A stretch of DNA of 58,017 nt, from positions 1 to 58,017 of IMG/VR virus record IMGVR_UViG_3300028025_000563; one strand, given 5' to 3'. The stretch comes from a virus (lineage: Duplodnaviria; Caudoviricetes). Made by a program: the position numbers and the translations under genes. This document shows positions 1 through 58,017 of the stretch, piece by piece (position 1 is the first letter of the stretch; the number at the start of each line of letters is the position of its first letter). The notes beneath the pieces were generated by a model. That model was given only the letters and a program-made list of their open reading frames with translations, ran no database searches and was not told where the DNA came from.

Positions 1-1
1 G

Positions 2-151
2 CTTTATGTAATTAATGACTGCAATTTCTGGATAGTAGAGGAAAACAACGGCGTTAATCATGCCGCATGTGACACCTTGCAAGAGGCTATAGCGTGCGCA
101 GCCGAAACCGTCAAATTAGGTTTAGCAGATGAATTCGTTATTGACGAATAA
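2..151 (+). CDS. hypothetical early protein, 5'-truncated
   Basis: Open frame LYVINDCNFW...EFVIDE ending in TAA at 149-151, just before the RBS of the next gene; translated by hand. Confidence 0.55.
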   Translation, partial: LYVINDCNFWIVEENNGVNHAACDTLQEAIACAAETVKLGLADEFVIDE

Positions 152-166
152 ACAAGGGAGGAAACA

Positions 167-325
167 ATGAGCGAAAGCGCGAGAAATTATCTTGAGAAAT
201 TCAACGGCGCAGCATGGTTAGAAAATATTAGTGATGCTGATCTAGAGACTGTAGCAGCAGCCTACTGGAAATCGTACTGGGAGAGCTTCAAAGCAGATGT
301 TAATCGTTGGAATTCAATTAAATAA
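167..325 (+). CDS. hypothetical early protein (52 aa)
   Basis: Not in ORF track; GGGAGGAAACA-ATG start, MSESARNYLEK...NSIK*. Confidence 0.7.
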   Translation: MSESARNYLEKFNGAAWLENISDADLETVAAAYWKSYWESFKADVNRWNSIK

Positions 326-336
326 TGGAGGAAACA

Positions 337-582
337 ATGAAAACACTATACGCAACCGGTCGCGATTACGGCACGCCACAGGTATTAGAGATCACCGCGC
401 CGGATAATTTGACCGATGACTTGCAACTAGTCGAAGTGCATTTTAGCGATGACGCACGCGGGATTAGCGGCACTGTAGAAATTTTAGATATACAAGCAAC
501 GCCGGAGCGGATTGGTCGCGAAGTGCTAGCAGAGTATGACGCGGGGAATTACAAAATTGTCAGCCATTTTAAAAACGCATAA
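337..582 (+). CDS. hypothetical early protein
   Basis: Track ORF 325..582; start moved to ATG 337 behind GGAGGAAACA. Confidence 0.75.
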   Translation: MKTLYATGRDYGTPQVLEITAPDNLTDDLQLVEVHFSDDARGISGTVEILDIQATPERIGREVLAEYDAGNYKIVSHFKNA

Positions 583-592
583 AGAGGAAACC

Positions 593-802
593 ATGAAATT
601 AACAGCACAGATCAGCATTGCCAATAATTACGGCATCGAAACTTTTTACCCTGTAGATGAAACCGCGCAATTATTTTCTAGAATCGCCGGCACCATCACA
701 TTAACCCGCGCCACCCTCGAATTAATGGACGCGCTCGGTTATGAAATCGAGATCAAGGAAAAGACTTTCAAGACATTTAAACAACTAACCGCCAACGCTT
801 AA
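593..802 (+). CDS. hypothetical early protein
   Basis: Track ORF 536..802; start moved to ATG 593 behind AGAGGAAACC. Confidence 0.7.
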   Translation: MKLTAQISIANNYGIETFYPVDETAQLFSRIAGTITLTRATLELMDALGYEIEIKEKTFKTFKQLTANA

Positions 803-814
803 GGATTAACCGCC

Positions 815-1090
815 ATGACTATAGGAATCGAAACCAAATTTTTACGCGCCACACAGAACACCGGCGCACGCGTTAAAGCATTCACTAGCAACGGGCACGC
901 CGCCGTTATTCCATTCGACTATTCACTAGACACAATAGATGCGCATTTTGCCGCCGTTATAGCACTGAAAGAAAAAAATAATCTAGATAGCTGGAACCTA
1001 GACGCCATGACATACGGCGGAACGAAGAACGGTTATTTTTTTACTTTCGCATGGTCTGAATATAAACCCAACACAATGAAAGGAAATTGA
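815..1090 (+). CDS. conserved hypothetical phage early protein
   Basis: AAGGA RBS; IETKFLRAT..GARVKA N-terminus typical of small phage early proteins. Confidence 0.75.
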   Translation: MTIGIETKFLRATQNTGARVKAFTSNGHAAVIPFDYSLDTIDAHFAAVIALKEKNNLDSWNLDAMTYGGTKNGYFFTFAWSEYKPNTMKGN

Positions 1091-1093
1091 ACC

Positions 1094-1507
1094 ATGACCA
1101 CATTAAACGACTATTTCACTTACACAATCGCGGCGCACTGGTTAGCCCCTATTTTTAACGCCGACTTTACCGGCTTATCAGATGAAGAGGAAAAGCAATT
1201 TTCTGATTTTATGGACACCGCCGGCAATATCGGTTTTTCTAATTTGCGCGATGCCACATGGAGCATGCCAGATGATAACGAAGAACCGCATTTTGCTAGA
1301 TGCGAAATCAGCGGATTACATTCGGATTGCTACACCATGCGCTTATATTTTACGAACGGGAACCGCGCCACACCTGATTTTCCAGTGACTGCGCACAACC
1401 ACGAAACGAATGAAACGCACGTTTTTTATAGTCTGCAGGAATTTATAGATTATTTAAACGAAAAAGATGATTGGCACACCTTTTCGACAATGGAGAAAAC
1501 AGCATGA
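1094..1507 (+). CDS. hypothetical acidic early protein
   Basis: 137-aa ORF tightly packed after previous stop, AAGGA RBS. Confidence 0.75.
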   Translation: MTTLNDYFTYTIAAHWLAPIFNADFTGLSDEEEKQFSDFMDTAGNIGFSNLRDATWSMPDDNEEPHFARCEISGLHSDCYTMRLYFTNGNRATPDFPVTAHNHETNETHVFYSLQEFIDYLNEKDDWHTFSTMEKTA

Positions 1508-1848
1508 AAACATTCGACTACATACAAGACAGCGGACATGGTTGGGTAAAGGTGCCAGTCTATTTACTAACCGCGCTCAATATCGCGGACAAAGTAAGCC
1601 ACTATTCATATTATCGCGCCGGCTTTGGATATCTGGAAGAAGACTGCGACCTATGCTTATTTTTTAATGCATATCATGCGCGATACGGTATCGATCCTAA
1701 ATTACGCGACCGAATCAGCGACCGATCACGCGTGCGAAATTACGCGCAATATAACGCCGCTAAGCATACATACGCGCACTATCTAGCTAAATCAATTGAC
1801 GGCGCAGCAATCCGCATAAACGCCGCCGCCGATATAGTGGGAGCATAA
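1504..1848 (+). CDS. conserved hypothetical phage protein (DxGHGW / YLEEDCD motifs)
   Basis: ATGA overlap with upstream stop, GGAG RBS; start moved from 1471 to 1504. Confidence 0.75.
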   Translation: MKTFDYIQDSGHGWVKVPVYLLTALNIADKVSHYSYYRAGFGYLEEDCDLCLFFNAYHARYGIDPKLRDRISDRSRVRNYAQYNAAKHTYAHYLAKSIDGAAIRINAAADIVGA

Positions 1849-1851
1849 AAA

Positions 1852-2529
1852 GTGAAAATACATTTTATAAAGCAATCAAAAAACCGCAAAACGGGACCAA
1901 TCCCCACAACATACAGCGAGCGGGGAACTTGCCCGCCCTCATGCCCGCATTATGAGGATGATTGTTATGGAGAGGATTATTACACGCGCTTAAACTGGAA
2001 TCAGGTTCCCAAACGCGGGGACACTATCGCCGATGCATGCGCGAAAATAGCAGCACTACCAGACGGGCAACTGTGGCGCCACAATGTAGCCGGAGATCTG
2101 CCAGGACTAAAAGAGGACATAGACCCCGCCGCGCTCGGCGAAATAGTCAAAGCGAACTTTGGCAAACGGGGCTTTACTTACACGCACAAAAAATCGCCCG
2201 ATGCTATCCACTGGATCAGGCACGCGGTGCAGTGGGGTTTTACTATTAATCTAAGCGCCGATGACGCCGGTGAAGCAGACGAGTTATCCGCGCATGGCTT
2301 GCCGCTCGTTTGCATAGTGCCAATGGATACACCAGAACACACCACAACACCGGCAGGTAGACCGATCACAATTTGCCCCGCACAAACCCGCGAATATATG
2401 ACTTGTGCAGTCTGCCAGTTATGCCAGAAAGCAGACCGCCGCGCGATCATAGGATTTCGCGCGCATGGAACCAAAGCAAAACAAACAGACGCACGCGCAC
2501 GCCGCATCATTCCAATAATGAAAGGGTAA
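1852..2529 (+). CDS. Cys-rich Gp88-like / radical-SAM-fold-like phage protein
   Basis: N-terminal TCPPSCP...C, RHNVAGD, FTYTH, INLSAD, C-terminal CPAQ...TCAVCQLC; GTG start after GGAG. Confidence 0.65.
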   Translation: MKIHFIKQSKNRKTGPIPTTYSERGTCPPSCPHYEDDCYGEDYYTRLNWNQVPKRGDTIADACAKIAALPDGQLWRHNVAGDLPGLKEDIDPAALGEIVKANFGKRGFTYTHKKSPDAIHWIRHAVQWGFTINLSADDAGEADELSAHGLPLVCIVPMDTPEHTTTPAGRPITICPAQTREYMTCAVCQLCQKADRRAIIGFRAHGTKAKQTDARARRIIPIMKG

Positions 2530-2533
2530 GACT

Positions 2534-2812
2534 ATGAACTATTTCAGCACAGGATCAGGAAGAATCGAATTACAGATCAAACTAGACCACGCGCACACCG
2601 GACACCATGCCGGACAATGCGACCAAGACATTGAGCACCTGCTAACCGTTGACTATATACGCGCGCAGCTTGACGCTATCCCGCCGGCATTATTGGCGGA
2701 AGAATTGCGCGAGTATGGCGCATGGAGTACAGAAGAACTTGCAGACCACGAACAAAACAAAGCCCGCATTTTATGGCTTGCATGCGGGGACATTGTCGAA
2801 GATGATTATTAA
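2534..2812 (+). CDS. hypothetical early protein
   Basis: 92-aa ORF in operon; ELREYGAW...LWLACGDI. Confidence 0.75.
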   Translation: MNYFSTGSGRIELQIKLDHAHTGHHAGQCDQDIEHLLTVDYIRAQLDAIPPALLAEELREYGAWSTEELADHEQNKARILWLACGDIVEDDY

Positions 2813-2935
2813 AAATGCAACAATCTTTTTTTGATGTGCTATTGGAACCGCGAGACAGTCCGCCGTTTTATATTGTCACGCTCGATAATGGTTGCCGTAT
2901 TTTTTACGGCTTACCATTACCCGATAAAAAAATTC

Positions 2936-2965
2936 TTGACACTTGATTGAGTCAGGCTTAATAAT
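2936..2965 (+). promoter_or_regulatory. putative sigma-70 promoter for the repeat-linked early gene array
   Basis: TTGACA (2936-2941), N18, AATAAT (2960-2965); the spacer holds the GAGTCAGGCTTA motif. Confidence 0.5.
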
Positions 2966-3016
2966 GCAATAGTTGGTTGACGTAAAATGTAATACACTAT
3001 ATAGGAGATCAGACGA

Positions 3017-3199
3017 ATGAAACAAATTGAGACGTACACGAATGAACATTACGGGATTGAGTCTCGCATATACATGACCGAGTCAGGCTTCACTGTTGCG
3101 CTGCACGACCTTGATGCCGATGAAACTTTAAATCATTACTACCGTTTCACCACGCTTGCACAAGCAATTGTGAAAGCAAAACACATAGCTAACCTTTAG
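3017..3199 (+). CDS. hypothetical early protein
   Basis: Starts behind the 13-bp repeat; its TAG stop overlaps the next copy. Confidence 0.8.
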   Translation: MKQIETYTNEHYGIESRIYMTESGFTVALHDLDADETLNHYYRFTTLAQAIVKAKHIANL

Positions 3200-3211
3200 G
3201 AGATCAGACGA

Positions 3212-3403
3212 ATGAACACAAAAGAATTGATGTCAAGAGAAGAGATCATTGAAAAGTATGTTGACCATTTAGTAGATGGTATGGATTGGGAAACAATGCA
3301 GCAATTTGTAACCGAGATACTGTGGGAACAGTTAGACAAGTTAGGTGACGCAGATTTACTGAATGAGGTATCCGACTATATGCCTAATTTATTCATTGAC
3401 TAA
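3212..3403 (+). CDS. hypothetical acidic early protein
   Basis: Starts behind the 13-bp repeat; strongly D/E-rich. Confidence 0.8.
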   Translation: MNTKELMSREEIIEKYVDHLVDGMDWETMQQFVTEILWEQLDKLGDADLLNEVSDYMPNLFID

Positions 3404-3420
3404 TAGGAGATCAGACGATC

Positions 3421-3636
3421 ATGAAATACGACATATACAGATGCACAGGCTTTTGGTTAGATGAACATCAACACAAAACCAAAGTAGATTTTATGGATGT
3501 ACTTGTAGCCAAAGGCGAGTGGGATGAGATTCATGATGCTGATGATGAGTGCATATTTTTTTATATGGACGGAGTAGAACTAAACGTAGGCGACATTATT
3601 TCAGACGGTTTTGTTATTACAGAAATTCACGAATAG
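3421..3636 (+). CDS. hypothetical early protein
   Basis: Starts behind the 13-bp repeat. Confidence 0.8.
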   Translation: MKYDIYRCTGFWLDEHQHKTKVDFMDVLVAKGEWDEIHDADDECIFFYMDGVELNVGDIISDGFVITEIHE

Positions 3637-3648
3637 GAGATCAGACGA

Positions 3649-3918
3649 ATGACCGACACCACTTATAACGGATGGACTAATTACGCAACATGGAGAGTAA
3701 ATCTTGAAATGTTTGATGGATGGGATGCAGACCAACTGGATGCACTCACAATGGGTGACACCTACAACTTAAAGCAGCAGCTAAAAGACTATGCAACCGA
3801 CTTGATTGAGTGTAGCGGTTCAGGGCTTGCAGTTGATTATGCACTTGCGTTTTTAAATGATGTCAACTGGTACGAAATAGCGCAGCACATGGTAAGCGAT
3901 CATGCTTTAGAAAATTAA
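3649..3918 (+). CDS. conserved phage protein (YNGWTNYATW family)
   Basis: Recurrent phage early-protein motif YNGWTNYATWRVNL...VNWYEIA. Confidence 0.8.
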   Translation: MTDTTYNGWTNYATWRVNLEMFDGWDADQLDALTMGDTYNLKQQLKDYATDLIECSGSGLAVDYALAFLNDVNWYEIAQHMVSDHALEN

Positions 3919-3934
3919 ATAGGAGATCAGGCGA

Positions 3935-4258
3935 ATGAAAACAAATGAACTATTAGGGGCGGCACTTGATTGGGCAGTAGCAAAGTGCGAAGGCTTTAGC
4001 AATAGCTCTTGGGATGATGAGAGATTATGTTTCATTACAGAATTTGATGTTGACTTTGAGCCATCAATCAACTGGGAGCAAGGCGGCAAGATCATCGAAC
4101 GTAATCGCATCAATCTGTGGTGCGATGGATATGGTGACTGGGAAGCAAAGCAATACGGCAAGCATGAAATGTGGGCGAAAAGACCATTAGTCGCAGCAAT
4201 GCGCTGCTATGTGGCAAGCAAGCTAGGTGAAGAAGTAGATGTACCAACTTTTATTTAA
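3935..4258 (+). CDS. NinX-family (DUF2591-like) phage protein
   Basis: LxGAALDWAVAK, PSxNWxQGGxIIER and PLVAAMRCYVASKLG motifs. Confidence 0.8.
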   Translation: MKTNELLGAALDWAVAKCEGFSNSSWDDERLCFITEFDVDFEPSINWEQGGKIIERNRINLWCDGYGDWEAKQYGKHEMWAKRPLVAAMRCYVASKLGEEVDVPTFI

Positions 4259-4271
4259 GGAGATCAGACGA

Positions 4272-4505
4272 ATGAAGATACGAATGACAGTTGACAGAGA
4301 TGTATTTGAAGATGACAACGGACTGATTGTTAACTTTGACCAGTTCGAGCCAACGGAGGATGAGCCAACACACTTTGGCGGTTATGTTCGCATCATGCAA
4401 GACGATGAGAACAAGTGCTTCACTGTTTTTGTATTCAACGCAGCGGGTGACATATTGTCAGAGACAGATGTGCCATTCAAATTCATACCAGTAGAAGATA
4501 TTTAA
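4272..4505 (+). CDS. hypothetical acidic early protein
   Basis: Start moved from 4239 to ATG 4272 behind the 13-bp repeat. Confidence 0.75.
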   Translation: MKIRMTVDRDVFEDDNGLIVNFDQFEPTEDEPTHFGGYVRIMQDDENKCFTVFVFNAAGDILSETDVPFKFIPVEDI

Positions 4506-4517
4506 GGAGATCAGACG

Positions 4518-4709
4518 ATGAACTTTGACGAGGTTGTAGCTTTTGTAAACTCAACATCAAAACATTTATCAATAGATAAGGATGTTGTCTTTGAGATTCT
4601 GATAACTGAAGATCAGGATTTTTCTTATCAACAACATGGCGGTAACTATACAGCAGTTATAGATGCGCAAAATATTTGGAATGATGCAAAAAGATTTTTT
4701 AAACCATAG
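4518..4709 (+). CDS. hypothetical early protein
   Basis: Starts behind the 13-bp repeat. Confidence 0.75.
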   Translation: MNFDEVVAFVNSTSKHLSIDKDVVFEILITEDQDFSYQQHGGNYTAVIDAQNIWNDAKRFFKP

Positions 4710-4721
4710 GAGATCAGACGG

Positions 4722-4892
4722 ATGCCTAAGTTCAGAGCAATGGCAGTTTATTACACATACTGCACAGCAATTATAGAAGCAGACAACGCAGAGCAAGCAT
4801 ACCAACTTGCGAAAGATGCAGACGGTATAGATTTTAAACCGTCTAATGAATCCTACGACTGGCACATCAACGAAGTAACGGAGATCGACTGA
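4722..4892 (+). CDS. hypothetical early protein (56 aa)
   Basis: Not in track; MPKFRAMAVYYTYC...EVTEID*, starts behind the repeat at 4708. Confidence 0.75.
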   Translation: MPKFRAMAVYYTYCTAIIEADNAEQAYQLAKDADGIDFKPSNESYDWHINEVTEID

Positions 4893-5074
4893 TGAAACCA
4901 AAACAATACGAAGTGCTATTCATGAATGAGAATGTGTGGACTATTGACAGTAAGCCGCACATTTTCAATTCATGGAAGGAAGCTAAAGCAGAACTAGAAG
5001 AACACTTCCAAGACATGGATGACGCAGACATGGACTACGAACCATCAGACTATCGGATAGAGGAGAAGGCATGA
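4892..5074 (+). CDS. hypothetical acidic early protein
   Basis: TGATG overlap; preceded by degenerate repeat GGAGATCGACTG. Confidence 0.75.
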   Translation: MKPKQYEVLFMNENVWTIDSKPHIFNSWKEAKAELEEHFQDMDDADMDYEPSDYRIEEKA

Positions 5075-5259
5075 CGGACGAACTACACTACGAATTCATA
5101 AGTCGAATTATGTCAGAGCAACTATTAAAGTTTTGTCGAGCGAATGATTTGCCATTCGAAAGTGCAGACGAATTAATATTGCGCAAAGAATTATCGAGCT
5201 ATCAATTTGGATGGTTAAATTCATACATAGCTATTTGGGATGCCTTGATAGGTGAGTGA
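5071..5259 (+). CDS. hypothetical early protein
   Basis: ATGA overlap, GAGGAG RBS. Confidence 0.7.
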   Translation: MTDELHYEFISRIMSEQLLKFCRANDLPFESADELILRKELSSYQFGWLNSYIAIWDALIGE

Positions 5260-5283
5260 GTCAGGCTTATAGGAGATCAGACG

Positions 5284-5439
5284 ATGAACGCAAAACAATT
5301 AATTGAAGAATTACAGAAACTTCCAGAAGATACCATCATGTACGTTTGGGTTCACAGCGAACGGCTTGAGGTTACAGAAGTAGACAACAGTTTTTTTGAT
5401 GATGGATACGCTGACATAAATACTCGGAGCAGACCATGA
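5284..5439 (+). CDS. hypothetical early protein (51 aa)
   Basis: Not in track; MNAKQLIEELQKLPED...RSRP*, starts behind the repeat at 5271. Confidence 0.75.
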   Translation: MNAKQLIEELQKLPEDTIMYVWVHSERLEVTEVDNSFFDDGYADINTRSRP

Positions 5440-5642
5440 GAAAATATGAATATGATGTGGACGTTACCATTACCTACACCAAGACCATCACAGTCGAAGC
5501 ACTGGATGATGAGCAAGCAGAATACTTTGCTCACCGAGATATGCGGCAGGAGTTTGGGTTAGACTGTGACATTGAGATCAGCCGAACGTGGAAGTCGGGT
5601 GTGGTTGAAGATGACCGCAGACGAAAAGACGTACACGATTAA
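5436..5642 (+). CDS. hypothetical protein
   Basis: ATGA overlap; ITVEALDDEQAE motif. Confidence 0.7.
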   Translation: MRKYEYDVDVTITYTKTITVEALDDEQAEYFAHRDMRQEFGLDCDIEISRTWKSGVVEDDRRRKDVHD

Positions 5643-5647
5643 GGATT

Positions 5648-5851
5648 ATGATGACAGCACCTAAGATGTTCACCATTCACTTGATTGAATCCGACTCCGG
5701 CTACGTCCATGCGATAACGGACTACACTGGAGAAGGTGAGATCGTCTTGAGACTGGGTACTGAAATACTCAATACCCTCGCTCTCATTCAACCATTCACA
5801 GAAGGGCGATTGAGTGTCGCCCATCCTGTGAGATCAGACGCGCAACATTGA
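5648..5851 (+). CDS. hypothetical protein
   Basis: AAGGA RBS; last gene of the rightward early block, converging on the primase. Confidence 0.6.
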   Translation: MMTAPKMFTIHLIESDSGYVHAITDYTGEGEIVLRLGTEILNTLALIQPFTEGRLSVAHPVRSDAQH

Positions 5852-6658
5852 CTGGGTCAGGCTTTGGGATGCTTTGAACATCCCCACTCTCTTCCAATAG
5901 TCATTAAAGTCCTCTCCCACTGTGTCGCTCATCCAATACTTCCATCCTATTTTCTTGGCGGTATTCTCGCCTGTCAGGCTGGCATCATTGTCAGCTATGA
6001 CTAATCCCTCATTCAATCCCTCTGCTACCTTCAGCATATTACCTGCCGAGAAGCAGACATGAATAGAGTACGGACGCTTCAGTTGCTTCATGATCAGACG
6101 AACTGACAGTGCCGTAGCGTATCCCTCGCACAGAATATTGAAACCACCACGACCGAAGGTGAACGTGGCATTACTTGTGCGCTGTCCATACAAGAACTTT
6201 TTCCCGCCATCCTCATCGATCATCTGCACACCAACAATCGAGCCATTCACCCGCATTGGGATCAGAAGAACAGGCTTACCCTCTATATACAATACGTTAC
6301 CTTGCTCTTTATCAAATCCCTTTGCTGTTAAATACGGATGTCCAGACATTCCAGAATTATTGAGCATACTTACTGCCTTCTGCTGTGCGATTTGCTGCTT
6401 TCTGCGTATCTCGTCATCAGCCTTGTGAACTGTTGCACGCAATTCTCGGTGGTTGATTGAGTCAGGCTTATCAGATTTCCAAATTGAAACCACAGTATCC
6501 ATTGCATGATTTTGTACAAACCCATGCGTACCTAGATACTTCACCGCACCATTCTTTGAACGAGGATGGTCTTCTGTTGGATATCTTTTCCACACGCCCA
6601 CTGGTGGGTAGTCATTGATGATGATGCCATGCGATCTGGCGAAGTCGATGAAGTCCAT
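5834..6658 (-). CDS. TOPRIM-domain DNA primase-like protein
   Basis: HPYLTAKG, LLIPM...VGVQMIDEDGGKKF, CEGYATALS, IADND, DFND motifs. Confidence 0.85.
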   Translation of the reverse strand: MDFIDFARSHGIIINDYPPVGVWKRYPTEDHPRSKNGAVKYLGTHGFVQNHAMDTVVSIWKSDKPDSINHRELRATVHKADDEIRRKQQIAQQKAVSMLNNSGMSGHPYLTAKGFDKEQGNVLYIEGKPVLLIPMRVNGSIVGVQMIDEDGGKKFLYGQRTSNATFTFGRGGFNILCEGYATALSVRLIMKQLKRPYSIHVCFSAGNMLKVAEGLNEGLVIADNDASLTGENTAKKIGWKYWMSDTVGEDFNDYWKRVGMFKASQSLTQSMLRV

Positions 6659-6660
6659 GA

Positions 6661-6816
6661 TTACTCATCCTCTCCATGTAATTGGCATGGCTTTAACTTT
6701 TCTTTTTGTTCTTCTGGCTTTGGCTTTCCGAAAATCAGATCAAAGTTTTCTCTGTACTTATCTGTGATCTCTTTGGTCTTGATCTCGTCTCCAGTTACAT
6801 CATTGCGTGTAGTCAT
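6661..6816 (-). CDS. small conserved phage protein (51 aa)
   Basis: Not in track; MTTRNDVTGDEIKTK...YRENFDLIFG fills the gap between helicase and primase. Confidence 0.7.
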   Translation of the reverse strand: MTTRNDVTGDEIKTKEITDKYRENFDLIFGKPKPEEQKEKLKPCQLHGEDE

Positions 6817-8285
6817 TACTTCCTCCCTGTTTTCTTCAAGAACGCATATAGTTTTTTCTGTACAAACTTCTCTACTTCTTTGGTAGGTACTTTTACCTGA
6901 GAGTCATCCATCAGTCTAGGCCAGACTCCGAACTTCTCTCTGTATGTGTTAGCCGCCCTACCTTTAGACCATCCCTTATATCGAATGTAATACTGCATCA
7001 TTGACCAGAACTCTTGCTTACTCTCTCCAGACATAGCCGAACCCAGCTCCTGCAATTCACCCGCAACATCAATTACTTTGTTGGTGCGCTCTCTTGTGTA
7101 CCCGCAGTTGTAACAAGTATCACCACCAGACCACAGTACATGGCACGATGGACATTGCGATTCTTTCTTCTCGCGTTCAGACGGTTCCTTCTTTGCCTTC
7201 TCTTTCTCTTCGTCTAATTCATGCACGCCATCTGTGTATATCTCTTCCCACTCTTTACGAAAGCGCAGGTAGTTACCCGAATGATCTAACCATAGTGCAA
7301 ACTCTTTACCCTCATTGCCACGCATTACACGACCCATCTGCTGAATGTGTGATGACAGTGACTTACTGAATGGTCTTGCTGATATGCCTATCATTACATC
7401 AGGCACATCGAATCCCTTTGTGAGAATGTCAGTAGCTATCAGTCCTGTAATTTCTGTGTCAGGCTTAGCGAAGTCTTCAATGACCTGCTTCTTCCACTCG
7501 TCATCATCCTTGTAGCTGATGCAAATAAAGTTATGACCATGCTCTTGGAACTTCTTGGCTAGGTCTGCGCCATGATCTACACCAGACGCGAACACAATAG
7601 TCTTCTTAGGCTCACCGAATACTTCATGCGTCTTCTTAATCCACTCTGATACCACATCGCCTGTGATCTTCTTGCCTCTGGCTGTGGCTTCAGCATTCGA
7701 CCACTCGCCTGCAACTTTCTTTGCGCCAGTCATGTCAATCTCTTTGGCAATGAACACACGCAGTGGCACCAACACCCTGTCATCAACTAACTCTTTAGTG
7801 GTAACAGTGCTGACTACGTTCTCATACACGCGACCCAATCCTTTTGTGAATGGAGTAGCAGTGAGCCCGATCACACGCACATCTGGATTGTTCTTGATGA
7901 AGTCCATTGTTTGTGCGCGCGTCTGATGGCATTCATCTACGATCAGAAGGTTGAGTCCTGGAAACGAACCCCTGCGCTCTAGTGTTTGTGCCGAGCATAC
8001 CTGTATGTTTTCATACGGACGGTAACGCCAATGCCCTGCTTGCATGACACCATGATCTATTTTGTATCGCTCTAGCCTGCCAGATGTTTGATCACACAGG
8101 ACTACACGATCTAATAGCATGGCAGTCTTGTTACCTTTAGCTTTAGTTGCAGCCATCAAAGCAATAGCCATCTCAGTCTTACCTGCACCCGTAGGCGCGT
8201 ATAGGATTTGCACTCTCTTTCCAGAGAGAAAACCCTTACGCAATTCATCAAGAGTCTTCTCCTGATAAGGACGTAAATTCAGCAT
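6816..8285 (-). CDS. superfamily II DNA helicase (DExH, ResIII/SSL2-like) with C-terminal Zn finger
   Basis: LRPYQ, APTGAGKT, DECH, GLTATP, KGFDVPD, QQMGRVMR, CPSC...CYNCG. Confidence 0.93.
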   Translation of the reverse strand: MLNLRPYQEKTLDELRKGFLSGKRVQILYAPTGAGKTEMAIALMAATKAKGNKTAMLLDRVVLCDQTSGRLERYKIDHGVMQAGHWRYRPYENIQVCSAQTLERRGSFPGLNLLIVDECHQTRAQTMDFIKNNPDVRVIGLTATPFTKGLGRVYENVVSTVTTKELVDDRVLVPLRVFIAKEIDMTGAKKVAGEWSNAEATARGKKITGDVVSEWIKKTHEVFGEPKKTIVFASGVDHGADLAKKFQEHGHNFICISYKDDDEWKKQVIEDFAKPDTEITGLIATDILTKGFDVPDVMIGISARPFSKSLSSHIQQMGRVMRGNEGKEFALWLDHSGNYLRFRKEWEEIYTDGVHELDEEKEKAKKEPSEREKKESQCPSCHVLWSGGDTCYNCGYTRERTNKVIDVAGELQELGSAMSGESKQEFWSMMQYYIRYKGWSKGRAANTYREKFGVWPRLMDDSQVKVPTKEVEKFVQKKLYAFLKKTGRK

Positions 8286-8328
8286 ATAGTCTCCACTGTT
8301 GTCTCACATGCCGGACAACCTCGGCGTT

Positions 8329-8580
8329 TTATTTCAACCGTCTAATCAAATCAGCTAGATCATCTGCTGCTTGCCCTTTCACTGGCTGATAACTATCCTT
8401 CCAACCCTTACCTATCTCTTCACATACTACCGCACATCGATCACGCTCCAGTGCCAACAGTGCTTGCACCTTGTTCAGTAATTCCTGTGGCGAGAACTCA
8501 TACATCACATGGCTGCCCCCTAAATGCGGGACGTCTACCATGTGATCATGTAGTGCGAGATAGATTTCCTCGCGTGTCAT
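8329..8580 (-). CDS. hypothetical protein
   Basis: ATGA overlap; ERDRCAVVCE motif common in phage proteins. Confidence 0.7.
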   Translation of the reverse strand: MTREEIYLALHDHMVDVPHLGGSHVMYEFSPQELLNKVQALLALERDRCAVVCEEIGKGWKDSYQPVKGQAADDLADLIRRLK

Positions 8581-9395
8581 TTACCTTCCTCATACTGCTT
8601 TAACTTCTTTTGGAGGGTAGCATTCTGCTTCATCAACTGCGCCTTCTCAGACTGGTATGTATCACGCGACTGCTTCACCGCCTTCAACTCTATCTCCAGT
8701 ACCTTGATCTGGTTACGCAGATCAGCAATCAAAGACTGAGCCATATCACGTTCAGCCGCCTCTGGACTAGCCGATACCACCGCAAGCTTATCTGTCAGCG
8801 ATTGGTTCTCTGCCTTCAGTAACTCAACAGCGTCAAAAAGTTGCTCTTTTTCTTCATCTGTTTTTTCTGACAGATAGGCTGAATCATCTTCCTTTTGATT
8901 CTTCTTCTCTGCTACTTTTAAAGTGTGTGTTTTACCACCACGCTCAAACTTAACCTCGTCTTTTGTTATGCCCATCTCTAAACGGATATGGCTAACCAAT
9001 GTGTTACTTACTTTACAAGCTTTGGCTATCTCACGATCACTCCATTCAGTCCACTCAAAGTCTTGCAGCATGGTGATGACAGCCTTACGTTTGTCAGCAT
9101 TACTACGGCGCAGGCCATGATCATTGTTGGCACTGAGAGAATACAGGATTGCGTCACGTAATGTACCAGTGACTACATTAGCATCAATCCCTGGCGATCC
9201 TGCTGCTTTGTAAGCAAAGTAACGGTGGAAACCATCGGCTAAATAGTAATCTACGCCATCGTGGTAAACAGTAACCGGCGGGAATACAGCACCGTTGGTT
9301 ATATCTTCGCAGTAATCTAATACTGTTTGTTGGTTGATCTCGGCACGCGCTTGTGTACCGCAATCAATTCTAATTTTATCTAAACCTATGTTCAT
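8577..9395 (-). CDS. ParB N-terminal (ParB/Srx) domain protein with HTH and coiled coil
   Basis: GTQAR, PPVTV, LADGFHR; WSDREIAKACKVS HTH; C-terminal heptads. Confidence 0.8.
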   Translation of the reverse strand: MNIGLDKIRIDCGTQARAEINQQTVLDYCEDITNGAVFPPVTVYHDGVDYYLADGFHRYFAYKAAGSPGIDANVVTGTLRDAILYSLSANNDHGLRRSNADKRKAVITMLQDFEWTEWSDREIAKACKVSNTLVSHIRLEMGITKDEVKFERGGKTHTLKVAEKKNQKEDDSAYLSEKTDEEKEQLFDAVELLKAENQSLTDKLAVVSASPEAAERDMAQSLIADLRNQIKVLEIELKAVKQSRDTYQSEKAQLMKQNATLQKKLKQYEEGK

Positions 9396-9508
9396 AATTT
9401 ATCCTCAAAAAAAAACACTGCGGCAGCTATTAATCCTAACAACAATCCCATTCCTACTAACATCCCACTAAAGAATAGAATGACTGTGGCTAATTGATGT
9501 GCTTCCAT
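9392..9508 (-). CDS. small membrane peptide (38 aa)
   Basis: Not in track; MEAHQLATVILFFSGMLVGMGLLLGLIAAAVFFFEDKL*, AGGAGG upstream. Confidence 0.55.
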   Translation of the reverse strand: MEAHQLATVILFFSGMLVGMGLLLGLIAAAVFFFEDKL

Positions 9509-9696
9509 TTCATCCTCCTACAAAATTCTTTCTGGCTCTGTGTCGCGTCAGGATTAAACTCGTGGGTTGTGCAGTCTAACCTATACCCACGCTGATGCTT
9601 CATAACGTACACAAAGACTGCTGTACATACACACGCCAACAACACGCAGACAACGTAAATTAGAAAATCAAAAAGGTTCTCGTTTTTCATTTTCAT
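9490..9696 (-). CDS. hypothetical membrane protein
   Basis: N-terminal hydrophobic helix. Confidence 0.65.
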   Translation of the reverse strand: MKMKNENLFDFLIYVVCVLLACVCTAVFVYVMKHQRGYRLDCTTHEFNPDATQSQKEFCRRMKWKHIN

Positions 9697-9859
9697 TTAT
9701 TGCATGGATGCTGCTGTTACCTACCAAAAACTTCTCATGTCCTGCTGTCTCCAACCGTCTGGTTAGATTCTCCAGTAACGTGCCCAGTTCTAACTTCTCG
9801 CCTTTAGGTATCGCTACGGTGGCACTAAACATTATTGTGTATTCATCAAAGTTGCTCAT
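9668..9859 (-). CDS. hypothetical protein
   Basis: ORF in leftward operon. Confidence 0.55.
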   Translation of the reverse strand: MSNFDEYTIMFSATVAIPKGEKLELGTLLENLTRRLETAGHEKFLVGNSSIHAINENEKREPF

Positions 9860-10565
9860 TATGTTTTACCTTTCTCCATTCAATAAGTTGATGACCTGAT
9901 ACTTTATTTTCAGTAATAGTGGCAGCTACATGTATATTTTTTGATCCTTGTAGCCAACTCTTTCCTGTCCATTTACTAAATGCTTGAAACCCATTTGATC
10001 TGCGTACATATATTCCTGCAATCATTGGGTGATACTTACTGCCATTTATCCATCCGTTCTGAGTAGTTTTAACATGCACCATCTCATCTGGATCTTCCCT
10101 ATCCCATCGCCTTACCCATTCCCGCTCCCATTCTCTTGGTGGTGGTTTAGGCTTTGGATCTAAATCAACTGGCTTATCCCAACAGGTATTCGTTTTAAAT
10201 GCCGTCCTCTCATACTCTTTTAACTCTTTCTCCGACTTAACCGTATCGCAATTAGGGTGCGCCTGCCACAGTCTTTGACTGCGTACTGGACTCCTCATCT
10301 TGCGTAATGCCTTGGCTTCTATCTGTCTTACCCGCTCCCTAGTTACACCAAGAATCTCCCCTATTTGTTCAAAGGTGTAGTCTCTATCCCTGTCTAATCC
10401 AAAATGCAATCTCAGTACTTTTGCTTCTCTGGGGGTGAGAGAATCTAGGCAATCATTCATTACCCTAGCCAAGTCCTTCTGCATTACTTCCTCTATAGGA
10501 TCAGGAAGAACGTAGTCCCAAGACAGCAGCTCTATAATGGTATCGATTTCAGGTTCGTAGTTCAT
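9846..10565 (-). CDS. sigma-70 region 4 domain protein (RpoD-like HTH) with unknown C-terminal domain
   Basis: LTPREAKVLRLHFGL...YTFEQIGEILGVTRERVRQIEAKALRKMRSP; no regions 1-2. Confidence 0.85.
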   Translation of the reverse strand: MNYEPEIDTIIELLSWDYVLPDPIEEVMQKDLARVMNDCLDSLTPREAKVLRLHFGLDRDRDYTFEQIGEILGVTRERVRQIEAKALRKMRSPVRSQRLWQAHPNCDTVKSEKELKEYERTAFKTNTCWDKPVDLDPKPKPPPREWEREWVRRWDREDPDEMVHVKTTQNGWINGSKYHPMIAGIYVRRSNGFQAFSKWTGKSWLQGSKNIHVAATITENKVSGHQLIEWRKVKHNEQL

Positions 10566-10581
10566 AGCCTCAATGGTATTC

Positions 10582-10635
10582 CTACATGTAGTGTCATGTC
10601 AACTGTTATATTCATACCAGAACAATCTATTGCAA
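10582..10635 (-). promoter_or_regulatory. leftward promoter/operator element, copy of 12184-12238
   Basis: Minus strand TGCAATAG...GAATATAACAGTTGACATGACACTACATGTAG; palindrome CTACATGTAG at 10582-10591. Confidence 0.65.
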
Positions 10636-10923
10636 TCAACAATAAAAAAAAGCATAGGTCTCCCAAGGGTGATAGCCCAGCCTTTAACCCTACCGCAGGT
10701 TACGACTAGAGATATCTACCAACCCATTTGGCCTAAGATTCCTGACCAAACTAGTTTCCCCATAAGGCAGCGATTTATCGTCACAGAGTTTGTCTCACCA
10801 CTTGCCTCTGAGCTTGTGTAGTACCTCGCTGACAGTCTACGCGGCGTGCTTCGGGGTGTACGAAAGCCGGTGTTATATGTTGGTAGCAGCCCATTCAAGC
10901 CCACTTCTATCGCGACCAGTGCG

Positions 10924-11043
10924 GTCATTGCAGCGGAAAGTAAAAAGCCCTAAAGGCTAGACTCTCAGCGCGGCGGCACTCCCACAAGGGGTTAAAGAAT
11001 CTAGGCTCTAGGGCTCAGAAATTGTCAAGGCCGCCGCAATGAC
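10924..11043 (-). ncRNA. structured leader RNA / attenuator resembling P4 CI or P1 c4-type elements
   Basis: 13-bp outer stem (11031-11043/10924-10936), 19/20-bp inner stem (10996-11015/10946-10965) then U5; G-U pairs favour the minus strand. Confidence 0.6.
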
Positions 11044-11049
11044 AGGGGA

Positions 11050-11079
11050 ATTGTAAAGCAGAATATCTGGCGGATGCAA
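11050..11079 (-). promoter_or_regulatory. putative sigma-70 promoter driving the structured leader
   Basis: Minus strand TTGCAT-N18-TACAAT; predicted start falls at the 5' end of the outer stem. Confidence 0.55.
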
Positions 11080-11086
11080 GTATTTC

Positions 11087-11143
11087 TACCGCCCGTTTTA
11101 CCGCCCGTGAAAAACCGTGAAAGACCGTGAGAAACCGTGAAAA
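11087..11143. repeat. phased short direct repeats (iteron-like)
   Basis: TACCGCCCGT x2 (11087, 11099); CCGTGA x4 at exact 10-bp spacing (11105, 11115, 11125, 11135). Confidence 0.75.
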
Positions 11144-11181
11144 GAAATGTTATCAAAGTATCACTCCAATTTCGGAGGGAT

Positions 11182-11210
11182 AAAAAAAAGGGAGACCTTT
11201 GCGGCCTCCC
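11182..11210 (-). terminator. Rho-independent terminator
   Basis: Minus strand GGGAGGCC-GCAAA-GGTCTCCC followed by T8. Confidence 0.85.
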
Positions 11211-11244
11211 GAAGATTCATGGGGAAAGTTCATGAATCGTTGCA

Positions 11245-11400
11245 GTATTGGTTCCGGTTACGATTATCCGGAGCGTATGTCGATGCTACATTGGCCTACG
11301 CCGACTTATTTAGGTACTCGCTGCGTCTGCGGGTTGCATCCATCTCAACCTTGACTAGTATCGGGATGATTATTCACAGCATCCGCTCTTCCCAACAGGA
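11245..11400 (-). ncRNA. candidate structured non-coding RNA(s)
   Basis: Non-coding stretch between HNH stop and terminator; stems TGGG/CCTA, CTGTG/CGCAG, GCGTA/TACGC, TCCGG/CCGGA. Confidence 0.35.
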
Positions 11401-11881
11401 ACAATATTAACAAATAACTGGCGGTCTTCCAACAGATATTCTAAATTTGTTTATTGCATTTATCGCTTCTTCTTCAGATGCATGCATTCCTAAATAAATG
11501 TTTTTATAGTTAACGGTAACTTCTGCTTTCCATTTATTATAAATCTTGTATACCCCCGGACATTTCTTGCCAACGCTAGACCGCTGTCTATTCTTTACAT
11601 TCTCTGACGAAGAAATAATTCGTAAATTTTGTTTCCTGTTATCTAATCCATTTCCGTTTATGTGATCAACAACCAATTTAGAATCAGAAACATTTAATAT
11701 AAGTCTATGCATGCGTGTATTTTTTCCAGTCTTTGCATACAAAGCGCCCTTTGATTTAACTGAATACCATGAATATTTAGACAACATTTCATAGACATCC
11801 TCATCAACAATAACAACTTCTCCATGCTTCAAAATAATTTTTTTGGTTTCCATGTTGTATCTCCGTTTCCCAACAGGAACA
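11389..11881. repeat. 15-bp direct repeat TTCCCAACAGGAACA flanking the HNH gene
   Basis: Copies at 11389-11403 and 11867-11881. Confidence 0.9.
11407..11853 (-). CDS. HNH homing endonuclease with C-terminal AP2-like DNA-binding domain
   Basis: MHRLIL...VDHINGNGLDNRKQNLR (HNH_3); GVY...KWKAEV...YLG...EEEA (AP2); AT-rich. Confidence 0.88.
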   Translation of the reverse strand: METKKIILKHGEVVIVDEDVYEMLSKYSWYSVKSKGALYAKTGKNTRMHRLILNVSDSKLVVDHINGNGLDNRKQNLRIISSSENVKNRQRSSVGKKCPGVYKIYNKWKAEVTVNYKNIYLGMHASEEEAINAINKFRISVGRPPVIC

Positions 11882-11886
11882 GAATA

Positions 11887-12174
11887 TCACAGCTCTCTTA
11901 AAACCTGCAAGGCAGATTCAACACTGTTCACAATCACGCACGTACCGCCAGTCCACTCACGATGAAACTTCTCCTCGGCAGGCGTTAGCTTTTGTTTGCT
12001 CGGAACTTTCTCACCGTCCTTTACTTCCATCAGCACTGTGTGTTTGTTGTACCCTACAAGCAGATCAGGGATGCCATCGCCTTGCGTAATGATCCGAACT
12101 GTCGCTCCGAGAGCGCGTAATGCAAGCACGATCTCTCCTTGATTGTCATCGACCCGCCTTGCAAACTTACTCAT
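11887..12174 (-). CDS. VRR-NUC / PD-(D/E)XK nuclease (Holliday-junction resolvase-like)
   Basis: ARRVDDNQ, GIPDLLVGY, LMEVKD, LTPAEEKF. Confidence 0.8.
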   Translation of the reverse strand: MSKFARRVDDNQGEIVLALRALGATVRIITQGDGIPDLLVGYNKHTVLMEVKDGEKVPSKQKLTPAEEKFHREWTGGTCVIVNSVESALQVLREL

Positions 12175-12183
12175 TCTTTCTCC

Positions 12184-12238
12184 TAATGCAACAGTTGGTT
12201 CCTGTGCGAATATAATAGTTGACGTATACTACATGTAG
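12184..12238 (+). promoter_or_regulatory. rightward promoter/operator element
   Basis: TAATGCAACAGTTGGTT...GAATATAATAGTTGACGTATACTACATGTAG; perfect TATAAT, TTGACG, palindrome at 12229-12238. Confidence 0.7.
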
Positions 12239-12268
12239 ATATATCATACATGGATGGAGGAACATTAT

Positions 12269-12478
12269 ATGACTAGAGATGATGTTATTAGGATGGCGAA
12301 AGAAGCGGGTGTCCATGACTCATGGGATTTAAATTGGTGGGATCCGTACTATGAACGATTTGCAAAACTAGTCGCAGCAGCAGAGCGTGAAGCGTGTGCG
12401 AAGGTGTGTGATGGTTGGCCTGATTACAATGTTCAGGGATTAGCTGAAGCTATTAGAGCAAGGGGGAATCATGGCTGA
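12269..12478 (+). CDS. hypothetical phage protein
   Basis: GGAGG RBS before ATG 12269; AAAEREACAKVCD motif. Confidence 0.75.
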   Translation: MTRDDVIRMAKEAGVHDSWDLNWWDPYYERFAKLVAAAEREACAKVCDGWPDYNVQGLAEAIRARGNHG

Positions 12479-12782
12479 CCAAGTACTAGACCCAGAACGC
12501 GCAATGTTTCGTGATGCAGAGAAGAAGAAGCTAATTGCCACACGCACATCCGAAGTTGTAAGAGAAACCTTTATTAAAGAATATAAGAAAGATTTTAAGA
12601 AAGAGCCAGACCTAACTGACCCGATGATCAATATGTTCTTTAACTGTTGGCTCGCAGCACAGGGTGATCGTAAGTGGTTGACACCTGAAGAAATGGAAGA
12701 TGCAAAGAAGAAACAAATACTAAACCAGAAACGTAGGCAAACAATGATGGCAAATGGAATTAAACGAAGGGGGACTAAATGA
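12471..12782 (+). CDS. hypothetical protein
   Basis: Overlapping ORF in operon. Confidence 0.7.
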   Translation: MADQVLDPERAMFRDAEKKKLIATRTSEVVRETFIKEYKKDFKKEPDLTDPMINMFFNCWLAAQGDRKWLTPEEMEDAKKKQILNQKRRQTMMANGIKRRGTK

Positions 12783-13000
12783 AAGCATTTCCAACACACA
12801 AAGAAGAAGGTATGGACTTACGTGATTACTTTGCAGCAAAGTCTATACAGCCTGCATTTGATATGCTTAAAAGTGATTTGGATTCAACTATACCTGAAGG
12901 TTATGAATGGGGGGATGCAGAAGACTTTGAAGAGGTAGCGAAGAGAGCTTACCAAATGGCCGATGCAATGATGAAGGAGAGAACAATTGAGCGAAACTAA
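12779..13000 (+). CDS. conserved phage protein (GMxLRDYFAAK family)
   Basis: KAFP...GMDLRDYFAAK...AYQMADAMM. Confidence 0.8.
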   Translation: MKAFPTHKEEGMDLRDYFAAKSIQPAFDMLKSDLDSTIPEGYEWGDAEDFEEVAKRAYQMADAMMKERTIERN

Positions 13001-13148
13001 AGATATTCAAAGAGTATTTGTTTGGGATGAAGTTAACTGCAATTTTATTGAAACCATTCCTGGCGAACGACGAGATGGTATTTGCGTAACTTTTGATGGT
13101 GTAACAGGAAAGATTAAATCTGTGGAAAGTTTATATGAAACTAACTAA
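12987..13148 (+). CDS. hypothetical protein (53 aa)
   Basis: Not in track; TTG start after AAGGAG; ...TFDGVTGKIKSVE. Confidence 0.6.
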   Translation: MSETKDIQRVFVWDEVNCNFIETIPGERRDGICVTFDGVTGKIKSVESLYETN

Positions 13149-14022
13149 TAACTTTAATTTGCCAGAGACATTTATCAATGTAATCAAACGCCCTCAATAC
13201 TCACGAGGTAAGGCGCAGATCAGTGTGACAGAGATGCTGAACTCACCACGTATTGTGCAGCTACGTCAGAAACATATGGATGATATCGAGACTGATGCAG
13301 CAGACATGGTGTGGAGTCTATTCGGTTCAGCAGTCCATAACATTCTTGAGCATGGCAAAGGTGAGAACCAAATCGTAGAAGAACGCCTGCACATAGACTT
13401 CAACGGTTGGCATATCTCTGGCGCAATTGACCTGCAAGAAATAACACCGAATGGTATCGGCATACGTGACTATAAAGTTACTGGCGCATGGGCAGTACAA
13501 CAGAACAAAACAGAGTGGATCGAGCAGCTAAACATCTACGCATGGTTAGTAGAGAAGGTTAAGTTTATTAAAGTAACTGACATAAAGATTATCGGTATCG
13601 TGCGTGACTGGTCTCGTCGTGATGCAGCTACCAAAGAAGGATACCCACAGGCGCCTATCGTTACCTTGGATATCCCACTGTGGGACATGGAAACACGCGA
13701 AGCATTTATAGCAGAGCGTTTAAATAAACATAACGAAGCTGTCTTTGCTATGGGTGTGGGTGATAACGTAGCGGAATGTACGTCAGAAGAAATGTGGGAG
13801 AAGCCTACTGTTTATGCCGTCCGTAAGATCGGTGGTGTGCGCGCTAAAACTTTGTTCAGTGATAAGGCTAAAGCAGAGGCAGAGTTAGTTACCTTAAATG
13901 CAAAGAAGGCTGACTATGAAATTGAAGTTAGAGAAGGTGGTAGGACAAGATGCGAGGGCTTTTGCCAAGTCGCTCAATTCTGTGATCAATATAAACAATA
14001 CTTGGCGAACAAGGGGAAATAA
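13135..14022 (+). CDS. PD-(D/E)XK exonuclease (RecB/Cas4-like)
   Basis: GSAVHNILE, ISGAID, DYKVT, QLNIY, C-terminal Cys cluster. Confidence 0.85.
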   Translation: MKLTNNFNLPETFINVIKRPQYSRGKAQISVTEMLNSPRIVQLRQKHMDDIETDAADMVWSLFGSAVHNILEHGKGENQIVEERLHIDFNGWHISGAIDLQEITPNGIGIRDYKVTGAWAVQQNKTEWIEQLNIYAWLVEKVKFIKVTDIKIIGIVRDWSRRDAATKEGYPQAPIVTLDIPLWDMETREAFIAERLNKHNEAVFAMGVGDNVAECTSEEMWEKPTVYAVRKIGGVRAKTLFSDKAKAEAELVTLNAKKADYEIEVREGGRTRCEGFCQVAQFCDQYKQYLANKGK

Positions 14023-14757
14023 ATGAAAGCTATATACGCAGCACTAGTCAAAGCACAGAAGGGTTTCGGCCCCGCTTTGAAGTCTAGTACTAACCCACAT
14101 TTCCGTAGCAAGTATGCGGATCTGTCAGCCTGTATCGAGGCAGTTGTAGATTCTCTGAATGAGAATGGAATCATGCTGATGCAAAAGACGCATGAGGTAG
14201 AGAACGGCGTGATGATTGAAACCGTTTTTTTACACGAATCTGGCGAAGAAATGTCAGCAGGTAAACTGTTCATGCCTGCCACTAAGTTTGACGCCCAAGG
14301 CTTCGGTAGTGCTTTGAGTTACGCTCGGAGGTACTCGATTATGGCTGCCTGTGGCATCGCTCCAGAGGACGACGACGCTAACAGTGCGGTTAAATCTGCA
14401 CCACCGCCATTACCTAAACCAACGCCCAAGCCTGTACCAGTTGCGCCTGCAGTTGAGTCATTAAAACCAAGAACTATTGCTGATGAGGCAGCCAGTATTC
14501 CCAATAAAATGATGGGCTCGGCTGACCAATGGCAGCTAAAGATAAGCATTGATCCTGAATCTGATATCAAAGAATGGATAGAGATAGTCAGAGACTCTTC
14601 TGTGTTTATGTTGGACATGGCGCAAAACAAGAATGACACTATGAATATATTCAGAACCAACGCGAATATATATAACAAGTTGAAAGCAGTTAATTTAGAA
14701 GCATATGAATCCCTGATGGGGCAGTTTAAAATTTATAAGGAGAAGTTAGATGAGTGA
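14023..14757 (+). CDS. erf: ERF-family single-strand annealing protein
   Basis: NPHFRSKYADL, HESGE, QGFGSALSYARRY, EDDDAN. Confidence 0.9.
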   Translation: MKAIYAALVKAQKGFGPALKSSTNPHFRSKYADLSACIEAVVDSLNENGIMLMQKTHEVENGVMIETVFLHESGEEMSAGKLFMPATKFDAQGFGSALSYARRYSIMAACGIAPEDDDANSAVKSAPPPLPKPTPKPVPVAPAVESLKPRTIADEAASIPNKMMGSADQWQLKISIDPESDIKEWIEIVRDSSVFMLDMAQNKNDTMNIFRTNANIYNKLKAVNLEAYESLMGQFKIYKEKLDE

Positions 14758-15067
14758 ATACAAAAAACAAAAGTTCCCGAACAGCGGGATTCTTTCCAAA
14801 ACTAAGTCGCGCCTGCACCCTAAGTCGCCAGACATGGCAGGTGATATAACCATCGAAAGATCTTTGATCCGTCAGTTAATGGATGAGCAGGACGGCGATG
14901 ACGTAAAGATTAAACTGTCAGGCTGGACTAGATCAGGTGAGTACGGAGACTTTATTTCTCTTGCTGTAAATACTTACAAGCCACCTGTAGATGCTGCGGC
15001 GCAACAACCGCATCTGTCAGAATTGACAGATAAGCCGCCTGTGGATAACTCTGATGTCCCTTTCTAA
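14750..15067 (+). CDS. putative single-stranded DNA-binding protein
   Basis: NSG...PDMAG...LSGW; acidic tail ending DVPF; follows ERF. Confidence 0.65.
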   Translation: MSEYKKQKFPNSGILSKTKSRLHPKSPDMAGDITIERSLIRQLMDEQDGDDVKIKLSGWTRSGEYGDFISLAVNTYKPPVDAAAQQPHLSELTDKPPVDNSDVPF

Positions 15068-15068
15068 A

Positions 15069-15491
15069 ATGGAAACGTCAGCATTCGAAGCCGTCAAGGT
15101 AGCGATGAAACAGGATAAGAGCGGCTATGTTCTTACCCTGTGCATTCACCCTGACGAAGTGCCAGAGGAAATCCTACGTGACTTTGTGGGCGCTCGTTAT
15201 CAGGTGGTAGTGGTACGCCTGACAGAAGATGAGCAGCCCATGAATCGTGAGCAGGAACTCGGCAGAGACTCTGTAAGAACAGCAGGTATGTTGTGCAGAG
15301 ATAAGGAGTTCTGGCGCTTCTTAAAGGAGGCAGGCCAGATCTTTGAGGCAGACGAGGAATCATCTATCGAGTGGCTCAAGTATGAACTGGGAGTACCTTC
15401 CCGCAGTGAAATACCTAAGAGCCAGATCGCAGTTAATAAACTAATCGGAATCAAACAGGAGTTTACTTTATGGAAACAGGCAAACGCTTAA
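15069..15491 (+). CDS. hypothetical protein
   Basis: ORF in recombination operon; start could be 15054. Confidence 0.75.
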   Translation: METSAFEAVKVAMKQDKSGYVLTLCIHPDEVPEEILRDFVGARYQVVVVRLTEDEQPMNREQELGRDSVRTAGMLCRDKEFWRFLKEAGQIFEADEESSIEWLKYELGVPSRSEIPKSQIAVNKLIGIKQEFTLWKQANA

Positions 15492-15751
15492 TCCCGTACT
15501 CGGTACACTTATCGGAAGATGTGTACCTTGCCTTGAAGTCGCATGCGCAGGATCGCAAAGCTTCGTCGATGGTACGTGATGCCATCACTATGCTATTGGA
15601 AGGTGGCAAGCCATTTGATAGTGGGTACAACCAAGCTGTTCGTGATGTAGTGCGGCTAGTAGGTAAGCATGATCAAGCTAACGCTATTAGTTGGCACGAA
15701 GTAACCATAGCAGATGACTTGATTGAAGAAATCAAAGGACTGCAAAAGTAA
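15470..15751 (+). CDS. putative ribbon-helix-helix DNA-binding protein
   Basis: YSVHLSEDVYLALK...ASSMVRDAI pattern. Confidence 0.55.
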   Translation: METGKRLIPYSVHLSEDVYLALKSHAQDRKASSMVRDAITMLLEGGKPFDSGYNQAVRDVVRLVGKHDQANAISWHEVTIADDLIEEIKGLQK

Positions 15752-15762
15752 TAGGAGGTCGA

Positions 15763-15984
15763 GTGATGCTTAGAGACGGTAAGTTTATTAAAGAAGATCC
15801 GCCTAAGATCGGTTGCAACTACATCCCGCCGTTCGAGCGGGAGTACAGCGACGAAGAACAAGCTATGCAGGAAATTAATCTTGGTAGCAAACCACGAATG
15901 GATTTTAAAGAATCCGATGTTATTTTTAGGATACTCATGATTTATTCTGCTCTTGCATTGTTATATGCACTCTTTAAGAAATGA
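15763..15984 (+). CDS. hypothetical protein with C-terminal TM helix
   Basis: AGGAGG RBS; hydrophobic C-terminus. Confidence 0.7.
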   Translation: MMLRDGKFIKEDPPKIGCNYIPPFEREYSDEEQAMQEINLGSKPRMDFKESDVIFRILMIYSALALLYALFKK

Positions 15985-16181
15985 CGAAAGAACTGGTGAA
16001 GTTAGCCAAGAAAGCTGCGAAGGAACAAGACCTTGTATATGCCCCCGATATGGAAGCAATGATCTGGATGCAGCGCTTCTCAGAAATGATAACCATAACT
16101 GAACGAGAGCGGTGCGCTAGGTTGGCAGAGGAGTGGGAGCTGCCTGAACTAGCTGCCGCCATAAGGGAGAAGAACACATGA
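15981..16181 (+). CDS. hypothetical protein
   Basis: ATGA overlap; ERERCARLAE motif. Confidence 0.7.
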   Translation: MTKELVKLAKKAAKEQDLVYAPDMEAMIWMQRFSEMITITERERCARLAEEWELPELAAAIREKNT

Positions 16182-16456
16182 ACCCATACCTACAAGACAT
16201 ACTGCACAACATAACCACAAGGTTAGCGAAGTTAGAAGAGGCACCACCATCGTTATTAGATTCTGTACATTGTCAGTGTGGCGCATCGTGGAAATATAAA
16301 GATGGTGAGCTGGACTACAAACCATCAACAAAAAAGAAAGAATGGGTAGGGCTGACGGATAAGGAAGTTGTAATGCTTGCCTACCAATCCCAAGAAAATG
16401 AATGCACTGCAATTAGATTGGCAGAAGCAAAGCTAAAGGAGAAGAACAGTGAGTGA
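16178..16456 (+). CDS. hypothetical phage protein
   Basis: EWVGLTD...EAKLKEKN motif. Confidence 0.7.
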   Translation: MNPYLQDILHNITTRLAKLEEAPPSLLDSVHCQCGASWKYKDGELDYKPSTKKKEWVGLTDKEVVMLAYQSQENECTAIRLAEAKLKEKNSE

Positions 16457-16634
16457 TAAAAGATTCTGCACCGCCTGCCAGTGCGACAAGCCTGTAGAAG
16501 GTGGTTACTTAAAGACCGGAAAGATAGTGCGCTGGATTTGTAAGTCCTGTCATACTCGCATGTCCGAAAGCCCATACGCCCGAAAGAAAACTAATGAGAT
16601 GCGTCACTTGCGATTCACCCACCAACATTATTGA
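16449..16634 (+). CDS. small zinc-ribbon protein
   Basis: CTAC...CKSC. Confidence 0.6.
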   Translation: MSDKRFCTACQCDKPVEGGYLKTGKIVRWICKSCHTRMSESPYARKKTNEMRHLRFTHQHY

Positions 16635-16794
16635 TAGCCGTAAGTACCATGATCCAACTAGTGACTTTGATTTTGTTAATAGAAAGAGACTATGCAAATC
16701 CTGTGGGCATAAGTTTGTAACTATCGAAGTCACTGAAGATACGTGGATTAATATTCTTAATCAATCTGTGGAAGTTAATAGTAATGAACAATAA
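16594..16794 (+). CDS. NrdR-like zinc-ribbon protein
   Basis: MRCVTC...IIDSR...RKRLCKSCGHKFVTIE. Confidence 0.7.
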   Translation: MRCVTCDSPTNIIDSRKYHDPTSDFDFVNRKRLCKSCGHKFVTIEVTEDTWINILNQSVEVNSNEQ

Positions 16795-17053
16795 CCTAAC
16801 CGCAAAGCAGCGTGAACATATAGGTAGAGTTAAGGCTTTACCTTGTTCTGTATGTGATAAGCCAGGACCAAGTGCGGCTCACCACGTTAAGCAGCATCAG
16901 CAGTACACAGTGGTGGCTTTATGTTACGACTGTCACCAAGGCTCATTGCTTGGTTGGCATGGGCAGAAACGTGCGTGGGCAGTGCGAAAGATGGATGAAC
17001 TAGATGCGCTCAATATCACTACCGAGCGCCTCATAGATTCACTGCTTAGTTGA
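16784..17053 (+). CDS. Ref-like (HNH-fold) recombination-enhancement nuclease
   Basis: RVKALPCSVC...AHH...VALCYDCHQG. Confidence 0.7.
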   Translation: MNNNLTAKQREHIGRVKALPCSVCDKPGPSAAHHVKQHQQYTVVALCYDCHQGSLLGWHGQKRAWAVRKMDELDALNITTERLIDSLLS

Positions 17054-20000
17054 CTTACGTACTGACTCTAACTGTTCAGCAATCGTACCAATCAGAACCT
17101 TCAGACGGTCTATCTCTTCTTTCTTTTGATCGCCACCCATGGTTTCATCATTCCTGATAGCAGTGATAGCCTGTCTAATCTTAGCCATATCCTTGGCACC
17201 ACGATCATAGAATTTCTGTAGACCAATCAGATCGCCTTTCTCTTCCAAGATTTTGGCAACCATCTCCTGATCACCTAACTCTGCATAGTGGCGCATGTCA
17301 GCGTAGGCTTGGGATATCTGCTTGTTGTTCTCGTAGAACGCAGTGACGTACTTGCTCTGTGTCGCAGGCAGACTCTTGATGAATCCCATCGACATAGTCT
17401 CAGTCCAGTTGTGATCTGGATACGCGCCTTTAGCAAACGGCATGACAGCATAGTGAGAAGTTGCAGACACCGTACCACCGAGCCAACCGAAGTAAGACTT
17501 GATTGCATAGTCAACTTGTACAGGTGACATCTCCATAGACTTTGGAGCCACGAATCTTTGTACTGCGCTCAATGCCAAAGCCAACGGGCTAGTAGTATCC
17601 GATGCACGCTCAGCCTTAGATAGACGCTCCATACCTGCTGTCTCGATAGGCGCACCAGTGAACGAGTCCTTGTTCGCATACAGATCAATCATAGGCTTGA
17701 TCAACTGTGGCGTAGGATTCATAGCAAACGTATCAGACAACATACGCTTGATACTTTCTTCAAACTGCTTACCCTCTGCGCCTTGATCAATCATCTGCTC
17801 AAGCAAACGCTCAGCCATAGTACCGAACGCACCGATCTCAAATGGTTTAGGTACGCGAACCGCGCTATCCATTCCTGGCAAACGGAACCACCAGAAGTTA
17901 TCGCGATCCCATTCTTCACGCTTCTTAAACTCTTCGTCATCCTTGAATGCTAGGTACAACATCATCGATGCCATCATCACAGCGCCAGTAACGATACTGA
18001 ACTGCTGAGCTTTCATCTTATCGTCAGCGTCATTAGGCTTTCCTGTTGCGCTGTTATAGATTACTCGGCTAGTAGGAATGATGCCGTCTCTTCCTAACTT
18101 GTACAGACCTTGCAGACGAGCGTTCAAGAATGGCACAACCTGTGTAACCATACGCAACGCAGGGAACGAACCTTGCATCGAGAAGTCCATCAGATCACGA
18201 GCATGGAATGATGCCTCTAGGTGGCTCATACCCTTGTCTCTCATCTGCTTGTAAAGCGCCATACGGTTAGCGGATTCAGACTTGTTACCTAAGTCAGTAT
18301 ATGCAGACCACGCTTTCATTAAGCCAGCTTTGATCTTGTTATCCGAATCAAGTATAGACTCCTTCGCTACACCCATCTTGATCAACTGTTTAACCATGCG
18401 GCTTTGATCACCCTCATACGCAGAGCCAAAATTAAAGATAGCTCCACCAGCTAGTGCAGATATATGTGCAGGGTTGTTGCGATCAGAGTTAGCCCAACCT
18501 TCAACGATGTTCGCCCAAGGTGTGAGCTTCAATCCTGATACAGCCATAGCTTGGATCGAGTCGCGGAATAAGTTACGAACCTTAAAGCCTGGGGATATCG
18601 TTACGCCAAACTGAAGTATGTTCTTAAAGTCACGAGCTACATCTAAGAATTTAGACTTCGGACCCATGTAACCAATCGATGCAACTGAATCTAACAGCAG
18701 ATCATCTAATACTTTGTAGTACGTAGGCTGACCATCAATCATTACCTTGATGATTCCTGTGCCTTCTGATGTTGTGTACTCAGGTCTCAAGCTACCATCG
18801 CCTACTATCGTTCCTGTCTTTGCGGAATAAACTTTATTGTTCTTCCACTCAAGACCAACCTTCAGATTAGGACGAGCGCCTTCTACTTCTGATGCAGCTT
18901 CAAGCGTAACAGCAGCAGCCTTGTTCTTCATTGATGCAGATAGGATGTGACTCCAGTTACGCAGAGTGTTCTCCATCAGATCACCGAATGGCTTCTCACC
19001 ACCCTCTAATGCTCTAGAGAAGTACTGGCTACCCAGACCAGATGCTGTTGCCGCACCTTGCAGGTCGCCATCTTCCATCATCTTATAGAACGGGATGTAA
19101 TTAATGTCGGACGCAAAGATGTCATAGGCTTCCTTATTGATCAAGCCTTGCTCAAGTGCAACATTCAGAACAGACTTATTTAGCTTGTTCATTTCACGCT
19201 GCACTTCTCTGTACACATCAATCTTTGGTCTGCCGTTAATCATTCCTTTAGCAAACTTATCACGCTCCGCTACTAACTCAGCATCAATTGATGGTGCTTT
19301 GATTCTGTTTTTGAATCCGGCAATCTCTTTGCGCTTTGCGGATATATCTTTATCAATGTCGTTCTTGTATTTATCCAACTGTCTACGCAAGGAGCTAAGT
19401 GCATCACGCTTCTTCGCTGCTGACAAATCTTTATTATCCAAGATGTTTTTAGTTTCTTTGTCAAATGCTTTGCCTGCATTACCTTTCATGGTACGCATAC
19501 GAGCAATGTCTGCTTCTGCTTGATCGATGTCTTGCTGAGCACCCTGAGACTTCTTGGTGATATCTGCTTCACGATTCAGAGCAACCCACATCTGATAACG
19601 ATCAACGTCCTTACCTAGTGGCGCCATGATCTCTAGCAAGCCTTTAGTACCTGACTTGATATCGAGCGCACCACCGTTTAGGAATACTTGACCATGAAAC
19701 AACATGCCTTCCAATGCACCGTCAATAGTCTTGGACATACGGGCAAGCATGTAGCCTTCTTTGGTGTAGTCCTTGATCGTTCTGTATTGATCAACGATAC
19801 CCTGCGCCATCTTCTGCCAGAACTTATCTTGCAGACCATCTATCTTGGTAACGATAGTTTCGTTCTCAGGTGTAAACGTCTTGCGTGCTTTAGCTTGTAG
19901 GTGTGGAGGCAAGTCATCCAATAAGCCTTCATCCATGCGGCGCTTCTGACCTGCTTTGTGTGCTGCTTCTCTTGCTCTTGCCGCAGCTTCCAATGCTTTG

Positions 20001-23000
20001 TCTTTGATGCTGTATAAACGCTTTTGGCCAGTAGCTTCTTCTTTTACATAAAGATCATCAATGTTCTCGTTATATAAACCACTTAACTCTGATAGCTTCT
20101 GAATGATAACGTTAGGCTTTCCAACCTCTTCAGCCTTCTTGTAAAGTTTACCAAACAACCTTGTTACAGTTGCTTTATCACTAGCTTTGGCCAAGTAAGG
20201 ATCATCATAGACAAAAGGTTTTTTGCCTGCCTCAACATATTTTTTATAAATCTCAACCATCTCAGGCGTAACGCCAAGCTCAGCAAGCTCTGGAACAACT
20301 TGTCTTGCTTCTGTTTTCTTACTATATAAAGCCTTACCACCTTCCATGTTTACGTAGTTGCCACCACGCACTACGGAGCGACGAGCATTAGCAATCAAAG
20401 CTAACACCTGTGCATCAGATATAGACTTCATTGGAACGCCTATGCGCGCAAGGAACTGGCGAATAGCATTCATTACCTTCTGCAAAGCGTTTAGTTTGTT
20501 TTTGTTTTCTGGAACTCTGGTGTCATAGACTTCCTGCGCCATCTCAGACAAGACTTCTTCAACGGCAGTTACCTTGTCCATGCCTTCTTCGATGTACAAA
20601 TCTGCACGAGCTCTAACATCTTTGTTGCCTTCGTAGATGTTATTCATCATTGGCTTGAAGTTAGCGCCCAATGCCACACGCAAACCAAAGTGACCAAACG
20701 ATTCGTGCGCTAGTGTGATAGCAGCCTGTGCATCGTTAGGAATGTTGTCAGCTACCAGCCAGACCTTCTTGGTATCAGGATCATATACACCACGCGGATT
20801 AACCTTATCGCGTGCTATGTCTGCTTGAATCTCTTCAGGCAATTCAGATATCTTCTGTACTACCTCGATATCAGGTGCGTTCTCCCATGTAGATTTGATG
20901 CGATCAACCGCAACATCTACATCAGCCTTAGACATACCCTTCTCACCACGCTTGGCTTCCATGTATAAGCCACGACGGGTTTCTTGATCTTCCTCTTTAC
21001 GAGCAGCCATCTGTGTCGCTGTCTTGGCAGCAGACGGGGTTCCTGGCACAGTCTTAGTAACTGTCTTGGTAACTTCAGGCGTGGCTTGACGAGATAGATC
21101 ACCGGCAGTCACAGCCTTACCACGCAAGAAGTCCATTGTGGTATCTGGATTATCAGGAACAATAAACAGCTTAGCGCCATCCATCTGACCTTCATAATTG
21201 TCGATCAGATATTTGTAGGTGTCTTTGTCTACATTGATACAGCCAAACGAGTAGCGAGAATCTTCAGCGCCTTCTTTACCTAATGCTGCCAATCTACGTT
21301 GGGCATCTGCCATTTTGGTGTAAACAGAGTGGAACAACGTAACTGAATACGAACCATCAGGTGCGGCCTTGTCTAGTACAAATACTTTGTTAAAGTCATA
21401 TCCGCCAGCAGTTGCCGCCTCATCTCCACCAGTCTCTGTAACTCCACGCTTAGCATCACGCAGACCCATAGCGTATAAGCCAGCCGGTGTTATACGGTTA
21501 GCTTTTATTTTCTCTGGATCGCCTTTGTAGTAGTCGCCCATCTGAGCGCCAAGCAATACCTTTTTATCTAAGACAGGTTGACCCTTAGAATCAAACACAA
21601 AGATACGTGCATTAGGTTTGTCTGTGATGATGAATAACTTGTTGTTCTTCCGCAAGTCAGCACCGAACGCAGGCATGATATTGGCATATGCTTGTTGCGC
21701 TCCTGGCGACATCTTGTTTTTAACAGCATCAGGAACCTTGGCTAACACTTGTTCTACTGTAGTTACGTTTTGTGGCAACGCTACTTGGTACGATGGTCCC
21801 ATGAAGCTAGGGTTCAGGATAATCGTAGTAGCCAACAGTGCAGCATGTAACTTACGAATGATGTCTCTAATAACATCAGATACAGCCTGTGCGCCCTTAG
21901 TTGCAAACTTATAGATGTCTTCACGAAGCTTTGCCAAGAACGCAGGGCTACCAACTTCCTCGTTATAGTGATCAGCTAATACCTGTTGTTCAGGCGCAGA
22001 CAGCATCAACACCTGTGGCTTGATAGTTTCTTCATCAATGACACGCATCTGACCTTCAATGATGTCAGTCGTCTCTGTAGTAAGCGCAGTGCTAGGCTTG
22101 CGTTTCTCTGGCGCAGGAGCTTCTTCCGGTTTTGCTTCTACTACTGCGGGTACGCCAAAATCTTGAGCAGCAGCTTGTGCTTGTGGCGCAGGGGCAGCGG
22201 TAGGCGGTACAGGAAACGGTACATTAGGAGTTTGTTGCCCAGTAGGTAGTACAGCAGGCAGCCCACTAGGCTGACCAGCATCAGGCATAGCAGTAGTAGG
22301 TTGATTTGTCGCTCCTTGTGGATACTCAGGGAATGATGGTCTTTCTGGAAACGGCACAAACCTACGATTCTTGATTGGAGGTGGAGGTATTTCTCCTTTG
22401 TCCGGATAGTACTCGTCCTCGTCATACTCAGATTCGCCATCTCTACTTACGTGATAATCAATCTCCTCACCAAGCGAGTTGATGTCTCTATCTAAGTTAT
22501 CTATCGCCTCATCAGTATCGTAACTAGCGTAGTTCTTAGTTGAAATTTTATTTTGTATGTACTGTACTGCTTCGTTGATCCTGTTTAAATCATCGCCCAT
22601 ATTGGAGCGCAACTCAGGAGGTAAGAAGTCATCTAACGTATCTTCAGAAACTAAATCACGCAGATTCTTTCCAGTATCACCAGAAGCCCTTAATGCAAAG
22701 TATTGGTTTTGTTTTCCAGCCAATGCCTTGATCTCTGATCCAGATAGTTTGTAATCAGGGCTAGATAAAATATTCCAAAGACTATCAGGACCTTTCTTAG
22801 CCTTACTGCTTTCAAGCATTGCACGCTGGGCTTCTAGCTCTTGAATCTCATTCAATGCAGGAGTGATAGCATCTAAAGTTTTTGGAGTTAAGTCTTTGTA
22901 AGCATTCTCTCTATCTGTTTGTTGCATAAACAGATTCATAGTGTCTTTTGCTTGATCACTATCTACGTCATTGCTTAAAAAGTATTCGCGTAGCTGATTG

Positions 23001-24643
23001 GCTTTTACAATCCTGTTGTAGTCAAAACCACTAATGTCTCCAGCTTGCAGTGCTTTCCAAGCATCTTTAGGATCAATCCTTGCCATGCGACCTACATGGA
23101 CACGATTCTCCATATCTTTGAACTCGGTTAACTCTGCAATACGAGCATCACGTTCTTTGGTTTTTTTCTGCTTCTTAAGTAACTCAATCTCTTGTACCGC
23201 TGTAGCATAGGTGTAGCCTGCATCAGTAGGTAGTGCAGGTTTAGAAGGAGTCTTTGGCTCTTCTGACTTTGGCTGTGAACCTATGCGCGCATTAACTTGG
23301 TCAATAATTTTTAGAAGTTCTGGGCGCTTCGGTGCATTAACTTCTTCTTCTCTTTTATTGCGCAGGTATGCATCTAGTTCTGACTTAGTCATTGCCACCG
23401 TACCATCAGGCAACGGCGTAGGTTTGAAGTCATACTCTAAACGTAATGCTTCACTACCATCAGGAGCTAAAGCATTGCCACGCTCGTAAGGTTGTGCTTC
23501 GTATTTCTTTCTGAACTGCTCGTCCTCATACTGGTCAAGCTCACTACGTGTCATCGCAACTCTACCGTCTGGCAGAGGAGTAGGCTTGAAGTCGTACTCT
23601 AGTAATAATGGTTCGCTTGGTTTTTCTGGTAACTTTTCTTGTGGTTGGCGACCACCCAGTAGCGTAACAGGACCAGCGCCTAATGCACCCAAGATACCTT
23701 CTTGAGTAGCAGCGCCTGCCACACCTTGGAATGTAGGAGTATCTATGCCTGCACGTTGTAATGCTATGTTCTGTGCTACTTGTTCTTGACCGCCTTGTAT
23801 CGCTTCAGTGCCTGCTTCAGCACCAACCGCTACAGCTTTACGCGCAGCACCTTTAACAGTAGGAGACAATAATTCTTCAGCACCCAACTTACCTGCGCCA
23901 TAACCAATGCCAGCACCAAGAAGAATCTGGTCAGCATTCGGTCCAAGATATGACTGAGCTTGCTCTGCTTGTTTAGCAGCAGATGCTTCGTCCAAGCCAT
24001 TCTTCATTAACTCTTGTTTTACGCCTTCATAGATAGCGCCTTTAACTGCACCAGTACCTTGAACAATACCTAATGCTGTGTTGACCGCGCCACGAGAGAT
24101 TTGTAATGCACGAGCTTGACCTGCGCCAGGAATAAATAGCGTAGCTAAGTTAGGTATAAGGGAACCGATAGCCTGTGCAGCACCTTGCAATGGAGCAGCC
24201 TTGATGCCTTGGAATGCAGCACCAATCTCACCCATCGTATCGCCACTCTTAGCGGCCTGTTCTTGTAGGTTCTGGTAGTACTGCATTTCTTTCTGGCGTT
24301 CAGGCGTGTACATACCCTGAAGGCTAGTAGATGCCTCACCCAACGCTCTACTTGCAGCATTGTCTGCACCAAATACATCGGAAATAGACTTAGCTGCACC
24401 CACCACACCAGATGCACCAGCTACACCAACGTCACGCAATGTTGTAGGCGCTGTCGGAGCTTTCTCCTCAACAGCAGACATACCCATCACTCCAAACTTT
24501 TGCCTAATCGCATCTTGCGTTGCAGCATTTGCGTTAGCAAAGTTAGCGTCTAACGCAGAGTACTTATTAAAGATAGCTTGTTTGGTAGCTTCATTGGCAT
24601 TGATATAGTTTGGATCTTTAAGTATCTCTAGAAGCGATGGCAT
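17039..24643 (-). CDS. giant polyvalent internal virion / DNA-ejection protein (L,D-transpeptidase-like, zincin-like, LPD38-like domains)
   Basis: 2534 aa at end of late operon; FHSVY...SFGCINV; AHESFGHFGL; C-terminal VPKPFEIG...NKDSFTGAPIE. Confidence 0.8.
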   Translation of the reverse strand: MPSLLEILKDPNYINANEATKQAIFNKYSALDANFANANAATQDAIRQKFGVMGMSAVEEKAPTAPTTLRDVGVAGASGVVGAAKSISDVFGADNAASRALGEASTSLQGMYTPERQKEMQYYQNLQEQAAKSGDTMGEIGAAFQGIKAAPLQGAAQAIGSLIPNLATLFIPGAGQARALQISRGAVNTALGIVQGTGAVKGAIYEGVKQELMKNGLDEASAAKQAEQAQSYLGPNADQILLGAGIGYGAGKLGAEELLSPTVKGAARKAVAVGAEAGTEAIQGGQEQVAQNIALQRAGIDTPTFQGVAGAATQEGILGALGAGPVTLLGGRQPQEKLPEKPSEPLLLEYDFKPTPLPDGRVAMTRSELDQYEDEQFRKKYEAQPYERGNALAPDGSEALRLEYDFKPTPLPDGTVAMTKSELDAYLRNKREEEVNAPKRPELLKIIDQVNARIGSQPKSEEPKTPSKPALPTDAGYTYATAVQEIELLKKQKKTKERDARIAELTEFKDMENRVHVGRMARIDPKDAWKALQAGDISGFDYNRIVKANQLREYFLSNDVDSDQAKDTMNLFMQQTDRENAYKDLTPKTLDAITPALNEIQELEAQRAMLESSKAKKGPDSLWNILSSPDYKLSGSEIKALAGKQNQYFALRASGDTGKNLRDLVSEDTLDDFLPPELRSNMGDDLNRINEAVQYIQNKISTKNYASYDTDEAIDNLDRDINSLGEEIDYHVSRDGESEYDEDEYYPDKGEIPPPPIKNRRFVPFPERPSFPEYPQGATNQPTTAMPDAGQPSGLPAVLPTGQQTPNVPFPVPPTAAPAPQAQAAAQDFGVPAVVEAKPEEAPAPEKRKPSTALTTETTDIIEGQMRVIDEETIKPQVLMLSAPEQQVLADHYNEEVGSPAFLAKLREDIYKFATKGAQAVSDVIRDIIRKLHAALLATTIILNPSFMGPSYQVALPQNVTTVEQVLAKVPDAVKNKMSPGAQQAYANIMPAFGADLRKNNKLFIITDKPNARIFVFDSKGQPVLDKKVLLGAQMGDYYKGDPEKIKANRITPAGLYAMGLRDAKRGVTETGGDEAATAGGYDFNKVFVLDKAAPDGSYSVTLFHSVYTKMADAQRRLAALGKEGAEDSRYSFGCINVDKDTYKYLIDNYEGQMDGAKLFIVPDNPDTTMDFLRGKAVTAGDLSRQATPEVTKTVTKTVPGTPSAAKTATQMAARKEEDQETRRGLYMEAKRGEKGMSKADVDVAVDRIKSTWENAPDIEVVQKISELPEEIQADIARDKVNPRGVYDPDTKKVWLVADNIPNDAQAAITLAHESFGHFGLRVALGANFKPMMNNIYEGNKDVRARADLYIEEGMDKVTAVEEVLSEMAQEVYDTRVPENKNKLNALQKVMNAIRQFLARIGVPMKSISDAQVLALIANARRSVVRGGNYVNMEGGKALYSKKTEARQVVPELAELGVTPEMVEIYKKYVEAGKKPFVYDDPYLAKASDKATVTRLFGKLYKKAEEVGKPNVIIQKLSELSGLYNENIDDLYVKEEATGQKRLYSIKDKALEAAARAREAAHKAGQKRRMDEGLLDDLPPHLQAKARKTFTPENETIVTKIDGLQDKFWQKMAQGIVDQYRTIKDYTKEGYMLARMSKTIDGALEGMLFHGQVFLNGGALDIKSGTKGLLEIMAPLGKDVDRYQMWVALNREADITKKSQGAQQDIDQAEADIARMRTMKGNAGKAFDKETKNILDNKDLSAAKKRDALSSLRRQLDKYKNDIDKDISAKRKEIAGFKNRIKAPSIDAELVAERDKFAKGMINGRPKIDVYREVQREMNKLNKSVLNVALEQGLINKEAYDIFASDINYIPFYKMMEDGDLQGAATASGLGSQYFSRALEGGEKPFGDLMENTLRNWSHILSASMKNKAAAVTLEAASEVEGARPNLKVGLEWKNNKVYSAKTGTIVGDGSLRPEYTTSEGTGIIKVMIDGQPTYYKVLDDLLLDSVASIGYMGPKSKFLDVARDFKNILQFGVTISPGFKVRNLFRDSIQAMAVSGLKLTPWANIVEGWANSDRNNPAHISALAGGAIFNFGSAYEGDQSRMVKQLIKMGVAKESILDSDNKIKAGLMKAWSAYTDLGNKSESANRMALYKQMRDKGMSHLEASFHARDLMDFSMQGSFPALRMVTQVVPFLNARLQGLYKLGRDGIIPTSRVIYNSATGKPNDADDKMKAQQFSIVTGAVMMASMMLYLAFKDDEEFKKREEWDRDNFWWFRLPGMDSAVRVPKPFEIGAFGTMAERLLEQMIDQGAEGKQFEESIKRMLSDTFAMNPTPQLIKPMIDLYANKDSFTGAPIETAGMERLSKAERASDTTSPLALALSAVQRFVAPKSMEMSPVQVDYAIKSYFGWLGGTVSATSHYAVMPFAKGAYPDHNWTETMSMGFIKSLPATQSKYVTAFYENNKQISQAYADMRHYAELGDQEMVAKILEEKGDLIGLQKFYDRGAKDMAKIRQAITAIRNDETMGGDQKKEEIDRLKVLIGTIAEQLESVRKSTKQ

Positions 24644-24650
24644 TTTTGCC

Positions 24651-26348
24651 TCATCTCAATAATGGGTTGCTTGTATCTACTGCACCACCAGGTCTTGTTG
24701 TACCCATTGGTACAGGGCTATTCTGTCTAAGCATTAATGCTCTTGCTTTGTCAGCTAATTGCTGTTCATTCAAGCCAGCATTGGTAGGCATAGTCGCAAC
24801 AGTCTTAAGGGCTTCCTCAAACGAAAGAGTGTTTTGTGGTTTGCCTGCACCCATTACTAATGCGCGAGTCTCCAACCATCTAGCAGCAGCGGCTGGGTCT
24901 TTTGCATACAAATCATTATATGTTGCTTGAGCGCGCTCAACTTCTGACGGTCTAAACATAGCGCCAATCTGTGCCATGTGCGCTCTGTAAGAAAGGTCTT
25001 GTCCACGAGCTGTAATATCTTGACCGCGTGTTTGAGAAGCAATAGTCGCCATAGTTTCTTCGCGTTTATTCCTAGCATCAACTGCTTTGTTCTCAAGCTC
25101 GTTAGTTTTATCTTCAATTCTTTGAACACGATCTTGAGCAGACTTCGATCTAGTGCGGTTGTAATCATTCTGTGCAAGTAAAAGATCACGCTGCTTGTCT
25201 TCTAACTTCTCTTCGTAATCACGAATCTTCTCGTTAGATGCAACCAATCCAGAAAGTGCTTTCTGACCTGACTCACCCAACGCAGCAAACTCACGACCTC
25301 TAGACGCACCCATCAATCCAAGACCAGTCTGCATGATAGCCATACCAATAGCTTCTTGTTTGCGCTCATTAACTTTGCCCTTCTTGCCTTCGTACTCACC
25401 GCGTAACTTCTCAAAGATACCAGTGTCAACACCAGCAGCTTTGTCAGCCTCTTCTTGACGGCCAAGTGCTTGCTGAATAGTTTCCTTCGCAGGCATCTTT
25501 TGCTCTTCAATTGCAGCCATCTTGACGTTTCCAATAGGAGGTAACGCTGGTACAGCAGGCATTCTAGGCGCACCAATTCTAGGTTGAGATGGCGGCGCAT
25601 TAGTAGCGGCAGCTACAGCAGCAGGATCAGCAACAGGAGCAGGGAATGTAGTAGGCGAAGATATATTCGATACATTGCGAGCATTCAACGCAGCAACGCC
25701 TGTTGGTTGATTAGGTGGCGCGAAGCTTTGTGTATTAGCAGCAGTTGCTTTAGCCGCTACAAATTCACGAGTCTGAAGCATCCTATCCCGTGCAGGCCCT
25801 GGCGGAGTTTTGGCAATTTGTGCATCTAAGTTTTGCAATTCATCCATTGCATCGGCGCCTGAACTTTGACGACGCTCAAACATACCAAGCAACGAACCTG
25901 ATGGGAATCTGAATCCACCAGAATCCGTTACCTTGGCGTTATCGTACATAACTTGACTACCATCTTCTGGATTGCCGTTATATCTAGGTATGCCGCCATC
26001 AGCAAACGCAACTATCCCACCGCCTGCATAGTCCTGTTCTTTATATGGAATAGATGTCAGACCACCTGTTGCTGCCATTTGTTCAGGCATAACTGGAGCT
26101 GGTGCTTCTGCCATACCCATCTGTGGGGGCTCGGATACCGGAGTAATCTGTTGTGGCTGAACGCCCATCACATCTTGAGCTACCGTAGTAGTAGGCGGCT
26201 TAGCATCTTCTTTAGCAATACGATCACGCATCATTGCTGCTAGTACAGCCTTCTGCGTATCAATCAAACCCATCTGCGCCATGTGCGCTAGTTGTGGCTT
26301 GCTATATTTAAGAGCAAGCGACTTAATCTCTTGTGCGTCACGGATCAT
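24651..26348 (-). CDS. internal virion protein
   Basis: Ala/Gln/Pro-rich with coiled coil; YAGGGIVAFADGG; position among ejection genes. Confidence 0.65.
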   Translation of the reverse strand: MIRDAQEIKSLALKYSKPQLAHMAQMGLIDTQKAVLAAMMRDRIAKEDAKPPTTTVAQDVMGVQPQQITPVSEPPQMGMAEAPAPVMPEQMAATGGLTSIPYKEQDYAGGGIVAFADGGIPRYNGNPEDGSQVMYDNAKVTDSGGFRFPSGSLLGMFERRQSSGADAMDELQNLDAQIAKTPPGPARDRMLQTREFVAAKATAANTQSFAPPNQPTGVAALNARNVSNISSPTTFPAPVADPAAVAAATNAPPSQPRIGAPRMPAVPALPPIGNVKMAAIEEQKMPAKETIQQALGRQEEADKAAGVDTGIFEKLRGEYEGKKGKVNERKQEAIGMAIMQTGLGLMGASRGREFAALGESGQKALSGLVASNEKIRDYEEKLEDKQRDLLLAQNDYNRTRSKSAQDRVQRIEDKTNELENKAVDARNKREETMATIASQTRGQDITARGQDLSYRAHMAQIGAMFRPSEVERAQATYNDLYAKDPAAAARWLETRALVMGAGKPQNTLSFEEALKTVATMPTNAGLNEQQLADKARALMLRQNSPVPMGTTRPGGAVDTSNPLLR

Positions 26349-27328
26349 TATGCGTCCTTCACCATGTTGTGTAGAGCTAAATGTTCTAATCCATCAGGAA
26401 CTTTACCGCCCTTCTTACCTAGTAAACCAGCCTTGCTTGCACCCAATGCAGCCAATCCTAATCCTGCTACTTGACCCATACCTGATGGAGCTGCTGCTGT
26501 GTACTGCTGTTGTGTCTGTTGACCTAATGGCGCACCACGCAACATGTCTGACATAAACGCCAACTGTTGTTGTGGGTATGCCTTCTGCGTCATAAAGTCT
26601 TGATACTTCTGCTGCAATTGAGCTTGTTGCAATGCTTGTTGTTGCGCACCCGCAGTAGCTTGAGCATTGATGATATCTTTCTGCTGACCAAACTGTGTCT
26701 GACCTAACTGACCAAGAGTACCTGCTGTCTGCGCTGCACCCTGCGCGCCCTGTAGTCCAAGTGTTGCACCAAACTGTTGTGCTTGACGAGCCTGATCATA
26801 AGCAGTCTGCATACCTCTGCCATATATATCGCCAAGCTGAGTTTGTAAATTACGTTGACGCTCTGCTTCTACGATAGCTGAACGCGAACCACCGAACGCA
26901 CCTTGTTGCACAGCTCTAGCTTGATCCATCTGACCTTGTATGGCAGACTGACGAGCAACTTCACGCATTTGTGGTGCTAACGCATTCTCCATATACGGAG
27001 ACATATACGCACCCATCGCATAAGGATTGGTTGCTTGCATTGCGTACTGCTGACCTGCACCAAGCTGACCAAGTCCGGCAATACCTGCCATCTGCGTACC
27101 TATTCCTAATTGTTGTGAAGGACCAAGATTGGCAGCTGCTTGTTGCGCTTGTTGTTGCATAGGCGTAAACCCAGCAATACGTTCACCACCGTAAGCTTGA
27201 TAAGGGGCTTCACTAAAAGCCTCTGCTTTACCAAGCATTCTTTCTACATATGGTTGTGCGTACTCAGGTATGGAAGTCTGAGTTACGGTTTGACTTGATG
27301 GTGGTGGAGGAGCTGATGAGCCGCACAT
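26348..27328 (-). CDS. internal virion (pilot-like) protein
   Basis: MCGSS start, Gln/Gly/Ala-rich, GAFGGSR motif. Confidence 0.65.
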   Translation of the reverse strand: MCGSSAPPPPSSQTVTQTSIPEYAQPYVERMLGKAEAFSEAPYQAYGGERIAGFTPMQQQAQQAAANLGPSQQLGIGTQMAGIAGLGQLGAGQQYAMQATNPYAMGAYMSPYMENALAPQMREVARQSAIQGQMDQARAVQQGAFGGSRSAIVEAERQRNLQTQLGDIYGRGMQTAYDQARQAQQFGATLGLQGAQGAAQTAGTLGQLGQTQFGQQKDIINAQATAGAQQQALQQAQLQQKYQDFMTQKAYPQQQLAFMSDMLRGAPLGQQTQQQYTAAAPSGMGQVAGLGLAALGASKAGLLGKKGGKVPDGLEHLALHNMVKDA

Positions 27329-27336
27329 AATTTACC

Positions 27337-27798
27337 TCAAAATGTATATATCATTTGCGTTGCTGCTTCTTTGAAACCCATTCGGCCCCATAGTTTAGCT
27401 ACACGCAGGTCTGTCATAGCGGAGACTATTACTCGTTTCACTCCGCGCTCTTTCAATTCTTCAAGAATAACTTTTACTAGCTTCTTACCTACACCATTAC
27501 GGTGGTCTTTCAATACAAAGATAGTGTCTTCTTGCGCTATCAAGTCACCGTTGTGCATGTCATTGGTTAAGTAGACATTACTGTATCCAACAGGCTGACC
27601 ATCTAGCCTAATTAAAAATGTTAGCAGCCAACCACTCTCTCCTGACTCTATATACTTATCCAGCCTTGGGTTATAGGGAGGATACTGTATTCCATCTTTT
27701 GCCAATCGCTCGCACATCTCAAAATAGTGCTGACGATATAACGGCTCCAGTTCGTCGTATGTTTCCTTAAACTTACCTAAGTGGAATGTATAGCTCAT
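27337..27798 (-). CDS. GNAT-family acetyltransferase
   Basis: IFVLKDHRNGVGKKL acetyl-CoA motif; LWGRMGF. Confidence 0.8.
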   Translation of the reverse strand: MSYTFHLGKFKETYDELEPLYRQHYFEMCERLAKDGIQYPPYNPRLDKYIESGESGWLLTFLIRLDGQPVGYSNVYLTNDMHNGDLIAQEDTIFVLKDHRNGVGKKLVKVILEELKERGVKRVIVSAMTDLRVAKLWGRMGFKEAATQMIYTF

Positions 27799-29873
27799 GC
27801 TGGCAATAGTTTGTCTGCTTTCGTATTAACTGCAACCTTGTCCTTACCTACCGTTTTACGACGGGCTTTCTGAACACGATCCATCATTGCGTAGAGCTTT
27901 CTTGCTCCCGCCTCCGTGCTTCCGTTACCGATTTCCGATACGATTCTAGCGGGTACCACAAACTCTCCGTCAGCCAAGCGAGCAGGCTGGCGATCACCAA
28001 TAGAAGCAGGAATAGAATCAGATACGCCATCGCCGGGTCCTCTCAGTAAACGACCACCATCGGAGTAACTACCTAAACTGTAACCACCATTTGCTGTACC
28101 ACCTTCAGCATACCCTTGCGCCTGCAAGTTAGAACCCTTCATTGCTAACTGTTGCTCCATCATTGGATAGAAAGCTTCAAGTCCTAACTGCTGATTTACA
28201 TTTTGTTGTGGTTGCAACTGTATGTTAGGAACCATAGATGTATCTGATGATGCAATTCCTGTTGGTATGTATGGTGTGACTGTACCGCCAGATGTAGATC
28301 CTACAGTTGGCTCATTAGATGCTGGTCTATTTAACAATTGGTTCATCGGAGTTTTTGTCAGCAAAGACATTATCCCTACCGTTGTGCCTAAAAATGGATT
28401 AACACCTTTTCCATATAATCTTTCAAAGTCATTGCCTGAAGATGGTGCAGAATTCATTGTGTACTTCATAGTCGCAGGATCGTATGAGTATTTAGCATTT
28501 GAACTTGGTGCGCTTGCACTTGCAGTTGCAGTACCACCACCAGCCATACGCATTTCACCACTATACGTATTTACACCAGTATCACCAGATGGACTAATCA
28601 CATTAGTCGGTACAGGGCGTGCAATCATAGGGTTAGCATACATAGGCGTTTGCAAATTAGCCATAGGATAACCAGTATTAGCGCCCATAGCATTAGCTGC
28701 TGACATCTCTTCTACCTGACCACCTACTGCCAACGACAACAAGCCACCGTCTTTAACTTTGTATACATCTTGTGCTATGAATCTTGGCTCTACAAAGTAT
28801 CTACTTTCGGCAGTCGATGTATTTGCATATGCGTTTGGATCTTGCTCTGTTGAGAACTCATAAGGTCGGATATAACCACTACCTTTAGCGGCAGCAGCAG
28901 CTCTTGCTTTTTCGGCAGCCTCTTCCTGTTGTGCTTGAAGTGCGCTTATACCAGTTGCGGCCAAACCGTAACCAGTACCTTTTGGTGTTGCGTCCCATAC
29001 TTCTTTAGCACCTTCCCAACTACCAGTTGCCTTCTTAAACCCTGCGCCAACATTATCGAAAGTGCTTGGCATATTGGAAGTTATACCTGCTTTTTGTTGC
29101 GCTGCAATAGACTCGGCAGTTGCTTTATCTAATGCGCTTTGACGAATAGAAGCGCCCTCTATTCCGCTTGGTGCTTGCCCAGTAAACACGCTTTGTGGTG
29201 GCGGGGTTACTTTAGGTATAAGGGCTGAAGCATCTACTGCGGGTGGGGCTACTGGAGGAGCCACTAAATTACCCATGCTTCCTGTTGGCGCAAACTGCTG
29301 TGTATAACTAGATGCGTTTACTGCTGTGTTCGCAAAAGGTGATGCAGGACTTAATGGTTGTAATGCATTAGTTACTGGATTTACTGGGCCTACTGCGGTT
29401 GTTGCTGCAATGTCTGTTGCCGATTTAGTTGCTTGTTCTGCCGCCAACTTACCAGCATCAGTACCCATCCATGTCCCATAACTTGCGCCTGATCCAGTAG
29501 TAGGAGCTGCCGCACCAGCGGTAGATAATCCTTGACCCAAGCCAGCTCCACCATAAGCGCCCAAGCCCATCATAAAGCCTTTGCCTAGACTGCCTGTTGC
29601 CGCTGTACCCAAAGCACCTACAGCTACTGCTGACTGCATAGCGGTCAATCCTAAACCTGCTGGTCCAAGGAAGAATCCAGCTACCATAGGCAAAAGTGAG
29701 GAAAGAATACCTGCTTCAGGAAGACCAGTCTGTGGGTTGATAGTCAGTGAACCACCTTGTGACATAGCTAGAGACTGAAGCCCCTGAACCTCGCCCGGTG
29801 TCATATGTACGAGGACCTTGTCATTTCCTCGACCAGCACTCTGTAAATGGTTTGCTAATGTATGGAGGCTCAT
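27795..29873 (-). CDS. internal virion protein
   Basis: HMTPGEV...TINPQTGLPEA N-terminus; GPGDGVSDSIPA...LADGEFVVPA C-terminus. Confidence 0.7.
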   Translation of the reverse strand: MSLHTLANHLQSAGRGNDKVLVHMTPGEVQGLQSLAMSQGGSLTINPQTGLPEAGILSSLLPMVAGFFLGPAGLGLTAMQSAVAVGALGTAATGSLGKGFMMGLGAYGGAGLGQGLSTAGAAAPTTGSGASYGTWMGTDAGKLAAEQATKSATDIAATTAVGPVNPVTNALQPLSPASPFANTAVNASSYTQQFAPTGSMGNLVAPPVAPPAVDASALIPKVTPPPQSVFTGQAPSGIEGASIRQSALDKATAESIAAQQKAGITSNMPSTFDNVGAGFKKATGSWEGAKEVWDATPKGTGYGLAATGISALQAQQEEAAEKARAAAAAKGSGYIRPYEFSTEQDPNAYANTSTAESRYFVEPRFIAQDVYKVKDGGLLSLAVGGQVEEMSAANAMGANTGYPMANLQTPMYANPMIARPVPTNVISPSGDTGVNTYSGEMRMAGGGTATASASAPSSNAKYSYDPATMKYTMNSAPSSGNDFERLYGKGVNPFLGTTVGIMSLLTKTPMNQLLNRPASNEPTVGSTSGGTVTPYIPTGIASSDTSMVPNIQLQPQQNVNQQLGLEAFYPMMEQQLAMKGSNLQAQGYAEGGTANGGYSLGSYSDGGRLLRGPGDGVSDSIPASIGDRQPARLADGEFVVPARIVSEIGNGSTEAGARKLYAMMDRVQKARRKTVGKDKVAVNTKADKLLPA

Positions 29874-29912
29874 CGCTACCTCATTCCTAAAAATTTGTCA
29901 AAGTTTAACATC

Positions 29913-30587
29913 TTATACAGCAGACACAAAGGTCATTGTCGCTACTAAAGACGACGTTGATGGTCTAGTTGGACTTGTGCCAACGGGGTAAGCCTGTATG
30001 GATATTGCCGTGTTAGTGTTAGACCACCACAATTCAATATAGTCATTGGCGGCTAAGTTAAATAAGAAATTCCACCCATAAATACCATGCCCGTCTGTAC
30101 CGCCGTGTTTATTAGGTATAGAAATAAATCCTGTCGAACCAATAACATCTGAGCCATTTTTACGTATCCAAATGCTTGCATCGTGTAACTGTGTGTCCGT
30201 ATTTACAAACTGCCCAGACCATTGGAAGTTATAGATACCAGCATTAGTCACAGTAAATCTAGAAGCCAGACCACCACTTGTCACAATACTAACGCCATTA
30301 GCAAAGTCAGTTGTATTAAACGTCATTACCGTAGCAGTATTAGCAAGGGCAGTTTGATCCGTTGTATCTGCAAATGATCCGTATGGTAAATATAACCCAG
30401 CACCCGAACCGCCTGCACTTAAAGTTAACAGTGAAACAAAGTTGTCTAGCGTATTAAAGTACTGACGCAGAATGTTATTAAACGTATCTTGGTACTGCCT
30501 GTCATATTCAACAGGCGCAAACGGTAGCGCCGGAGCCTTAGTCTGGGTTAATTCACTCGACTCTGTAACAACAATACTAGTCGTCAT
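29913..30587 (-). CDS. virion protein with C1q/TNF-like beta domain
   Basis: N-terminal LPFAPVEYD helix; FTVTNAGIYNF...DYIELWW jelly-roll pattern. Confidence 0.6.
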   Translation of the reverse strand: MTTSIVVTESSELTQTKAPALPFAPVEYDRQYQDTFNNILRQYFNTLDNFVSLLTLSAGGSGAGLYLPYGSFADTTDQTALANTATVMTFNTTDFANGVSIVTSGGLASRFTVTNAGIYNFQWSGQFVNTDTQLHDASIWIRKNGSDVIGSTGFISIPNKHGGTDGHGIYGWNFLFNLAANDYIELWWSNTNTAISIQAYPVGTSPTRPSTSSLVATMTFVSAV

Positions 30588-32518
30588 CTTCTGCCGTCTT
30601 TTCTAACATCTAAACGTGGCGTACCTAATTGCCACTGTGTACCCAGCGTATCTGATTCAATCCTAAATGCCAACTGTCTACCACGCACCCTTGTATACAC
30701 AATCTGCGTAAACTGCTGCACGTTATAAGTTTGAACCGTACCGTAGTTCTGAGCTGATCTTACCAGTGGTGATGGCGCTACGTTATATGGTGCGCCCGGA
30801 TTCTGTTTAGGACGCATCGTAAAATTCACACGCGGATTCTCAGGTGGCGCAGTATTTGAGCCATCAAATGTGATATCGGGAATCATTCTCCACACAAACC
30901 CGTAGTTGTGACCATCATCAATATCAAAGTCGGATGACTGGATATAACAATCAATAGGGCTAGGTGGGTTAGTTTCGCCGTTATCTACAAGCGCTTCGTG
31001 GTAAACAATAATATTGTTTGGTGTCGCTGCCTGTGGGAATGGTCGTAATGGGCTGTCTAGCCAAGCAGTACGTTCTAACGAGCCGTAGTACCACACGCGA
31101 TCTAGGTAATTAAAGATAACGTAACGGTCAATCGTTGTGGAGTTAGCAGAGCAGTAGTACCACCATATCTCACTAAAACCTTCGTTGGTCCCAGCAAAAC
31201 ATTGGAAGAACTGGTCTCTGTTGATGTCGTTATAAATGTATGTACGAACCGCGCATGGCAATGTTTCCACACGACCTGAATACACATAGAACTTATCCAC
31301 ACCCATCCAGTACACAACGCCGTTAGCCGTAGCCATTGCATTTGGAGAGACAACTGAAATATTGTCTGCTAGTAAGGTAAAGCCATAAACATTAGGTGGT
31401 CCTAAATACTGCATGGAATAAATAGCAGCATCAGTCCACACCACAATCTCTTGACGAGTTTGTAGCGCACCAATAATTGTTGAGCCGTGAGATAGTCTGT
31501 AACTACCTGCCTGATTAATTGCAGATGGTGTCCAATCCGTATAGCTCTCTTGTGCTGTCCATCTAATTAGTAATGGATCAAGTGCTGTTGTTCCATACGC
31601 ACCATAATCATTACAACCAAAACAGATAACAATACGTGATGTATCAGACACCATGACCTGATTAATAAAAGCAGGCACATCCGTACCAGAAACCAACACA
31701 CCTCTTGTGCCAAATGCAGGTGTAGCGCCACTGCCTGGCTGCCATAGATATAACGCACTACCACGCGGCGAGAATAGTAAATCCTCACCAAAGTTCTCTT
31801 GGCTCCATAGTCTTAACTGCTCACCAAAGCCAGTGGTGTAGCCAGAACCCCAAGTACCACGAGACCAAGGACCAGTACCCCAGCCAGTGCTGACTGTAAA
31901 AGCATCAAAGCCTGTTTGTATTTGATATTCAGAGTCTGTAGCAGAGCCACCATTACCTACGTCAGAAGCGTTTGATAATACAGCAGCACCGGGAGAGCCA
32001 ATAGGGGAAACAACACGAGCTTCAATGGTATAAACCGTACCAGATACAATTCCAGAGATTTGATATTCTTGATTTAAAACAGCAGCAGTAATGTTGCCGC
32101 CTAAACTTACGGCATTAGAGAACGTAACAAAGTCTCCAACTTGTAAGCTATTAGCACCTGAATCCGTTACAGTAATCGTAGAAGAAAAAGGTGCCGTAGT
32201 AACAGCAGCAAACGTCGTGCTGTTTAAATTGGTTTCACGGATTGGTGTAATATCGTAATACGTGCCGCCGTCTTCTACATAGAACTTTAAGTTAGTGCCA
32301 ACACCTAGCAAATTAAACTGTTTGAGTGTTATCCAATTCCACATGGAACGGCAAATGCCTAAGAACGTGTTGTAAGACAGTGCTGCCCAACCACCTATCT
32401 TCTCAGGATAGCCAGAACGAAATCGAACTTTGTCGCAGTCAAACCAACCACCTTCGTTGGCTAAAGAAGTACCCTCACGATTAACGCCCGGACGAAACTG
32501 TAACTTCTGTAATGGCAT
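30584..32518 (-). CDS. tail nozzle / tubular protein B-like (beta-propeller)
   Basis: 644 aa; GWFDCDKVRFR..PEKIGGW start, RVRGRQ end; position. Confidence 0.7.
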   Translation of the reverse strand: MPLQKLQFRPGVNREGTSLANEGGWFDCDKVRFRSGYPEKIGGWAALSYNTFLGICRSMWNWITLKQFNLLGVGTNLKFYVEDGGTYYDITPIRETNLNSTTFAAVTTAPFSSTITVTDSGANSLQVGDFVTFSNAVSLGGNITAAVLNQEYQISGIVSGTVYTIEARVVSPIGSPGAAVLSNASDVGNGGSATDSEYQIQTGFDAFTVSTGWGTGPWSRGTWGSGYTTGFGEQLRLWSQENFGEDLLFSPRGSALYLWQPGSGATPAFGTRGVLVSGTDVPAFINQVMVSDTSRIVICFGCNDYGAYGTTALDPLLIRWTAQESYTDWTPSAINQAGSYRLSHGSTIIGALQTRQEIVVWTDAAIYSMQYLGPPNVYGFTLLADNISVVSPNAMATANGVVYWMGVDKFYVYSGRVETLPCAVRTYIYNDINRDQFFQCFAGTNEGFSEIWWYYCSANSTTIDRYVIFNYLDRVWYYGSLERTAWLDSPLRPFPQAATPNNIIVYHEALVDNGETNPPSPIDCYIQSSDFDIDDGHNYGFVWRMIPDITFDGSNTAPPENPRVNFTMRPKQNPGAPYNVAPSPLVRSAQNYGTVQTYNVQQFTQIVYTRVRGRQLAFRIESDTLGTQWQLGTPRLDVRKDGRR

Positions 32519-32527
32519 GTTTGCCTC

Positions 32528-33601
32528 TTACGCTTTGATGATGAAGTAAATACCGATATAAGGCGGTAAGTTTGCATTTGTTCCGCTTGAACCAGTCGTA
32601 CTATTCGATACGCTAATACCTGTAGTTATTGAGCTTGTTGCATTTCTTGTATCTCCGGGACTAGAATTCATCGCGGCTAATGGACCAGATGAAAAGTTTC
32701 CATTAACTCCACCCATAGTATGGAAATGCCCCGGATCAGTAACCGTCGCAGTATGCGTGTGGCTTACAACAATTGCGTTTGCAGAACCGCCCGTAGACGC
32801 AGCGACATAAGTTGTACCAGCACCTATAGGCATACGGTCACGATAATCAGGCAAGTTAAACGTAGTAGTGGTATCGCCTGCACCAAATGTTATGCCCACT
32901 ACAGCAAACAAACCTGCATATGTAGTACGTGATACCGCTGCACCATTACATAATAAATAGCCAGATGGTGCTGTCGCTGTAGGCCACATAGATAAAGTAC
33001 CCGTAGGAACCGCTGCACCTGCCGCCGCGCTTACAAAAGCCGTTGTTGCAAGCTGCGTTGTGTTTGTGCCTGCTGCCGCAGTTGGACCAGTTGGAATTCC
33101 AGTAAATGCAGTAGTCCCTGTTACAGCAAGATTGCCTGTAATAGTTTCATTTCCACCTATGGTTAAGTTGCCCGATACGTAGTCAAGTTGGTCAACAATG
33201 TTTGTACCATCACATCTAATAATTACTGTTCTGCCCGCAGGGATAGGCACACCAGTACCAGCCGCAGTTGTATTGCCAGCCACAGTACTTGCATACACCG
33301 TTGCGGTATAGATACTTGAATTCTTAACTACGTACAGTTTAGTTACAGGTGGTACATACGCTGCAAAAGCTGCTGTTGTAGTAGTCGTTAAGTTAAACGC
33401 CGCACATCGCGCTTGGTCTGCTGCACCGTCTTGTACAGTTAAGGCTTGAGCCGCTGATGTAATAGAAACATTAGCCAACCCAGCGATAGCGTCCTCGATG
33501 AGTGTGCCTAAGTTTGTATTAGTGATAGTCCCCCACGTACCGGAGTTTCCTCCGTTGGCCATAAGCTCAATACGTAGATCGGGTGAGAAGGTACTAGGCA
33601 T
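32528..33601 (-). CDS. tail fibre/collar domain protein
   Basis: VPTGTLSMW...GYLLCNGAAVSRTTYAGLF...FNLPDYR collar motif; NLPPY..YFIIK end. Confidence 0.8.
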   Translation of the reverse strand: MPSTFSPDLRIELMANGGNSGTWGTITNTNLGTLIEDAIAGLANVSITSAAQALTVQDGAADQARCAAFNLTTTTTAAFAAYVPPVTKLYVVKNSSIYTATVYASTVAGNTTAAGTGVPIPAGRTVIIRCDGTNIVDQLDYVSGNLTIGGNETITGNLAVTGTTAFTGIPTGPTAAAGTNTTQLATTAFVSAAAGAAVPTGTLSMWPTATAPSGYLLCNGAAVSRTTYAGLFAVVGITFGAGDTTTTFNLPDYRDRMPIGAGTTYVAASTGGSANAIVVSHTHTATVTDPGHFHTMGGVNGNFSSGPLAAMNSSPGDTRNATSSITTGISVSNSTTGSSGTNANLPPYIGIYFIIKA

Positions 33602-33603
33602 AA

Positions 33604-34107
33604 TTAATCCTTAGATAAATACGTAGCTCGTTCGTCTTTTCGACGGTTTACAAGCCCTTTAAATTCCTTGCCAGATGCAAATCTATATAGCATAAATGCC
33701 TCCGCAGCGCCATCGAAATCGCCCCGATTGTGCTTCATCCGCATACTGGATTTTTGCAGCGCACCTAACCCAGCATTAAACGAAAAAGAGCAGAGTGCGT
33801 CAAAGCGCCCTTGAGTAAGATTAGCGGGACAAAGACGTAGTACGCCTCGCTCAAACCTAAGTAAGTCTGTTTGCAAAATGCTATCAACTTCCTCGTCCGA
33901 TAATGTGCGATCCCACTCTTTTGGGCATGAGTAAAATCCAGTAGCTTTGGCATGTTTACGCTCCTCTAAAGTCATGGCTAGATGTGCTGGCGGGGCTATT
34001 AAATGACCAACGCCAGTCGTCCAAAGGAGAACAACGTCCAAATAGGGCTTCTTCCTGACACCCTCGTGGTGGCGCAGCATCTGCCTAGCTTTGTCGGACA
34101 TTCTCAT
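33604..34107 (-). CDS. endolysin, GH24 lysozyme
   Basis: HEGVR..PY.D...WTTGVGH, FDALCSFSFNAG, GLVNRR..E. Confidence 0.92.
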   Translation of the reverse strand: MRMSDKARQMLRHHEGVRKKPYLDVVLLWTTGVGHLIAPPAHLAMTLEERKHAKATGFYSCPKEWDRTLSDEEVDSILQTDLLRFERGVLRLCPANLTQGRFDALCSFSFNAGLGALQKSSMRMKHNRGDFDGAAEAFMLYRFASGKEFKGLVNRRKDERATYLSKD

Positions 34108-34589
34108 TTTTTACTAAACGCCTGAGTGCCGAACCAAAACGCGATAATGGAAGCTAGAATCTGCATCTCATCAGCATCAAATACTTCTTTGATTGCTTCC
34201 ATAAATGGTACACCTGTAGACCACGCCCACCAGATACTTGCCATATCAACGGCAATCAATAATCCTACAAATAGATACGTTACTACCGGACGAACCGATG
34301 CGCGAAGGTTGATTACCCACTGTGATGCACCCTGACCGATTGCTATGTCATGTGCATACATTGCCTGACGTTCAGCGGAGGTAGCCTCGATCTGTAGATG
34401 CTGCGTGTGGATTTCCTCGATGCGCTCTTGAGACTGTAATCCAGCAGCCTGTAGTCTAAGCTGGGACTCAATCTGTAACTGAGCTAACTCTAGTTCGTGC
34501 TTCTTGTCAGATTTATCCTGAAAGAAGTCTAGCAACTTTGGTAAACCGCCCATCAGGAAAGATAGCGCGGTGGAGATTAGTGTCATCAT
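34104..34589 (-). CDS. holin (GTA 3TM-like)
   Basis: SQWVINLRASVRPVVTY...IIAFWFG; next to endolysin. Confidence 0.75.
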   Translation of the reverse strand: MMTLISTALSFLMGGLPKLLDFFQDKSDKKHELELAQLQIESQLRLQAAGLQSQERIEEIHTQHLQIEATSAERQAMYAHDIAIGQGASQWVINLRASVRPVVTYLFVGLLIAVDMASIWWAWSTGVPFMEAIKEVFDADEMQILASIIAFWFGTQAFSKK

Positions 34590-34852
34590 TTTTTACCTCT
34601 TTCTTCTATAAGTTTGATACGTACTTGTAGGTCGTGGATGTCGTGATAAATTGCTTCTTTCATTGCATGGCGACGCTCGGCAGATAGCGGAGAATCAGTA
34701 GGGATACCTTGTTCAGTAATCAAAGCTGGCATTTGCCCTTCTATCTTTACTAGGCGCTCATTGAAAGAACCAACTTGATTGAGTAACCAGATAATTGCTG
34801 ACACCAGCATTGGCACTAATGCCTTTAATATATCTTCCATCTTAAAGTTCAT
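34586..34852 (-). CDS. membrane protein, lysis module
   Basis: N-terminal TM helix plus coiled coil. Confidence 0.65.
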   Translation of the reverse strand: MNFKMEDILKALVPMLVSAIIWLLNQVGSFNERLVKIEGQMPALITEQGIPTDSPLSAERRHAMKEAIYHDIHDLQVRIKLIEERGKK

Positions 34853-35469
34853 TGCGTACCCTGTTTAAACATCCAATTAATAAACCATGCGAATCCTGCG
34901 ATGATTAGCGTAATTACAAAACCACCTACGCAGTTATAAATAATATTTAGTGTCTTGGCTCTAGCTCGCTTCTTGCGCATCTTCTCTGCAACTATTGCCA
35001 GCCTTGCTTCTGTTGCCGCTTTCCTAGCAGCTTCTGCTTTCTCTTCACGCTCTTTGCGTAGTCGGCTTAACCTATCCCAGAACTCATCCCACATCCCACT
35101 CTCATCGAAGTGGTAAATCATGATGTGCTTGATCTGGGCGTAATACTGTTTAATCTCCCGATCCATCGCCATCATTTCCATCACGTACTCAGCGTCTGAG
35201 ATTGGGTCTGCTACTGGCTCACCGGCAGCTATTGCTTGGTCTTGCGCTTTCTTAGCTTCTTCTAAATTGTTTCTACCTAACTCATACCTACTTGCCGCCG
35301 AGAAAAACTTTTTCACTGGTGAAAGTGATTCGCCTAGTTTCTTCCCCGACTCTATACATTCCTGAACACTATCTACTGCTTCTTTCGCCTCATCGGCTGC
35401 GGATTTTATGCCGTTTATAACTAACTTAATACCTGAAACGGCTAACCCTATGGTCATCGGGTCGATCAT
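34849..35469 (-). CDS. coiled-coil membrane protein
   Basis: MIDPMTIG start, C-terminal TM helix. Confidence 0.7.
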   Translation of the reverse strand: MIDPMTIGLAVSGIKLVINGIKSAADEAKEAVDSVQECIESGKKLGESLSPVKKFFSAASRYELGRNNLEEAKKAQDQAIAAGEPVADPISDAEYVMEMMAMDREIKQYYAQIKHIMIYHFDESGMWDEFWDRLSRLRKEREEKAEAARKAATEARLAIVAEKMRKKRARAKTLNIIYNCVGGFVITLIIAGFAWFINWMFKQGTQ

Positions 35470-35480
35470 GATTCATCTTT

Positions 35481-36050
35481 CTATGATTCATAAAGTATAT
35501 TTATAGTCCCAGCGTCAAATGCGTCTGTGCCGTTTGTACTTGTAATGCGAACTCGGTCTAATGTACTAGCAAGAGCTATAGCCCCACCTAATGTCCCAGC
35601 ATATGGAATACCATTAAGGCCATAAGCCCCGCTAATCACCCAAGTATTGCCAGATAGTAGTAAAAATTGTACAGCCCCAGATGTAATATTTGCGGTATTG
35701 CCGCCATATAATTGAACCCCATTTGAAAAGGTTACGGCTTGAGTACCTACAGCATTACCGGATAGCGCCATACCCCCGGCATAACCTGTGGTTGTAACCC
35801 CGGAAGAGGTGCCTAACTGCACCAAAATAAGTGCTGACCCATTAAGAGAAACGCTATTAAACATTACAGTAATACGCTTAACCGTAGATGGTAGTCCTGT
35901 AAAATCAACGCTAGTACCAGATGCAGAAACAGCAGTACCTGATGTAATTCCACCTGCGCTAGACCATGAACCATCGCCACGTAAAAAAGTAGTTGAGCTT
36001 GGTGTACCAGTAGCTTCTATTAATCCTGTTTGTACTTTAGTTAATGGCAT
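35481..36050 (-). CDS. tail fibre tip / receptor-binding module
   Basis: ATGTPSSTTFLRGDGSW anchor plus beta-rich domain ending FDAGTINILYE. Confidence 0.7.
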   Translation of the reverse strand: MPLTKVQTGLIEATGTPSSTTFLRGDGSWSSAGGITSGTAVSASGTSVDFTGLPSTVKRITVMFNSVSLNGSALILVQLGTSSGVTTTGYAGGMALSGNAVGTQAVTFSNGVQLYGGNTANITSGAVQFLLLSGNTWVISGAYGLNGIPYAGTLGGAIALASTLDRVRITSTNGTDAFDAGTINILYES

Positions 36051-36062
36051 GATCTATTCCTG

Positions 36063-37310
36063 TTAAGCTGTGTATGAACCAGATGATGTAAACGTAAGAA
36101 TGGTGTTTAAACCAGACACTGTTACGGATGGAGACCCTGTTACTACGCCAGTATAGCTAGATGTAGGTACCGCAACTATTACTGCTCCAGACCCACCAGC
36201 ACCACCGTTATTAGTAAAGCCACCGCCACCTCCACCGCCTGTGTTAACAGTTCCGTTAGCACCATTACCTGTTCCGGCTACGCCGTTTCCGCCACCACCT
36301 GAACCACCAGTACCGCCAGTACCACCAGTATTTCTACAGCTACCACCGCCACCGCCAGCGTAATAAACAGATGAACCTGTAATGGTTGATAAATATCCAA
36401 TACCGCCATTACCACCATTATTTGTAGCGGCAGCACCAACTGCTCCACCGCCTCCTCCACCACCACCTGCACCTGTTGTTGTACTAGATGTAGACGTACT
36501 TACGCCACCACCAAAACCTTGACCTGCTGTACCTGATCCGCCAGCAATGCCTGTACCACCACCACCACCGCCAGAGCCTCCGCTATTACCAGCATATCTG
36601 CCTGCTAAGTTTGTACCACCATATCCACCACCAATAGCAGTAGCGCCAAAACCTGTTGAATCAGTACCATTAACAGCTTGCGCTCCACCATTTATTTGGC
36701 CTGCGCCACCTGCGCCAACAACAAAAGAATATGTTGTACCTACAGTTAATGACGCAGTATTAGCTACATATCCACCGCCGCCACCACCTCCACCATAAGC
36801 TGCTGCTCCGCCACCACCTGCACCGCCACCACCGGCAATAACTAAATAAGCTGCTGAATAAGTTTTTGATTGATTAAATTGATACCAATTTGCGCCGTCA
36901 TACCATTCGCAATAACCTGTTGTACTGTTGTAACGAAGTGATCCCGTAGTCGCAGATACGGGTCTTTGTGCTGTAGTACCTGAAGGAATATCAAAAAATC
37001 CAGTGCTTGTATTAGCTTGGTCAGATACCGCAGCAGGAGTTGATGCCCCGCCACCGCCAGCAATAGCTGGTAAGCCTAAATATAAAACGCCTATGTTGTT
37101 TGTACCTGTAGGAGGTGCAGGAGAAAATGTTAGTGTTACTCCAGATACGGTATATGTATTAGGGTTCTGCACCACGCCAGATATAGATACAATAATTGAA
37201 GTTGTACCGGCTGGCGCATACGACATCGTAAATGCAGTTGTTGATCCATTACCGCTGAACTGATCAAACGGAAAAGATGCTGTTGTTGGTTGTGCGCCTA
37301 TATATGACAT
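36063..37310 (-). CDS. glycine-rich tail fibre protein
   Basis: MSYIGAQP...FSGNGSTTAF anchor; YLVIAGGGG...GGSGAVIV Gly-rich domain. Confidence 0.8.
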   Translation of the reverse strand: MSYIGAQPTTASFPFDQFSGNGSTTAFTMSYAPAGTTSIIVSISGVVQNPNTYTVSGVTLTFSPAPPTGTNNIGVLYLGLPAIAGGGGASTPAAVSDQANTSTGFFDIPSGTTAQRPVSATTGSLRYNSTTGYCEWYDGANWYQFNQSKTYSAAYLVIAGGGGAGGGGAAAYGGGGGGGGYVANTASLTVGTTYSFVVGAGGAGQINGGAQAVNGTDSTGFGATAIGGGYGGTNLAGRYAGNSGGSGGGGGGTGIAGGSGTAGQGFGGGVSTSTSSTTTGAGGGGGGGGAVGAAATNNGGNGGIGYLSTITGSSVYYAGGGGGSCRNTGGTGGTGGSGGGGNGVAGTGNGANGTVNTGGGGGGGFTNNGGAGGSGAVIVAVPTSSYTGVVTGSPSVTVSGLNTILTFTSSGSYTA

Positions 37311-37313
37311 AAT

Positions 37314-37535
37314 TTATCCTAAAGCTATTTTGATCTCTTCTGGCGTAGAAGCAGCATCAATCTCTACCTGTATTGCAGCGTATCTATCTCTTATCTCTTG
37401 TCTTGCAGCTTCTGCGGCTGTAGCTTCACTAGGAATAGTCGCTTTAATATCTAGCGGTGCAAACTCCTCTGAACGTTTTAAGCGTCGTAGATCATGTGCA
37501 ATATTCTTAGCTTTGTCTATATTAATTACAATCAT
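37314..37535 (-). CDS. tail fibre assembly/chaperone-like protein
   Basis: MIVINIDKAK...RRLKRSEEFAPLD; start moved to 37535 (ATGA overlap). Confidence 0.65.
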   Translation of the reverse strand: MIVINIDKAKNIAHDLRRLKRSEEFAPLDIKATIPSEATAAEAARQEIRDRYAAIQVEIDAASTPEEIKIALG

Positions 37536-37723
37536 TCTGCGTACTCCCAAGCATTACGAAATGTTCTATCTGTAGGTATATCTGAAACGTCTACAATCTT
37601 GTATGGTTTACCCGCTGGCACATCTTTAGCAGCAATTTCTTCAATTGTTAAACCACATTCAGGAGCAGGTACTAGGATAGATACACCGCCTTCATCGTTT
37701 GGGTAAATTATTCTTTGGTTCAT
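37532..37723 (-). CDS. tail fibre-associated small protein
   Basis: IIY...IAAKDVPAG...DRTFRNAW. Confidence 0.7.
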   Translation of the reverse strand: MNQRIIYPNDEGGVSILVPAPECGLTIEEIAAKDVPAGKPYKIVDVSDIPTDRTFRNAWEYAE

Positions 37724-37732
37724 AGTTTTCCT

Positions 37733-38194
37733 TTATCTAAAAACAGCCAAAGAGTTGTAGTTAGAATCGCCCATTGCTGTATTTGCAGCATGATAATTAA
37801 CAATCCTAAACGAACCTACTAATGGGGCAGAATAAGTATTAGTAGCAGATAAAAATACATTCATTAATCCACCGTTAGTATTAGATGATGATTGAGTCGG
37901 CCCTGTTACAACGCAATAGTTAATATCTGGCATAGCAGTAGTAAAGTTAAATGTAAAATTACCAACTCCATTGTCGCCAATACTTGAGCAATTACCACTT
38001 GCGTAAATTGATACTGTGCCGGTGCTATTAAAGTTTACCCATGCACGAGCGGAATAAGATGGCGCACTTCCAGAGGCTGTAGATAACGCAGCAACAACGG
38101 GCGCACTCCAAGTATTATCCCCACGAAAAAATGTGGTGCTGTCTGGTGTACCTGTAGCGTTAATACCGACCGCTGGAATTTTACTTATTGGCAT
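37733..38194 (-). CDS. tail fibre tip module
   Basis: ATGTPDSTTFFRGD anchor; ARAWVNF...NFTTAMPD. Confidence 0.7.
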   Translation of the reverse strand: MPISKIPAVGINATGTPDSTTFFRGDNTWSAPVVAALSTASGSAPSYSARAWVNFNSTGTVSIYASGNCSSIGDNGVGNFTFNFTTAMPDINYCVVTGPTQSSSNTNGGLMNVFLSATNTYSAPLVGSFRIVNYHAANTAMGDSNYNSLAVFR

Positions 38195-38539
38195 TTAACT
38201 TACCTCTACCCATGATAATGTTGGCTCATCCCAGATATACAGTTTTCCATCGGTAGGCATTGGCGTTGGAGCGTTCCACAAGCAAGTCTCTTCATCTAAT
38301 AACCAACTAGCATAAGGTTGTGGTGGGATAAACGCATCACGCTCTCTATCGTATGTGTATCCAATACCTGCATAGTTCTTACGTAAAGGTCTACCTTCTG
38401 GATGCTGACCGCCTAAAGTGTTATAAGAAGTCTGTATCCACTCACCCGGAGATGTATCAATAAACGTGTTAAAGAATTCTTGTTCAGCCACAATGACTTG
38501 AGTAACAATTCCGTCAACAACTTTTGCAAAATGTGCCAT
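38195..38539 (-). CDS. tail fibre-associated protein
   Basis: MAHFAK...WIQTSYNT...RKNYAGIGYTYD, typically next to Gly-rich fibres. Confidence 0.75.
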   Translation of the reverse strand: MAHFAKVVDGIVTQVIVAEQEFFNTFIDTSPGEWIQTSYNTLGGQHPEGRPLRKNYAGIGYTYDRERDAFIPPQPYASWLLDEETCLWNAPTPMPTDGKLYIWDEPTLSWVEVS

Positions 38540-38549
38540 GTTTATTTCC

Positions 38550-40223
38550 TTACGCCGTATAAGAGCCAGAAGCTGTAAAAGTTAAAATAGTATTTGTACC
38601 ACTTGTTGTAACCGTTGGTGAACCAGTAGTTACGCCAGTATATCTAGCAGATGGGATAGATAAGATAACAACACCGGAACCACCTGCACCTCCGCCACCA
38701 AAGCCACCTCCGCCACCGCCACCTGTGTTAATAGACCCAGCAACACCGATAGTCGAGTAAATTGCACCCGTACCACCACCACCTAAACCGCCTGCGCCAG
38801 CAGTACCACCGCCTGCACCGCCACCACCACCAGAATAATAAGTAGCTGTACCTGTAATTGATGATTGGGTACCTATACCACCTGCACCGCCAACTGCAGC
38901 AGCACCAATTCCAGTTCCAGTACCGCCAACAGCACCTGCGCCACCCCCGCCACCCGCACCCGCACCGCCACCTGCACCGGGACCAGAATTACCGCCATTA
39001 TTACCCTGACCAGCAGTACCCGCACCGCCAATTGATGTTCCTGCAAATGCGGCACCAAAGCCACCACCACCTGATCCGCCCGGACCACCATTAGATGGAC
39101 TATAAGAAGGCCCCGTACCACCAGCGCCACCACCATTTGATGTTAATGAATTAAATGTACTGTTAACACCAACAACCCCCGGCGCGCCGTTACCAGCTCC
39201 AGCAGCGCCACCACCCCCAACGACGATTGGGTAATTTGTTCCTGAAGCAAGAGAAGTAACGCCGGTTAATAAACCGCCAGCACCACCACCACCTGCTCCT
39301 GAACCTGCAAAACCAAAACCACCGCCACCACCACCTGCTGCAATTAAATAGCTAATTGAATAAAAAGGAACTAAAGAACCAGAAGAAGTAAAGGTATGTA
39401 TTATATTGCCGCCTGATGATGTTACTGTGCCACCAGCAAATACTTGTGTACCAGCATAGCTAATAATAATTACACCTGAACCACCAGAACCACTTATACC
39501 TGCAGCATTATTTCCAAAAGAACCGCCACCACCTGCGCCAAGATTTGCGGTTCCAGCAGTTCCATTACCTGATCCACCACCTGCACCGCCACCACCCGCA
39601 CCGCCTGCTGTTGCCGCAACCCCTGATGATAATGATGAACCACCAACACCACCACCACCTGCATAAGTTATAGCAGAGCCTGATAATGAATTTGATGCTC
39701 CTGCACCACCTGCACCGCCACTTGTCCCTGCTGCTCCAGCACCACCACCTGAACCGCCACGCCAAGGAACGCCACTAGGCGCATTACCACCAGCATTACC
39801 TTGACCTGCTGTACCTGATCCACCTGTGTCTGTTGCTCCCGCACCTTGAACTCCAGCGCCACCACCTGAGCCACCGCTTACACCATTAGATACGCCCGGA
39901 GTTCCACCACCACCACGCCCTCCGCCGCCTCCACCTATTGATGTTACTGTAGCTAAACCTGTCCCTGAAACTACAGAATTTGTGCCAATAGAACCTGCAA
40001 CCGCCGTAGCCGTCCCTGCCCCACCTGCACCTACAGTAATATTGTATGCATTTGCGGTATTTAATGTAAATGTAGAAGTTAAAAAACCACCTGCTCCACC
40101 GCCACCGCCACCGCCACCACCCGCACCGCCACCACCAGCGCCACCACCAGCAATAATCAAATAGGACGCTGTTACTGGTACCCCAGTAGGAACACCAATA
40201 AAAAGCATTTGCTGGATTGTCAT
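38550..40223 (-). CDS. glycine-rich tail fibre protein, two tandem Gly-rich domains
   Basis: Two YLIxAGGG...GGSGVxI...FTxSG units. Confidence 0.8.
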   Translation of the reverse strand: MTIQQMLFIGVPTGVPVTASYLIIAGGGAGGGGAGGGGGGGGGAGGFLTSTFTLNTANAYNITVGAGGAGTATAVAGSIGTNSVVSGTGLATVTSIGGGGGGRGGGGTPGVSNGVSGGSGGGAGVQGAGATDTGGSGTAGQGNAGGNAPSGVPWRGGSGGGAGAAGTSGGAGGAGASNSLSGSAITYAGGGGVGGSSLSSGVAATAGGAGGGGAGGGSGNGTAGTANLGAGGGGSFGNNAAGISGSGGSGVIIISYAGTQVFAGGTVTSSGGNIIHTFTSSGSLVPFYSISYLIAAGGGGGGFGFAGSGAGGGGAGGLLTGVTSLASGTNYPIVVGGGGAAGAGNGAPGVVGVNSTFNSLTSNGGGAGGTGPSYSPSNGGPGGSGGGGFGAAFAGTSIGGAGTAGQGNNGGNSGPGAGGGAGAGGGGGAGAVGGTGTGIGAAAVGGAGGIGTQSSITGTATYYSGGGGGAGGGTAGAGGLGGGGTGAIYSTIGVAGSINTGGGGGGGFGGGGAGGSGVVILSIPSARYTGVTTGSPTVTTSGTNTILTFTASGSYTA

Positions 40224-40888
40224 GTTAGACCGGCACCAGAAATAACAGCAACGCTTGGAGTAATATAAATTAATGTCGCAATACCGTATAAACCTAAAGC
40301 TCTATTTCCTGTAATTGATGTAGTTTGCCCCGCCCATTGCAAAGTAACACCAGCACCTTGCGTAATTGTTTGACTTGATCCTGAATTGTTATAAATGGTA
40401 ATGATATTGCCAGCACTAAATATTGAATTTGGTACCGTTACGCCACCAGTAGTGATGGATATAGTCTTACCCGCATCGCCAGCAACTAATACGTATGCGC
40501 CAGTTTGTGAATTAATTGTTGATCCGGTTGCATTAAACGTTACAGCCGCTGATCCATTAAAAGCAGCATTTGCAGTTAAACCTGTACCAGCTGTTAAAGC
40601 GTTTGATAATGTCGGTAGAACAATAACAGCACTTTGCAGTGTTGTAGATAAGTACCTAACGTAAACGTTATTTGTTCCGCTAGATGGCGCAGCGCTTATT
40701 GTTAGCGTTGAACCTAAAACTGTATATTCGCTAGGCTGTTGTTCTACATTATTTACTACAACTAAAATATCATTGGAAGTATTGACTGGCCTACTAAGCG
40801 CAAAAACAGTCTGCGAGCCAGTACCACTGAATGTATCAGTACCAGCTATAAAACTTTGAGTTGTAGGAGTCGAGCCAATATATGCCAT
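40220..40888 (-). CDS. tail fibre protein
   Basis: MAYIGSTP...FSGTGSQTVF anchor; start moved from 40918 to 40888. Confidence 0.7.
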   Translation of the reverse strand: MAYIGSTPTTQSFIAGTDTFSGTGSQTVFALSRPVNTSNDILVVVNNVEQQPSEYTVLGSTLTISAAPSSGTNNVYVRYLSTTLQSAVIVLPTLSNALTAGTGLTANAAFNGSAAVTFNATGSTINSQTGAYVLVAGDAGKTISITTGGVTVPNSIFSAGNIITIYNNSGSSQTITQGAGVTLQWAGQTTSITGNRALGLYGIATLIYITPSVAVISGAGLT

Positions 40889-41214
40889 TAGGTGATCTCC
40901 AGCAATGAACAGAAACAATCTCCAGAAGCAGCGGAGCTATTAACGACATACAACACATCTGCTGGTTCAAGTACAACTTTTTGGTCACCGCCAACTATAA
41001 CTAATGATGAGCCTATTGGAACCGTAGCGCCCTCTATTAAATAATAATTAACCGCTGAACGAGTAACGTAAGCATCTGTTGTAATTGGTGACGGTGATGT
41101 ATTAGCCATAGACAAGCCAATAATTGTTGTTTGCGTAGAAGCTGGGCAGGTATATACCAAAGCTGGTGACGTACCTACGTTTTTTGATGGGTAACTTTTA
41201 AATAGATTTGCCAT
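40888..41214 (-). CDS. virion structural protein
   Basis: MANLFK...VYTCP...KVVLE...SLLEIT beta protein. Confidence 0.7.
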   Translation of the reverse strand: MANLFKSYPSKNVGTSPALVYTCPASTQTTIIGLSMANTSPSPITTDAYVTRSAVNYYLIEGATVPIGSSLVIVGGDQKVVLEPADVLYVVNSSAASGDCFCSLLEIT

Positions 41215-41217
41215 GTT

Positions 41218-42795
41218 TTATCCTAATGCAATCGCTAAAGCCACTGCTGTGCCAGCGGGATCGACCTGAAGATTCGTTTGTGCGCCAGCTACTGTAGTAG
41301 CCCCTGTACCGCCATTTACTAAATTTAATGTACCTGCTAAAGTAATTGTGCCGCTAGTAGTAATTGGACCACCGGAAGTTGTTAAACCTGTAGTACCACC
41401 AGACACATTCACCGATGAAACAGAACCTACTGCGCCAGCAACCGCAATTGTAATACTGCCATCACCATTAGTAACAGATATGTTAGACCCAGCAGTAATT
41501 GTAGTTTTAGTCAAGCTACCAGCAGTGTTACCAATTAGTATCTGACCATTTGTGTAAGTAGTCTGGCCTGTGCCGCCATACGCAGTAGCAATCGTAGTGC
41601 CTTGCCACGTACCTGAATTAATCGTACCCACACCTGTTAGCTGACTATACCCACCAATTAATCTACCTGATGGCAAAGTCCCTGATGTAATGTTTGACGC
41701 ATTGGTAGTATCCGTTGTGGCAGATGCAGCTAAACCAGACACCGCAGCAGCAGATATAGAGATTGCCGTGTTGGTTACAGATGTAAGCTGACCTTGTGCG
41801 TTTACCGCAAATACAGGAACCTGAGAGGCTGACCCGTATGTAGTGGCGGTTACACCTGTGTTGGCAATATTAAATGTATATGTTGGGGATTCGTTTAAAC
41901 CTGTACCCGCCGTGTAGGAAAGCGGTGCGGCAAACTGCTGAAAAACAATCGCCGTTGTACCAATTGTTATCGGGGGTGGAGTCTGCTGCACCCAAGCGGT
42001 ATTTACGTTAGCTATACCACTTGTGACTAAAAAGAAATCGCCCTCGTCAATCTGGTTAACTCCAGTGCCAACAGTATTAAAATCCGTAGCACGAGTTAGT
42101 ATGTATGGCGTTCCAGCAGAGCCTACTTGCGTAACAGTGTAAACACCGTTATGTGCGCCATTTACTTGATTTTTTACCAGTATTCGATTTGTGACGACAG
42201 TGAGCGTTGAGTCCACAGACAGAGCGCCGTTAGCGGTTGCCGTAAGTGTAGCCCCTACTCCAGATGCGCCATTGTTATAGGTGTTTGCTGGTAACGCTGT
42301 TGTTGTCGCCAATTCCACTGCTTCATGGAAGTGAATACCAGATGCAATAGCGTCAGCGTATTGCTTATTAACAATGTCTGTATTAGATACTGGGGCTGCG
42401 GTAATTGTGCCAGACGTTAGTGCTATTGAGTTTGCTGTTATCGCATTAAAGGCTTGCTGTACCGTATAGGTATTAGCGGAGTCTCTATAAACCGAACGCC
42501 CTGCTGGATAGGTAACAAATACGTCTTTACTACCTGTGGTAAACGAGACTAACGCACCGCCATTAGATGACGATAAAACTGTATCACGGGAAAGCGTATT
42601 ACCAGAGGATGTGTACGTACCAATACCAACTTCCCACGAACCAGTAGATTGATGGTAGATCGTGTAGTACGTGGTGTTACCGTTGCCAATAACGGAGAAA
42701 GCCTGAAAACCACTTACCGCGCCATTGAGGGTTATGGTTCCCGTACCGTTTGTCGTTGTAAGTTCTCGTACTCGGTCGAGTAATACTAATGCCAT
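41218..42795 (-). CDS. major tail fibre protein
   Basis: MALVLLDRVRE start, RILVKNQ...NGVY...LTRATD domain, GGTG repeats, ALAIALG end. Confidence 0.8.
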   Translation of the reverse strand: MALVLLDRVRELTTTNGTGTITLNGAVSGFQAFSVIGNGNTTYYTIYHQSTGSWEVGIGTYTSSGNTLSRDTVLSSSNGGALVSFTTGSKDVFVTYPAGRSVYRDSANTYTVQQAFNAITANSIALTSGTITAAPVSNTDIVNKQYADAIASGIHFHEAVELATTTALPANTYNNGASGVGATLTATANGALSVDSTLTVVTNRILVKNQVNGAHNGVYTVTQVGSAGTPYILTRATDFNTVGTGVNQIDEGDFFLVTSGIANVNTAWVQQTPPPITIGTTAIVFQQFAAPLSYTAGTGLNESPTYTFNIANTGVTATTYGSASQVPVFAVNAQGQLTSVTNTAISISAAAVSGLAASATTDTTNASNITSGTLPSGRLIGGYSQLTGVGTINSGTWQGTTIATAYGGTGQTTYTNGQILIGNTAGSLTKTTITAGSNISVTNGDGSITIAVAGAVGSVSSVNVSGGTTGLTTSGGPITTSGTITLAGTLNLVNGGTGATTVAGAQTNLQVDPAGTAVALAIALG

Positions 42796-42804
42796 GTTAC
42801 CCTC

Positions 42805-43287
42805 TTATGAGTTATCTATTTGCGTCCATATTGTTGGCTGCGAATTATCTATCTGTGTCCACGTTGTAGCCTGCGCATTATTTATCTGTACCCAGTTTGC
42901 ATTTTGGTATGTATCAATCGTATCCCAACGTACACGACCATCAATTATATCTACACCTAAAAATGCTTCGGCGATAACAACTAAAAAATCAACCTGCGAA
43001 TTTATTACGTCTTCAAACGCTACCGTCTCAGCTAATACTGGACCAAAATCTACCTGACTATTTATTGCATCAATAACCGCAATTGCTTCAGAAAGGTTTG
43101 CGTCAACGCCTATTCTTGCGTCTATTGCATCTAATACAGCTATTGAATCCTGTACCGTTAAAAATACCCCTACACTACCTACTTGTGAATCTGTTACTGC
43201 AATTGAATCTTCCATGTCCACAAAGTACATATTCTCATCGCCTATGGCGGAGAACGGAGCAGAAGCAATTGAGTCAAATCCAAACAT
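42805..43287 (-). CDS. virion structural protein
   Basis: MFG...APFS start, WxQI repeats at C-terminus. Confidence 0.65.
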   Translation of the reverse strand: MFGFDSIASAPFSAIGDENMYFVDMEDSIAVTDSQVGSVGVFLTVQDSIAVLDAIDARIGVDANLSEAIAVIDAINSQVDFGPVLAETVAFEDVINSQVDFLVVIAEAFLGVDIIDGRVRWDTIDTYQNANWVQINNAQATTWTQIDNSQPTIWTQIDNS

Positions 43288-43793
43288 TACGTCGCATCAG
43301 CAGAGAATGTGTAAGTCACGTTAATCGTATCGCCATTAACAACAGCACGGTCGCCCACAGTAAAGTTACCAGCAGATAGTAATGTACCTACTGTGCCGCC
43401 TTTAGTATTATCAGTAGTAATAAAACCACCAGCAATCGTTGCTGAACCCGTCATGGAAAATACGATAGGTGCGGTAGTCTGGATTACCGAAGGATCAGCC
43501 GCTGTAGGTACAGTGAACGTCATAGCTGGTCTAGATGCTTGCAAATACAATGTATTCTCAGTCCATCCACTATGCGATGCCATCGTGTTTGATCCAGCGT
43601 AAGTAGCGCCAGTATTTACCAAACCCATGAACCATGATGCCGTATATGTAGATGCTTTAAATACCTGTTGGTTAATGAACTGTAAACCTTCGTTTACGAC
43701 AAGGTTATGGAACTCTTCAGTCCACTTCACATTACCATCAGCATCACGGCACTCTACCGTAAACACACCACCAAAACCTGCTTTGCTGTCCAT
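43287..43793 (-). CDS. virion structural protein
   Basis: HNLVVNEG...GDTINVTY. Confidence 0.7.
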   Translation of the reverse strand: MDSKAGFGGVFTVECRDADGNVKWTEEFHNLVVNEGLQFINQQVFKASTYTASWFMGLVNTGATYAGSNTMASHSGWTENTLYLQASRPAMTFTVPTAADPSVIQTTAPIVFSMTGSATIAGGFITTDNTKGGTVGTLLSAGNFTVGDRAVVNGDTINVTYTFSADAT

Positions 43794-43802
43794 AATATTT
43801 CC

Positions 43803-44228
43803 TTAAACAAATCTTAAAAGTGCTGTAGACGCTGTATTAACTGGCATTGTTACCGTATTGTTAGCGGCTGTAAATAGCTTGTCCGAACCAAAATCCAATA
43901 CTGCAATCGACTTATTACTCTGTGTACTGTTATATATCAACGCGCCACGAGCAGTAAACGAAGCACCGGGCCAAGACACATTATTAAAGCTTACATACAC
44001 CGTATTGGTAGCTACATCTGTGGAAATCGTAACACCAGTAATTGTGACTCCACCTGCTGTATACCCAGTGCCTACCACCTCATCCGTTGTGGTGTACACA
44101 GTTGTTGATGGATTTAAAGTTGCATACGATGTATACAAAGCCATCTTTAAAGTGTTTGAAGCCAAGTTTTGACCACCTTGGACAATCTCACTTCTAAAAC
44201 TTAACGTCTGACCTTGTTGTATAGGCAT
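43803..44228 (-). CDS. virion structural protein
   Basis: KMALYT...GYTAGG...ARGALIYN...VLDFGSDK. Confidence 0.75.
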   Translation of the reverse strand: MPIQQGQTLSFRSEIVQGGQNLASNTLKMALYTSYATLNPSTTVYTTTDEVVGTGYTAGGVTITGVTISTDVATNTVYVSFNNVSWPGASFTARGALIYNSTQSNKSIAVLDFGSDKLFTAANNTVTMPVNTASTALLRFV

Positions 44229-44833
44229 TATGAAACCCTGTTATGTTTTCTTACATTATCCAACCACGGGATAACTTGTAAATTTACTGGTACATGTAAG
44301 CCTGAAACCGTAGCACCCTGCAAAGGCAAAACATGATCAACATGCCAACCAAACCCAAACATTTCAGTTCTAAGTTTAGCAAGTTTATATGCTTCGCGCA
44401 TTACCCAAATATCATCTTCTGTTAGCCAAGCCGGTGTTCTTTGCAGCTTTGCAGCTTGTCTACGCCTCACATATTCTGCCTGTATTTCTTTTGTATTCTG
44501 TCTATATGCTTTCATTGTAGCTATCCGTTTTTCACGGTTTTCAACTACATACTTCTTATTTCGTTCAACAATTATTTCTTTATTAGCTGCTTTGTATTTC
44601 TTTAGCCAGCCTACACGTTGCTCTACTGGGTATTCAGACCATTTCTTTTTTGGCTTTCTACCTTTAGCCAATTTTGCTTCTCTTTTTGCTAACAGTACAG
44701 GGTCAATACTTTTTTTATATCTTCTCTCTTCATTAATACATTCAAGACATTTTCTCAAATAATGCTGTTTTGCCTTTACAAAACGAAAGGCAGTTACCGG
44801 TTTTTCAGTACAGCATTTAATGCACGTTTTCAT
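44228..44833 (-). CDS. HNH endonuclease
   Basis: N-terminal CxxC; RRRQAAKLQRTPAWL; WHVDHVLPLQG..VSGLHVPVNLQVI. Confidence 0.88.
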   Translation of the reverse strand: MKTCIKCCTEKPVTAFRFVKAKQHYLRKCLECINEERRYKKSIDPVLLAKREAKLAKGRKPKKKWSEYPVEQRVGWLKKYKAANKEIIVERNKKYVVENREKRIATMKAYRQNTKEIQAEYVRRRQAAKLQRTPAWLTEDDIWVMREAYKLAKLRTEMFGFGWHVDHVLPLQGATVSGLHVPVNLQVIPWLDNVRKHNRVS

Positions 44834-45768
44834 GGCGAAACTTTGATCTTGGCCTGACCATCGCGGTACGCATCACCACGCTCAAGACCAGTACCCAGAC
44901 GATTCAATTGAGCCAAAGCATCTTGGAATTTCTTTTCATAGAAAGACATAATATCTTGCTCGCCCTTCATGAACGTATACGCCTCTACCAAAGATCCATA
45001 TAACAATACTGGATCGTAGTTATCGCCCAGCCATGATGTACCAGTAGTATTCGTTACTTCTGAAACAGTTATTTGGAATCCAGAACCAACGCCTAAATCT
45101 ACTTGGCTTGCGCTTAACACATCACCCACAACGTACAATGAGCCGCCGCTAGTAAGAACTACGTTAGTAACTATACCGCCCACAACAGTAATATTAGCTG
45201 TAGCTCCAGAACCAGAGCCACCAGTTAAAGGCACGTTAAAGTAGTTACCACTTGCGTATCCTGTGCCACCATTTAAACCACTAAACAAATTAAGAATACC
45301 CTGCACAATAGATACTGGGTAATAGTAATAGTGCATCTCAACAGAGTAAGCTGCGTCAGGAGTAGGGCCAAGAATAAAACTCAACTCATTAGTGATCTGT
45401 AATCCAGGAGTGGTTGTGGCTCCAAACAAAGCATAGTACTTAGGAACGCCAGTATCGCTTGGTGTTGGATAAGATTCGCGAATAAAGTTCACATCTTTGT
45501 TTAAAAGATATGTGTACGTTGGGGTTCCTGTATCGTAACCCTCAATCACCGCTAGAGAAAATACTGACAAAAAGTCAGACGGTGCAGATAGGTATTTATT
45601 GCCACCTACCAATACACCAGTCTGATTTCTACGTAGAGGCGGTATCTGAACGCTGTTGTAAATGCGCTTCTCTGCCTGTTGAACAAACACAGGCATACTC
45701 TCCAAAAACTCTGTTTCAAAGTTCTGGGTATAAGAAGTTATTGCAGATACTAGTTCTGAATACGTCAT
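44830..45768 (-). CDS. head-tail adaptor / tubular protein A-like with internal insertion
   Basis: FVQQAEKRIY, GVPKYYA, GPTPD, LLYGSLVEAY. Confidence 0.7.
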   Translation of the reverse strand: MTYSELVSAITSYTQNFETEFLESMPVFVQQAEKRIYNSVQIPPLRRNQTGVLVGGNKYLSAPSDFLSVFSLAVIEGYDTGTPTYTYLLNKDVNFIRESYPTPSDTGVPKYYALFGATTTPGLQITNELSFILGPTPDAAYSVEMHYYYYPVSIVQGILNLFSGLNGGTGYASGNYFNVPLTGGSGSGATANITVVGGIVTNVVLTSGGSLYVVGDVLSASQVDLGVGSGFQITVSEVTNTTGTSWLGDNYDPVLLYGSLVEAYTFMKGEQDIMSFYEKKFQDALAQLNRLGTGLERGDAYRDGQAKIKVSP

Positions 45769-45771
45769 TTA

Positions 45772-46029
45772 TTAACCCATTGGGCCTCGTGCCATTACAC
45801 CTTTGGTTGCAGCACCAGTGCCGCGAATCTTAATACCTGAAGTCTTTGGTTCCTTGTAATTGCCTTTGCTAATGTTGCCAGCAGAAATGTTCATTTCTTT
45901 CATAACATTTGAACCAGCTTCATTTTTAACTTCAGCTTTTACAGTCTTGCCTGTCATGGTATGTGGCTGGGCATAAACAGAAGCATCACCTACTTCTTTG
46001 CCGCCTACCTTCTTAGAAAATTTAGCCAT
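45772..46029 (-). CDS. small basic virion-region protein
   Basis: Lys-rich; ends RGTGAATKGVMARGPMG. Confidence 0.75.
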   Translation of the reverse strand: MAKFSKKVGGKEVGDASVYAQPHTMTGKTVKAEVKNEAGSNVMKEMNISAGNISKGNYKEPKTSGIKIRGTGAATKGVMARGPMG

Positions 46030-46205
46030 TATTTACCTCTTGAAGTAGACTTCTGGTTCATCGCACGAGCTAAATTACGACCGTATTTTCTCATTGCTTC
46101 GCCAGTAACGCCACCCTTTGCCATCTTATGCATACGGCCTTCGTGACCTTTTACAGCCTTGCTTGCCTCTTTGTCAGCAATACGTTTAACTTGTTTTGCG
46201 TCCAT
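46029..46205 (-). CDS. small basic protein (58 aa)
   Basis: Not in track; MDAKQVK...MAKGGVT...GRNLARAMNQ; AGGA RBS, TAATG overlap. Confidence 0.75.
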   Translation of the reverse strand: MDAKQVKRIADKEASKAVKGHEGRMHKMAKGGVTGEAMRKYGRNLARAMNQKSTSRGK

Positions 46206-46214
46206 TTCCTACTC

Positions 46215-46637
46215 CTAAGTTATTGTTACCGTTCCTACTTCGCATGCTACTGCCAATGCGTTCGGAGTTAATAATGCATCAAATCCACTTGCCCCACCAA
46301 CGGGCGCCCAACCCCACTGGAATACCCTACTACCACCCGCTGGATAACCATCTTCATCTAACAATGGACCCGGAATATTAGTTATCTGCAATCCACTTAA
46401 ACCAGATTGATAATAACTTGTGTCTGGTCTTGGTTCTCTTACAGCTTGCGGATCATTCACTGGATATAAACCCAACGATAACTGAGGCTGATCCGGCTCC
46501 CAACAGGTATGGCATACTTTGATGCTGACCTGTTTAGTCTTAATCGTGAGCTTACGCAGCTCTGTTAACTTGTACCTAAATCCACATCGATCACACTCGG
46601 CAATCGAATTTTTACCTGATGCATATTTACTTCCCAT
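46215..46637 (-). CDS. zinc-finger virion-region protein
   Basis: ECDRCGFRY...VCHTCWEPDQPQL...DPQAVREPRPD. Confidence 0.75.
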   Translation of the reverse strand: MGSKYASGKNSIAECDRCGFRYKLTELRKLTIKTKQVSIKVCHTCWEPDQPQLSLGLYPVNDPQAVREPRPDTSYYQSGLSGLQITNIPGPLLDEDGYPAGGSRVFQWGWAPVGGASGFDALLTPNALAVACEVGTVTIT

Positions 46638-46640
46638 ACA

Positions 46641-47384
46641 TCACCTATAGAAGGTCATGCGTGGTACATAGCGATCAGGTGCTTTCTCTCTATCTTCAGA
46701 TGCAGCTAAATCCCATGACTCATCGTACTGGGATTTCAACATCATAATTCTGTCTGGCGATACTTCCGGTAACTTCATTGACAATTTGTAAGCCAATCCA
46801 GCAACTAATGCACTTTGCATACGGAATGGAATTTCTTCAACATTCGCGCCATTACCTGCATCTACTATTCTACGTAAGCGCCAGTAAACAAAATAATAGT
46901 AAGGAGCAGCTAATGTTCCCTGATCTGGTGATGGCCAGATATTAATTTGCGGAACTTTAGGAGTGGCTCCAACAGCATTAGATGTTTGCCCAGAACGGCG
47001 GTTTACCCACACCTGAATTGGACGACCCTGCGCCAACTTATTCGGAATAGTTGAATAAGTAGATACGCTAATACGACTAATGTTTATATCAGTCTGGTTA
47101 GAAATCTGTCCGGGATCAGTGCGAATAACATGTTCAATAAGATCAACGGTATCATTAGGAAGATCATATATGTACTGTCCTTGTATTAACGGGATTTGAC
47201 CTTGCTCGATTGTCCACAAGTTAATGCCACGATTAGCCCACTCGGTAATAAGCAGGTTTAAACTACGGCGAGCAGTACGGAATTGATATCCAGTACGCAG
47301 CTCCACACCACAGCGCTCATACGCCTCTTCCATCAACTCATTGAGATCAGGATTAAATGCAGTGGTAGAAGTAGTTACTGCCAT
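46641..47384 (-). CDS. head-tail connector / adaptor protein
   Basis: EEAYERCG, ARRSLNL..EWANRGINLWT, GRPIQ, AGLAY, EDRE. Confidence 0.7.
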   Translation of the reverse strand: MAVTTSTTAFNPDLNELMEEAYERCGVELRTGYQFRTARRSLNLLITEWANRGINLWTIEQGQIPLIQGQYIYDLPNDTVDLIEHVIRTDPGQISNQTDINISRISVSTYSTIPNKLAQGRPIQVWVNRRSGQTSNAVGATPKVPQINIWPSPDQGTLAAPYYYFVYWRLRRIVDAGNGANVEEIPFRMQSALVAGLAYKLSMKLPEVSPDRIMMLKSQYDESWDLAASEDREKAPDRYVPRMTFYR

Positions 47385-47386
47385 AA

Positions 47387-47692
47387 TTAAACCATTCTTC
47401 CTTTAGTCTTACCACGTTGAGCAATACCATCACCACGAGATGATGCTGATTTTACCTTGCCACCTTTTTTCATACCATCCATCTCAGCAAACGCTTTTGC
47501 TTTTCGCTCTTCCGGTGTCATTGGTTTATTACTTTGCCCAGAGCTATTAGAAGCGCCGCGTATATTACGTATAGCGTTATCTACATCAGCCTTTCGCTTA
47601 TCAAACTCTGCTTTAGAAATCTCTTCGTTGTTGTGTACGTATTTACCGTCTACAACACGAAAAGTATTCTGCGATGCTGATGTATTAGCCAT
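47387..47692 (-). CDS. small protein with KKGGKV and RGDGIAQRGKTKG tail
   Basis: C-terminal motif shared with the neighbouring gene. Confidence 0.75.
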   Translation of the reverse strand: MANTSASQNTFRVVDGKYVHNNEEISKAEFDKRKADVDNAIRNIRGASNSSGQSNKPMTPEERKAKAFAEMDGMKKGGKVKSASSRGDGIAQRGKTKGRMV

Positions 47693-48033
47693 TAAATCAT
47701 CCGCCCTCTAGTCTTACCACGTTGCGCTATACCATCACCACGAGATGATGCAGAGGAAGCTTTACTACTCTTCTTAAATGAACGAGAAGAATTGGATGAA
47801 ACTTTGCCACCTTTCTTCAATCCATTCTGTTTTCTGTAAGCAGCTAATTCCTGCTCTTGTTTAATCTTTTCTTCTTCTTTTGCAGCATTAGCTCTAGCCA
47901 TCGCCTCTTCGGCAGCTTTATCTTTTTCAACTTGTCTAGCTCTCATAGCTGGCAACAAGCCAAAATTAGTAGCAAAACCTTCGCCAGTTACAGCAGCGGC
48001 CAACGGACTAATATCACCAAGTTTAAATCCCAT
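47692..48033 (-). CDS. small protein with KKGGKV and RGDGIAQRGKTRG tail
   Basis: Start moved to ATG 48033 after GAGGA. Confidence 0.75.
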   Translation of the reverse strand: MGFKLGDISPLAAAVTGEGFATNFGLLPAMRARQVEKDKAAEEAMARANAAKEEEKIKQEQELAAYRKQNGLKKGGKVSSNSSRSFKKSSKASSASSRGDGIAQRGKTRGRMI

Positions 48034-48046
48034 TATTTCCTCGCAA

Positions 48047-48280
48047 TTATCTAAATCCTGCTGTTTTCTTCGCAATACCTTTAGGCTGCGCTACAAACTG
48101 CTTTCCTGCTTTCTTCCCTGCTCGCTTTGCCTTCGTTGTGGCAGCATACTCTGCTGGGCTTAGAGCTTTGATCGCCTTTTCTGGGAGATAACGCTCTCCT
48201 GTCTTTGACGATGGCTTTCCGCTTTTGGTTCGCCATTTCTGATCTCCCCAATTTTTAAGAGATTGCTGCGGGGCTTTCAC
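48047..48280 (-). CDS. small basic protein (DUF5872-like)
   Basis: GTG start; SLKNWGDQKWRTKSGK...GERYLPEKAI. Confidence 0.7.
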   Translation of the reverse strand: MKAPQQSLKNWGDQKWRTKSGKPSSKTGERYLPEKAIKALSPAEYAATTKAKRAGKKAGKQFVAQPKGIAKKTAGFR

Positions 48281-48281
48281 G

Positions 48282-48557
48282 CTAGTCCCTATAACCACCA
48301 CCTGCTGCCTTATATTTCTTAGCAACAAGCTGTGCCTTACGAGCCGACCATTGACCAGCTCCTGTACCATGCGTTGCTGCGGCTTTTACTTGAGACACAA
48401 TCTTCTTACGTAGACCGGGTTTTGTGTAATTACCAGCAGCATTAACCTTACCGCCTTCTTTGTATTGAGTAAAGTCAGTCTCATCCCGACGGGGCTTTTT
48501 TTCCCCACCGGGCATTTTGGACGGGCGGATCGCGCCCATACCACGAGAGGCCATCAT
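48282..48557 (-). CDS. small basic protein
   Basis: YKEGGKV...GQWSARKAQ...GGGYRD. Confidence 0.75.
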   Translation of the reverse strand: MMASRGMGAIRPSKMPGGEKKPRRDETDFTQYKEGGKVNAAGNYTKPGLRKKIVSQVKAAATHGTGAGQWSARKAQLVAKKYKAAGGGYRD

Positions 48558-49078
48558 TAGCAGTACCCGCCCTTTTTCAAACCTTTAGATGAGCCAGACA
48601 TAACTACCATCTTGCCTTTAGTTTTGCCTTTAACAGCAACGCCATCACGGCTAGGAGCAGCAGTTTTAACTTTGCCCATAGATGTCATGCCGCCTGAAGC
48701 CATCTTTTTCATAGCCATACCACCTTTAGCCATCTTGCCTTTACCATCTGCTGCAAATGCTGGTACTTTCTGACCATCTTTCATAACCATAGGCATACCG
48801 CCATCAGCATAACCACCCATAGCCATCTTCTTGGTAGCACCACCCTTAGACATTTTTTTCATCTCAGATTCCTCATGTTTAATCATTGATTTAGAAGCAC
48901 CCTTCTTTTTCATGAAAGCTACTTCCTTCTTTACCATTGCTTTTGATTCAGCCATACCACCACCCGCTTTCGTAAACTCTTTACCCACAGATTGTGGCAC
49001 ACCGGCCTTCTTAGCAAATGCAGGATTGTGGGCAACCGCCTGCATAAACCTTTCCTGTTTCTTTGATACTGTTGGCAT
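48557..49078 (-). CDS. Lys/Met-rich protein with repeated MxxGG motifs
   Basis: SKKQERFMQAVAHNP start; seven xxGG units. Confidence 0.75.
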   Translation of the reverse strand: MPTVSKKQERFMQAVAHNPAFAKKAGVPQSVGKEFTKAGGGMAESKAMVKKEVAFMKKKGASKSMIKHEESEMKKMSKGGATKKMAMGGYADGGMPMVMKDGQKVPAFAADGKGKMAKGGMAMKKMASGGMTSMGKVKTAAPSRDGVAVKGKTKGKMVVMSGSSKGLKKGGYC

Positions 49079-49335
49079 TAGACTACCTTTTGCCCAATAA
49101 GCTGATCAATCTTTGCTTCAAGTCTGTTAAAACGCTGATCAATGTGATCAGTAATTCGTTCCACTTCTGCTTTAGTGACGTTATCACGGGCAATCTCCTC
49201 ACGAGTCTTATTCAATAAGATCGTAATACGCGCAAGTTCAGAAAACTTTTCGTGCGCTATGTAAGCAAATAGACCAGTGAACAGAGTTAATCCGCCAGTC
49301 CAAGCAACTGTAAATTCCATGCTTAACATTTCCAT
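49078..49335 (-). CDS. TM helix plus coiled-coil protein
   Basis: Hydrophobic N-terminus; LLNKTREEIAR...RLEAKID. Confidence 0.75.
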   Translation of the reverse strand: MEMLSMEFTVAWTGGLTLFTGLFAYIAHEKFSELARITILLNKTREEIARDNVTKAEVERITDHIDQRFNRLEAKIDQLIGQKVV

Positions 49336-49577
49336 CTCTTTAAACTGGCTGCCTTACGAGTTGGCCTACCTTTCTCGTCCTTCATTGGACCGGGCATTCC
49401 ACTCATACGCGCACAGAATGATTTTTTACGTGGACCACCTTCAGGTTGTGGAGCCTTTAGATTAGACCCCGTAGCCTTGTTGTACTTTGCACGACCTTTG
49501 GCAGTCAACCCCGCCCCTTTAGCGACCGGTAGCTTCTCGCCACGACCTACTGCAAGGGATGGAGTTTTCTTAGCCAT
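49323..49577 (-). CDS. small basic protein (DUF6321-like)
   Basis: GLTAKGRAKYN...RKKSFCARM...SLKRWKC; start moved to 49577. Confidence 0.7.
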   Translation of the reverse strand: MAKKTPSLAVGRGEKLPVAKGAGLTAKGRAKYNKATGSNLKAPQPEGGPRKKSFCARMSGMPGPMKDEKGRPTRKAASLKRWKC

Positions 49578-49851
49578 AGAACACCGTCGCTGCATTTACG
49601 TTAGATAGATCTACGTATAGACTTGTTTGGAAAACAATCCCCTCACCGGGAATCAATACGTAAATAGTAAACGAATCACTAGTACCTACATCAAGCTCAC
49701 AAAGGACTGGACCAGTAGAACCGCCGTCACGAAATTTAACAAATCCATCGGATGCATTCCCACGATAAGACACGCTTTTTAGGCGTGTTCTACCATTAAA
49801 AGCAGTGCCTGATGCTGTTAGGTGTGCTGACTTAACATCTGTTTGCATCAT
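49570..49851 (-). CDS. small virion protein
   Basis: MQTDVK...IPGEGIVF...TVFYG. Confidence 0.75.
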   Translation of the reverse strand: MMQTDVKSAHLTASGTAFNGRTRLKSVSYRGNASDGFVKFRDGGSTGPVLCELDVGTSDSFTIYVLIPGEGIVFQTSLYVDLSNVNAATVFYG

Positions 49852-49867
49852 GATGATGCCTCCCTAA

Positions 49868-50344
49868 TTAGTTTTGAGTCGAAGTAGGGTTAGCGTTGCC
49901 ATTTGTGTCACGAACAACATACTGAATTACAACAGTAGCAGCACCAGTAGTTAATGCAGTGCCAGTAGCAGTGTAAGTAATTAAGTCGTCAGTTGTGCCA
50001 GTGTTAGCAGCAAGAGCAGCGAAAGTGGAAGCAATCGTTACATTAATAAAGCCAGCCGAAGTAATAGTAGAAGCTGTAGCTACATCAGTACCACCAATCG
50101 TGATCTTCAATGTAGTAGCAGAGCTAAAGTCAGCAGACGTAATAATCTGAACACCAGTAATTAATGAACCAGCAGGGATAGCGCCCAAAGTACCAGTCAA
50201 TGAATTAGTGAATGTTTGAAAAGTTACAGGAATGGTTTGGGCAACAACAGTTGCGCCCATATTACGAATAGAACCAACAGTGGTACCAGTAGTGTTTTTA
50301 ACAGTACCAAGTAGCCAAGGGCCAAGATGAGTAGCGAAACCCAT
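49868..50344 (-). CDS. capsid-associated (decoration-like) protein
   Basis: Thr/Ala-rich, IPAGSLI motif; follows MCP. Confidence 0.7.
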   Translation of the reverse strand: MGFATHLGPWLLGTVKNTTGTTVGSIRNMGATVVAQTIPVTFQTFTNSLTGTLGAIPAGSLITGVQIITSADFSSATTLKITIGGTDVATASTITSAGFINVTIASTFAALAANTGTTDDLITYTATGTALTTGAATVVIQYVVRDTNGNANPTSTQN

Positions 50345-50352
50345 GATTTATA

Positions 50353-50443
50353 TCCTCACATGCGAGTTAAGTGCGTCAATTTGCATGTTACTAGCCGGGG
50401 CTATTTGACACACCGGATATCCCGGAATACCTACTTTATAGCA
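50353..50443 (-). promoter_or_regulatory. extended -10 promoter and pseudoknotted 5' leader
   Basis: TGCTATAAA (50435-50443); three interleaved helices ending at SD GAGGA. Confidence 0.55.
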
Positions 50444-50451
50444 TAAATTTA

Positions 50452-50485
50452 AATAAAAAGGGGAGTTTTTAGCTCCCCTTTTATT
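50452..50485 (-). terminator. Rho-independent (bidirectional) terminator after capsid gene
   Basis: AAAAGGGGAG...CTCCCCTTTT inverted repeat with A/T tails. Confidence 0.88.
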
Positions 50486-50490
50486 GCTAC

Positions 50491-51402
50491 TTACGCAGCG
50501 CCCGGTGATGCAAACATACCGAGTGGATCAGACCAACCAAACGAATAACGCTCACGAGCCTTGTAACGTACATTACCAGTATCGAAGTCGCCGTCCATTG
50601 ATTGAGCCAGTGGGCTACGAACAAAGTGCTTCATGCCGTTTGGAACGTCGGTAGTTAAATACCAGCCGTTTGTATCGGTCAAGAAGTGATTTACTGTGTA
50701 GCCTTCTGGAATCGAACCATTGTTCTTCAATGCGTTGATATCGTTATCAGTTGTGCCGACGCGGAGTTCGGTTTCTAACAGACGAGTTGCAACGAATTGC
50801 AGAGCTGGTGGAACGATCAGCTTGCGTGGTTTAGCAGCGATCAACAGACCACGTTCATCAGTCCAGCCAGCGATTTGAATTACAGCGGCTTCCAAAGAAG
50901 TCTCATTCAAGTCGGCAGCGGTTGATGGTGTGTTGCTGTTGGTGCCACCAGAAACTAAAGGATGTGCAGTTGAGAACAATGCAACGCCATCACCACCAGT
51001 ATAGGCGGAGCTGAAACCGTTGTTCAAAATTGCAGCAGCTTTAACTTGCTTGGTATAAGCCATCGAACGAGCCAGAGCTTTTGTATAACGTGCAGACAAA
51101 GAGTCGTACAAGTTATCTTCAATTGCTTCTTCAGTTAAAGAGAAGCCTTGTGCAATGGTTTCGTGGTTATAGCGAGCAGTCCAAGCTTCTTGACCGTTGT
51201 CGTAACGAATAGCAGAGCCTTCGTTTTTAACAGGTGCGGCTGAGAAACCAGACAGTTTTGTTTCTTCTTCAAAGCTACGTTCCGATGTTTCGGTTTCGTA
51301 GATTTCTTTATGCTCTTCGCCGTAACGAGCATATTCAAGACCAAACAGAGCGTTCAAGCCCGGTAAGAGTTCTTTCAGTAGTTGTGCGCGTGAAATAGCC
51401 AT
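50491..51402 (-). CDS. major capsid protein
   Basis: MAISRAQLLKELLPGLNALFG, KARERYSFGWSD; strong codon bias; after scaffold, followed by terminator. Confidence 0.9.
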   Translation of the reverse strand: MAISRAQLLKELLPGLNALFGLEYARYGEEHKEIYETETSERSFEEETKLSGFSAAPVKNEGSAIRYDNGQEAWTARYNHETIAQGFSLTEEAIEDNLYDSLSARYTKALARSMAYTKQVKAAAILNNGFSSAYTGGDGVALFSTAHPLVSGGTNSNTPSTAADLNETSLEAAVIQIAGWTDERGLLIAAKPRKLIVPPALQFVATRLLETELRVGTTDNDINALKNNGSIPEGYTVNHFLTDTNGWYLTTDVPNGMKHFVRSPLAQSMDGDFDTGNVRYKARERYSFGWSDPLGMFASPGAA

Positions 51403-51412
51403 TATTTACTCC

Positions 51413-52240
51413 TTAAGCACCAGTGGCAGAATAGTAGCCATGCAGACCTTGGTTCAACTTAACCAAGACTTCTGGGTACTGGGTGAATACGATTGTTGAG
51501 CTTGCAACAAATGCAGTTGCAGGAGGCTGATTCAACACAACCGAAGTTGCGCCAGCAGCAGCAGCGGTATCAACAAATGAACCTGAAGCGATGATCTGAC
51601 CATTAGCTGCAACTGAAGCAACGTCGGTACCAACAGGCAATGCAAAAGGTAATGCAGAAACAGTGATCGTGTTGGTAGAAATGCTTGCGTATACTGCACT
51701 GCCTAAACTAACAGCAGTATCAGGAACAACACCAACTACACGTAATGGTAGAGTAGTTGTTACTGGGGTATCAGTAGGCGCTAAAACAGCATTTGCTGAA
51801 TTACCAGTATTTGTGCTGCCAGTGTTGTTAATAGCGCTGACGTTGCAACCAACGATTGCGTTTGAGCCAGAAGCCATAACTACACCAGAAGAACAAACAG
51901 CAGCTTTAAACACTGCATCTGGATCATCAGATACGTAAGCTTGTGCATCGCCAGCCAAAGTGCCAGAAGGCCAGTATTGGCTGAACTGCTTTTGCTTAGT
52001 AACAGGGCTAGTAAAAGTGCAGCCCAAGAAAATACCAACGGTTTGGTTTAAATCAGTACCAGTAGTTACTGATACTCGCTGTAAACGACCGCGTGATAAA
52101 GTAACAAAATCGCCATAGAAAATGTCGGTTGAATAACCGTAAATGATAGGGTACATGCGGGTTGAACCTGCAAATACTTGACCACCGATCAAATTCACTG
52201 GCTGTAGGCCGTAAGGCTTGTCTACAACAGGATATGCCAT
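51413..52240 (-). CDS. minor capsid / head decoration protein
   Basis: PYGLQPV...IFYGD...GIFLGC...DDPD; start moved to 52240. Confidence 0.7.
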   Translation of the reverse strand: MAYPVVDKPYGLQPVNLIGGQVFAGSTRMYPIIYGYSTDIFYGDFVTLSRGRLQRVSVTTGTDLNQTVGIFLGCTFTSPVTKQKQFSQYWPSGTLAGDAQAYVSDDPDAVFKAAVCSSGVVMASGSNAIVGCNVSAINNTGSTNTGNSANAVLAPTDTPVTTTLPLRVVGVVPDTAVSLGSAVYASISTNTITVSALPFALPVGTDVASVAANGQIIASGSFVDTAAAAGATSVVLNQPPATAFVASSTIVFTQYPEVLVKLNQGLHGYYSATGA

Positions 52241-52262
52241 AATTGACTCCAAAAATTAAAAG

Positions 52263-52712
52263 TTACTTGCCTTTGCCAAAAGTAACCTCTGTTTTCCGTT
52301 CATTAAAGAGCGGCATACGAGGATCGTTTTGACGCATCAAATTGTTGTCTACAGCCTCAATCTGCCCTTCGGCTTGTTTCTGGTAGTAGCCGTTGCGCTG
52401 CTCCACAAACTCAATTGGGGTCTTGCATAACAACAATCCGCCAACTTCGATATTGTCTTTGAAACGACTATTCGGGTCAGCTAACAGTTGAAATTTTGGT
52501 TGCTCCTCTAGCTTTACAGGCTCCCACCCTTCTCTCATTTTTGCCGAGATATTACGTGGATCAGCATTGTTCAGCGTTGAGACGCGAACCCATCGATATG
52601 CGTAACCTGGCTGTCTGTCTGGTTCAGGCAGAAGCTCTGGTGGCGCCCACTGCTTGGGACGCTCATTTTCGGCACGCGTTTCTATACTACGGGGTGTTCT
52701 ACTTTCAGCCAT
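52263..52712 (-). CDS. conserved head-module protein
   Basis: GYAYRWVR...MREGWEPV...GGLLLCK. Confidence 0.75.
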   Translation of the reverse strand: MAESRTPRSIETRAENERPKQWAPPELLPEPDRQPGYAYRWVRVSTLNNADPRNISAKMREGWEPVKLEEQPKFQLLADPNSRFKDNIEVGGLLLCKTPIEFVEQRNGYYQKQAEGQIEAVDNNLMRQNDPRMPLFNERKTEVTFGKGK

Positions 52713-53667
52713 TGTTGGCCTCCATTCTTAGTTTTTCACGGACATATTGTTCAGGGCTTAATCCTAAACGCTTGGCTATATTTACCTCTGACTGCTTAAG
52801 CCTCACCTTCTTGGACGGTGTGCTGCGAGTCGCGGGTGCCACGACCGTTGAAACTCGTTCGGTACGTTGCGGCTTATTCCGCTGCGTTACCTCAACTTCT
52901 TGCTCATCTTCAAAATAATCAGGAAAACGACGACGCATCGTATCGTCTACCTTTTGCCAGTATTCATCAGTAGATGGATAACTAGCGCCGTACTGTTTCA
53001 CCAACTTTTGGTGTAAGCCAAGTGCAAGACTTGTCATCTCCTCGTCTTTACCGAACCAGTCATTGCGCTCTTGCCACGCAACAGTCCTTTGGTCAGGACG
53101 AGGCACTTGTGCTTCAGGTACGCTTTGTACAACACTTTCTTCTTCGTGTCTAGCAGGAACATATTCTTCTGCCCGACGAAGCTTGTAATTAGCATCAGCA
53201 ATCTGCTGTTGCGCTTCTACCAAACGATCCGAATCGCCCATGTCATACGCTTCTTTGTATGCCTGTTTTGCAGCGTTCAGCTCCATTTCGGCAGCGCTTT
53301 TGTAGGTGCTTAAATAGCTTTTTTCACCAGCAGTTAAGCGGCTTTTAAGCTGTTTATTCTCCTCCAACATACGCTTTGCCATGTCTTCGGCAGCTTGGCG
53401 CTCACGTAAAGCCTGCTCTTTCTCTCTACGTTCATCGTGCCAAACTTTATTTAATGCTCGTAACTTGGCTTGAGCGTCTTCGGAATACTTCTCCAAATCA
53501 TCCTGTTCCAATTCGTCACGAACCTCCTTTGGTAGAGGCTTACGACCACGATCCAGTGGCGGGGTATCGTCTTCAATCTCTAACTCAAACTCTTCTTCCT
53601 GATTGTCGGCAGAAAGTTTAGAGTTTTTATCCTCGACTTCATCGGGGAACTTGTACTCTTCGTTCAT
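52705..53667 (-). CDS. capsid scaffolding protein
   Basis: Acidic coiled coil; W..RN.WFG; IAKRLGLSPEQY C-terminus; position. Confidence 0.75.
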   Translation of the reverse strand: MNEEYKFPDEVEDKNSKLSADNQEEEFELEIEDDTPPLDRGRKPLPKEVRDELEQDDLEKYSEDAQAKLRALNKVWHDERREKEQALRERQAAEDMAKRMLEENKQLKSRLTAGEKSYLSTYKSAAEMELNAAKQAYKEAYDMGDSDRLVEAQQQIADANYKLRRAEEYVPARHEEESVVQSVPEAQVPRPDQRTVAWQERNDWFGKDEEMTSLALGLHQKLVKQYGASYPSTDEYWQKVDDTMRRRFPDYFEDEQEVEVTQRNKPQRTERVSTVVAPATRSTPSKKVRLKQSEVNIAKRLGLSPEQYVREKLRMEANNG

Positions 53668-53676
53668 ATCTTCTCC

Positions 53677-54078
53677 TTAAGCACGGCTTATTCCGCGCGG
53701 ATCATCGACTACTGCTTCAATGGTGTCATCATTCAATAACCGGAACTCTCGGCCATGAATCTTCAACCTCGTACCAGAGTTTGGTCTGGCTAATACAAAA
53801 TCACCTTGCTTACACCAAGGACCAGTAGGAAACTTCTTCTCGTCTTTGTATGCATCAGGGCCCAACTTAACTACAAAAAATACCGTAGCTAATACTTCTT
53901 CGTAGTGACGAGTTTGGTCAGCTTTAATTAGACCGCTTTCGTACTTCTCTTCCGCTTCCGGTAAAGTTACCAAGATGTGATAACCGCATGGTTCTGGAAG
54001 TTGCTTCGCTTTCTCTTCTGCCGTTTGCGGAAGAGTTGATGTTTCACCGCTTTCTGTTGCGATGGTTATTTCACTCAT
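53677..54078 (-). CDS. groES: GroES-like co-chaperonin
   Basis: PCGYHILV...SGLI...VVKLGPDAY...GDFV...GREFRLLNDD; start moved to 54078. Confidence 0.8.
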   Translation of the reverse strand: MSEITIATESGETSTLPQTAEEKAKQLPEPCGYHILVTLPEAEEKYESGLIKADQTRHYEEVLATVFFVVKLGPDAYKDEKKFPTGPWCKQGDFVLARPNSGTRLKIHGREFRLLNDDTIEAVVDDPRGISRA

Positions 54079-54265
54079 CTGAATGCTCCATAGTTTTTGC
54101 AAGGTCAAGGATGTAGCCTTCTATTGCAGAATAGCCTTGTATTACTCCGCATAGTTTTTGATACTCCGGAAAGTCTTTTGCTGCTCCACGAGCCATAGCT
54201 TCCGTAACCATAGTTCGCTTCTCTCTTATTTCTTCTACTACTACTTGTAGTACTCTATCCATCAT
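54071..54265 (-). CDS. small conserved protein between portal and GroES
   Basis: YQKLCGVIQG motif; overlaps neighbouring genes. Confidence 0.75.
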   Translation of the reverse strand: MMDRVLQVVVEEIREKRTMVTEAMARGAAKDFPEYQKLCGVIQGYSAIEGYILDLAKTMEHSDE

Positions 54266-56757
54266 TCACCCTTCTTTGGTTTGTTGGATTGTTGCATCTG
54301 TCGTATTGATACTCTTTCTTGTTGCGCCATCTGAGCTTGGTTTCGTGCAACCTCTACTCCCATGCGCGCACCTTCCATTGCTTGCTTTGCTTCCAAGTCT
54401 GCTTTGTCTTTGCCTACTTTGGCTCCGATCTGCATACCTGCAATTTCTTTTTGTGCTGCAATACGCTCTTCTTCGATACGTATTTGGTCTTGCTTTGCTG
54501 CCGCATCGATCAAAAGTTTTTGTTCTTTGATCTTTACTTCCTGCGCTTTCAACTGCAACTCTTGCTGCTGCATCTGAATAACCGGATCTTGCGCTGCTTG
54601 TTGCGCCTGCTGTTGAGCAGCTTCCGCTTGGTCTTTCTGTAGCAACTTCTGTCCAGCCATAGCCATCATTCTGGAAATCTCGACTTCCATTTCTGGCTCC
54701 ATCTCCTTGTCCATTTCTGGTAAAGGAATGCCCATCATCTCCTCTATCTCTTTACGATATTGGAATGCAACGTGTTCATTAATATGAGCCATCGCTGCTG
54801 CCATAATTGTTTGAGCTTGTGGATTTTGTCCAATGATTGCGGCTAGTTTTGGATCTCTTATAGCTGCTGTGTGAACAGCTATATGTGCCTCATGATCTTG
54901 ATACACGAATGCTTTAACAGGCTTCATATTTAATAGAGCCATGTTCTCTGATACAGGGTCTTTTGGTTTCTGATCTTCAGCACTCGGCACTAACTTGCCA
55001 ATGTTCTTGACGCCCAACACTTCAAGCATCTGACGATTCAATTCAACCATGTCGTATATCTGTGGAGTAGCTTGAGCCATCTGCATGACTGCTTGATACT
55101 GCACAACCTTCTGCGACATCGTTGCCGCATTAGGATCAGACACTGGTAATACTTCTACGATGTCATAGTCTGACTTCTTAGCTTTACGTGGACCATCAAC
55201 TGGATCGTAGCTATATTCTTCAGGCGTATAGTTAGCAATGATCTCTTTCAACAAGCGGAACTCTTGTTTCATTGCATAGTGAATACGAGCTTGAACTGCA
55301 CTCATCACTTTTAACGTGCGCTCTAATATAGCCAGCGTTGTACCAACTGGTGAGTTGGCAGACATGTCCGATACTTTTAAATCAGCAGCAGAAGCAAAGC
55401 GACGACCTTCTTCTACGATCTGATTCATCAAAGTTAATAGAACTTGACTTGGCTCTTTGTATGGGAGAGGAAGAATGTTGTCGCGTATGGTGCCTGACGC
55501 TACATCAACATCTCTAAATTCGCCAGGGCTAATAGGCGTATCGTCACCCTTAACACGCATACCTTTAGTCTTCAAACCACCAGGTAAGTTAGATAACGTA
55601 CCAGCATCAACTAACTGACGAATGATTGATGTACCTGATTTAGCAAACGCGCCAATCAAGTGGATCAAACCAAACGCATAGAAACCAAAGCCAGGTATAT
55701 ATGGATAGTGAATTAGATGAACACGCTTCTGTTTTGTTTCATCATCAGGATGCCAGTTACGGCGAATAGCTAAAACTTCTGTCGTGCCTTTTTCAATCGT
55801 AACGATGTAAGGCAATGCTATACCTGTTGGATTACCATCTTCATCTTTATCTTCGTAGCCTTCAAGATCAAGGTCTACTTGCATTTCTAAAATCTTATAA
55901 CGATCATCCGCAGTAGCACGGAATCCCATCTTCTCTGCAATCTTCTTCTCTACATCATCCAACGTATTAGTTGGCTCACCTAACTCTATATCTCTATAGA
56001 AGCCAGCTACTTGTAGCTTTCTTAATTCATTCTGAGTCTTACGCATCACATGTGTTACACGCGGTGATGACTCCAAGTCACTAGCACCATACGGCACAAC
56101 GATATCTTCCGCTGGTACATATAAAGCTACTTGTCTATTCAACGATGGATCAAAGTAAACTTTCTTAAATGCGTTACCTGATAAACCCAAGCCCCACAAT
56201 AAACGCTCTTGCTCTGGACGATACTCAGGCATCTTCTCTGTGAGCTGATAGTTCATATCATCTCTTACTCTTTCCGCGGCTTCCTTCTTCTTGCGGGTTT
56301 CCTTGCCGATAATCTGCGTCTTGACAGGACCCGATGCAGGAAAAGTTTCCATGATCGTTTCGCTTTGGAACTTGACCAGAGCTTCAGATAAAAGGGGATG
56401 ATATACACCACATGCTCCTTCCCAAGGTTCGGCACGTTCTTCAATCTTCATACCTAATAGCTCTAAGCCATCAACGTATGTTTGCATCCAATCTTTACGC
56501 GACGATACGTCATCATCGTAATCAGATAACAAATCACCAGCTATCGTAGTTAATTCTTCATCACTAATAAACTCAGCTAAGTTTGCATCAAAGTCATCAG
56601 TTGATTCTTTTTCTGGCTCAATCTGAATCTCTAAACCACCAAGTCCTATAGTCACTGACTCAGGATCTTCAATCTCTATCTCAATCTCTGGATCCATTAC
56701 ATCTTGATCCATACCAAGTGGTGCTTGATACAATGCTTTATCTATATTAGTAGCCAT
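54262..56757 (-). CDS. portal protein
   Basis: 831 aa after TerL; HPLLSEA, GNAFKKVY, GFYAFGLIH, Gln-rich C-terminal barrel. Confidence 0.88.
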   Translation of the reverse strand: MATNIDKALYQAPLGMDQDVMDPEIEIEIEDPESVTIGLGGLEIQIEPEKESTDDFDANLAEFISDEELTTIAGDLLSDYDDDVSSRKDWMQTYVDGLELLGMKIEERAEPWEGACGVYHPLLSEALVKFQSETIMETFPASGPVKTQIIGKETRKKKEAAERVRDDMNYQLTEKMPEYRPEQERLLWGLGLSGNAFKKVYFDPSLNRQVALYVPAEDIVVPYGASDLESSPRVTHVMRKTQNELRKLQVAGFYRDIELGEPTNTLDDVEKKIAEKMGFRATADDRYKILEMQVDLDLEGYEDKDEDGNPTGIALPYIVTIEKGTTEVLAIRRNWHPDDETKQKRVHLIHYPYIPGFGFYAFGLIHLIGAFAKSGTSIIRQLVDAGTLSNLPGGLKTKGMRVKGDDTPISPGEFRDVDVASGTIRDNILPLPYKEPSQVLLTLMNQIVEEGRRFASAADLKVSDMSANSPVGTTLAILERTLKVMSAVQARIHYAMKQEFRLLKEIIANYTPEEYSYDPVDGPRKAKKSDYDIVEVLPVSDPNAATMSQKVVQYQAVMQMAQATPQIYDMVELNRQMLEVLGVKNIGKLVPSAEDQKPKDPVSENMALLNMKPVKAFVYQDHEAHIAVHTAAIRDPKLAAIIGQNPQAQTIMAAAMAHINEHVAFQYRKEIEEMMGIPLPEMDKEMEPEMEVEISRMMAMAGQKLLQKDQAEAAQQQAQQAAQDPVIQMQQQELQLKAQEVKIKEQKLLIDAAAKQDQIRIEEERIAAQKEIAGMQIGAKVGKDKADLEAKQAMEGARMGVEVARNQAQMAQQERVSIRQMQQSNKPKKGE

Positions 56758-56765
56758 GTTAATTC

Positions 56766-57998
56766 CTAGTAGTAAGACCGTTTGCGACGAAAGCCAAGAT
56801 CCTCATCTGCTTCGTCTGAATCTAGTCGTAAAAATCCGCCTTGTCTGAATCTAATCAGTGCCTGTGTCGCGGAGTCAGTTAAGTCATCATGCTCGGCGTT
56901 TGGAAACCTTGCCATCTCTTCAATAAGTTCGTCAGCCCAACGGGTTTCTGGCGCCCATACTTTACCTGATCTAAATAAATCTGTAACTGAATTTAGACGT
57001 ACAAACTTATCGTTGCCACGTACCGGCGTATAGTCCGAAACCATCACGCCCATCCGTCTTAATTCAAATATCAACGGCGCGCCAGCAGCTTTAGCCTCAA
57101 TAATACAAGCATCTGGCTGCCATTCATCATACATTCTCTTAGCATTGTCCTTTAACTCAGGAAATTCCCACTTTTCCTTCAAAGCATCTAGCAATATGAT
57201 GTTCACATCACTCTCATCCTCGTTTAAATGGAAAACTCCCCACGTTGTACACGCAGAATAGTCTGATCGCTGGTTCTTTGTGAACGCAGTATCCCATGAT
57301 TGAATAATAAACTCACATCTTGGTGGTCTATCACTCTCCCAACGACGCCACCAATCCCTTTTTACGATGGCACCCTCTTCTCCAGTGGGCTTTTGCTGGT
57401 ACTGAGCGTTCCATTTGTACGGTGGAAGCTCTTCTTTTAGCGCAGATAGCTCTTCTAACGACCAAAACTCAGGCCATAACGGTCTGCCTGATGGCATTAT
57501 TGCCGGTAATTCGATAACTTCCCACTCGGAAGCGTCATTCTTTAGTACTTTGCCAGTCAAATCCTTGTCTGACCAGCGTGTCATCACAATAATAATCGCG
57601 CCGCCCGGCTGCAAACGTTGACGCGGTCCTGATGTATACCATTCATACACAGAATCAAAGACGGTTGGATCGCCTTGCGCTAACCTAGCTTCTTGTTCGG
57701 AGTGCGGATCGTCAATAATAAGTAGATCGGCACCCTTACCAGTAACAGTACCGCCAACGCCGATAGCAAAGTAATCCCCGTTATGGCTAGTAGCCCATCG
57801 ACCAGCGGCCTTTGAGTCTGCGCGTAACGAGACATTGGGAAAAATCTTCGAGTATTGTTCTGAGTCAACTAAGTTCCTCACTTTCCTACCAAAGCCAACA
57901 GACAAATCCGCCGTGTTGGAACATTGAATAACCTTTTTATCTGGATACTTACCTAGAAACCAAGCCGGTAACATATTCGATGCAAACTCAGACTTAGT
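56766..57998 (-). CDS. terL: terminase large subunit, 5'-truncated
   Basis: (H)TKSEF Walker A remnant, LIIDDPH, MTRW, QSWDTA, IEAKAAG, HDDLTD. Confidence 0.93.
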   Translation of the reverse strand, partial: TKSEFASNMLPAWFLGKYPDKKVIQCSNTADLSVGFGRKVRNLVDSEQYSKIFPNVSLRADSKAAGRWATSHNGDYFAIGVGGTVTGKGADLLIIDDPHSEQEARLAQGDPTVFDSVYEWYTSGPRQRLQPGGAIIIVMTRWSDKDLTGKVLKNDASEWEVIELPAIMPSGRPLWPEFWSLEELSALKEELPPYKWNAQYQQKPTGEEGAIVKRDWWRRWESDRPPRCEFIIQSWDTAFTKNQRSDYSACTTWGVFHLNEDESDVNIILLDALKEKWEFPELKDNAKRMYDEWQPDACIIEAKAAGAPLIFELRRMGVMVSDYTPVRGNDKFVRLNSVTDLFRSGKVWAPETRWADELIEEMARFPNAEHDDLTDSATQALIRFRQGGFLRLDSDEADEDLGFRRKRSYY

Positions 57999-58017
57999 TG
58001 ACTCAGAACAATACTCG

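Follow-up and report, generated by a model that had tools for sequence, protein, structure and literature searches.

The window, which is the whole stretch of DNA analysed, is the 58,017-base virus record IMGVR_UViG_3300028025_000563, judged to be ~91% complete. On its minus strand the gene coding the major capsid protein is followed by an intrinsic terminator, the extended -10 TGCTATAAA, a leader, the Shine-Dalgarno sequence (SD) GAGGA and a gene that starts at the ATG of position 50344 and codes for a probable capsid cement protein (Table 1). IMG/VR contains at least 600 relatives of the capsid protein, the best 80 being 87-94% identical to it. Most aligned relatives have, at the corresponding site, a G+C-rich stem with a T-run comparable to the terminator of the window.

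The cement gene heads a tightly packed run of minus-strand genes that spans 33 kb and reaches down to position 17039. No strong internal terminator was found within this run. Terminator-like sites downstream numbered 22, against 14.5 +/- 3.6 in shuffles, and 9, against 11.6 +/- 3.2, and all of them are weak. Two products encoded on the same strand downstream of the cement gene gave family matches: the segment 49323-49595 codes a DUF6321 protein (E 8.6e-24), while the product of 46641-47384 weakly resembles the SU10 adaptor protein family (E 1.9e-5, just under the Pfam cut-off). A GroES co-chaperonin is annotated upstream of the capsid module in relatives.

Table 1. Features of the leader and its flanks in the window, listed 5' to 3' along the minus strand. 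Counts of leaders refer to the 100-leader alignment unless another total is given.
Feature	Position	Strand	Remarks
Major capsid protein gene, 303 aa	50491..51402	-	upstream neighbour of the leader; PHROG phrog_371 major head protein, E 2.9e-24
Intrinsic terminator after the capsid gene	50456..50482	-	10-pair stem, 7-nt loop, T-run
Extended -10 TGCTATAAA	50435..50443	-	hexamer 50440-50435; positions 1 and 2 (T, A) invariant in 100/100 leaders
Predicted transcription start, A	50428	-	7 nt past the -10 hexamer and 3 nt ahead of P1; A in 95/98 leaders
P1 5' strand, box a, CCGGG	50421..50425	-	partner 50395-50399; 5/5 pairs covary
Box b, second copy of CCGG	50413..50416	-	conserved 87-92%; last G forms the first P2 pair
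P2 5' strand GTGTGTCAA	50405..50413	-	9/9 pairs covary
Junction adenine, P2/Px	50404	-	A in 97/100 leaders
Hairpin Px, TAG 50403-50401 / CTA 50394-50392	50392..50403	-	3/3 pairs covary; 99.7% of cells paired
P1 3' strand CCCGG	50395..50399	-	sits in the Px loop CCCCGG 50400-50395
Junction G50391 and T50390	50390..50391	-	50391: A in 91/100 leaders, G in 9 including the window; T50390 pairs with A50381
P3 5' strand ACATGC	50383..50388	-	within the loop closed by 50390/50381; 6/6 pairs covary
Junction AAA (consensus AGA)	50380..50382	-	A50380: A in 100/100 leaders
P2 3' strand TTGACGCAC	50371..50379	-	one G-U, 50410/50374
Linker L3 TTAACTC	50364..50370	-	final CTC can pair with GAG of the SD
P3 3' strand GCATGT	50358..50363	-	partner ACATGC 50388-50383
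Shine-Dalgarno GAGGA	50353..50357	-	directly 3' of P3
Gene for 158-aa probable capsid cement (decoration) protein	49868..50344	-	conserved N-terminus, hypervariable body

Counted from A50428, the predicted start, up to the SD, the leader element is ~75 nt long, and the window has a single copy of it. The three interlocked helices P1, P2 and P3 claimed in an earlier note on this DNA, with strand order P1a-P2a-P1b-P3a-P2b-P3b, are all present on the minus strand at the positions given there, and P3b does abut the SD, ending at 50358 with the SD at 50357-50353. Three components of the fold were absent from that description. Px is a 3-bp hairpin whose 6-nt loop displays the 3' strand of P1; its middle position shows four pair types across 100 leaders. 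The isolated pair 50390/50381 closes the loop that contains P3a; it is C-G in 86 leaders, U-A in 13 and of another type in one, and its number of double-change cells was matched in none of 500 shuffles. The third addition is a set of near-invariant junction adenines (50404, the position of 50391, and 50380). P2 can be extended by a G-U pair between G50414 and T50370, and the corresponding columns 36 and 141 carry G-U in 59 and G-C in 30 of the 100 leaders.

The fold that emerges is a three-way junction made of a 9-10-bp P2, the 3-bp Px and the one-pair hairpin 50390/50381, with single adenines joining the arms. The Px loop pairs with the 5' tail (P1) and the other loop with the 3' tail (P3), giving a compact double pseudoknot that touches the SD. 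It begins 0-4 nt past the predicted transcription start and ends 0-6 nt ahead of the SD.

Statistics on the single sequence say less than the comparison of relatives. An interlocked triple of helices of 5, 9 and 6 bp occurred in none of 5000 dinucleotide shuffles of 91 nt, while any 9-bp helix was found in 173 of 5000; the former test is generous because its thresholds were set after the helices had been seen. Nested minimum free energy folding was rejected as evidence, since it carries no information on a pseudoknot (z = +0.71; the fold is as stable or more stable in 148 of 200 shuffles).

Leader sequences were searched for in the loci of relatives. There was a blastn match in 31 of 87 loci, and nhmmer gave 81 hits in 207 loci and later 146 hits, corresponding to 111 distinct leaders, in 286 loci, the set having been widened by a pattern scan, a second capsid query and nhmmer. 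The scan for a pattern of three CCGG boxes drew in many unrelated G+C-rich contigs, and only those confirmed by nhmmer were used. Two alignments were analysed: A1 is a model-free MAFFT alignment of 30 leaders, and A2 contains 100 leaders aligned by the covariance model R1 (102 rows including two weak second matches). R1 encodes P2 and Px only. The counts for P1 and P3 are thus independent of the model, and P2 and Px are supported already on A1.

In A1, 97.5% of the cells are paired, against 87.1% in shuffles and 26-34% in slid controls. Thirteen pairs have changes on both sides, a result reached by none of 500 shuffles, and P1 is invariant in these 30 leaders. In A2, double-sided changes are found in all 23 pairs (P1 5/5, P2 9/9, Px 3/3, P3 6/6), and 97.7% of 2264 cells are paired compared to 81.6% in shuffles, where the observed value was reached in 0 of 500. 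When the 3' partners are slid by 1-3 columns only 14-45% of cells pair. There are 73 G-U cells versus ~52 unpaired cells; as a G-U pair corresponds to an A-C mismatch on the opposite strand, selection acts on the minus-strand RNA. Complementarity of at least 5 nt without mismatch between the 5' tail and the Px loop was found in each of the 100 leaders when these were checked one by one, with 14 sequence types. P1 types include CCGGG/CCCGG, CTGGG/CCCAG, CCAGGA/TCCTGG, CCGAG/CTCGG, CTTGG/CCAAG and CCGGA/TCCGG. Conserved unpaired or junction positions number about 7 (50404, 50391, 50390/50381, 50389, 50382 and 50380), the remaining conservation being in helices.

The element is almost certainly a real structured RNA, and it is found in hundreds of freshwater and marine phage contigs. 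The functional fold suggested in the earlier note, which was to be given up if homologues showed no covariation, is upheld in the sense that selection acts on the minus-strand RNA: covariation is strong in all three of its helices and extends to all 23 pairs. With every pair covarying, this is among the best-supported unnamed structured RNAs that one could hope for in a phage. The two weak second matches to R1, L050:4394-4505 (E 0.097) and L074:4465-4576 (E 0.59), lie ~950 nt downstream of the true element. They are likely false positives that share with the element only a TATAA-like word and a CCGGG hairpin, and the L050 stretch appears to be coding.

Box b, the second copy of CCGG, contributes its last two G's to P2, the first of them (50414) through the possible G-U/G-C extension. 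At first look the three CCGG boxes appeared to vary jointly, which hinted at a switch between a 5' hairpin (a:b) and P1 (a:c). The a:b hairpin was rejected as a family feature. In 100 leaders it is 91.8% paired against 91.4% in shuffles, with a covariation score under the shuffle mean, and box b is gone from the whole CTGGG clade while a:c persists. The a:b hairpin may form in the window's own clade.

At the other end of the leader, the CTC of the linker could pair with the GAG of the SD. These flanking pairs (50366/50355, 50365/50356 and 50364/50357) are 89.0% paired compared to 80.6% in shuffles and display 40 double-change cells compared to 16.1. The figures lend modest support to a putative SD pairing, and related sequences can beat shuffles without structure. 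If this pairing is real, P3 would be a loop-loop contact and the SD would be half paired; the resulting hairpin could coexist with P3. In Pelagibacter phage HTVC027P and in 023Pt_psg01, P3 overlaps the AGG of the SD.

The extended -10 that the earlier note placed ahead of the leader belongs to a conserved promoter, predicted to be of the sigma-70 type, and TTGACA-like -35 boxes are visible in several relatives. The distance between the -10 hexamer and P1 is 8-9 nt in 90 of the 100 freshwater-type leaders and 6-8 nt in 25 of 38 HTVC023P-type leaders. The other 13 HTVC023P-type leaders comprise four without a hexamer matching at least 4 of 6 positions and nine in which the distance is 2-4, 9, 11 or 12 nt. 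This conserved spacing implies that the 5' strand of P1 begins at about +1 to +4 of the transcript, counted from the predicted start, with a predicted overhang of 0-3 nt ahead of P1. Because P1 covaries its 5' strand has to be transcribed, so that a start downstream of P1 or P2, which would have spoken against the earlier proposal, is not borne out. Four of 21 metatranscriptome runs were compared, as assembled contigs that are unable to show transcript starts or ends; the capsid gene is best covered, a few contigs span the terminator and the leader, and one stops at 50414.

Conservation of the architecture reaches beyond the sequences that R1 recognizes. The model scores weakly in Phage DSL-LC04 (E 0.063) and in HTVC027P (E 0.2). 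Reading by eye reveals the same architecture, with unrelated helix sequences, in DSL-LC04, HTVC023P, HTVC027P and 023Pt_psg01. In DSL-LC04 the helices are P1 CTAGG/CCTAG, P2 CTCGTATCT/AGATACGAG, Px CTG/CAG and P3 TAGTAG/CTACTA. HTVC023P has P1 CCTAG/CTAGG, P2 ATTTTGTAG/CTACAAAAT and P3 GTATAG/CTATAC. In HTVC027P and 023Pt_psg01, P1 is ACTGTA/TACAGT and ACTATAC/GTATAGT, respectively, while the P3 that overlaps the SD is CCTAG/CTAGG. The element is thus also carried by cultured Pelagibacter phages, which infect one of the most abundant bacteria of the sea.

In 80 contigs chosen for relatedness to the capsid gene of HTVC023P, the 135 nt that precede each cement-type start codon were screened with a strict descriptor. 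It asks for a P2 of at least 7 bp, one or two bases, a Px hairpin whose loop has 5 nt or more of complementarity to the 5' tail, and a P3 of 5 bp or longer that extends 3-14 nt beyond P2. A cement-type gene is present in 53 of the 80 contigs, and the descriptor parses 38 of the 53 upstream regions; as controls, it parses 19 of 2120 shuffles and 38 of 2828 windows taken elsewhere in these loci. With four phage records added, 42 of 57 regions parse; among the 15 that do not, several visibly carry the fold with one mismatch and others have a different leader. Roseobacter phage CRP-902 and Synechococcus phage MinM2 possess the cement-type gene without this fold. Between the HTVC023P-related and freshwater sets the junction bases (A; A-C ... 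G-A) do not differ, and the position of 50404 is A in all 42 parsed leaders of the former.

The gene behind the leader is probably that of a capsid cement protein. Its homologue in DSL-LC04, a metagenome-assembled phage, is annotated as 'cement protein'; according to the paper on that phage, its annotation was made with nr, CD-search and HHpred. For the protein of the window, AlphaFold (AF2) gives a beta-sandwich whose N-terminal arm is disordered (pLDDT 74.5). The best Foldseek match, a weak one (E 1.5e-3, TM 0.47/0.52), is to a chain of 140 residues from the capsid asymmetric unit of cyanophage Pam1, and it agrees with the cement annotation and with the gene position. Sequence searches of the PDB with the cement and capsid proteins gave no match.

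All complete downstream ORFs seen begin with one N-terminal family, in the forms MGFATHLGPW..., MAxTTFxGPV..., MAxSTTQSIWRS... and MARSTFEGP..., while the remainder of the protein is highly variable. Identity to the window's cement protein is 20-56% among the other members of a 15-sequence alignment, whereas the adjoining capsid protein is near 90%. Across the window and loci L001-L372 the conserved N-terminal arm covers ~12 residues, and the bodies, of 130-250 aa, fall into at least 5 unalignable classes. Such diversity, among phages with ~90% identical capsid proteins, has the appearance of a surface protein that is under diversifying selection or undergoes cassette exchange. A single metatranscriptome contig (run X2) matches both ends of the window's cement gene and has 226 different letters in place of the 229 bases of the middle (minus strand, 49993-50223), which fits cassette-like variation of the protein body among co-occurring phages.

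In some relatives, including HTVC027P, one or two genes are found between the capsid gene and the leader. The leader stays with the cement gene when genes intervene, and hence it is tied to that gene and not to the position behind the capsid gene. For the gene that the earlier note described as the first of the post-capsid transcript, 'cement gene' is thus the better name. The element leads, and may control, the mRNA of a rapidly evolving capsid surface protein and the whole late operon.

No match to Rfam 15 families at the gathering threshold was obtained in the window or in seven related loci. The Rfam comparison advised in the earlier note therefore identified no riboswitch or ribozyme family. 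With the limit relaxed to E 10, 13 weak matches come up near the site; all of them score far under threshold, and most lie over the terminator. The hammerhead ribozyme was considered for the consensus CUGACGA, which resembles its core CUGANGA, and rejected: the window's clade has CUAGUAA, the CUG of CUGACGA is the paired 3' strand of Px, and no conserved GAAA follows P3. HDV-like ribozymes form a nested double pseudoknot with strand order P1-P2-P3-P3'-P1'-P4-P4'-P2'. This assignment was likewise rejected, since the leader keeps the 3' strand of P1 in the Px loop and ends with P3' where the ribozymes end with P2'.

Pseudoknotted translational operators are known from the T4 gene 32 leader, bound by gp32, and from the S4 site of the E. 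coli alpha operon, a double pseudoknot, and the S15 site of rpsO. Like these, the cement-gene leader is a cis-acting pseudoknot a few nt from the ribosome binding site (RBS) of the first gene of an operon. It differs in having no sequence or Rfam relationship to them, in leaving the SD and the start codon outside the fold in most members, and in its three-way junction whose two loops pair with both tails. Known 5'-terminal mRNA stabilisers, of the ompA 5' UTR type, are simple hairpins. The leader shares with them base-paired first transcript nucleotides (P1 at ~+1 to +4 from the predicted start) but is an elaborate, deeply conserved double pseudoknot. The xrRNAs of flaviviruses and plant viruses are ~70 nt long and have a three-way junction and two pseudoknots, one of them involving the 5' end. 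The leader resembles them in all these respects. However, the 5' end of an xrRNA pairs into the junction and is encircled by a ring, while that of the leader pairs with a hairpin loop; the host enzymes also differ, and the Rfam xrRNA models gave no match to the leader.

Fremin et al. 2023 (PMC10690425) catalogued 8,495 unnamed candidate structured RNAs from IMG/VR intergenic regions; for 879 of these, a gene with known domains follows within 25 bp. The source of sequences and the kind of evidence, covariation, are those of the present work. The main text of that paper, which summarises the T4 gene 32 leader pseudoknot, contains no description of a leader of a capsid or cement gene. Its supplementary lists may already include the motif, whole or as its nested part, without a function. 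No literature linking HTVC023P with a pseudoknot was found among the top-ranked matches. The leader is a structured cis-acting leader next to the RBS, whose architecture is unmatched to any described family in the search made; this architecture, in which the two hairpin loops of a three-way junction clamp both tails, has no match in Rfam.

The fold and its conservation, its place behind a conserved promoter and its fixed association with the cement gene are demonstrated, while the mechanism is inferred. The reading preferred here, tentatively and with less than even confidence, is that of a constitutive cis module that would seal the 5' end of the mRNA and set SD presentation and translation initiation. 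P1 would bury the 5'-terminal nucleotides and so shield the late mRNA from 5'-end-dependent decay of the RppH, RNase E or RNase J type. Bouvet and Belasco reportedly found in 1992 that E. coli mRNAs with a base-paired 5' end are protected against RNase E. With the whole region upstream of the SD held in one self-contained fold, the SD of a hypervariable, highly expressed gene would be presented to the ribosome in a fixed manner. P1 is kept in 100 of 100 leaders by 14 sequence pairs. The position of P1 close behind the -10 hexamer, the deep conservation of the architecture and the single copy per genome at the head of the 33-kb gene run are counted in favour of this reading as well. The cement gene needs high, steady expression while its coding sequence changes fast, which counts for a constitutive role. 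The lack of a supported alternative fold would favour it too, and the few conserved unpaired positions, sited at the junction, appear to fit a folding core better than a ligand pocket.

Several points weigh against the constitutive reading. A simple 5' hairpin would suffice for end protection. The short distance between promoter and P1 could come from genome economy alone. The partly paired SD of several lineages seems to point to regulation over plain presentation. If the constitutive reading is right, the element could serve as a portable insulating leader. More generally, an RNA so small, well defined and tractable could reveal the ways in which late messages are stabilised or tuned in phages that infect streamlined aquatic bacteria.

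An elaborate and deeply conserved junction suggests recognition by a partner, which makes a protein operator the main rival. According to this explanation, somewhat unlikely but the most serious of those opposed to a constitutive module, a phage protein, most economically free cement protein, would bind the knotted leader by the SD and block translation when in excess. The pairing of the leader with the cement gene, which it follows when other genes intervene, and the common N-terminal family of all complete downstream ORFs seen count in favour of this operator. The junction nucleotides (A, A-C...G-A) stay constant while helices change, as for a recognised shape, and the fold lies 0-6 nt from an SD that is partly paired in some clades. 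A pseudoknot upstream of the RBS of the regulated gene is also what characterizes the T4 gene 32 type, with the action of gp32, S4 and S15 on their pseudoknotted leaders as precedents. Against it, no RNA-binding domain was detected in the 16 proteins scanned, from which no candidate binding partner emerged, and a hypervariable cement body (20-56% identity in 15 sequences) contrasts with an RNA core that does not change. For the conserved N-terminal arm, binding to the capsid protein, itself highly conserved, is the simpler explanation.

A narrower version, in which unassembled cement protein or another capsid component recognises the junction core and blocks the SD, is unlikely. If true, synthesis of the surface protein would be matched to free sites on finished capsids, and the RNA shape, constant from freshwater phages to pelagiphages, would be a fixed handle that frees the protein body to diversify. 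Of the functions offered in the earlier note, protein sensing survives as the protein-operator rival, while the riboswitch and ribozyme readings are without Rfam match and the a:b alternative structure is unsupported.

A small-molecule or ion riboswitch controlling translation of the cement gene is improbable. Its appeal is a compact pseudoknotted fold beside the SD with a conserved junction, plus the modest support for an SD-pairing hairpin around P3b. Yet the absence of an Rfam riboswitch match even at E up to 10, the unsupported helix a:b and the small number (~7) of conserved unpaired positions speak against it, and a capsid structural gene would be an unusual target for metabolite control. 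Processive antitermination has a similarly low probability. Here the RNA would modify RNA polymerase for the 33-kb late run in the manner of phage HK022 put, as its location directly behind a promoter and in front of a very long operon, and its single copy per genome, could suggest. put RNA consists of two stem-loops, an architecture unlike that of the leader. Downstream there are no strong intrinsic terminators, the counts being near shuffle expectation, and the constant closeness to the SD would be left unexplained.

A self-cleaving ribozyme, acting to process the late transcript at its 5' end, is very improbable: the double-pseudoknot topology is shared with HDV-like and twister ribozymes and the consensus recalls the hammerhead core, but no Rfam ribozyme matches, that motif is lost in the window's clade with its CUG paired in Px, few nucleotides are invariant, and an element with its own promoter needs no processing. 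The reading as chance complementary words, or as a DNA-level operator made of CCGG repeats, could draw on the palindromic CCGG being present three times and on unremarkable nested folding of the single sequence; it is refuted by the compensatory changes in 23 of 23 pairs and the strand-specific tolerance of G-U, besides which the spacing of boxes a and b varies and box b is lost in whole clades that retain a:c. The probability left over after all these readings belongs to an explanation not thought of.

The cement-type gene family also has leaders of other designs. A second type is found at 3770-3830 of L292 (Roseobacter phage CRP-902) and in L341, L350, L352, L364 and L371. It reads UCCCUGAC, a hairpin, CUGAC and then CC(A)AGACAGGAGA, with a 5'-terminal CCCUG complementary to CAGG of the SD region. 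A structured leader that pairs its 5' end seems therefore to have arisen, or diverged, more than once. At 1528-1632 of L289 (Synechococcus phage MinM2) the homologous gene is preceded by a G+C-rich leader with the 8-bp hairpin ACCCGGGG/CCCCGGGU. Its second helix, CCGUCUCC/GGAGACGG, would bury the SD, a design unlike that of the knotted leader.
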